From the human T2T-CHM13v2.0 reference genome, Homo sapiens, in assembly GCF_009914755.1 (NCBI RefSeq), contig NC_060925.1: a DNA stretch of 64,000 bases, one strand, 5' to 3'. Shown piece after piece: positions 1 through 64,000 of the stretch (positions are counted from its first letter, which is position 1; each line of letters opens with the position of its first letter). Both the position numbers and the translations under genes were made by a program. Under the pieces are notes generated by a model. The model ran no database searches. It had not been told where the DNA came from and saw only the letters and a list, made by a program, of their open reading frames with translations.

Positions 1-3000
1 CCCTGTCTACTTGTGGGGAAGGTAAAGTGGGAAGGAAGATCTTGGACCCCAGTGTCCAGAATTGATTGATTGTGCAGGATCCACCTGGGGAAATAGCAAG
101 AGGAAAGCTTCGTGAGCTGTCCATAGTAATGGCCATGCACACACCCACATTCCCCTGTCCATATCACTCAAAAATATTCAACAAACACCTACTATGTGCC
201 AGGCAGTATGCCAGATGGGGGGCACAGCTGTATAGAAACAGAAATGAACTGTGACTTTAGGAATTTATAGTCTAATTTACTGAATGTTCAAAACATGTGG
301 CTGCTTTTATTATTACCTGGATTTCAGTAATGAGAAAATGATTACAGAGGAGTAGAAACTTCTGTTAAAAATAAAACACCCACTGAGAGTCAAAGATGGA
401 TTAGACTCTTTCTCTACTCCAATACTCCCTGTCCCAGGTGCCTCTGAAATATTACCTGGGGCTGGCCCTGTCCACCCTTCAGTCATCGCCCAAGGTGATG
501 GTGCTGGTGGATGGAGCACTGGACTTGGACTCAGGAGCCTCAAGCCTCAGGCTCACTATATATGTTGATAGAAACTTAAAGTCTCTGAGCCTCAATTTTT
601 TTCTGTTGTAAGGTGGGAGCATAATCTTTATGCTACGTACCTAATAGATTTAAGTCATTCTTTCATTCAGCAAATGTTTCTTGAGCTCATAATTTAGAGG
701 CTAAAGGCAGAAAACTAAAACTGTTCAATAAAATATCATAAGGCTTTACTAGGGAAGTGAAATATCCATCCAGGAAAGGAAAAATCTAAAAAGGAAGAAT
801 GAGGTCTTGAAGAGTAATAGGAGTTAACCGGGTAGAGAGTCCTAGGTAGAGGGACAAGCACCGAGAAAATCATGGAGATCACAGATAGAGGAGCAAGGGA
901 TGGGACATTTTATCTTCAAGTTCTGCACTCTCACTTTTTTCATGATTTATTTTCTCTAAGATCAAATTCAATGTCCAGAGTTCAGAGAGTAAGACACAAC
1001 AGATATTTCTTGAAAAATTCCTCGGAAGTTTTAGAAGCCAGCTCTCACTGGGATCACAAGTTTCCTCCTGACCTGCTCTTTCACCCACCTTAAGTCTTAC
1101 TCCCATCACTTTCCCCTTTGTGCCCCTGCCTTGTGACAAGAAATTCATTATAAAACTCATAGGGCCAGAGTTCTTTTCATTCTCCTCTAAGTCCTGGATG
1201 CCATGCAAAACCAACGGCAGAAGGCCATGCAACAACGTACACCCCATTTCAGCTGCCTTTCGTTTAGTTCTGTTGCTCCTTTTCCTCACTACATCATCCG
1301 GACACTGACACTTTTCATGCTGGGCTCAGCACCTGGTTTTTATTCACCCCCTGAGATACAGCAGCAGAAAGAGGTGTAGAGTCATAGTGCCTGTCTGTGA
1401 AACCTGGTTTTGGCTGTTTCTGTCTTTGGGTACTCATTTCTTAAAACAGTTGAGTTCATAATGTGGTAATATACAACATGTAGCGGGCACTGGCTATGTT
1501 CTAGGCATTGAACAAACAACTTTACATACTTTCTATCACAACAACTCTACGAAACTGTTTCTTAAAAAGAAATCTGATATTGTACATATAGAAACTAAGG
1601 CATGAAGAGGGCAGCTGCAACACTAGTGTCCCCCTGTTGGTAAGAGGTACAGCCAGGATTCTAACCCAGGCAGTCTGGCTCAGGAGACTTTGCTGTTCAC
1701 CATCCATGTAAAGGAGATAATGATTAGGTTGAGCATCCAGGCCAGGTGGCAGCTCCTAAACATTCCAGGTGACATTTCATGTTTGCCATGTTTCTTCCAG
1801 TGTTTCCAAGTAGCAGGATGAGGTGTCAGGTTATCAACTACACATATTGACATAAATGCAAGCAAGCCTCTCTATTCGGGGTGGTTTCTGTGTGAAAGTG
1901 AATGGCAAAACTTGGGGCTAGGAGTAACATAGTCATTGAAAATGATGTTTATGGAGAATGTTTAATGATATGAATAAGAGTATAACAAAGCAATAAAAGC
2001 AGAATATAGAACTGTATGTAGAGTATGAGCTTCCATCTTAGAAAATTGTCCTTGTGATTGTCAAGGTTTATCAACAACTAAATATCTTTCCAATTCATTT
2101 GTTACCCAGACACTTCCACCAGAAACTCTTGGAAGGTGGTAACTCAGCATCTATGTCTTTTGCTTCCCATGGTATGAAGCAGAGGCCTGTGCCTGTTTAT
2201 GATGCCCAAGGAATACCTGCTGATTGGACAAACGAGGGAGAGTAGGAATGAGTCAGATTTTGGATGGGTTACATCACCATCCTGAAGAGACTCAGATCAG
2301 TTTTGGGTGCCACACTGTAAAAAGGAACTTGGTATTTTTGTTGCTGAAAGCTTCCTTGTTCAGCGTTTAGGCAAAACAAAGGCTGAGGGAGGCAGTTGAT
2401 CCCCGTGGTGGCACTTTGAAGCAGTTTCTCCTGTGGGTAGATGAGCCCAGGCACTTGTTTTCTGGGGTTTGATAAAGTTGAGTTTGATGCTGATGCAATC
2501 TTACATATCTTGTTTATGTCTACTCCTTTACAAAAACTGAATAGCCCATGCAGAAGTATTTTTTTTGTAAATGTTAAAGTGATTTATTTACTAAGGAATT
2601 CATCTTTTTCCTGTGGAGTTTATTCAAAAGATATTTTAAAATTATAGATTCAGGAGGTACATGTACATGTTTGTTACATGGATATATTGTGTAACACCGG
2701 GGTTTGGACTTCTACTGAACCTATCACCAAGATAGTGAACATAGTACCCAATAGGTAGCTTTTCAACCCTTGCCCTCCTTGCTTTATCCCACTTTTGGAG
2801 CCTCCAGTGTCTATTGTTTCCATCTTTATGTTCATGTGTATCCACTGTTTAGCTCCCACTTACAAGTAATAACATGCATGCAGTATTTGATTTTCTGTCT
2901 GGGGAATTATTTCATTTAGGATAATGGCCTCCAGCTGCATCCATTTTGCTGTGAAGAACATGATTTCATTCTTTTTATGGCGTATATATACTGCATTTTC

Positions 3001-3545
3001 TTTATCCAGTCCACTGTTGATGGACTCTTAGGTTGATTCAATGCCTTTACTATTGTGAAGAGTGCTGCCGTAAACATACATGTGTCTTTTCGAGAAAATG
3101 ATTTCTTTTCCTTTGGATAGATACCTAGCAGCGGGATTGTTGCGTTTAATGGTAGTTCTATTTCTAGTTCTTTGAGAAATTTCTATAATGTTTCCCAAAG
3201 GGTTGGACTAATTTACATTACCTCTAACAGTGGATAAGTGTTCCCTTTTCTACGTATCTTTGCCAACATTTGATATTTTTAGACTCTGTGATATGGCCAT
3301 TCTGACCAGCTTGAGATAGTATCTCTGTGGTTTTAATTTGCATTCCTCTGGTGATTATTGATGTTGAGCATTTTTTCATATTTTTGTTGGCCACTTTTAT
3401 GTCCTTTTGAGAAGGGTCTGTTCATGTTCTTTGTCCATTTATCATTTTTTTTATTTTTGAAAGGAGGTGTTTTTTATTAAAAATAAGGAGCTAATACAGT
3501 TTTGATTTAGTATTATGCATAAAGTGAAGATTAGTGGTTTATTAG

Positions 3546-3810
<265 letters not shown>

Positions 3811-4425
3811 ATTTGCCCATTTGTAAATAGAGTTATTAGTTTTTTCTTTTTGAGCTTTTTAAGTTTCCTATAGATTCTAAAAATTAGTCCTTTTTCACAT
3901 GCATAGTTTGCAAATATTTTCTCCCCTCCTGTAGGTTGTCTGTTTACTCTGTTGATTTTTTCTTTTGCTGTGGAGAAGATCTTTAGTTTTATTAAGTCCA
4001 GTTTGTTTATTTCTGTTTTGGTTGCATTTGCTTATGAGATCTTAGTCATAAATTCTTTGTATTGGCCAGAAGAGTATTTCCTAAGTTTTCTTCTAGGATT
4101 TTTATACTTTCATGTCTCATATTTAAATCTTTAATCCATCTTGAGTGAATTTTTGTATATGGTGAGGAGTCCAGTTTTATTTTGTATATAGCTAGCCAGT
4201 TTTCCCAGTATCATTTATTGAATTGGGTATTCTTTCCCCATTATTTATTTTTGGTGCCTTTCTTGAAGATCTGGTTTGTATAGGTATGTGGCTTTATTTC
4301 TAGGCTCTCTATTCTGTCCCATTGATCTATGTGTCTATTTTTGTACAAGTACCATGTTGATTTGGTTACTATAGCCTTGTAGTAGAATTTTAAATTAGGT
4401 AATTTGATGCCTTGGGCTTGCTTTC

Positions 4426-4426
<1 letters not shown>

Positions 4427-4463
<37 letters not shown>
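4427..4463. repeat. (TG)n microsatellite
   Basis: Run of about 17 TG units. Confidence 0.95.
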
Positions 4464-4467
<4 letters not shown>

Positions 4468-5264
4468 GGTGCTGAGAACACTTTAGCTATTTGGCTTCTT
4501 TTTTCAGCTCCATATGAATTTTGGAGATTGTTTCAGTAAATTCAATACCAGCTCTTCTCTGTTCACCTGGTAGTATTTGGCTGTAACCCATCTGGCCCCA
4601 GACTTTTCTTGATAGGTAGACTTTTTATTACTGATTCAATTTTGTAACTTATAATTGACATATTCAAAATTTCAATGTCTTCCTGGTTCAATCTTGGGAT
4701 TTTGTGTTTCCAGGAGTTTTCCCACTTCCACTAGGCTTTCTAGTTTGTGTGTATTGAGATGTTTATAGTAGTCGCTGAGGATCTTTTTTATTTCTGTGTT
4801 ATCAGTTGTAATGTTACCTTTGTTATTTCTGATTGTTCTTATTTCAATCTCCTCTCTTTTTTTCTTTGTTCATCTACCTAGTGGTCTATCAACTTTGTTT
4901 ATGGTTTCAAATAACCAACTTTTCACATTGGTCCTTTGTATGATTTTTTGGTCTCGATTTTATTTAGTTCTGCTCTGATCTTTGTTATTTCTTTTCTTCT
5001 AGTTGCTTTGGGTTTGTTATTGTTTTTATAGTTCCTTAGGTGTGGCATTAGGTTGTTAATTTGAGATCTTTTTATATTTTTGATGTAGGCATTTAGAGCT
5101 GAATACTATGAATACATTCTGCAATTTGTGGGCTGTCTTTTAACTCTTTTTCTTTTTTTTTTTTAACTTGTACATGGTATAGGAAAGGGTCCATCTTCAA
5201 TCACATATGGATATCCAGTTTTACCCCCTCCTTGTCCACCATCCCTATCTCTTTGGTGACAAGG

Positions 5265-5780
5265 GACTTGCCTTGTCTCAGATGAGAATTTGGAGCTGGA
5301 CTTTTGAGTTAATGCTAGAATGAGTTAAGACTTTGTGGGATGATTGGGAAGGCATGATTGGTTTTGAAATGTGAGAAGGACATGAGATTTGAGAGGGGCC
5401 GGGGTGGAATGATGTGGTTTGGCTCTGTACCCCTACTCAAATCTCATCTTGAATTGTAATCCCCATGTGTCAAGGAGGGACCTGGTGGGAGGTGATCGGA
5501 TCATGGAGGTGGTTTCCTCCATGCTGTTCTCATGATAATGAGGGGAGTTCTCACAAGATCTGATGATTTTAGAGGTGTTTGGCAATTCCCTTTCATGCTC
5601 TGTCCCTCACCTACTACCATGTAAGGTGCGCTTTGACTCTCCTTTGCCTTCCACCATGATTTTATGTTTCCTGAGGCCTCCCTAGTCATGCAGAACTGTG
5701 AGTCAATGAAACCTTCTTTTGTTATAAACAACTCCGTGTCAGGTAGTATCTTTTTAGCAGTGTGAAAACAGATAAATACA
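5265..5780 (+). mobile_element. MaLR THE1-type LTR (5410-5780) with the adjacent 3' end of its internal region
   Basis: tgatgtggtttggctctgtacccc...ctcatcttgaattgtaatcccc...gtgaaaacagataaataca, preceded by a polypurine tract (gagaggggccggggtggaa). Confidence 0.8.
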
Positions 5781-5789
5781 AGCGGCCAG

Positions 5790-6000
5790 TAATGCAAGAA
5801 AGGCAGCTCTAGAGGTGAAAGGCCTATGGGATGGACTCTCCTCTATGCTTTCTGGGGGGTTTGGCCCGGCCCACAACTTGTTTTCACTCATAGAAACCCA
5901 TTTCCAACTTTGACCTCCAGAACTATAAGAGAATAAAAAGATATTATTTTAAATCACTGAGGTTGTGGTAGTTTATTATAGTGGCAATAAGAAACCTCTA
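5790..6000 (+). mobile_element. MLT1-type LTR fragment
   Basis: tgacctccagaactataagagaataaa...gtagtttattatagtggcaataagaaac resembles an MLT1 3' end. Confidence 0.6.
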
Positions 6001-6287
6001 CGGATACAGACAAGCAGGCAGAAGAAAGAAGACAGATATAGGGGCAGACAAGCTGGAGGGCAGGCAGAAATTGGGAGTTGGGTGGGGATTCAGGGATGCA
6101 GTTGGGTAGGAGACAGGTAGAGAAGCAGGTAGGGAGCCTGGAGAAAGGTGAGGGAGAGAATTGCAGACAGACTGGGGTACAGAAGGCAGGACAACATACA
6201 GGTGGGAAGAAGGCAGGTGGGTGGATAGAAAGAAGGATATAGGCAAACAAGCAGGGAACAGAAAGAAAGGATGGCATGTAGAGGACT

Positions 6288-6477
6288 TCAGATCTGGTTC
6301 TTGTCCTCACAAGTATTAGGGAGCCTCTTAACATGCAGGTGTATCCCATTGTTGAATTTCAACACCATTTGTGGTAAGAGGATAGGGATACTGGCAGGAT
6401 CAGAAAACAGCTTAAAGTTGAGTAGGGTCAGGGCCACCTTAAGCTCGTTCATGGCAAATTGTTTCCCGATGCAGTTC
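6288..6477 (-). pseudogene. CYP4A27P: Solitary CYP4A exon-12 relic (probably CYP4A27P / CYP4A-se3[12])
   Basis: Translates to [63 protein letters not shown], closely matching the CYP4A11/22 C-terminus including the heme-ligand Cys. Intact acceptor ctggctcAG|G at 6479-6477. No exons 3-11 seen nearby. Symbol assigned from recalled locus order. Confidence 0.85.
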
Positions 6478-8388
6478 CTGAGCCAGGCAGAGACAATGAA
6501 TTGAGATGTGGTTTCAGGCCCCATTTTGTACTGGACAGGCTCTGGCCTGTAAGCTCCAGTCTGAAGCTGAGTATTCAGGGTCCACCTTCATTTATCCAAG
6601 CCTTGGTTCACACTTTCCCCTGACCTTGGACAGAACCTACCAGTCTTGCTCTTAATTCCTACCTCTGCTCTCAGCAGGCCTGAACCACTCTGTCAGGACA
6701 GGGCCTGGGCTCTAAGGCACAGAGTCTAATCACATGGATGGATAAAGAGTTAATCAATGGTTTGTTCACTCTTCCACAAACATTTCTGGTTCCCTAGTGT
6801 GGAGGCCAGTTCAGGTCACTGTAGGGTGAGGATGGGCCATAATCAGGCGTTCCCTTTATAGGGAGACCGACAGGCACCCAGATCCTCAGAGCTGGGCCAA
6901 GGCGGGTATGGGCAGCGGAGTCAGAAGGGCTTTGGGGAGGCTTCCTAGAGGGGCAGTGGGTGGGTGGTCCTCAGCTGTTGCCCCACCTGCCTCCCACTCC
7001 AGGGTCTAAGCTCCTGCCTTGCCCTTACGCCTCGGTCCAATAGCACCTGTAGCTTTCTAATTCTACTTCAGAAGTTTTTCTTCTTTGTCATCCCTCAGTC
7101 TTCTTGCCTGGACTTTCTGGATCCCTGCTTCTCCTTCCTCCACACTGAAGCCACAGTCCAGCTCAGACCCTCCCACGCTCTTCATCACAGCGGGGACAGC
7201 GTCCCAATACCTCATCTGGCAGCCAAACCCTCCATGGCCTGTTGCCTCACCCACTTCTTACCTGTCCAACCCATGTCCTAACCCTCTTCATGTGGAGATG
7301 GCTGAGAACATCCTCCCTCCACCTCTGCCTTCTGCATCGTCAAGGCTAAGGCCAGGGCCCAGCTTCCTCTCGCCCTCTATTGGCTGTGCCTCTCCCTCTC
7401 TAAACATCCAGGCAGCGTTCGTGATTTATCCACTGACAGTTATAATTGAGTGCCTAGGACAGTGCCAGGGACAGGGACACTCAATGAGCCATTCATTTAG
7501 TGACCGAGTGAGTGAAAGAATGGATAAGGGAGCAATGTGTCTGGAGCATAGGATGTATTTCTGTACAACACATTTTTGTCCTTGACTATGAACTCTTCAA
7601 GGCAGGGTCAGTACCTGTTATCTCTCTTTTCCCATCACACTGCACAGGACTTGACCCACAGAGGTAGGCTTAATAAACACTTTTATATTTGAATGAAGTT
7701 GCTTAGGTTTTGAAAAATGAATAAAATCGAATGGAATACAGTGAGAATAATTCTTAGTTCTGAGCTAGAAATTGAGCTTAGGGATGCTCTCCTGTCCTCT
7801 AGTGGCAGTGACATGATTGGCAGCCAATGCTTAGGAGGAAGTTCTCATCCTGGGATAAACCAATGCCTAAAAATTACTGTCTGTAAGAACAATTTGCTTG
7901 AAGCCTGTCCTGTGAAATTGGAGTCATCATTAGGGAATTTACAGAATTACTTATTTAGAAAAACCTTGTTTCTACTGTTTACATCCTTTTTTGCATTTGT
8001 ACTTCAAAGGACCATTCCTGCAGCCTTTGAGAATTTCTAAAGCATCCATTTTGGAGTGTATGTGTCCAGCTGAATAGCTCATTCAAATGTGTTTTATGTT
8101 TTACACAACAGGATCCTTCAAATGCTATGTGTTATATGCTAAAAAGGGAGTTTTCCTCAAACACGGTTTATTGTCCTCATTTTGGTGTTTCTGTCAATAT
8201 TGTGATATGTGGACTATTGGACTATGCTATAGAGATCCCACTGCATCTAAACAATTTTGTCAAATTAAAAAGTAGTTATAAATATGTGAATATTATAATG
8301 CAGTGGACATTTGTTTGGCAAGACAGATCCAGAGGCATGTACACAAGAGGGAAGAGCTGCTACAGCTGGAGTGTGGTTTCTCTCTCAC

Positions 8389-8550
8389 TTGATCTCCCTA
8401 GAATCACCTCCATCTTGTCAGGGTCATATAATAGGAAGTGAACTTTGCGCCCCCCACAGCAAGTGAGAACAGGATCACAGAAATCTCTCTTTGGGTAGAT
8501 TCAGAAATCTACCCATTTCTGAAATTGTTTTAGCTCCTGGTCTGTTGGTT
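8389..8550 (-). pseudogene. CYP4A44P: Solitary degenerate CYP4A exon-2 relic (probably CYP4A44P / CYP4A-se4[2])
   Basis: Minus strand ccaacagaccaggagctaaaacaatttcagaaatgggtaga...gctgtggggggcgcaaagttcac...tatgaccctgacaagatggaggtgattctagggagatcaa|GTGAG resembles CYP4A11 exon 2 (QDQELQRIQKWV...[23 protein letters not shown]). Frameshifts and an insertion present. Not in the ORF track. Confidence 0.8.
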
Positions 8551-8839
8551 TCTCTGTCACCAAGAGAAACACAGATCAATGAAAACTTTCATTTAGTTCT
8601 CATCATTGGATTGGAGTAAAGGGCAATTGATCACAGGGAGATCATTCTGAATCAATCAGCAGAAGTTAGAAATTTGGAACTGTTTCTGTGGACCTGGAAA
8701 GTGATCCAGGCTCCTGCTGTCTCCCGGCACTTAACTTGAGCCAGAAATTGTCCCCATATTGGGTGAACTGTATGGCTCAGAGGAGCTACCGGTGTCAGAA
8801 ACCACAGGTCCCTGCAATTTCCATCTCCTCTTAATTGTT

Positions 8840-9345
8840 GGATTAGGCCATTCTTGAATTACCATAAATACCTGAGGCTAAGAGTAATTTATTTTTAAAA
8901 AATATTTAATTGGCTCATGATTCTGCAGGCTGTACAAGCATGATGCCGGCAACTGCTCAGCTTCTGGAAAGACCTAAGGGGGTTTTTACTCATGTCATAA
9001 GGCAAAGTGGGAGCAGGCACATCACAGGGCAAAGCCAGGAGCAAAAGAGAGAGTAGGGTGGGGAGGTGCCACACTTTACAACAACCAGGTCTCACAAGAA
9101 CTTACTCACTATTGTGAGGACAGCACCAAGCCGTGAAGGATCTGCCCCCATAACCCAAACACCTCCCGCCAGGACCCACCTCCAACAATAGGATATTTCA
9201 ACATGAGATTTGAGCAGAGATAAATATCCAAACTATATCATTCTACCCTTCCCTCTCCACCGTCCCCGCCAAAAAATCTCAGATCCTTCTCACGTTACAA
9301 AATACAATCATGCCTTCACAACAGGTAGCTAACAGTCTCAACTTG
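8840..9345 (-). mobile_element. MaLR MST-type LTR (to ~9240) plus a short stretch of internal sequence
   Basis: ttaattggctcatgattctgcaggctgtacaagcatg...cactattgtgaggacagcaccaag...aaatatccaaactatatca. Confidence 0.75.
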
Positions 9346-11841
9346 AGCCAAGAAAATGGGGTCTGGAGACAGAGAACATAAGGCTAATTCATGCTGGCTT
9401 CCTAGAACTAAATCAAATGGAAACACTTCAGCTATGCTAGGAAATATCTTCTCCATTTACATAGGGTGTACACCTAGTAAATGTCTTTGTAACTTTATCC
9501 TCTTCATTTACATAGGGTGTATACCAAGCAACCAATGGAAACCTGTAAAGGGTATTTAAACCCCAGAAAATTCTGTAACGGGGCTCTTGAGCCCCTGTGC
9601 TCGGGGCCGCTCCCATCTTGTGGAGCGTACTTTCATTTTCAATAGAGCTTTGCTTTTGTTGCTTCATTCTTTCCTTGCTTTGTGTGTTTTGTCCAATTCT
9701 TTGTTCAAGACACCAAGAACCTAGACACCCTCCACCAGTAACATATTCTAGTGAGCCAGCCAGGAGGTAAGCCCAAAGTTTGGGATTTATTTTTCACCTT
9801 TTCCTTTCTGCTTCATACAAAGGAATCTCTCCCTCTCTCTCTCTTTTCCTTTCCAACTCAGGACGCTTGGTGGGCAGCACCTAAACCCAGAGGCAACTGC
9901 AGATGTCTGGCCATGGCCAGTGAAATTAAGAGGTTTCCATGTGGAGGTGCCTAGCTGCAACTGCCTGTTAGCTTAAAGGACCTGAGTCTTTTTGCCTTTT
10001 TTTTTTAATTTATTTATTTCTTTTTCTGTCTTTCAGCTGCTGTTTCTAGTAGCTCCTTGGAAATTGAGGCCACCTGGCTGCAGCCACTCTTTTGTGTTGC
10101 CTGAAAGCCAAGGAGTAAAGGCAGATAATTGCCCTGGCTGGAAGGAGGAAGGACTCTTTTCTATCTTTTCCAGTTGTGGTCCCTTATCCCTACATGTGGT
10201 GCAGCTCAGCGCAAATGTGCACATGTTTCAGATTATTTAAACTTTGTTTTCTTATGCTAAATTCTTCCCTTACCCTACTTGACTGGCTAAGGACAAAAGA
10301 AACCCACCCAGCCTCCAGTTCCTATATCACTAGTGGAATGGGAAGCCACAAATTATAAGGTGGCTAGAAGTTGAGGCCTTCATCCAGGGACAAAAGGAAA
10401 GCTCATGGTAGGCCATCACCTCTGGAGGGAAAACATGTAATTGGCACCAGTGTCCACCTAAGGTCAGAGACATCTGATACTCTAAGATTGGACCTCAAAG
10501 GGGGATGCCCTGAGGAATCCTCTGGACCTCAACCTCTCCAAAGGGGATGCACTCAGAAGAGGTTCTGAGGTCTAGTACTAAGCAGTCCTTAGAATTTTCT
10601 CTTGGAGTTGCAATACTGTTTGGCCTCAATATTGCTTGGAATCTAGAGTTTACCATTGAATGGGAAAGTGGGATGGTGTTGCATGTATCCAGACTTAGGT
10701 GCTGCTGTCCCAAGCAGGGGGCTTGGTTAATGTGTGATGCTCTCCTTTGGTGATGTTTGGCCCCAGTGCTCTTTGGAGTCTGGGGGTTTGGCCTTTAAAA
10801 ATCAAACTGCCATGGAGACTGCTTTACCCAAAATTTTGGATCACAGTCTTTATTGGATTATCTATTGGGGCAAAGTAAAGCCGGTGAGCTTTATTGCTAT
10901 CTCATGGCTAGCATTCCAAGCTATTGGATCTTCATTTATATGTGTGTATACAAGTCTAGATGTGTTTATTTGTATGTACACTTATTGTTATATGTTGTGA
11001 CTAGCAAATTGGCTTATAAGTAAAAGAGTGGTCATATATTAAATGATTAAGTGTAAGCAATTTTCAAGTTCAGGTAACTTAAGTATAACTTTACTAAAAA
11101 AGCTGGCTTTAAAATTATCGGTGGAACAAAACCAGAAATGCCTTCAGAATTGTCAGCATACATTTTGTCTGAATTTTATATTTGTCTTTGCTAGACATTT
11201 TGAGATGTCAGTGTTTGGCATAGAAAGTTATAAAACTATAAGCCCAGTCAAAACAAAATGATTTGACTTGTGTGCCTTTTTTGACAAATGAGAGTAATTT
11301 AATGTTAGCTAAATCTCCTGAGTTATTGGCAAAAATACCTATGTATTTAACTTTGAGACATGTACTTAGGTTTAGGTGAGCACCTGATGTTCACTGGCTA
11401 TTAGAAACATGGTTAACAAGGGAATCACTAACTTTAAAATGATAGTGTCTAATATCTCAGTTTACAGAAGTAATCTAGATAAACTGTTAAAAGTGAAAGA
11501 ATCGAGTCCAGTGAATGGGGTAAATGTTTTACATAAACTTTTTGTGTAAATTAAAATCTTAAAATTATTTTTGATCCTCATTTAATATCTGGGTCATTTC
11601 CAATGAAGAAAGGTTTGTGATATAAGGAAATATGGTTCTAAAAACTGTGGAATTGTTCTTATCTATAAGTGCCCACATCTGATAGTTCAGGATTTCTTGC
11701 TTTTTGGGATTTCACTAAAGTTTTAGGTTACCAAGCATAAGAATTCTAGTAGACACATAATTCTGTATACAAAATGTCCCAGAAAGCGTTATGTTATTAG
11801 TGAGAAAAAGAATAACTTTGTCTGATTCAGAAGTTATCTAA
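9346..11841 (+). mobile_element. ERV1 remnant: MER41-type LTR (ends 9743) followed by MER41-like internal region, truncated at the L1
   Basis: LTR end ...gttcaagacaccaagaacctagacaccctccaccagtaaca; internal tandem catttacatagggtgta; PBS/splice-donor leader gagccagccaggagGTAAG; AT-rich MER4-group internal sequence. Confidence 0.7.
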
Positions 11842-17966
<6,125 letters not shown>

Positions 17967-18518
17967 TATCGATATTCAAAGAAAGAAAAAACCAGACTGA
18001 AAAAAAAAAGGTCTGGCATAGATGTGAAGTAATACACATGCCAGTCCCTTTGCAACAGCTCCCAAGAGCCCACTGATCCAGGGACCAAGGTTTTTTAGCT
18101 TATTTGTCCTTATTTGTGAAATGAGGCTTATACTGCCCTGTATTTCACAGAGTGGTCTGGAGGACTGAAAGATAAAAGATATGTAAAAGTGACATATTAG
18201 GTAAGCTCTTATAGTTTCCACTTCCTGGTACTTGGGAGTGAGTTTTTAAAAAATTACAAGTCTAAGAGTCAGTTTGCCCAAAGTTGCATTGTCTCTAACA
18301 AAAAATAAAGTCCTTTACTTAGTCTTCCTACTTATTTCTATACATTTAAACATTTTTTTTCCTACGTTTTGTTGTTGTTGTTTTTCTGTATCAGCACATA
18401 AATAAGTAGTTACCAGCTTTCAGCTTCACTCTAGGGGAAAGGTCACCATACCGTTTTCTCGATGGTAGGCTGTTGTGGCTGGTTCATTCCGAGTTTGTTG
18501 GTGGTGGTGTTTGCTTTT

Positions 18519-18606
18519 AAAGTGAAAGCAAGTTTATTGGGAAGGTAAAGGAATAAAGAATGGCTACTCAATAGGCAAAGCAGCCCCAAGAGCTGCTGGT
18601 TGCCAT
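18519..18606 (-). mobile_element. Short MER4-group LTR fragment
   Basis: aagtgaaagcaagtttatt...gaataaagaatggctactcaataggcaaagcagcccc. Confidence 0.5.
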
Positions 18607-19129
18607 AAATTTTGGCAAATTTATGACTCACTATATATGTCTGCGTAATGTCAAAAAGTGGTAGGGGAGAGGTCTTAGGATGCATTGGAGGCACAGTGTG
18701 ATACAGAAGACAGACTTTGGGAGCCACATATGACCAAGGTCAAGTTATTTCGTTTCTCAGGCTTCAACTTGCTCATTTGTAAAGCGGAAATAGTGAGGCC
18801 TACTTGGGACAACAGAGATAGCACATGTAAGATTCCTGGCACATAGTAAGAGTTCAGTGTTATTTGATATTATTATTATTCCAGATAAGAGTCTAACTTG
18901 GCAGAAGCTGATGTGTCAGTTACACCATAAGTTACATTACTTATGTGATGTTCAAACAATATTATTATTTTTGAAATACACCCAAGTTGGACAAATATGA
19001 GAATTGCTTAAGGCATTTGACTTACTATTGAGTAAGTTAATTGTTTAACTTATTATCCAAAATAGCAATTTATTTAATTTGATGTTAAGCAAATAAACTC
19101 TTTCATCAGATGGGGAAGGTGAAGTTTAA

Positions 19130-19484
<355 letters not shown>

Positions 19485-21033
19485 TAAATTTAATAATTTT
19501 GAGTTGGCCCATTTATATTTAATAAGGAAAACAGATACTGGATATTGACATTGTAAAATTAAATAATAGTAGTATTCAAAACTGTCTATGACTGGAAATA
19601 TTTAATGGGATTTTATACAATTTGCATTTTGTGTTATACTGTGTTGTGGTTTAAAGTACTATAAAATGTGAAACTCTACATCTGCCCCAACCTTTTCTTC
19701 CTCCTACCTTCAAGGCCAGTGACTGCACTAGGAATCCCAACCTCACTTACTAGGAATTGGGGGTGAGGTTGGGGTAGGAAATAGAGAGAGGAGGAGAAAC
19801 CTTAACCTTCTTTCACTCTCAAATCCCTGAGATCCCCATCCAGAAACATTCCAACTCTCCTTTCACAGTCAAACTCTTCAAAGTGGTTGACACTTCTCCA
19901 TACCTCCTTACTGCCCTCCTAATTTCTTCTCAACCCACTTTATTTTGATTTCTGTTTCTATCATTTCAACATCTCTTCCCAAGTTTACAACTGACTTCCA
20001 TGATATGAATTCCAATAAACACATTTTAAACTTTGTTTTGTAACTCATCATTCATCTTTCATTTCAAGTGTCTCAGCCTCTTTCTTTGTATCTCACACTG
20101 GATGATCCTGGTTTCCTTCACACTTCTCTGCTTGCCTCTTTTCCATCTCCTCTGGAGGTTCTCACATCTCCACCAAACATTTTAAAAACTGGGTGGAGAA
20201 GTATGAGCCTTCACAGGAGATGAAACAGAGTAACACTGTTGGATACATTTAAGATTTCACTGCCCTGTCCTTCAAAGGAACTGGAAACATCAGCACAGGT
20301 CGTATAGCCCACAGGTCACATGGAGAAAGGAAAAGTGACCTTGGAATTCTCAGTCTGGAGAGAAGGAGGTTAGGGGTAGTCTTTTTTGTTTTTTGGTTTT
20401 TCTTTTGGACTTCATTTCCCTATCTGTAAGATAGGACTAGATCCAGATAACCCATATGGGTCTGTGCAGTTGTAGCATGAATCCGTTTTACCATAACACT
20501 GCTTTCCATATCTATCTGTCTTCTCCACCAGATTGTGTGTTGGCCTACCTTTGATACAGTTTTGTATCCTGGTATTTCCCAGCATTGGCAGAGGGACAGT
20601 GCAGAACAGTGAGAGTAGGAACTGGTTCTATGCTTCCTTACTGAAACTTTCCATTGTCTTACCTCCAGGATGTTGACTGGAGAAAATGATGGAACCATGT
20701 GCTAGTGGCCTTTTGCGTGGAACTTACTATGTAAATTCTACTGGTTCCTAAGTCTTTTAACAGCTTGCTCGTCAATGCCCCCAGCAATAACCATAGCAGC
20801 TGCTCCGAATCCCTGCCCCTGCCGTGGCAGAAGATGCCTCAGGATTCTCTAAAAAAAACTCAGGTTATCCAGCATTAGAGATACAATCTGCCTGTTTCCT
20901 CCTCCCATTCTTTCTCTTATGCTTATGTGCTTGTCTTCCCAGTTTAACCCCTTCAAAACCAAAACTACTGTGTTAATTAGGGACAGAATGAAGTGATCAC
21001 TTCCCAACCTTGATGCATCCATAAAAATATCTA

Positions 21034-21152
21034 GGACTACTCAGGAGGCTGAGGTGGGAGGATCACTTGAGCCCAAGAGGTTGAGGCTTCAATAAACTGT
21101 GGTAGCACCACTGTACTCCAGCCTGGGTGACACAACAAGACTGTCTAAAAAA
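21034..21152 (+). mobile_element. Alu monomer / right-arm fragment
   Basis: ctactcaggaggctgaggtgggaggatcacttgagcccaag...gcctgggtgaca. Confidence 0.8.
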
Positions 21153-21735
21153 ATGGCTAGGACTGGCTATCTATGAAGTTTCTGTACCTCGCCCCTTCTG
21201 GCTCATCCATTCTATTCAATGCCCCATTCATCCCCTTCAGCCTCCCCGGCCACGTGTTTTCTCTCTTACTGCCCCTCTCTTAGAATCTTCTATCCTTCCT
21301 ATTAGTGCCACCTCCGTGAGGAAAAACCAACAGACTCCCTATCTTGAGAATAATCATCATTTTACTTTACTCATCTTCTATTTATCTACCTTCCCACCCT
21401 CTAGCTTCTACTTATTCTCTTAATAGAAAAAATTCTTGACCTGGGATATCTCCATTTCTTCATTGTCCACTTGCTTTGTAGGTCATTGCTCTAAATTTCT
21501 CACCCTGCTGTTTCTTAAAACTCCCTGACCCCTGGTATGTCTCCTTAGTTCAAGTGAAATAAATGTTTATAAAACATTTATTGTGTGCCCAGCTCAAAGA
21601 CGGGCTCCAGGCAGAATTCAAGAAATTAAAAAAAAAAAGTTTAAACCATCATGGTGTTTTAAAGCCTAATTAGGAAGATAAGCTGAATATGCAAAGAGAT
21701 ACAGAAGGAAGCTGTACAGGATTTTTTTTAATTCT

Positions 21736-22031
<296 letters not shown>

Positions 22032-22690
22032 CACATAGTATGTGTATATATTTATGGGGTACATGAGATGTTTTGACACAAGGCATGCAATGCATAATAA
22101 TCACATTGGATAAATTGGATTTATTTGTGTTACAAATAATCCAATTATACCCTTTTGTTATTTTTTAAAGTACAATTAAATTGTTATTGACTACAATCAC
22201 CCTGTTATGCTATTAAATACTAGGTCTTATTCGTTCTTCCTATTTTTTTGTTCCTCCACACCCCCAACTGGTAATTATCCTTCTATTCTCTATCTCCATG
22301 AGTTCCATTGTTTTGATTGTTGGATCCCACAAGTGAGAACATGTGATGTTTGTCTTTCTGTGCCTGATTTATTTCACTTAACATAATGACCTCCAGTTCT
22401 ATCCATATTGTTGCAAATGACAGGATCTCATTCTTTTTTATGGCTGAATAGTACTCCATTGTGTATTTACACCACATTTTCTTTATCCATTCATCTGCTG
22501 ATGGACACTTAGGTTGCTTCCAAATTCTGGCTATTGCAAACAGTGCTGCAACAAACATGGGAGTGCAGATATCTCTTTGATATACTGATTTCCTTTCTTT
22601 GTGGTATATATCCTGCAGTGGGATTGCTGGATCATATGGTAGCTCTATTTTTAGTTTTTTGAGGAATCTCCAAACCATTCTCCTAGAATT
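22032..22690 (-). mobile_element. L1MA-like 3' end
   Basis: ORF 22283-22678 is the L1 ORF2 C-terminus (WRFLKKLKIELPYDPAIPL...), followed by 3'UTR. Confidence 0.85.
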
Positions 22691-22941
22691 TCTGATTGTG
22701 GAATGAATGACAAATGAAAACAGGGATGAAATATCAAATGAGAGGCATAAAAACCAAGGCTTTAATTGTTCATGAAATAGATTCCTGTAGGCTGGTGGTT
22801 AAAGAAATATTTGAGAAACAAATTTTTTTTGAGGAACACTTTGACAAGAGCAAAAGACACATAGGGCAGGGGGTGGAGATGGGGGTGGGATTGGGGAAGA
22901 TAGATTCTTCTTGCCTTTTCTATCTCAGTGAAGAGAAACTA

Positions 22942-23391
22942 TGAAAGGAAAATATGCTGGGCCCCCAAATCACTAAGCTAAAGGGAAAATTCAAGCTGTG
23001 AACTGTTTAGGGCAAACCTGCCTCCCATTCTATTCAATGTCGTCCCTCTGCTCAGTGAGATAAATGCATATCTAATTGCCCCCTTTGGAGAGGCTAATCA
23101 GAAACTCAAAAGAATGCAACCATTTGTTTCTCACCTACCTGTGACCTAGAAGCCCCCTCCCTCTGGCAAGTTGTCCCACCTTTCCAGAGTGAACCAATGT
23201 TCATTTTTAGATACGTTGATTGATGTCTCTCTCATGTCTCACTAAAATGTATAAAACCAAGCTGTGCTCTGACAACCTTGGGCACATGTCATCAGTGCCT
23301 CCTGAGGCTGTGTCATGGGTGCGCATCCTCAACCTTGGCAAAATAAACTTTCTAAATTAACTGAGAGCTGTCTCAAATTTTGGGGGTTCAC
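22942..23391 (+). mobile_element. Solo LTR, MER4-family
   Basis: TGaaaggaaaatatgctgggcccccaaatcactaagctaaaggg...aataaactttctaaattaactgag...gggggttcaCA. Confidence 0.75.
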
Positions 23392-23502
23392 ATAACATAG
23401 GGATTGTCCTAGACTTTCCCACTATGCCTACATCCAGTCACCAACTCCCATCAAAAACACACCCCAATATCTCCCCCATTCATTCTTGCTTGCCTGTACC
23501 AC

Positions 23503-24978
23503 TGTTCCTGGACCAAACTGAGGGTCAGGCTGCTTATTCTTGTGACCCAATAATGAGATGAAGATGAACTGGGGAGGAAGAGAGTTTTTATTTCTGTAAC
23601 TGGTTACAGGGAGAAGGCCTAGGAAATATCACCAGACAAACTCAGAATTACAAAGATTTTTCAGAGCTTATGGACCTTCTATAAAACTCTTGGTGGGCTT
23701 TTGTTACGTTCCAGCCTTTGTTTAAGAGTACTGGCTCTATCAGTTTTTAATATGTAACTTAACCATTCAGTCAGTGCTGAAACAGTTGTTACAGAAGCCT
23801 ATGTTAGTGAGACCTGACCTGCCACAATCTCCACTGTCAATTTCTGCATGATTTCTGTCATGCTTGTATATTTAGTCATCATGAGAATTTTAGTGAGATG
23901 GGGTGTAGTGATCTTTCTGGCTACATCCTGATGAGAGGGAGTCACCATTATGGGGCACCGAATGCAGCGCTGGAGTGGAAGAGGTTGACCTGTTCCCAGT
24001 AGTACTCTCTGTTTCAGGGGCTTAGAGGCAACACCTGCTGAAACATAACAATATGTAACAGCAGCACATATAAATAGGTTGCTGCTGTTTTCTTCTGAAG
24101 TTTAAGTTGTCTAGTCTTCAGTTTGCAGGGCTTTAATAAAGCATGGTTTAGGTTTCAGTGAGTTCCAATTAGGAAAAACGGGGAAAAAAGAAAAAAATTG
24201 AAAACATTATCTTGGAGACTTGTAGCCAGAAAAATCAGAATTCAATCCAAACTGTAGAAAATACAAGCCGCTGACCATTGAAAACAGCTCCATCCCAGTG
24301 GCTCCTGGCTGCCTCACCAAATTTGTTCAGACCAAACCGAGGGTCAGGCTGCTTATTCTTGCAGCCCAATAATGAGATGCAGATGAACTGGGGAGGAAGA
24401 GAGCTTTTATTTCTGTAACTGGTTACAGGAAGAAAGCCTGGAGAATATCATCAAACTCAAAATTACAAAGTTTTTTCAGAGATTATATACCTTCTAAGCT
24501 ATATGTCTATGTCTAAGTGTGCACTCATCTAAAGACATATGTGATTAACTTCTTTTAATCTATAACTAAGAGCTGAGTCCTGAAGACCTTCCTCTGGAGC
24601 CTCAGTAAATTTACTTAATCTAAATGGGCCCAGGTGCTGCGGTGATTACCCTTATCTTGTCTCCTGCTAAATCATGGAGGTTTGTGGAGTTCCTTCAGAC
24701 CCCCAATAAACTTGTTTGTGGAGGTCTGGGGAGTTTCTTCAGATTCCCAATAAAACTTGTTTAATCCTAAACGGGTCCTGATAAGAATTCCTTCATTATC
24801 TTGTCATGCTTCAAAGCCCAGGAAAGGCCTAGGCAAAACTCTTGCTGGACTTTTGTTACATTCCAGCCTTTGTATAAGGGCACTGGCTCTATCAGTTTCT
24901 AATATTTAACTTAACCATTCAGCCAATGCTGAAACAGTTGTTATGGAGGCCTGTATTAGTGAGACCTGGCCTGCCACA
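23503..24978 (-). mobile_element. Internally deleted ERV1 provirus (MER51-like): 5' LTR 24324-24978, ~500-bp internal, deleted 3' LTR 23503-23826
   Basis: Two direct-repeat LTRs sharing tgttc..gaccaaac.gagggtcaggctgcttattc and gagacctg.cctgccaca; 4-bp TSD CCAC at 23499-23502 and 24979-24982. Confidence 0.85.
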
Positions 24979-26536
24979 CCACTGCAACACCCCAGTCTGG
25001 GCCACCATCATATCTTATCTGAATATTGCAATAGCATCAGAACTGATCTCCCTAGTTCTAGTCTTACCACTACCTTCCCCATCCCAATTTATTCTCATAA
25101 ATGTTAAGGTCTCAGGACCTAGAGTTAGACTGTCTGACACCATTTTTTACTCTCTGATGTCCTTGGACAAGTTGCATAATCTGTGCCTCAGTTTTCATAC
25201 AGGTATGAAATAATGGTAACATCTACCTTGATTATTATGAGGAAGAAATAACTGAGTACATATAAATCACTTTAGAATTGTACTTGGCACTTAGTGAGGA
25301 TACAAAAACTATTTAGCTGTCCTTATTATATTTCAAGTAGCTTTCAGAATAATCTACTACTTAACTATGTCATTTTCCACCTTAAATCTTTTCAGTGGAT
25401 TCCCATGGCCTTAAGTAAAGCCTGAATTTCTTAACTGGGCCTACCAAGCTCTCATGGTCTGACTTTCACCCTATAGGTGGTCTTAGCACCCATCCTTCTC
25501 TCTGAGACTTGAAGCTCTAGCCATGCTAAAGAGCTCCCACAGTCCACTTAGCTCAGGCCATTTTATGCTCTGTTCATGCACTTTTCCACCATGTAGAATG
25601 CCCTTTCCTACTTTGTCCACATAGAAGACACATTCTGACATTTTAAGACACAGCTCCACTACACCCTAAGCCACATGAAGGCAGGGCCATGTTGATTTTG
25701 TTCAAGGCCACATCTCCAGTGCTCAGGGCAATACATGGCACATGATCACTTCTCAATAAATATTCACTCAGTAAGTGAATGAATGGATAAAAGCATCTCC
25801 TCAGCTACAAAACTTTTTTCACATTTTCTTCTCACCTGCATCCCCGCTAGCCTGGACGGATTTCATTACTGGCTCCTTTGTCTGGCAAGGATATCAGCAT
25901 CACTTTCTGTGATAGCTACCTTAAAAGTACTTAAGCGACCCTTGTCTCCCCAGTGCATTGAGCTCCCAGCATGTGCCCAGCACAGGGGCCTGGGACACAG
26001 TAAATGTTCAACCCATGTTTACTAACTGAGCACATGAGCAAATCAGAGAGCAGTGAATCTCTGGAATCCCACATTGGTGGGCTGCAATGCTATCCTGGGA
26101 TACAGCTCCACAAACTTCTAGACTTTTATCCCCATGGTTCCATGTTCTTAAAATTCATTTATTATTAAGTAATAATAGACTTCCACATCTTAATGGATCA
26201 AAAATATAGATTGCCATACTGAATTATTATAATTTCGGTCAAAGGTTAGTTACCTTGCACTGCCCTGTTTGTAGACAAATGTATGCTTTTCTTTGGGCTG
26301 TGTGTAGGATTGAAGCAGCTACTCATTGGCCTTCATTTCTTGTCTCTTGTGTCTGAGATGGAAGGAGCCATCAGATGAGCATTGGGAGAGGCACAGGCCT
26401 CCTTCTGGGAGTCTCATGGGGCTTATTTCCATCTAGAGGCACCACTATCCAGGTTGATGGGATTTTTTTTGGTATCTCCAATTCCCTGTACTGTAGCCAA
26501 GAAAATTCAATTCAGTAGATATTTGTGCAGGAATGC

Positions 26537-26572
<36 letters not shown>
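26537..26572. repeat. Poly(A) run (~36 nt)
   Basis: Seen directly. Confidence 0.95.
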
Positions 26573-26574
<2 letters not shown>

Positions 26575-27664
26575 AAGGAGGCGCTGCTCTGTTTTTGGCC
26601 TCCAGAATCATATTTTTGAGTTGTAGCAAGTATCAAAAGCCAGTCTTTGGCCAGAATAAATAATTTTCTAAATTCCTTTCTCTCCCATTAGCCTGCCCTG
26701 TTGGAGTAGATTACAGAACTTTATTCTCCACCAGGGATAGCAAAAACACAAGCAATAACATAAGGATATTTTCTACCACATGAAATGGAGGTTGTGGGGA
26801 AAACCCACCTCTTGCAGCCTGGTGGACTGAGGCAAAAAGTGGCAGAGGTCGGGTGGTCAAGAGAGTATCTAATTATCCCCCTCTAGGCTAAAATCCTGGG
26901 ATTGGGGTTTAGATAGAGTGAAAGGAAAGTTGAGAGCACAGGGGATTTTACCTTGCATCTTTTTTTGGAGAAACCAGAGTGAAAATGGCAGTGAAGCAGA
27001 GAAGGCCTGAACTTCAAGCCTCTTCAACACCTTCCAGCCTCTCTTAGGCTCCTAAATATAGTGCAAAAAGTTCCAGAGTTCCTTTGTTACCCATGAAAGC
27101 ACATGGAACGGTGCTGGACAAGGGCAACTGGCCCTGGAGCAGAGGAGTAACTGCATAGAACTGTCCAAGCCTCAGAGGGAGTCACACCACCAGCAAGAAC
27201 CTGGGTGGGAGTAGGTGAGCCAAGGGGTTCCCAGGCTCTGACCCTGCCAAGAGAACTCATTAGAAGGTCACCAACCACACATACTATTCCTCGGTCTCAC
27301 GAAGAACCCAGGGACCAGACCAGGCAAGATATCACAAAGCTGAAGTTTCAGCTCTGGGGCAGAGCATGGATCTGAGGTCTTTGGCCCTACCACCATGCGA
27401 TCATATGAGGGCCATCATACAACCATCATGATTTGGGGGAGGAATAGGGCATAGAGGAATCATATGAAAAGCTGAAATGCCATGAGTTACCCAGAAGAAG
27501 CTGTGTAAGCCAGAGGATTCTGAGACCCTGTCAAATAACAACATCTAGTTGAAGGTTGGAGTTAGGTAGGAGGTAGGGAAGTCTGGGAAAGAAGGAGCTG
27601 AAACACTTGCTGTGTGTGGCTTAATGGAACATGCAAGGGGCCAGGACGAACTTGGTCCAGATGA

Positions 27665-27991
<327 letters not shown>

Positions 27992-28919
27992 CCCTGGAGC
28001 CTGTCTTAATCACTTACCCGCCAAATAAAATCTGGCTCCAGAGAGTGGAGCGTAGGCTTAAGGAATTGGGGGCGGAAGGGCGGGGAAGGTGGGGGAGGGA
28101 CAGTGATAGGGAGAACAGGGAATTGTAGCAGAAATTGGGTTTATTGTTCAGAGCTGTCAATGAACACTTAACATATGCCTGTCTTAGCCTAAATCAATGA
28201 ATAAATGAATGAATAAATAAATGAATGAAATGTGGGCAATGCCTATAAAGATTGCTGGGACAGGGAGGTGGGGGGAGACACCAGCTTGGGAAGTCAGGCC
28301 TGTTAGATCCTAGTTCACCACCTGATACGTTACAAATACTAAAACCATCACTTTCAAATTATTTTTACTACATTTTCCTGTTATCTGTACTCGAGTTTAT
28401 TTATGTTTCTGGCATCTAGAGTCAGCCCTTCATGGGCATGAGACCCAAGCAGCCACACGAGGCTCTGAACCCAGAAGAGCATATGCTCGGTTTAATGGTC
28501 TGTCATCTTAGAATTGTTAATAAAGTTTTTATCCCGCATTTTCATTTTGCACTGAGATTCATAAATTATATAGCAGGCCCTGACTGTACCTGTATAGTGG
28601 AATTACTATATGATGGTACGCTACTGTGCATATCTTCCCCGTTCAGTGTTCAGTGCCCTCGTATCGGCAGCTTGAACTAGCTCATGGTACACGCTGGGAA
28701 TCAGGGTGGGAATCAGTTGTAAACCATTTACCGGAACACCACTAGGCAGGCCACAGGATAAAGGAATAATGATGGTACACCTCCCCCTACCTCTACCACC
28801 TGGGAATTTTGGTAGAATGCCAGAATGGAAAAGAAAATCTCTTGCATAGCCATTTATAATTTGTGATAAGGAAGAAAAACAATGACCTCAGCTTTAGCAT
28901 TATTTTACAATATAAATTC

Positions 28920-29520
28920 AGATCCCGTGACTGAAAACTGTTGGACTTAAAAGAGGACGCTCCAGGAGCGCAAAAGCAGTTGGGCCGAACGAAGCGTGCG
29001 CGCTTTGGTAACCGGCTAGAAATCCCGCACGCGCGCCTGCCTCCTCTCCCCAGGCCTGAGCTGCCCCTCCCACTGCCTTTCCTTCTTCCCGCGAGTCAGA
29101 AGCTTCGCGAGGGCCCAGAGAGGCGGTGGGGTGGGCGACCCTACGCCAGCTCCGGGCGGGAGAAAGCCCACCCTCTCCCGCGCCCCAGGAAACCGCCGGC
29201 GTTCGGCGCTGCGCAGAGCCATGGAATTCTCCTGGCTGGAGACGCGCTGGGCGCGGCCCTTTTACCTGGCGTTCGTGTTCTGCCTGGCCCTGGGGCTGCT
29301 GCAGGCCATTAAGCTGTACCTGCGGAGGCAGCGGCTGCTGCGGGACCTGCGCCCCTTCCCAGCGCCCCCCACCCACTGGTTCCTTGGGCACCAGAAGGTA
29401 GATGGGAGGGAGGAGGGAGGAAGGAGGAGGGAGGGGCGGAGGAGGATGCGGCAGAGGAGCCCAGCCGGCAGAGAGACGCAGCTTTCTTCCATCCCTGGGG
29501 ACCCTCCGGCTTGCACCGGC
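28920..29520 (+). promoter_or_regulatory. CYP4X1: CpG island / promoter and 5'UTR of CYP4X1
   Basis: Sharp rise in GC and CpG content (gcgtgcgcgc, gcacgcgcgcc, ttcgcga), GC-box-like ggggtgggcg and ccgggcggg; spans exon 1. Confidence 0.85.
29221..29397 (+). CDS. CYP4X1: Cytochrome P450 4X1, exon 1 (177 nt coding)
   Basis: gccATGG Kozak; [59 protein letters not shown] = membrane anchor plus proline-rich hinge; donor AAG|gtaga. Confidence 0.98.
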
Positions 29521-30412
29521 CTTTCCAGCCCGGCCTGTGGCTCTTAGCATCATTTTTCCTTGCTCTGGAGAATTGCTTTCCCGCAGCCCCACAGGGAAAG
29601 GTCACAAAAGAGGAAGCTTTGGGGGCTGGGAGAGAGCTATTTAAAGAACCTGAATATGGAAAAAGAAAGCGAGCTGTAACTCAAGTCTGTCTCTCATTGC
29701 TTCACCAAGCCTTCCACATGTGTTGCTTTAAAAATAGCATGTTATTCTAAATAACTTATTAGTTGCAGAAAATATGCAAAATCTATCCCAATCGTTGGCA
29801 CCCTTAGTCCATTTTAACAAGAGAAAATTTTCTTTTCCTAAGATTCTTGTGAAGTAAGGAGCAGCCCCAGCCAGCCACTCGAGAAATACTGATTGATGGA
29901 AATTTGTAAAGGGAGACTGTTAGCTTTTGGTCTCTCCCGTTTTTTAAATCCACTCCCACCCCTAATTAAGGTTTTTATTCATTCAACCGACTCTGAGTGG
30001 CAATTGTGTGATAGGTACTAAGATTACAAAGAGAAGCTAAGTCCCTCCCCTGCACCACCCAAGTCAGGTGCAGACTTAGGCCACAGAGAGAAAATGAAAA
30101 TTTAAGGCAATGGGTGCTTTACTAGAGGCCTAGAGACAAGGGAATATCTGTCGGAGGAAAGTATACATCTCCGCCTAGAGAAGGAAGGAAAGTCTGTGAA
30201 GGGCTGAGCAGAGTCTTAAAGGATGGTTGGGTGGTGTGGGGAAGGCATTCCAGCAGAGCTACTACACGATCCTTTGGTTTCCCCACTTTCTAGTCTTTCT
30301 TATATAAAGCAACCACTTTCAACTCTTTTATCGGTTTCTTCTGGTATTTAAATACTTATTTGTAAAATAGTATTACCATATTGCATCTATTAATTTAATA
30401 AGTTTAGACATC

Positions 30413-30841
30413 TGCTGTGGTTTAGATATGGTTTGTTCGTCCCCACCAAGCCTCATGTTGAAATTTGATTCCCAATGTTGGAGGTGGGATCTGATGGGAG
30501 ATCTTTGGGTCATTGGGATGGATCCCTCATGAATGTCTTGGTGCAGCTGTCTCCTTCATAAGTTCTCACTCTCTTAGTCCCTCTTCAACCCCCAGAACTG
30601 ATTGTTGAAAAGAGCCTGCCACCTCCTCCCCTCTCTCTTCCTGTCTCTCACCATGTGGTCTCTGCACACAACTGCTCCTGTTCACTTCCACTATGAGTGG
30701 AAGCAGTCTGAGATCCTCCGCAGATGCAGATGCCAATGCCATGCTTCTTGTACAGCCTGCAGAATTGTAACCCAAATAATCCTCTTTGTGAATGACCCAG
30801 CCTCAGGTATTCCTTTACAGCAACACAAATGTACTAAGACA
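30413..30841 (+). mobile_element. MaLR MST/MLT1A-type LTR in intron 1
   Basis: tgctgtggtttagatatggtttg...cctcaggtattcctttacagcaacacaaatgtactaagaca. Confidence 0.75.
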
Positions 30842-31445
30842 ACATCCACCTATGAACTTCTTTATGACAGGCAATCACTTACACTTCATATTCCACTGTC
30901 CCAGTAACTATATAGTATTGTATTTTTTAAATAGAAAAACTTCTATTTGTATTATTTTTATTATGCAAATGTTATTTACTGCTGACCTAAATGGTCCTCT
31001 TTCATTTTATTTCTTTTCTCATAGAACTTTTCCCCACCCCCACAGTATTGTTAACTTCTTCCTTTTCTAATCTGCTTCATTTTTCAATATCTGTCACTAT
31101 TTTTTTCCAAATCCTCTAATAGATCTGTCAAACACATCTAAATAATATTTCCAAATATGCAAACATGCCAAATCTGTTCGTTTTTTTGGAGATATTTTTG
31201 CCACAGACCTCTCCTCCTGTTCCAGTCTGGACTGGTTGTTCTTTAAGCTTGGTATGCAGATATTGTTCTAGGACTCCCCATTGATGCTATCCTGTGTTAT
31301 GTATCTCTACTGTCTCATGAATACTATGTCGTCTGTTGTTTTAATTGAATTGTTTTGGCATCCTTGTCAAAAATCAGTTGACCATAAATGTCAAGGTCTA
31401 TTTCTGAGTCTTCAATTCTAATCCATTGATCTATATGTCTATCCT

Positions 31446-31802
31446 AACTCATGGACACAGAGAGTAGAAGGATGGTTACCAAAGGCTGGGAAGGATAGAG
31501 GGGAGCTGGGGGAGGAGGTAGGGACGGTTAATGGGTACAAAAAAAATAGAAAGAATGAATAACACCTACTATTTGATAGCATAGCAGGGTGGCTATAGTC
31601 AATAATAACTGTACACTTTTAAATAAAGAGTGTAATAGGATTGTTTGCAACTCAATGGATAAATGCTTGAGGGGATGGGTACCCCATTCTTCATGATGTG
31701 CCTATTTCACATTGCATGCCTGTATCAAAAACATCTCATTTACTCCATAAATATATACACCTACTATGTATCCACAAATATTAAAAATTATAAATAAATA
31801 AA
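31446..31802 (+). mobile_element. L1MA-like 3' end nested in an older antisense L1
   Basis: ggacacagagagtagaaggatggttacc...cctactatgtatccacaaatattaaaaa. Confidence 0.75.
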
Positions 31803-32019
31803 TTATATAGCTATCCTTATGCTAGTACCACACTGCCTTACTGTTGCTTTGTAGTAAGCTTTGAAATCAGGAAGTATGAGTCCCCCGCACTTTGGTATTT
31901 TCCAAGATTATTTTGGCTGTTTGGAATCCTTGAGTTTCTATACAAATTTTAGACTCAGCCTATCAATTTCTACAAGGAAACCAGCTAGGGTTCTGCTTGG
32001 GATTGCACTGAATCTGTAG

Positions 32020-32416
<397 letters not shown>

Positions 32417-35392
32417 TTTCTTTAATTTTTTTTAACGATGTTTTTGTATTTTTCAAAGTATACATCTTGCATTTCTTTTGTTAAATTTATTTGTTTTGTT
32501 CTTTTTAATTTCATTTCAGACTACTTATTGCATTCATAGTGTTTTAGAGTCCACATTCCCTCTTGACTGTCACTAAGTTTTTTTTTTTCTGTTTTTGAGA
32601 GGTTTCTATCAGAATTTTGCAGATCAGAGATGACGGACATGTCAAACTGTCTAATATTACCAACCCTCCCCATTTATCAGATCAGGATCCTTTTGGTGAT
32701 TCACCATGCAGGGAAATCTAGTATCTAAGGCTCAAAAGGTGATACTGTTTTACATAGGCAGTAACATTTTATTGCTACATAATAACTACATATTTATGGA
32801 GTACCTGTGATATTTTGATACGTGCATACAATGTGCAGTGATCAAATCAGGGTGTTTAGGGTATTCATCACTTCTAACATTTATTATTTATTTGTGTTTG
32901 GAACATTTCAAGTCTCTTCAAGCTCTTCAGAAATATTCAATACATTATTGTTAACAGTGCTATTGAACACTGGAACTTATTCCTTCTATCTAAAGACAGT
33001 AACATTTTAAGTATAGTCATAAGGTTACAGAAGGATAAAGTGTGTATAGGGAAAATTCCCTACAAGATGAGAATTTCATTCCTTACTCTTAGTAATACAG
33101 GTCTTCAAACATGCCAAGGATATTCCTCCCTTGGAGCTTTGAACATGCACGTCTGTGGTTATATTGCTCTCCCTGCAAATTATTCCTAAAAGAGGCTTGC
33201 CCTGACCATTCAGACTAAAATAGCACCTCTAGTACTCTCTATCTCCAACCCTATTATTATTATCTTGGCCCTTATCACTCTCTGACACTATACTGTATAC
33301 TCTTTTGCTTGTTCGTTTATTATCCACCACTAACTACAATATAAAATCTGTGAGAGGTAGGATCTTTGTTTGCCACTATAAACCTAGTGCATGGTACAGT
33401 TCCTGGTGCATAATAGGTGCTCAATAAATCCTTTGTTGAATGCATAAATATATTAGGTGCTGAGAAAATTTATTTATTCAAAGATCAATTTACTGCATAG
33501 AATAGGCCAGGTGGTTTGACATTTATTCAATAGCCAACATATGGGACCTAGGATGTACATATGCAAGTGTGTGTGTGTATGTGTGTGTGCATCTGCATGT
33601 GTACTTGGATGTACTGCAGAGAACATCTATGTAGCTAAGTAGTATAAAGCACTTGGGCTCCAGAGTTAAACTGGAGTTTGAATCCTCATTAGTGGTTGCC
33701 AGCTGTACACACTTGGGCAGATCATTTAACCTAGTCTGTAGGGCTCAATTTCCTCATCTCTAAAGTAGGGATTGTAATCATATCTACTTCATAGGGTTCT
33801 TGATGTAAATATTAAATAACATAGAACATGGAAAGCATTTAGCAGCACCTAGTTCATAGCAGTGCTTGATAAATGTTCGCTGTTGCTATTTGGGGGCACT
33901 ATGCATTTTCTGAACATTTCTGAACAATGTTTACTAAATATATGTAGTACCCGTTTTCAAGTGTATTTAGATGCTTCTCTGGGGATGAAGAAATATAAAT
34001 TAAATATAGTACAGTATTCACAACAGTTTTCTGTCCTTTTTGTCTAGTCAGGAGTTACAAAAAGTATAATGAAATACTTTCATATGGCTGGGGTGTTTAT
34101 GAAAATTTTTTACCTAAACAAACAATTGTCATATTAGTTTACAATATTCATGAGGGCAAAGGCCTTGTCTTCCTTATATTTCTCTGTATCTCTACCACCT
34201 GGTACGTGTGATAGACAATAAATACTTGTGTGTTTATTGTTTGTAAATGAATAAATGAAAAAATATTCACATTGTTGAAAACCACTACTCTGGATAGTCA
34301 GTGGGTGCTTATCACTGGCTTGATTATGGCAACATTAACAAAAAAGTGCAGTATTTTAGAAACTAGGTTTCAAGACTCTCAACCTTTCAGTGGCCTTGAA
34401 CTATCCAGAGAACACTTTATGGGTTAAAATTGCTAAATGATAACAGAGAAAAATGGGAGCCAGAGTTGTCCACCTCTCCAGAGGATGAGAGCAAACAATC
34501 CTGCAGCAGATACCGTGTGATTGGTCACACGAGGAAAAATCTGGCAGCCTTAAGATTACTTTGCAGCGGGGGACTCCCACCATCATGCTCAAGTGTGTAG
34601 ATGGGCACACCAAAACACACACATGCAGGTGCCCTCCACTTTACACAAGAAGCAAATGTAAATGAATCTTGTTTTCAGTGATTTAGAGAAACAATTTAAG
34701 TGAGCCATTACTCATCTGCTTCTAAAAGCAAAAACTCCTTCTCTGGTGGTAGTATTTGCACTCTCATTTGTAAATGTTGGAAGCTGAAAGTTTTGTATTT
34801 GAGTTTGCTTTAAGATTCACACATCTGTGTAAATGGACCTTCTGTTGTTGGGGGGAGAATTTGGATTTTCTTTATAGATAGAGTTGGCAATTTTTTAGAG
34901 AGAAGCATTTACTGCTAAGTCATGAGAAATAATCACTGGTGCATAATTAGAGAGAGGAACAGGAAGAAGAAATGGTGAGCTGGATGTAGGGTCATGCCCC
35001 ATTTAGTAACTGTTAGTTTCCCACATAGGAAATACTTCTTTTTAGCTTCCAGATCCCACTCCAATCTGAGTGTGTGATGTTGGCAAGTGAGGCAGAGAGT
35101 GTGACTCGGCTCACCCTCTATTGGGACAAGAGTTCACAGTAAATGTCATTCAACAGTGACTTGGTCTGGGGGTACAGGATATATTAATATTGAGAAGATA
35201 AATACACTAACTTTGTTTAGAGAATTATCCCCCAAGCTTAGAAGTCCCAAAGAAAGCATGTTATGTCACTTCCAGAAAAGTCTCAGGCTCCTCTGCTTGT
35301 GTGACCTTATCAGGTCCTGAACTCAGCTTGTGTCTATAAGAGGGGACAGGTCCAGCTTGGCTGGCTAATTACTTTTACTTTTTTCACTGCAG

Positions 35393-35534
35393 TTTATTCA
35401 GGATGATAACATGGAGAAGCTTGAGGAAATTATTGAAAAATACCCTCGTGCCTTCCCTTTCTGGATTGGGCCCTTTCAGGCATTTTTCTGTATCTATGAC
35501 CCAGACTATGCAAAGACACTTCTGAGCAGAACAG
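35393..35534 (+). CDS. CYP4X1: CYP4X1 exon 2 (142 nt)
   Basis: ctgcAG|TTTATT...ACAG|gtaag; FIQDDNMEKLEEIIEKYPRAFPFWIGPFQAFFCIYDPDYAKTLLSRT. Confidence 0.97.
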
Positions 35535-35765
35535 GTAAGAAGAGGGGGAAAGTTCTGGGACCTATTCCTCCTAGAAGTGAAATGCATAAAACCCATAGGC
35601 AAGATTCCAAAGCAAAGATTGGTTTGGGGCCTTTAAGAGACACAGCAGCAAGTATGGGGAGGTGACAGGTTTCCTACCAATACTGAAGGGGATTCCCATA
35701 TCCTCCCCAGTCCCTTGTCTTGTTCAGGTATGCATGGGCACGTTGAAGTCGGTATAACTTAAAGC

Positions 35766-36381
35766 CTAGCTGGCATTACCAGACTTGCCAGGCAAGGCTT
35801 CCCTTGGCCTCTGTGGGTTTTATGACTTCAGTGTCAGCAACACTTCCCACTCCTACCCCTGGTCTCGAGCATAAGTCTCAAGAGGGTGGGAAATCAGCAG
35901 TAACTCTACCTCTGCTGGTTCAGTATGAAAGCCTGAATGCTAGATCATTAATTTACCCATCAGACCTCTTGATAGTGATCCAAATTTTAGCTTTCCTCTC
36001 CACATATTTCTCAACTATGTCCCCTTTTCAGGTATGAGTCATCTACTTCCCCACCCAATCCTTTTTTAAGGCTTTCATTGTGGATTATTTCATAGCATAA
36101 TACTAAAATGTCCAGTTTTTGCCCTGTCAACTTTGTAAAAGGAAGGTTTTTATATTCCAGTCTTCCCTGTGCATTGTATCCACCACTCCTAATAAAACCT
36201 AATGAAAGAAAGAGCCTTGCCCTGACTATCTCCATGTTTCCAGTCCCCCTGCTCTGATTTGTGTCATGAGACTTATGCTCGAGACCAGGGGTAGGAGTGG
36301 GAAGTGTTGCTGACACTGAAGTCATAAAACCCACAGAGGCCAAGGGAAGCCTTGCCTGGCAAGTCTGGTAATGCCAGCTAG
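35766..36381. repeat. Perfect 115-bp inverted repeat (35766-35880 / 36267-36381) around a 386-bp spacer
   Basis: Base-by-base reverse-complement comparison gives 115/115; ORFs 35804(+) and 36011(-) share ASVGFMTSVSATLPTPTPGLEHKS. Confidence 0.97.
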
Positions 36382-36838
36382 TCATGTTCACCTGTTAAGG
36401 ACAAGAACAGTAGAACACCTCCACTTTGGGGTTCACAAAAACACCAAGAGGCATTGACACCTCAATACATGGTGTCTACTGACCTCTGCTCTGATCGTTA
36501 ATTTTCCTTCTGTAAAGGATATATGTTGTCCCAACTACGGTTATGGAAACTTTGCAACCCTCAGGCAAACTCTGTTCTTGTTGGAGGAAGTGTAAACAAG
36601 GGAATAATCAGGGTTTCTGTACTTGTCTGCCTCATAGGGCTTGCTGTTCTCTGAAACTGAGCCAAGACTAACACAAGTCTTTCCCCAGGCTGCCAAAGGC
36701 AGCAGGAAGTAAGACCTGGGCTCTCTTTTTCTCACTTTTTGTGGTTGGTGCAGAAATGCAGAAAACCGTCACCAACTTGAACTGATAATGAATGCTCCCT
36801 CTAATGATGTCTTTTGTTTCCTCTGCTTGACTCTGCAG

Positions 36839-36883
36839 ATCCCAAGTCCCAGTACCTGCAGAAATTCTCACCTCCACTTCTTG
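36839..36883 (+). CDS. CYP4X1: CYP4X1 exon 3 (45 nt)
   Basis: ctgcAG|ATCCCAAG...CTTG|gtatg; (D)PKSQYLQKFSPPLL(G). Confidence 0.95.
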
Positions 36884-37032
36884 GTATGTATGTGCAAATG
36901 AGAGGTATAACCCACTCTCATTCAAAGTCCCCTTTCCATAGTAGAGCATGCCAAAGAAACTGAAATCTGAATTCAAAAGCACAAAGAGTGCAAGGTAGAG
37001 CTATACTGAACGTTATCTAGGGGAAAGATTGA

Positions 37033-37469
<437 letters not shown>

Positions 37470-38618
37470 CTACCCAAACTGCAGTCTCACCATCCCTATT
37501 CTTGTTTTCTTTATCCTTCTCTCGTTTTCTTGGATGTTTTCCTTTCTTTTTGGAGTTCCTTTATTTCCACATGCGAGTCAGTAAAATTTTGCTCTAGAGT
37601 TTGGCAATATTCTGTCAGCAGATAAACTAAGCTCTTTAATTACATAATTGGTATTTATGTTAAACAAGACATGAATGAAAGAAAAGAATATAGGCTTGTA
37701 TTAGGAACCACTTAAATTTGAATCTTGCCCCCTCCTGCATTGACTAGTTAAATATGATCTTGGGGAAGTCATTTAATCTCTCCCTATCTCAGTTTCCTCA
37801 TCTTTGACAATAAGGATGAGACTCACATTGCTGGGCTGTTATGAGGATTAAATGAAATACATATTTTTAGCACTACATGTAATGGCCACCATTGTATGAG
37901 TGACAGATCATGCATCATGAGCCTGGAATGTTGTAAGCATTCAATGAATGGTATCAATTATGTATTAATAAACTTTAAAGTCCTTTTAAAGCCAAATCCT
38001 AATGACCAGTCTGGCAATAGAAGATTGTGAAGCATTAGCCTTGGTAAGTATTTCCACATAGTATCATTCATAGACCTGGGCTCAAGGAGGAAATATCAGG
38101 GGACAGAGTGGACACTCTTGTCTCTTTCCTTGTGAATTTATGTTCATCATATAGTTTATGGATTGGTTTGGAGTGGAAAGGAATTCACTTGCTCTGTTAC
38201 TAGTGTGAGCTAGGGAGTAGGTTGGCTACCTTATGTATTCACTTTCAGTTAACCTCCACAGCAACACAGGGAAAAAGGTATTTAGTATCATAGTTCATTA
38301 TTGAGAAAAGTAAACCTCAGGAAGATTGAGTCACTTATTCAGTTACTACATAGGTAGTAACTGGTGATTTCAGGATTAGCGTGCTAATCTTATAAGGCTT
38401 TGAAATTTATTAGACTTTGAAACTGTTTCTCACAATATTAAATACATCCATCCCAGAGGTAAGCTTCTAAATTCACCTTCATCTATTAAATTGCATTGCA
38501 CATTAATACGAGTACTACTTTGATACTCCACTGTTGCATGACTGCCTGTGGGTCATGGTTACTCCACGCTGCCTGTGTTCCTCATCTATCCTTCATCTCA
38601 TCTAATTAAATGGCATAA

Positions 38619-38852
<234 letters not shown>

Positions 38853-39059
38853 TGAAAATAAAAAATCAGTTTCTAAAAATTTAACCAATGTACACGTACT
38901 TATTGAACAATAGGTGTCTGTAAAAAATTTGTTATGTTCTTTGAGTGATAATATTAATAAAAAGATCTGGTCCTCTGTCTTAGATATATTTTGAGATTTT
39001 ATGGCAGCAAACCAAGTACCAAATGGTGATAGTTAGATAGTAAGTGCTGTAGATGTGTT

Positions 39060-39451
39060 TCATGGAGGGCGGGTCTGTACAAACCTACCCCAAAGTCTGA
39101 GGAAACTGAGAGGCTGAAGAAAAAGGCTGACAGTTTCTTAAAAAGAAACATTCAATAGAGGCTTTCAAACAAAAACCATGGCTGTTTCACACAGTTGTGA
39201 GACAAGATGGTGGATCCCTGTGCCATTACCCTCCAGACCCAGGAATTATAGACCATGGGGAGGGGCATACATGCTTCAGAGGAAATTATTAATAGTAAGA
39301 ACTTGCCCTAAGGGCAAGATTTATGGTAAGTACATGCTCTTACACAAGGAACAATAGATAAACTGGAAATCTCAGAGCATTCCTGGAACTAGAGTTAATT
39401 GGAAGTCAAGATGGCAGATTAGCTTCCAGTATGGAGTTGCGTTAACTTCAC
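39060..39451 (-). mobile_element. ERV-type LTR, family uncertain, intron 4
   Basis: Minus strand starts tgtgaagttaacgcaactccatactggaagctaatctgccatcttg, typical of MER4-group LTR starts. Confidence 0.55.
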
Positions 39452-40452
39452 AAGGTGACAGGTAAGGATGGCAGGAGCAGCTATAACAGCTTCAGATTCA
39501 GAGGAAACTCAAATTTGCCATGAAATATAAGCTGGACTTGAATATGTAGGTAATATGGATGAGAGTATTCGAGGCAGAGTGAGGGAGCATGAACAAAGGT
39601 TTGGAGATTGGCATGGACTTGCCCAGTGGCTATAAAGGACCAAGCAAAAGAGAATGTGTGTATTAAAGTTGCAGATGTGAATTTCCTCTTGTAGATAGTG
39701 GAGGATCATTAGGCCCTGACCTACACCTTTCAAAGGGGCCGAAGAACATTCCTGTGAGTGGTCTCTGATTTATAAACGAGTTCTATTCCAAAACTCTATT
39801 TGTACAATGGCTTCAATTTTTAAATCATATTTATTTTGAAATAAGACAAGTAATTCACTAATACACTTTCATCATAGACACCTCAAACACCACAAACAAA
39901 GACAAAGTTTTCCTCTCACTTCATGTGCAAACCCATCCCTGTTCCCATACAAACCTCTGTTACCAGCTCAATGATTGGGTTCTCAGCCAAACTCACAGAA
40001 GCAGTTTGAACCCGAAGTCAGCCAGGACTGTGGTAAAAACATCAGTGTGAGTTCTCAAGGCAGAGACCCAGAGACTGTGCAGTGCAAGCTAGTGAGAGAG
40101 AAGAGCATCCTTTTGTGACTCTAGTGCTGTTCAGGTGCAGCACAGTTTCAGATCCTCCAGTGACTGCACTGGAGTTGCATTAGAGTTTTCTCTCTATTTC
40201 TCGGAGCGCTTCCTCCCCTCCTCATTTCTCAGCCACATATTTCTCCGGGATTTTTCTCACACTTCCTTCCTCTGCTGCATCATTCCAGAGTTTCTCAAGC
40301 TTGGAAGCCTCCCTCCTGTTCTCATTTCTTCTACATTCACCATTTGTTCTTAGTAAAACTTACGTAATTGAGAAAAAGGCTCTTTGACTAAACAATTTGC
40401 ACTTAGGAAAAAGTTTTTAAAATTCTCTTTGCCTTTGTGGTTGCCAAGTCTC

Positions 40453-40544
40453 TGAAATTTTAAAAGTTCAGGTTGACCGATAGGTCTTAAGCTAGGGGCT
40501 AGGTGCTTAAGACCTATCGGTCGACCTGAACTTTTAAAATTTCA
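40453..40544. repeat. 92-nt near-perfect hairpin (40-bp arms, 12-nt loop)
   Basis: 40453-40492 vs 40505-40544 match 39/40 as reverse complements. Confidence 0.97.
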
Positions 40545-41208
40545 ATTTATTTTAATTTTTACACAAAGTATGCTTATTATACAAATACATTTTCAACCAG
40601 GGACCTTGTGACAGTTTAAAAATGTCAGGCAAAGCATTTGAAGCAGTATAAGTAGGTCTCTTTGTGGGGAAGTTAAGCCAGGTCAGGCTTTGCTGGGGGC
40701 AGCTCCCTGCAGCAGCTCCTCTCCACACTTGCTCTGTTTCTCACTTTTGAATCCAAACGTTTTTGAAAATGTTCTGAGTTTATTTTAAATGTGGCTATGG
40801 TGGTTGAGAGCAGTGGCAGGGTACCTAGCAAGTTTGGAATTGAAGTTGGAGGAAGCCCTGGGGTAAACCCCTTGTAATTATGGGTCTTGTGTCAATGATT
40901 GCTTTAATGGAACTCTGGTCTGTTTGAAAGCAGAGTTATGGTAATAATTGAAAAGCCACAGATCTTTAACTCAGCCATTTACCATATATGCAGTTTTCTC
41001 CATGCTCCTTCTCACTCCGCTGGGTGTATTTTTCCCTTCCTCGTGCCCTGTGTAAGCACATGGCTTATTTACTCATGTGATCTTTGGTTCCTGCTGGGTC
41101 AGGGTTGTCTCCATTAGATCATAAAAACAGGGCCAGGCAGGAGCCTTCAAATGAAGGCAATTTGGTCATGGTGGTGGTGATGATGTTGGTCTTGACCTCC
41201 TGTGCCAG

Positions 41209-41336
41209 GATAAGTGGGAGAAGATTTGCAGCACTCAGGACACAAGCGTGGAGGTCTATGAGCACATCAACTCGATGTCTCTGGATATAATCATGAAATG
41301 CGCTTTCAGCAAGGAGACCAACTGCCAGACAAACAG
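41209..41336 (+). CDS. CYP4X1: CYP4X1 exon 5 (128 nt)
   Basis: gccAG|GATAAG...AACAG|gtcag; DKWEKICSTQDTSVEVYEHINSMSLDIIMKCAFSKETNCQTN. Confidence 0.97.
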
Positions 41337-41419
41337 GTCAGTGGTGGGAGAGCAAAAAAGATATTTCTTCACATTTTCTAAGTTGTTTATTAACACATTA
41401 TCCCAACTTTCTCTTCTAG

Positions 41420-41574
41420 CACCCATGATCCTTATGCAAAAGCCATATTTGAACTCAGCAAAATCATATTTCACCGCTTGTACAGTTTGTTGTATCACAG
41501 TGACATAATTTTCAAACTCAGCCCTCAGGGCTACCGCTTCCAGAAGTTAAGCCGAGTGTTGAATCAGTACACAG
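41420..41574 (+). CDS. CYP4X1: CYP4X1 exon 6 (155 nt)
   Basis: ttctAG|CACC...ACAG|gtatt after an 83-nt intron; THDPYAKAIFELSKIIFHRLYSLLYHSDIIFKLSPQGYRFQKLSRVLNQYT. Confidence 0.97.
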
Positions 41575-41768
41575 GTATTTGTTGGGTTTGGGTTGCCCAC
41601 GTCCATACGCTGCCATGATTGTACTGTGTCTGTCTAGAGGGATAAACCTTAATATGACAAGAGAAAGAATCTTTGTTATTAATGGAGCTTTTATATAGAC
41701 ACTGCTCCAAAGAAATTTGACTTGAGTCCTTTATAAGACTTTGCTTCAACCATAGCAGTATTATCAGA

Positions 41769-41773
<5 letters not shown>

Positions 41774-41821
<48 letters not shown>
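41774..41821. repeat. (TA)n microsatellite, intron 6
   Basis: About 23 TA units. Confidence 0.95.
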
Positions 41822-41822
<1 letters not shown>

Positions 41823-42705
41823 TATTTTTATTATGGACAATTATTATTAATACAAATATAAGTAGGCACTTAAGAGTTCCAGACATACATGGAATATGGC
41901 TTTTTGCACAGCGATTGCAGTAATAATAATGACAAGCTAAAAACATTCATGCAACATAGGAATGGAGAGTGGAACAGAGTAAACATGGACATGCACCCGA
42001 AAGAATATTGATTCAAAAACAGTTTTAGCAAGCATAAACACAAAAGTTGAAATAGATTAAGCTTTTTAAGCAATTCAACATTACTTGTCATGAATGCCAT
42101 AATGGAGAATACTTATCAAGCAGTGAATTAATCCTTCATCAGCTTCACCACTTACTAGCAGTTACTAGTAAGTTACTTACTGCTTTGTTTCAGTGTCATC
42201 TATAAAATGGAGATTAAAAAAGAACCTATCTCATACATTTGTTATTACGATGAGTGGGTTAATATATATAAAGCATTTAGGACAGTGCCTGGCACTGAAT
42301 AGATGTTAAATGTAAAGTATAGTTATGTCAAATGTCTTTGCTTCCAGGAATTTTGCAAGACACACCAACATATGCACACTTACACATACATATATGCATA
42401 CATGCACATAGATATTATAAAGAGGACACTCAGAGAAGCAGGTTATAAACAATTTAAGGCATAAATGGGCATTATAAATAGCAGCAGTTCCCAAGTCTTT
42501 CTGCATCATTGCACACACAGAAAATGTTAATGTTTTTGTGCTTCATTGGAGTAAACAGGAATGGATTTGGGGGAAGCTATACAGAACTTTGTAAAAAAAA
42601 ATCTTTACTTTTTAAATATTATACAATTATGATGAAAAAGCAAAATGCAAAGTGTTAGGGAAAATATTAAATGTTAAATTTATTCAAAACTTAAAACCTT
42701 TTCAA

Positions 42706-42937
<232 letters not shown>

Positions 42938-42966
42938 TAGTAATCACAAAAAGCCATTCTCTATTC

Positions 42967-43164
42967 CAGGGTTTCTCAACCCTCAGCACTAATGGCTTCT
43001 TAGATTAGATAAGTCCTTGTTGTCAAGATGTGTGCATTGTAGGATGTTTAGCTACATCCCTGACATCTACCCACTCGATGTAGTAGAGCTCTGATAGTTA
43101 TAGCAACCATAAATAACTCCAGACATTATTGAATGTTCCCAGGGCCCCCAGTTGAGAACCACTG
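42967..43164. mobile_element. MER20 (hAT DNA transposon relic)
   Basis: cagggtttctcaacc...gtgcattgtaggatgtttagc...gttgagaaccactg terminal inverted ends. Confidence 0.8.
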
Positions 43165-44091
43165 CCCTGTACCCAGGTTGTAGAGAAAATTATTTATGTT
43201 TTCTTGTAGTACTTGTATAATTTCATTATTTTCATATTTAAATCAGAGATCTAAACTCCATTTAGAATTTATTCCTATATATGGTGTGAGGTATTGATCT
43301 AATTTTTCCAAATGTTTATCCAGTTGTCCCATCACCATTATTTAAAAGTTTATCTTTTCAAGTGATTTGAGATAACCATCACATTCTAAACGGATACATG
43401 TACTGGTATCTGTTTTGGATAAGAGTATATTTGGATGTTCTCGTGTATTCCATTGATCTATCTACCAATGTACCAGAATCACACTGTTTTAATTAAGGAG
43501 ATTTTGTGGCTTTTTTCAACATTAATAGACCTTATTTTTAGAAAAGTTTTAGGTTTGCAGAAAAATTCAGCAGAAAGTACAGAGAGTTCTCATATTACCC
43601 ATGTAACAAACCTGTACATGTACCCCTGTATCTAAAATAAAAGTTGAAATTTTTTAAATAGTAAATAAATATTACCTCTGTTCCATATTTTTGTTTTGTT
43701 TTTTTTCTCTCAGCTCCTTCAATTATAAATATATTGGCATTTCTTTGCCTGTCTTCTATTTCATTCCATTTTACTTAATAACTTTTCCGTGAAGATAAAA
43801 TATTAGACTGAGGAAGAAAAGAATAATTGGTCACTTGCATCTAAACTTGAAATCATCTTAATTTTATTGCCCACATACTGATGGAAACTATGTTTTTTAT
43901 TTGTGTTGTTTATCTTTGGAGCTTTAATCAAAAGTCCCTTTGATGAGAAAATAAACCATCTGTGAAAATTAGATCTATTTAAACGTCTGGAAATCAGGCA
44001 AGATTTGAAGCTATTCACTAACCATGGCTTGCTTTATAATTTATTTGACTTTGCCATCACTTTGGTAATTGGAAACTATTTTTCTACCCAG

Positions 44092-44198
44092 ATACAATAA
44101 TCCAGGAAAGAAAGAAATCCCTCCAGGCTGGGGTAAAGCAGGATAACACTCCGAAGAGGAAGTACCAGGATTTTCTGGATATTGTCCTTTCTGCCAAG
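44092..44198 (+). CDS. CYP4X1: CYP4X1 exon 7 (107 nt)
   Basis: acccAG|ATACA...GCCAAG|gtaaa; TIIQERKKSLQAGVKQDNTPKRKYQDFLDIVLSAK. Confidence 0.97.
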
Positions 44199-44773
44199 GT
44201 AAATCTTCTAAATTTCTAAGCCTGCTCAAGTGACCAGTTAATTATGTAAGTAGGTGGGTAAGTGGGAATGGGATGGGGAGACAAGAATAAAACCGATTGA
44301 CTAAATTTAACTGTACTTTGAATTGATGAGCAGCTTCATGCAATTTGAGACAAAGAGAGAATTCTGCAACTGTGTCGCTAGAGGAGGGTTAGTAAAGACT
44401 AAACGAACGATTTGACAAGATTTGAGGATTGTCATATGGATACATGGATTTTAGGGCATCATGAAAAAATGGTCACATGGATAAACGTAAAAATTATGAT
44501 GATAAGGTCCTGGGAAATCTGGGAGTTTGAAGAGAATTTCTAGGGCCTGTTGATCGAGGGCCCTTTGTGCAAGGCCTGCTTTTCTTATCTAACCTTGGTT
44601 CTCCTTTATGCTTTGGGCAGAATATGGTTTATACCACATATTTGTTGAACTGAATTAAAATTTAAACCCCTATTTAAAGCTCTGATTTTTCCCCTCAAAT
44701 CATTATTGTGGTTGTATCTCCAAACATTTATAAACTGGCATTTTATTTAAAATATTTGTATTGTACTTTCTAG

Positions 44774-44965
<192 letters not shown>

Positions 44966-46054
44966 TAAGATCTGCACCCCTAAATTTTCCTGCTAGTTTT
45001 CCCCCTGAGATTTTGCTTTATTTTTTGCGCTGGTACCTTAGTGACCCTAGTGCCTCAGGATATGTGTAGGTGAAACAGAAGAAGTAGGCTACTTTTCTGT
45101 TCTTTCTAAAGAGAGCTCCAAATTATTCTCTTGTCTTTCAGGAAAAAAAAAAAAGTTTATTTATCCATAAATTGTCTGTCATTGGTTTTCTAATCAATGG
45201 TGTGTGAAATGTCTTATTTCTTTATTTCACCTTGGCTCTGATGCATTGGAAATGAGGACTTGATCCCTGGGCTGGCACTTAGAACTTAAACAATAGGGTC
45301 CAAGTGGAGCTCCTCTTCTGAGAGAGCTGAATGATTAGCTGCATTATTTAAGGCTCATTTTAGACATCTCCCAGCCGCTTGTCACCAATTTTATTCCTCA
45401 GGATTGATTTTAGACTTCAGACATAATATTCGATGATATATACTATAGTTTAGCAAATATGGACTGAGGACATTTTAAATACTGAGACTTTTTTTATGAC
45501 TACAATTTATTGTGGGCCCTGTCTTCGGTGAGCTAATGGTCTAATACAGGAGACAGGAGACAGACCTCCAAATTGCAGTGTAGCATAATGAGGGCAATGA
45601 TAGAGATATGTGCTGGCTAACACAAAGACATAGAAGACAGGTACCTACCCTGGCATGGGAGCTCAAGGAGACTTCCTTGACATTTACGCTGACTGCAGGA
45701 TAAGTAGGAGTTAGCCAGGTGGAAACTGTCATCTCTATCTTGCTAGACTTTAAGCATATACTGCTGTTAATAAAGCCCAGGTTATGCTGTTTGCAAAGAT
45801 AAAATGTGTTCCTGACATAATCTGGTCAAAGGGACAGAAAGACAGAAATGCTAAGGACAATTCAGCAGCATGACCAGATAAAAAACACCATATTTCATAT
45901 GCAAAAGTCAACTCAATTGAAACATTTGTAAAACCAAATTTGACATTATAAAAGTATATCAGAGATCTCATTTTATAAGGAAATAGAAGCCCTTTCCTAC
46001 CATAAACTAAAGATTTAATCTATATAGCACAAAATACAATGTTGAGTAATCATT

Positions 46055-49000
46055 TTTAATTTATTTTTTAACTGACAAAAATTGTGCATATACATGTTAT
46101 ATATACATGTATGTGTGTATATATATATGATGTACAACATGATATTTTGATATATGTATACACTGTGGAATGACTAAATCTATCAATGGACATGTTCATT
46201 AACTCATACTTATCATTTTTTTGTGGTAAGGACATTTAAAATCTACCCTCTTAGCAATTTTCAAGTATACAAATTGTTAGTAACTCCAATCACATATTGT
46301 ACAATGCATCTCCTAAACTTATGCCTCCTGTCTGACTGAAATTTTGTATCCTTTGACTAACATCCCTGTAATCCCCCATTCTCCCACAGCCCCTGGTAAC
46401 CACTGTTCTACTCTCTGCTTCTTTGAGTTTAATGTTTTAGATTTCCACATGTGAGATCATGTGGAATTTGTCTTTCTGTGCCTGGCTTATTTCACTTAGC
46501 ATAATGTCATCCAAATTCATCTCTGTTGTCATAAATGACAAGATATTTGTCTTTTCTATGGCTAATTGTTAGTCCATTGTTTATATATATACCACGTTTT
46601 CTTTATCCATTTATCCAGTGATGGACACTTAAGTTGATTTCTATATCTGGGCTATTGTGAATAATGCTGCAATGAACATGGGAATGTAGATGTCTCTTCA
46701 ATGCACTGATTTCATTTCGTTTGGTTGTATATCCAGAAGTGGAATTGCTGCATCATATGGTAGTTCTATTTTTAATTTTTTGAGGAAACTCCGTACAATT
46801 TTCCATATGGCTGTACTAATTTACATTCCAACCAAAAGTGTATAAGGGTTCTGTTTTCTCCACATCCTCACCAACATTTGTCTTTTTGGTAATAACCATT
46901 CTAATGAGCATGAGGTGATGTCTCATTATGGTTTTAATTTACGTTTCCCTGATGATTAGTGATGTTGAGCATTGTTTTAAATACCTGCTGGCCATTCATG
47001 TCTTCTTTGTAGGAATGTTATTTTAGGTTTTTCTCATTTTTAAATCTAGTTATTTGTTTTCTTGCTTTTGAATTGTGTGAGTTCCTCATATATTTTGAAT
47101 ATTAACCCCTTATCAGATGTATCATTTGCAGACATGTTCTCCCATCCTTTAAGTTGTCTCTTCACTATGTTGATTGTTTCCTTTGTTGTGCAGAAGCTTT
47201 TTAGTTTGCTGCAAAACCATTTATCTATTTTTTCTTCTGTTGACTATACTTCCAGAGTTGTATCCAAAAAATCATTGCCAAGAATAATATCAAGAAGCTT
47301 TTCTCTATGTTTTTTTCTAGTAGTTTTATAGTTTCAGGTCATATGTTTAAATCTTTAATCCATTTTTAGTTGATTTTTGTATATGGAGTGAGATAAAGGT
47401 CCACTTTTATTCTTCTACTAGTGCATATCCAGTTTTCTCAACACCATTTATTGAAGATACTGCCCTTTCACCACTGTATGTTACTGGAACCTTTGTAGAT
47501 CAGTTGACAATAAATGTGTGGGTGTATTTCTGGACTCTTTATCCTGTTTTATTAGTTTATATGTCTCTTTTTTTAGAAGCTCTATGCTGTTTTGGTGACT
47601 AGAGCTCTGTAGTCAATTTCAGATCAGGTAGTATGATGCCTCCAGCTTTGCTCTTTTTGCTCAAAATTGCTTTGGCTATTTGAGTTTTTTTATTCCATAC
47701 GAATTTTAGGGCTTTTTTTTTTTTCAATTACTGTGAATAATGCCATTGGAATTTTGATGGAGATTGCATTGAATCTTTGGGTAGTATGGATATTTTAACA
47801 GTATTAATGCTTCCAATTAATGAACACAGGGTATTTTGCAATTTGTGTTTTCTTCAATTTCTTTCACCAGTGTTTTTTTCTTAATTTAATTGTTTTATTT
47901 CCATAGGGTTTGGGTAACAGGTGGTGTTTGGTTATGAGTAAGTTCTTTAGTGGTGATTTGTGAGATTTTGATGCACCCATCACCTAAGCAGTATACACTG
48001 TACCCAATTTGTAGTCTTGTATCCCTCACCTCCCTCCCACCATTTCCCCCAAGTCCCCAAAGTCCATTGTATCATTCTTATGCCTTTGCATCCTCATAGC
48101 TTAGCTCCCACTTATGAGTGAGAACATATAATGTTTGGTTCTCCATTTCTGAGTTACTTCATTTAGAATATTGGTCTCCAATTCCATCCAGATTGCTGCG
48201 AATGCCTTTATTTTGTTCCTTTTCATGGCTGAGTAGTATTCCATAGTATATACATCCCACAATTTCTTTATCCATTCTTGATTGATGGGCATTTGGACTG
48301 GTTCCATGTTTTTACAATTGCGAATTGTGCTGCTACAAACATGCAGGTGCAAGTGTCTTTTTCATATAATGACTTCTCTTCCTCTGGGTAGATACCCTGT
48401 AGTGGGATTGCTGGATCAAATGGTAGTTCTACTTTTAGTTCTTTAAGGAATCTCCACACTGTTTTCCATAGTGGTTGTACTAGTTTACATTCCCACCAAC
48501 AGTGTAGAAGTGTTCCCTGTTCACTGTATCCACACCATCATCTATTATTATTTGATTTTTTGATTATGGCCATTCTTGCAGGAGTAAGGTGGTATTGCAC
48601 TGTGGTTTTGATTTGCATTTCCCTGATCATTAGTGATGTTGAGCATTTTTTCATATATTTGTTGGCCATTTGTACATCTTCTTTTGAGAATTGTCTATTC
48701 ATGTCCTTTGTCCATTTTTTGATGGGATTATTTGTTTTTTTCTTGCTAATTTGAGTTCCCTGTAGATTCTGGATATTAGACCTTTGTTGGATGTGTAGGT
48801 TGTGAAGATTTTCTCCCACTCTTTGGGTTGTCTGTTTACTCTGCTGATTATTTCTTTTGCTGTGCAGAAACTTTTTAGTTTAATTAAGTCCCACCTATTT
48901 ATCTTTTCGTTGTTGTTGTTTTTTGGGGTTGTTTTGTTTTGGCTTGGTTTTGCATCTGCTTTTGGGTTCTTGGTCATGAAGTCTTTGCCTAAGCCAATAT

Positions 49001-50160
49001 CTAGAAGGGTTTTTCTGATGTTCTAGAATTTTTATGGTTCAGGTCTTAGATTTAAGTCCTTGATCCATCTTGAGTTGATTTTTGTATAAGGTGAGAGATG
49101 AGGATCCAGTTTCATGCTTCTACATGTGGCTTGCCAATTATCCCAGCACAATTTGTTGAATAGGGTTAATATTTAAAGCTTTATATATTTAGGTGTTCCT
49201 ATTTTGGGTACATATTTATTTACAACTATCATATCCTCCTGATGGATTGACCCCTTTCTCATTATATAATGGTCTTCTTGTCTCTTTTTACAGTTTTTGT
49301 CTTAAAGCCTAATTTGTCTGATAAAAGTTCAGCTACCTTTGCTCTCTTTTGGTTTCTATTTGCATGGAATATTTTTTTCCAACCCTTCGCATTCACTCTA
49401 TGTGTGTTCTTAAAGATGAAATGAGATGCTGTAGGGGCATATGCTTGGGTCTTGTTTTATTCATTCATTCAGCCACCCTTTTGATTAGAGAATTTAATTC
49501 ATTTGTATTCAAGGTAATTATTGACAGACAAGGACTTACTACTGCCATTTTGTTAATTGTTTTCTTGATGTTTTATAGATCTTTTGTTCCTTTCATCCTC
49601 TCTTACTCTTTTCCTTTGTGATTAGGTGCTTTTCTCTAGTGGTGTACTTTGATTTTTACTTTTTATCTTTTGTTGCTCTACTATAGGTTTTTGCTTTGTG
49701 GTTACCATGAGGGTTACATAAAGCATAGTTATAAAAGGCTATTTTAAACTGATAACAGCTTAACTTTCAACACTTAAAAAAACTATACACTTTTACTCTA
49801 CCAACTGCCCTCCATTTTATGTCTTTGATGTCATAATTTACCTAGTTTTGGAGATGTGTCCCCTTATTGTGTATCCCTTAACAAATTATTGTAGCAACAG
49901 TCATTTTTAATAGTTTTGGCTTTTAACTTTATACTAGAGATAGAATTAATTAACATACCACCACATTATTAGGGTATTCTAAATTGACTATGTATTTACC
50001 TTTATCAGTGAGATTTTTGTTTTCAATTTTCATGTTGTTAATTAGTATTCTTTCATTTCAACTTGGAGAATTCACATTAGCATTTTTTGTAAGATGGGTC
50101 TAGTAGTGGTGAACACCCTCAACTTTTGTTTATCTGGAGATGTCTTTACCTCTGCTTCAT
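46055..50160 (-). mobile_element. Stacked antisense L1 fragments in intron 8 (L1MA-like 46055-47875; L1PB-like 47880-49165; older L1M beyond)
   Basis: Two separate L1 3' ends; ORFs 48101-48977(-) encode L1 ORF2 C-terminal peptides. Confidence 0.85.
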
Positions 50161-50246
50161 TTTGAAATATAACTTTTGTTCCATGATTGAAATGGACAAA
50201 ATTGTTTTTTTAATTATGCAAAGTGCCAGGGTAAGCAGAATTACTC

Positions 50247-50546
50247 TTTTTTTTTTTTTCTGAGACCGAGTTTCACTCTTGTTGCCCAGGCTGGAGTGCA
50301 GTGGCGCAATCTCTCAGCTTACCGCAACCTCTGCCTCCCAGGTTCAAGCAATTCTTCTGCCTCAGCCTTCCTGAGTAGCTGGGATTACAGGCATGCACCA
50401 CCATGCTCGGCTAATTTTGCATTTTTAGTAGAGACGGGGTTTCTCCATGTTGGTCAGGCTGGTCTTGAACACCCGACCTCAGATGATCCGCCCACCTAGG
50501 CCTCCCAAAGTGCTGGGATTGCAGGTGTGAGCCACTGCGCCTGGCC
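50247..50546 (-). mobile_element. Alu (AluSp/Sq-like) with TSD agaattactctt
   Basis: gagtttcactcttgttgcccagg...; TSD on both flanks. Confidence 0.95.
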
Positions 50547-51888
50547 AGAATTACTCTTATTTATCCTGAGCTTGAGGAAGAAAGAATTCAAAATTAAAAT
50601 TTCACATTACCTAATGGCCAAAGCCTGCATTCAAAATAAGTAATCAGAAAAACATATAAAAACACAATAAGATAAACAGACTAAATATATGCAGTCATTT
50701 TATGGAACCAATCTGACTAGATTGGATGCAGACTAGGTAGGATGCAAATTTAAAAAAAACTTTATTCTTCTTCCACTTATAAACTTTAAACCTGCTTTGT
50801 GGAGCAAGTTCTTTTTATCTCTGGGGAAAGATCCTGAGTAAGTCTCATAGAGTTCTCATTCATTTAAATCACAAGAACAATCTTAGGTCAGTAATTAAAC
50901 TATCTGGCCCAGTGTAATACTGAAACTTTCAAATACTTATCCACTTGAGCTCTTCTTTCCATCCCAGCTTGGTACTTCTTTGGTCCTAGAAGCCAGCAGT
51001 GGTTTATCATCGACTTATTCTTACTGACTAGCTCCCCAATACCCAGTAGCTGCTGTTTCTGGCCCCTCCAGGAATGGTTTTAGGAGGAAAGGGGATAAGG
51101 AGTAAAGGGCTGGTACTATTGTGATCATGCCAAAGGGCTTGGTGGATATTCCATGCTTCCCTTTCTCTCAAGAGGAAACTCCCTTTCTTGGAGACTCTCT
51201 CACTAGAACTTTCCAGAGGTGATTCAGGGGACAAGAGAATAATTGTCCTTAGGCAGACTCTTTTTCAAGCTGGTCCCAGAGCTTTCCCTCTTGCCAGTTA
51301 ATTGGTTTAAGGACACAGTTGCACATCCTTGCCTTGCCTCTGCTGCTGTCCTCTGCCTTTCTGTCTGTTCTGAGTTATAGCCTTTCACATCAGTCCTGTA
51401 CTCCCCAAACTCCAAGGAGCACAAGTCAGATCATCTAAGTGATCCTCTTGAAGCCTCTTGTTTAAGATGGGGGAAGCACCCTTCCTTTTCCATGGCACTC
51501 TGGCATTCCAACAACACTTTAAATAATTTTTTCTCTCAAAATTCTTAAGCCTCTCCTCTTTAATCCTTCGCCATTTTTATGTATTATTACTTTATATGAT
51601 GAGCTAAGAGTTACAAAACTGGTTTTTAGAAATCTCCTTAGCAAATGTTTTACTGCTAGTTTAGCAGCTCACTTTATAATAAGGATATATGATATATTTC
51701 TTTGGTTCCTCTGCCTCTGGGACCTCAGCTCATCCTGAGGCAGAGAGTCCCATTTTAACATTCTGTTACATAAACCAGTGGCAAAATGGCTTTAACCTGA
51801 GGGTAATAATTACCAGGAACAAACAGAAAACAGAAAAAAAGTAAACTGGTTATGATATCTGAGTCCCTTCCCTCCCTCATCCTCACAG

Positions 51889-52022
51889 GGACCAGCTGGG
51901 TGAGATGTCGTACACCACAATGTGCATCAAGGAGACGTGCCGATTGATTCCTGCAGTCCCGTCCATTTCCAGAGATCTCAGCAAGCCACTTACCTTCCCA
52001 GATGGATGCACATTGCCTGCAG
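51889..52022 (+). CDS. CYP4X1: CYP4X1 exon 9 (134 nt), K-helix ExxR
   Basis: tcacAG|GGAC...GCAG|gtctt; [44 protein letters not shown]. Confidence 0.97.
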
Positions 52023-52999
52023 GTCTTTACATTCTTTTCCTAAGCAGTTCTTAGAGGCTATGGGATCCTGGAGACCACAGTGACAAAGATTAGTGAGTCT
52101 CTTAGCACTTGGAGAAGTCAAAAGATAATGCTAACATGTGACTTAGGTTTTATCACCTATGAGGAGCTCAGAGGATAATGCTTTGGTCAGACATGAATTT
52201 CAATGACTTTCCCAAAGGCACATAGCCAGTTGCAGCAAAGCTAAGCCCAGAATCCATGTCTCTGGAATCCCAGCCCAGGGTCTCTTCCATTGTGGGACAT
52301 CATTTCTAAGATAATCTTTGTTTGGCTGAGTTTGAGACCGAGCTGAAACTTCATGGAAAATAGCACCAGCATCTTTATCTGAAAGACCAAGGGGGATCTT
52401 TGGCCTCATCATCATAATATCACCCTTATAAATATACAACATTTAATAGTTAATATAGAGCCTTCAGACCCATTATCTCATTTTTCCCCTTGGAATCCAA
52501 TGTTAACAGATGCTTATACAATGATTTACAGTTCACTGAACACTTTTAAGTACTTTCAATGTGGCCCAAAATCCAGAGGCAGCCCCAATGTGTAGATGAC
52601 ATTAACTGATGTGAGCAGAGCTAGAACTTGTGCGGAGACCCTGAGTCTGGAGCCTAGAGTTCTTCGGAACAACACAGGTTTCTGAGCAGGGCTTATAGGA
52701 AGCAGAGGGGTCATGTGAGACATATTATCTGATTCAATGTTCTATTAATTCATGTCTTAGGAAGCAAGCCAACAGGATTGCTTCTGGCAAACACCTACAG
52801 CCTGTTACTGTAACTTTGCTGACAGACCCAGAATTAATTTCTGGAAGCTAGAATTATTTCTGGAAACCAAATAACCCTCACATTCTCTCTCCTTTGTTTT
52901 GTACTCTGTTTCTCCCCAAACCACATGGATATTTGCCAAAATTCTCCACTTTCCATATGTGAATAGCACCAATGGAAATTTGTCATGGGATCTGCATGA

Positions 53000-53369
<370 letters not shown>

Positions 53370-53382
53370 TAATAGGTATTTA

Positions 53383-53688
53383 GGCCAGGCACAGTGGCTG
53401 ACGCATATAATCCCAATATTTTGTGACACCAAGGTGGGAAGACTGCTTGAAGTTAGGAGTCTGAGACTAGCCTGGGCAACATAGGGAGACCCTGTCTTTA
53501 CAAAAAAAAAAAAGAGAGAGATAGCCAGGCATGGTGTTGCATGCTTGTATTCCTGCCTACTTGGGGGACTGAGGCAGGAGGATCACTTGAGCTCAGAAGT
53601 TCAAGGTTACCGTGAGCAATGTTCACGCCACTGCTCTCCAGCCTGATTGACAGGCCAGACCCTGACTCTAAACAAAAACAAAAAACAA
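53383..53688 (+). mobile_element. Alu (AluJ-like), intron 9
   Basis: ggccaggcacagtggctgacg...gcctgggcaacatagggagaccctgtc...tail. Confidence 0.9.
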
Positions 53689-53985
53689 ATATTTAAGTAA
53701 TTTCCAAACATAGCAGAAAATATAAGCATGGTTTATCACTTTGATATGACACCAACAGCTACTTAAGATAGAGTCATGAATTCAGTAAATTGTTGTGTGG
53801 AAAGCTAAGGTGCCAACCCAAGCCGCATCTTCTTAGGTGCTCCTCACTGGTGTCATCAGCTACAGCAGGCAGAGCATTGCCAGGAGCTAGCTCTTCCCTT
53901 CAAGAACAAAAGTCTTGTTTAAGAGCACAGTAGCCCACAACTTGCTCTTTCTCCTGCAGTCTCTTTTATTTCCCTCCTTTCTTAG

Positions 53986-54050
53986 GGATCACCGTGGTTC
54001 TTAGTATTTGGGGTCTTCACCACAACCCTGCTGTCTGGAAAAACCCAAAG
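53986..54050 (+). CDS. CYP4X1: CYP4X1 exon 10 (65 nt)
   Basis: tcttAG|GGATC...AAAG|gtatg; ITVVLSIWGLHHNPAVWKNPK. Confidence 0.97.
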
Positions 54051-54477
54051 GTATGATTCTCTCTTGTACATAAATACTTCCAAGAACTAATGCTGTGCAA
54101 GTCACTTTTTGGTAGCTAAGCACAGAAGTGGCTATATAATTAAGGGAAATGACACAAATTAAACAAAAATAAACATAAAAGCCAAAAGAAATGTAAAACT
54201 ATTCTATGTTCTTGAAACACTCTTGACGTGTATCAGTGATTTCTTTCATGTAAGCCACTAAGGTTTAAGATCTATTACTTGTAACAGGAAGCTGGAGTAT
54301 ATGTCTCTGTAATAATTGGCCACATCATCATTTTGACTTGATTTCTAAGTGGATGCACATCCATTTCTAAGTGGATGTATCTCCATAGTGAAAATAATAC
54401 CACTTGCCATAGTATTTTTGTTTGCCTGGGTATCAGACAAATCAGCTGTGAAGCTGCAAGGTCTGCAGGTCTGAAGG

Positions 54478-54775
54478 TACACTGCCCAGTGTAGTAGCCA
54501 CGGGCCACATACGGCTACTGAGCACATGACATGTGGCCAGTTGGAATTGAGTTGTGCTGTAAGTTTAAAATACGTGCTGGATTTTGAAGACATAGTACCC
54601 TAAAAAAATGTGAAACATTTCCTTTTAGTAATTATTTATATTGATTACAGGTTGGAATGGTAATTTTTGGTTAAATAAACTCTATTAAGATTAACTTCAC
54701 CTTTTAAAAATGTGACCACCAGAACATTTTAAATTACACATGTAGATCACATTATATTTCTATTGATCGGTGCTA
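54478..54775. mobile_element. MER3/MER33-like hAT relic
   Basis: gtagccacgggccacatacggctactgagcac...aaattacacatgtagatcacattatatttctattg. Confidence 0.6.
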
Positions 54776-54776
54776 G

Positions 54777-54926
<150 letters not shown>

Positions 54927-55421
54927 TGAGAACAATTTGAAGTTGCTGAAAGTACCCAAAGATGTTTACTTGAGAGTAGTTTATTCCTTTCAGCTCCTCA
55001 GCTCTATACATTCTTCCAGGGAACCGTAGATCTTGGTGCCTATTTGAGCCCCAAAGGATCAGTTAGTTTTACAAAGGACAATCGTATTCTCTGTCACATC
55101 CTTTTTGGCCATGCCTCAAAAGCAGTCCCACAATGTAAGCTACTGCTCATAGGCTCAATGCAGTCCACCTTCAAAGCAAGAGAAATAATTTCATGAGTAA
55201 CTCCAACTGCCGCCTTGTTATAGGGAAGGCATCATGTTGGAGCCTCCCAGCTCAAATTCTCACAGTGAACAATTTAAGTCTAAAGTTCAAAAGTTTCAAT
55301 GGCATTTGGTGGAAAAAATATCACTTTACTGTGTACTTCAGACTTCTTGTACTAGTATTTTACTATAGTCAGAAGAAACATCATTTTTTCAAGTATCACT
55401 TTCTTTCCCTCTTGTCTTCAG

Positions 55422-55596
55422 GAACTGCATTGGGCAGGAGTTTGCCATGATTGAGTTAAAGGTAACCATTGCCTTGATTCTGCTCCACTTCAGAGTGACT
55501 CCAGACCCCACCAGGCCTCTTACTTTCCCCAACCATTTTATCCTCAAGCCCAAGAATGGGATGTATTTGCACCTGAAGAAACTCTCTGAATGTTAG
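55422..55596 (+). CDS. CYP4X1: CYP4X1 exon 12 coding part (175 nt), heme Cys454, stop TAG
   Basis: cttcAG|GAACTGC; [57 protein letters not shown]; completes FSAGSRNCIG motif. Confidence 0.98.
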
Positions 55597-55957
55597 ATCT
55601 CAGGGTACAATGATTAAACGTACTTTGTTTTTCGAAGTTAAATTTACAGCTAATGATCCAAGCAGATAGAAAGGGATCAATGTATGGTGGGAGGATTGGA
55701 GGTTGGTGGGATAGGGGTCTCTGTGAAGAGATCCAAAATCATTTCTAGGTACACAGTGTGTCAGCTAGATCTGTTTCTATATAACTTTGGGAGATTTTCA
55801 GATCTTTTCTGTTAAACTTTCACTACTATTAATGCTGTATACACCAATAGACTTTCATATATTTTCTGTTGTTTTTAAAATAGTTTTCAGAATTATGCAA
55901 GTAATAAGTGCATGTATGCTCACTGTCAAAAATTCCCAACACTAGAAAATCATGTAG

Positions 55958-56155
55958 AATAAAAATTTTAAATCTCACTTCACTTAGCCGACATTCCATG
56001 CCCTGACCAATCCTACTGCTTTTCCTAAAAACAGAATAATTTGGTGTGCATTCTTTCAGACTTTTTCCTATACATTTTATATGTAGAAATGTAGCAATGT
56101 ATTTGTATAGATGTGATCATTCCTATATTGTTATTGATTTTTTTCACTTAATAAA
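55958..56155 (+). terminator. CYP4X1: Candidate CYP4X1 polyadenylation signals AATAAA at 55958-55963 and 56150-56155
   Basis: Canonical hexamers in an AU-rich 3'UTR; T-rich sequence follows the distal one. Confidence 0.7.
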
Positions 56156-56275
56156 AATTCACCTTATTCCTTATCATTGCTTTATGGTATTCTGTAATAT
56201 GAATGTACTATAATTTATTTAACTATTTTCCTTATTGGGCATTTAAGTTATTTCTAGTTTTAAAAACATGCTTGT

Positions 56276-56829
<554 letters not shown>

Positions 56830-58330
56830 TCAATCTTAATGTTGTCATCTATGTGGTATCTTCCATAATCTCTCTCAGACAGAGTCATCTTTTGCTGATA
56901 TGATCTTACAGTATTTTTTGTTTATACCATTATAATCTCATTAATTGCAGCAACACAAATGACAAAAGACAACTGATTTCTCCCCTTGGATGACCTAATT
57001 TGCTTTCACTCTTCCATCATCACTTATAACATGATGATTCTCAAATTCATCTACCTAAAATCTATATATAAAAAAATCCCTCCCTTGAATTCCAGATCCT
57101 TGGAGACAAACACCCACGTCTAAAACCAAATTTGTTTAACACTGGACCAGTCGTCCTGTGTGACTTTCCATTTTGTCACTATTTTGTCAGCTGGTATACC
57201 AATATCCACCCAGTTAAACAATATTTCCTTGTTTTTTTCTGGTACAAACCCAAATAAATTACAAACATCAATAAAAGTAAAATTCTAAAATAACTCACTT
57301 TCTCTATATATCTCCTTCTTGCTGGAAAAATGGGTTAGGTTGGTTCTTTAAAAGCATGCATGATAAATTGTACTGAATACAATATTCAGGTCTGGACATA
57401 CTAGGTATAATTTTCTGTGTCTCTGGGGTCTTACCTATTTGGGGTCAAAATAAACAAGTTTATTAAGCTTATTAATATTCAATTTCATTATCTTCTTTAA
57501 CAATTATGTTCCCTGGTAGTTTCATTGCCAATAATTTATTTGTCAGGTTGCCAGGTGCTTCTAAACTTCTGTGTATTTTTTCATATCCAATTTTACTTTA
57601 AATATTTTTAGAAAAGAGGTCTGTTAAATTTCCTAATAATTATTATATTATTGTTTTTTCACTGACATTTTGTGAATTGAAAACCCTTAAAAATATGAAA
57701 TCATTTTTTCCAAATATGTGCCACAGACAATTTTGTTAAATAAGAAGACAGAAACAGGGCATTATCAAGAGATAAATATTCAATATACCTTATATTTCTG
57801 TCACACATTTTTATACCAACTGTGCCAAAAATTGTATATCATATAAATGATAACAAGTTCACAAAGGCATTCCTTTATCCCTTAACTCTCAAATTAGAAA
57901 CTTTCATAGGTAGGAAGTAGGGGAAGCATATATTCCCTTTGAAAGGTGCAAGAAAATGTCATTGGCATTCACCATGGTACTCTTCAAGCTTAAAAAAAAT
58001 GGACTGCAAAACATTTACAAACATAGCATATTTATTGGGTACCTTTATGTTTACATAAATATTGAAGATATCTCACATACCTCTTTCAATCAGATTATCT
58101 CACTGACATTTATTGACCACTTTCTATGGGGAAAACAAATGGTGTTTGCCCTAGAAATCTTCTTTGGAACTCAGTTCTTGAATAAAAATGTTCTCCTAAA
58201 TAAATAAACAAATAAATAAATAAATAATAAAATAAAAAAATGCCTGTTGGCCATTTATGTTTATCTTTGTTTTGTTTTCTGTGATTTGTCTGTACACTGT
58301 TTATGCTTGTTTTTCTATGGAATTCTCTAT

Positions 58331-62734
<4,404 letters not shown>

Positions 62735-62745
62735 CTACTTCTTAA

Positions 62746-62749
62746 GAAA

Positions 62750-62812
<63 letters not shown>
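62746..62812. repeat. Poly(A)-(TA)n compound microsatellite
   Basis: Seen directly. Confidence 0.95.
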
Positions 62813-62818
<6 letters not shown>

Positions 62819-64000
62819 TCTGCTTCAATATTACTCTCTTCTCTTTTGGAGACTTCAACTACATGTATGTCAGATTATTTGATATTGTCCCACAGGATCC
62901 TAGGACTTGGTTAATTTTTTTTTTTTTAGCTTTTTTCATTTTTTTTTTTTTAGATTGCATATCTTCCAATTATATGCCTTTAAAGTCACTGAATTTTTCT
63001 TTTGCTCATCCAGTGAGTTTCTAAATTTCAGATATTGGACTTTTCATTACTATACTTCTAAGTTCTAGACTTTTCATTTGATTTTTTCTTGTAGTTTCTA
63101 TTTAACTGCTGAGATTTCCTGTCTATTCACTCATTAAGATTATATTTTCCTTTAAGTCTTTTTAAAAATCATTTGTAAATATTTATAATCACTGAAAATC
63201 TTTGTCTGCTTAGCCTTATGCTTGGACCAGCTCCAGATTGGTTTATATTAACAACTTTATTTTTCTTGACTATGGGTCATTTTTTCCTGTTTCTTTGTAT
63301 GGCTAGTGGGTTTTAATTGAATACTGGACATGGTGAATAATATAAAGACTTTGGATTCTAGTTTTCTGAAGAGTGTTAATTCTTATCTTAGGAGGCAGTT
63401 CAACTACTGGTTGATCACCATGAACTTCTGCAACTTTGGTTTTACATTTTGCTTGTGCAAATTCTTTTTTAAAAAAACTATTTATCAAAAAAAACTTTAC
63501 TTGGTTCTGAATCAAATTAACTTACTGTGTGAGATCACATATCTGTGCCATCAAAAGCTTTTCATCTCCTGAATCAGGGCATCATATTTTCTCTCTATGA
63601 AATAAATTAGGTCAAAGCATTTCATTTCCTCTAAATATTTTGGCTTCTACTACAAAGTTGTTTTCACAGTTGAATAAAATTTTGTGAATTTGCAGATAAT
63701 TATTTTTATTATAATTATAATTTTTCACTTTTAAAATGGTGTCCTTGCTCCAATAAAGACCTTCAGGCTGAGGTAGTTTGCTGGTATGATTCCAGGCTCA
63801 GAAACATTTTCTGGTTCCCCTACACTCTGGCTAAGCTGAGTGTTGCACTTAGGACATCCTCGATCACCACCTCACTTTGTGAGTGTTTTTCAATTAGTTC
63901 TTAGAATTGTATTTTATAAATTTGAGGTGCTAAGTATCCCCTGCATGGCATGCTTTCCTGCTTTTACTGCTTATTCAGTGCCATCCCAGAGGACCTACGG

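What the first reader, a model, noticed from the sequence alone, without database searches (positions are those of the whole stretch)
35766..36381. Perfect 115-bp inverted repeat enclosing a 386-bp cassette in CYP4X1 intron 2: candidate invertible segment and long dsRNA stem
Seen: 35766-35880 and 36267-36381 are exact reverse complements (115/115), including an undecayed CpG (ctcgag). I recognise no repeat family or TSD; both outer ends read CTAG. Every transposon relic in the window is visibly diverged, so perfect identity needs a very recent origin or ongoing homogenisation. Inference: the spacer may flip recurrently by recombination between the arms (a micro-inversion hard to see in short reads) with conversion keeping the arms identical. 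In pre-mRNA it would form a 115-bp perfect duplex (ADAR/dsRNA-sensor substrate) that loops out nearly half of the 1.3-kb intron before the 45-nt exon 3.
Basis: partly seen in the sequence, partly recalled or inferred. Interest (0 to 1): 0.8.

Follow-up and report, generated by a model that had tools for sequence, protein, structure and literature searches.

The report
Young inverted duplication in CYP4X1 intron
A 115-base stretch of unique DNA sits twice, in opposite directions and letter-perfect, inside one intron of the human CYP4X1 gene; it is most likely a fairly recent copying slip of a known kind, not a genetic switch.

Summary
Window 35766-35880 and 36267-36381 are exact reverse complements (115/115) around a 386-nt spacer. 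Together they make 616 nt, 47% of the 1304-nt intron 2. Arms and spacer are single-copy in the 3.1-Gb genome. The same search recovers repeats at 69-90% identity, so this is not a transposon family, and there is no clear target-site duplication. RNA folding puts the whole 115-bp stem in the minimum-energy and centroid structures.

Under neutral rates, zero differences in 115 bp has probability about 0.35-0.55 at 6.5 My and 0.04-0.16 at 20 My, so homogenisation is not needed. A similar single-copy inverted repeat 450 kb away (about 120-nt arms, 445-nt spacer) has decayed to 89% identity.

Best reading (0.6): a one-step inverted duplication by template switching, younger than about 20-30 My. It is probably a neutral intronic passenger that forms an ADAR-type duplex in pre-mRNA. 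Flipping, gene conversion, editing and population status could not be tested: no ape or other human assemblies were available. It is a new member of a known kind, of modest interest.

The parts
35766..35880 (+). Left arm of the inverted repeat (115 nt, 53% GC, one CpG at 35866-35867).
   Evidence: It is the exact reverse complement of 36267-36381. In the own genome it matches only itself and the other arm at E<=10. It is pyrimidine-rich on the + strand, like the 100 nt before it and like the spacer.
35881..36266 (+). Spacer (386 nt, 40% GC). On the sense strand it carries AATAAA at 36191-36196 and a TTTTCAG|GTATGAGT splice-site-like string at 36025-36039.
   Evidence: Read. It is single-copy in the own genome (1 first-look candidate, itself). 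It has no similarity elsewhere in the 64-kb window (blastn word size 7). There is no Rfam match. The two ORFs scanned that overlap it (71 aa and 124 aa, of 3 listed) have no Pfam match.
36267..36381 (+). Right arm of the inverted repeat (115 nt). It is purine-rich on the + strand, unlike its neighbours, which weakly suggests it is the inserted inverted copy.
   Evidence: establish the arm. Purine fraction is 0.60, against 0.40 (left arm), 0.41 (spacer) and 0.45 (last 100 nt of the left flank).
35535..36838 (+). CYP4X1 intron 2 (1304 nt), the transcribed host of the structure.
   Evidence: The boundaries come from the hub's RefSeq table. The GT...AG ends were read. The RNA fold of the whole intron keeps the full 115-bp stem in both the minimum-free-energy (-535.8 kcal/mol) and centroid structures.

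Best explanation
This is a real, single-copy inverted duplication. One 115-nt arm is an inverted copy of the other, laid down 386 nt away in a single replication or repair event. The event would be a template switch of the 'four-point' type, or equivalently a small inversion with a staggered break that duplicates one end. It happened recently enough (less than about 20-30 My, quite possibly within the hominid or human lineage) that no substitution has yet hit either arm. Nothing maintains the identity; it is simply young. It sits as a passenger in CYP4X1 intron 2. When the gene is transcribed, the arms should pair into a 115-bp perfect duplex that is nuclear, removed with the intron, and a likely ADAR substrate, with little or no effect on the gene. 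Shown here: existence, exactness, uniqueness in the genome, no protein or RNA family match, and the predicted fold. Inferred: the mechanism of origin, the age, which arm is the copy (weakly the right arm), editing, and neutrality.
For: The arms are exact, 115/115, with sharp boundaries. Arms and spacer are single-copy in the 3.1-Gb genome (the first look found only the locus itself). The same search found 4476 first-look candidates, with scored hits at 69-90% identity, for an Alu-like control, and 69-90% hits to an old dispersed repeat in a second control. Neutral expectation makes zero differences unremarkable for ages up to about 20 My. A decayed analogue exists in the only 200 kb of control sequence examined: single-copy arms of about 120 nt at 89% identity with indels, and a 445-nt spacer (L014:3099-3220 / 3666-3783). 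This fits birth and decay without homogenisation. A second unique hairpin-forming inverted repeat lies in the same gene (40453-40544). The four-point template-switch model is documented to create perfect inverted repeats de novo in human and chimpanzee, with either an unchanged or an inverted spacer (passages of PMC5453318). It is also reported to have produced over 6,000 hairpins in primates, enriched in introns (abstract of PMC10710096). The left flank, left arm and spacer share a pyrimidine-rich composition and only the right arm deviates; this is a weak hint of a simple inverted insertion. The RNA fold shows the full stem, and the arm-arm duplex energy is -250.9 kcal/mol.
Against: No outgroup or second human haplotype was available, so the ancestral state, the age and even fixation in humans are unknown. 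The published template-switch events I could see are short: the filter was 14 bp or more, the events are described as local, and the microinversions in PMC8755829 are 17-33 nt (abstract). A 115-nt copy laid 386 nt away is larger than those. There is no clean microhomology at the inner junction, only 2 matching bases after a mismatch (and my reading). The composition argument for which arm is the copy is weak: the skews lie within the background spread. The age calculation rests on recalled mutation rates. Perfect identity is also what gene conversion would give.
Confidence: 0.6

Rival explanations
1. The 386-nt spacer flips recurrently by intrachromatid recombination between the arms, and arm-to-arm gene conversion keeps them identical. 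Orientation could matter, because the spacer carries a sense-strand AATAAA and splice-site-like strings.
For: The inverted geometry and 100% identity are what such a system needs. AATAAA at 36191-36196 and TTTTCAG|GTATGAGT at 36025-36039 lie on the sense strand only in the present orientation. Inversions that recur between inverted repeats are documented in humans for much longer repeats (title and abstract of PMC3961182).
Against: Identity needs no maintenance at this length. At 115 bp the arms are below the roughly 200-300 bp usually quoted as the minimal efficient processing segment in mammals (recalled; PMC2583991 was seen only as a search listing). The nearby single-copy inverted repeat of similar size has diverged to 89%, so it was not homogenised. 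No alternative transcript uses the spacer in the hub's annotation.
Confidence: 0.12
2. A non-autonomous DNA transposon (MITE-like, about 610 bp) with long terminal inverted repeats, possibly Tc1/mariner-type with a TA target duplication.
For: The arms look like long terminal inverted repeats. If the element is taken as 35770-36377, each end is flanked by TA.
Against: It is single-copy in the genome at a sensitivity that recovers 69-90% identical repeats (against controls 35, 47). There is no 8-bp (hAT-type) or TTAA duplication. The 'TA' is part of a self-complementary CTAG, so it says nothing. Human DNA transposons are thought to have been inactive for tens of My (recalled), which one search shows is hard to reconcile with 115/115 identity (P about 0.002-0.025 at 40 My). 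No Dfam search was possible.
Confidence: 0.04
3. A selected RNA structure: the stem brings intron ends together to tune exon-3 splicing, or it is a hairpin precursor of small RNAs.
For: The stem is very stable. It encloses 47% of the intron just upstream of a 45-nt exon.
Against: There is no Rfam family match. Perfect pairing with no wobble or bulge points to youth rather than a tuned structure. Long hairpin dsRNA expressed in mammalian somatic cells was only slightly edited, poorly diced and without interferon effect (abstract starts of PMC3245926 and PMC3903663, listing). No conservation data were available.
Confidence: 0.05
4. An assembly artefact, or a mutation private to the CHM13 cell line.
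For: Only one assembly could be examined. One exact-pattern scan of the prokaryote genome collection for the spacer/right-arm junction found nothing, as expected.
Against: The structure is 616 bp of ordinary unique euchromatin, well inside the length of a single long read. Nothing in the sequence (no N, no low complexity) suggests a join. This could not be tested directly.
Confidence: 0.04

Closest known systems
Template-switch mutations under the four-point model (Loytynoja & Goldman 2017, PMC5453318; Monttinen et al. 2023, PMC10710096)
   Same: A perfect inverted copy of nearby unique sequence appears in one step and gives a hairpin-forming inverted repeat. Event types with an unchanged spacer ('3-2-1-4') and with an inverted spacer ('3-1-2-4') are both described. 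The resulting hairpins are enriched in introns.
   Different: The published events I could see are short and local, and the hairpins are of miRNA size. Here the copy is 115 nt and lies 386 nt from its source. The ancestral state that defines such an event was not available.
Inversions with inverted duplications at the breakpoints, from staggered breaks (Ranz et al. 2007, Drosophila, PMC1885836; seen only as a search listing)
   Same: A single event would leave arm, inverted spacer, then inverted copy of the arm, which is exactly the present layout.
   Different: That mechanism was described for much larger chromosomal inversions in flies. It is not shown here that the spacer is inverted relative to the ancestor.
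Human polymorphic inversions mediated by inverted repeats (NAHR; Aguado et al. 2014, PMC3961182), and large X/Y palindromes with arm-to-arm gene conversion (recalled)
   Same: A unique segment is bracketed by highly identical inverted arms.
   Different: Those arms are hundreds of bp to hundreds of kb long. Here they are 115 bp. Neither recurrence nor conversion was observed.
Long human intronic inverted repeats (Wang & Leung 2009, FEBS J; recalled, not seen) and predicted non-repetitive dsRNAs (dsRNAscan preprint, PMC11838218)
   Same: It is a unique-sequence inverted repeat in an intron that forms a long, highly paired dsRNA. [quoted passage not shown]
   Different: The stem is perfect and 115 bp long. 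That is shorter than the >300 bp class singled out there as possible MDA5 ligands. I could not check whether this locus is in either catalogue.

Membership tests
Template-switch mutation (four-point model) | The new segment is an exact reverse complement of nearby sequence on the same chromosome. | tested here: met
   The match is 115/115, with the source 386 nt away.
Template-switch mutation (four-point model) | The ancestral or outgroup sequence lacks the inverted copy, and one event explains the whole difference. | not testable with these tools
   No ape or other human assembly is held; the genome search states that the genome 'has no relatives here'.
Template-switch mutation (four-point model) | Size and range are within those of described events. 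| tested here: inconclusive
   The passages seen describe short, local events (17-33 nt microinversions). At 115 nt copied over 386 nt, this one is larger.
DNA transposon / MITE | Multiple related copies exist in the genome. | tested here: not met
   Only the locus itself was found at E<=10. Positive controls recovered repeats at 69-90% identity.
DNA transposon / MITE | A target-site duplication flanks the terminal inverted repeats. | tested here: not met
   The 8 nt on each side differ and there is no TTAA. A 'TA' reading is possible only because the terminal CTAG is self-complementary.
NAHR-invertible segment between inverted repeats | Both orientations are present among haplotypes or species. 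| not testable with these tools
   Only a single assembly was available.
NAHR-invertible segment between inverted repeats | The arms are long enough for efficient homologous recombination. | tested here: inconclusive
   The arms are 115 bp. The threshold of about 200-300 bp is recalled; the review that discusses it was seen only as a listing.
Palindrome maintained by arm-to-arm gene conversion | The arms are identical within a species but differ between species. | not testable with these tools
   No orthologues are held. Identity alone is explained by youth. A similar inverted repeat nearby is 89% identical.
ADAR-edited long dsRNA (editing-enriched region) | A stable intramolecular duplex of tens of bp or more in a transcribed region. 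| tested here: met
   The 115-bp stem is in the minimum-free-energy and centroid structures of the whole intron. z is -22. The two arms hold 22 and 32 adenosines.
ADAR-edited long dsRNA (editing-enriched region) | Clustered A-to-G mismatches in RNA-seq. | not testable with these tools
   No expression data are held. The literature search 'CYP4X1' + 'RNA editing' gave 5 papers, none about this locus by title or abstract start.
Known RNA family (miRNA or other) | A match to a curated covariance model. | tested here: not met
   Rfam at E<=1 over 35000-37200 gave 2 weak hits, both outside the inverted repeat and far below their gathering scores.

The most novel reading that the evidence does not exclude
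The segment is a live micro-inversion. The 386-nt spacer flips recurrently between 115-bp arms that conversion keeps identical. That would make it the smallest recombination-driven invertible cassette known in a human gene. Orientation would toggle a sense-strand AATAAA and splice-site-like strings inside CYP4X1 intron 2, and so affect transcript processing.
Probability: 0.06. Interest if true: 0.65.

Novelty: new member of a known kind. Interest (0 to 1): 0.3.

Why it matters
If outgroups confirm a single-step origin, this would be an unusually large and clean example of template switching creating a long perfect hairpin from unique sequence in a human intron. It would be useful as a calibration point for how long such copies can be. 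It would also be a natural 115-bp perfect ADAR substrate free of Alu sequence. It could trip up short-read mapping and variant calling in CYP4X1. It does not, on present evidence, bear on CYP4X1 function.

Tried and rejected
**Repeat family.** Three whole-genome searches (whole element, arm, spacer) and a blastn at word size 7 against the 64-kb window found only the locus itself.

**Known RNA or protein.** Rfam gave nothing. Pfam gave nothing on 2 of the 3 ORFs of 40 aa or more that overlap the region.

**Strand-skew test for an inverted spacer.** The spacer's T/A skew sits at the 72nd percentile and its G/C skew at the 5th percentile of 304 intronic 386-nt windows. This is not decisive. The purine profile gives only a weak hint.

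**Independent copy of the junction.** One exact 38-nt pattern scan of the prokaryote genome collection gave 0 matches. This carries no information.

**Rarity estimate.** Only 200 kb of control sequence could be fetched.

**Literature.**
- 'CYP4X1' + 'inversion' gave 4 unrelated papers.
- 'CYP4X1' + 'inverted repeat' gave 0 papers.
- 'CYP4X1' + 'RNA editing' gave 5 unrelated papers.
- A six-term search with min_terms 2 was too loose to be useful for the locus.
- The ape-specific structural-variant supplements of PMC6749001 mention CYP4X1 once, for a macaque polymorphic deletion upstream of the gene. At least one of those files was cut when stored.
- The paper id I recalled for the 2018 great-ape comparison is not held.

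Full report
**1. The observation**

Reading the window, the repeat finder and a direct script comparison agree. Positions 35766-35880 and 36267-36381 are exact reverse complements, 115 of 115. After one mismatch, two more bases pair, giving 118 nt at 99%. Beyond that, on both the inner and outer sides, the similarity stops.

The spacer is 386 nt at 40% GC. The arms are 53% GC and each holds one CpG. With the hub's exon table, intron 2 is 35535-36838 (1304 nt), so the 616-nt structure is 47% of it. Exon 3 is 45 nt.

The repeat is far beyond chance:
- As RNA or DNA, the 616 nt fold 22 standard deviations below 20 dinucleotide-preserving shuffles.
- I scanned 264 kb for exact inverted repeats with a spacer of 2 kb or less: the window plus G000:C1:46372001-46572000. 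The next longest arm that is not low-complexity is 45 nt, from an Alu pair.

The 'CTAG at both ends' remark is true but empty, because CTAG is self-complementary.

**2. What it is not**

*Not a dispersed repeat.* Whole-genome searches of the window's own 3.1-Gb assembly found only the locus itself and the arm-to-arm match, even at E<=10. I searched with the whole element, one arm and the spacer, and the first look gave 1-2 candidates. The tool warns that it is a word-based first look. I therefore ran two positive controls:
- An Alu-like stretch of the window gave 4476 first-look candidates, of which 40 were scored, yielding 51 matches at 69-90% identity.
- An old dispersed repeat in a control locus was recovered at 69-90% identity.

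A blastn at word size 7 against the whole window also found nothing.

*No target-site duplication.* The eight bases on each side differ and there is no TTAA. A 'TA' can be read only as part of the self-complementary CTAG.

*No known RNA or protein.* No Rfam family matches. Two of the three ORFs of 40 aa or more that overlap the region were scanned against Pfam and gave nothing.

A transposon or MITE is therefore unlikely.

**3. Does perfect identity need explaining?**

I computed the probability that two 115-nt copies show no difference after t years. I used rates of 0.4-0.6e-9 per site per year, with and without a tenfold CpG rate; these rates are recalled, not taken from a call. The result:

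| Age | P(no difference) |
|---|---|
| 6.5 My | 0.35-0.55 |
| 15 My | 0.09-0.25 |
| 20 My | 0.04-0.16 |
| 5% level reached | 19-33 My |

Using round pairwise divergences (recalled), 115/115 identity has probability 0.25 at human-chimpanzee distance and 0.03 at human-orangutan distance.

So the arms are younger than the Alu and L1 relics around them. They need be neither 'very recent' nor homogenised.

The only control sequence I could fetch supports this. In 200 kb some 450 kb upstream there is a structurally similar inverted repeat (L014:3099-3220 / 3666-3783). Its arms are about 120 nt and are themselves single-copy in the genome. Its spacer is 445 nt. The arms are only 89% identical and carry small indels. 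That looks like an older product of the same process, left to decay.

A third unique inverted repeat lies in intron 4 of the same gene (40453-40492 / 40505-40544). It has 40-nt arms, one mismatch and a 12-nt loop.

**4. Likely origin**

The closest documented process is template switching during replication.
- Passages of Loytynoja & Goldman 2017 (PMC5453318) describe the four-point model. In it, one event writes the reverse complement of nearby sequence into the nascent strand. Type '3-2-1-4' creates an inverted repeat with an unchanged spacer. Type '3-1-2-4' creates an inverted repeat with an inverted spacer.
- The abstract of Monttinen et al. 2023 (PMC10710096) reports over 6,000 such hairpins arising in primates, enriched in introns.
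- A staggered-break inversion would give the same layout as '3-1-2-4' (Ranz et al. 2007, PMC1885836; seen only as a search listing).

Without an outgroup I cannot tell these apart. Composition gives a weak hint. The last 100 nt of the left flank, the left arm and the spacer are all pyrimidine-rich on the + strand (purine fractions 0.45, 0.40, 0.41), and only the right arm deviates (0.60). This is what a simple inverted insertion of the right arm would leave. A skew test for an inverted spacer was not decisive.

Two points count against an easy fit. The events I could see in print are much shorter. The inner junction also shows no clean microhomology.

**5. Likely behaviour**

Folding the whole intron as RNA keeps all 115 pairs in both the minimum-energy and centroid structures. 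The arm-arm duplex alone is -250.9 kcal/mol. The stem holds 22 and 32 adenosines in its two arms, so ADAR editing in the nucleus is the expected fate. That is inference from general knowledge of ADAR; no expression data were available.

Several points argue against larger effects:
- The duplex is intronic.
- At 115 bp it is below the >300 bp class discussed as MDA5 ligands in the dsRNAscan preprint (PMC11838218, section 10).
- Long hairpins expressed in mammalian somatic cells were reported to be slightly edited, poorly diced and non-immunogenic (abstract starts of PMC3245926 and PMC3903663).

Pairing shortens the effective path across the intron from 1304 to about 690 nt. I see no reason to expect a splicing effect, but I could not test it.

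At the DNA level the fold is equally strong. However, a 386-nt spacer should make hairpin or cruciform extrusion inefficient (recalled from work on inverted-repeat instability).

**6.

It remains possible, and I give it 0.12. Points in its favour:
- The geometry is right.
- The spacer carries orientation-dependent signals: AATAAA at 36191-36196 and TTTTCAG|GTATGAGT at 36025-36039.

Points against it:
- Identity does not call for it.
- The arms are short for mammalian homologous recombination. The threshold is recalled, and the review PMC2583991 was seen only in a listing.
- The neighbouring analogue was not homogenised.

**7. Limits**

No ape genome, second human assembly, read data, RepeatMasker/Dfam library or RNA-seq was available. 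The age, fixation, ancestral orientation and editing are therefore all inferred.

The supplements of PMC6749001 mention CYP4X1 only for an unrelated macaque deletion, and at least one of those files was truncated.

Three literature searches found nothing about this inverted repeat in the library's main texts: CYP4X1 with 'inversion', with 'inverted repeat' and with 'RNA editing'.

**8. Verdict**

Best reading: a young, single-step inverted duplication of unique intronic sequence, a new and rather large member of the template-switch class, and probably neutral. Interest 0.3.

Noticed in passing
window 40453-40544 (CYP4X1 intron 4): This is a second unique inverted repeat: 40-nt arms with one mismatch (a G.U pair in RNA) and a 12-nt loop. 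It is single-copy in the genome. The RNA hairpin is -65.8 kcal/mol with z -13. Rfam gives only generic hairpin hits to plant MIR models, far below their gathering scores. Its dimensions are miRNA-precursor-like, and it may be another template-switch product.
   Followed up: partly
window 56276-56709 and 58943-59380: This is an inverted pair of segments of about 435 nt at 97% column identity, with a spacer of about 2.2 kb, just 3' of the last CYP4X1 exon. By my recollection of the sequence they look like L1 ORF2 3' fragments; no call named the family. Both lie in stretches the hub lists as masked repeats. The pair is long enough to be a more credible substrate for inversion by recombination than the 115-bp arms.
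   Followed up: partly
L014:3099-3783 (G000:C1:46425099-46425783): This inverted repeat has single-copy arms of about 120 nt, 89% identity with small indels, and a 445-nt spacer that contains an old dispersed repeat found at 69-90% identity elsewhere. It is a decayed analogue of the CYP4X1 structure. A separate exact 31-nt inverted pair lies beside it (L014:2809-2839 / 3459-3489).
   Followed up: partly
window 36025-36039 and 36191-36196: On the sense strand the spacer carries a polypyrimidine-AG followed directly by GTATGAGT, and an AATAAA hexamer about 70 nt before the right arm. No annotated transcript uses them.
   Followed up: no
window 53066-53645: Two weak inverted repeats (100 nt at 70% and 68 nt at 75%) lie within or beside a masked repeat in the intron before exon 10. 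They are probably an old palindromic element.
   Followed up: no
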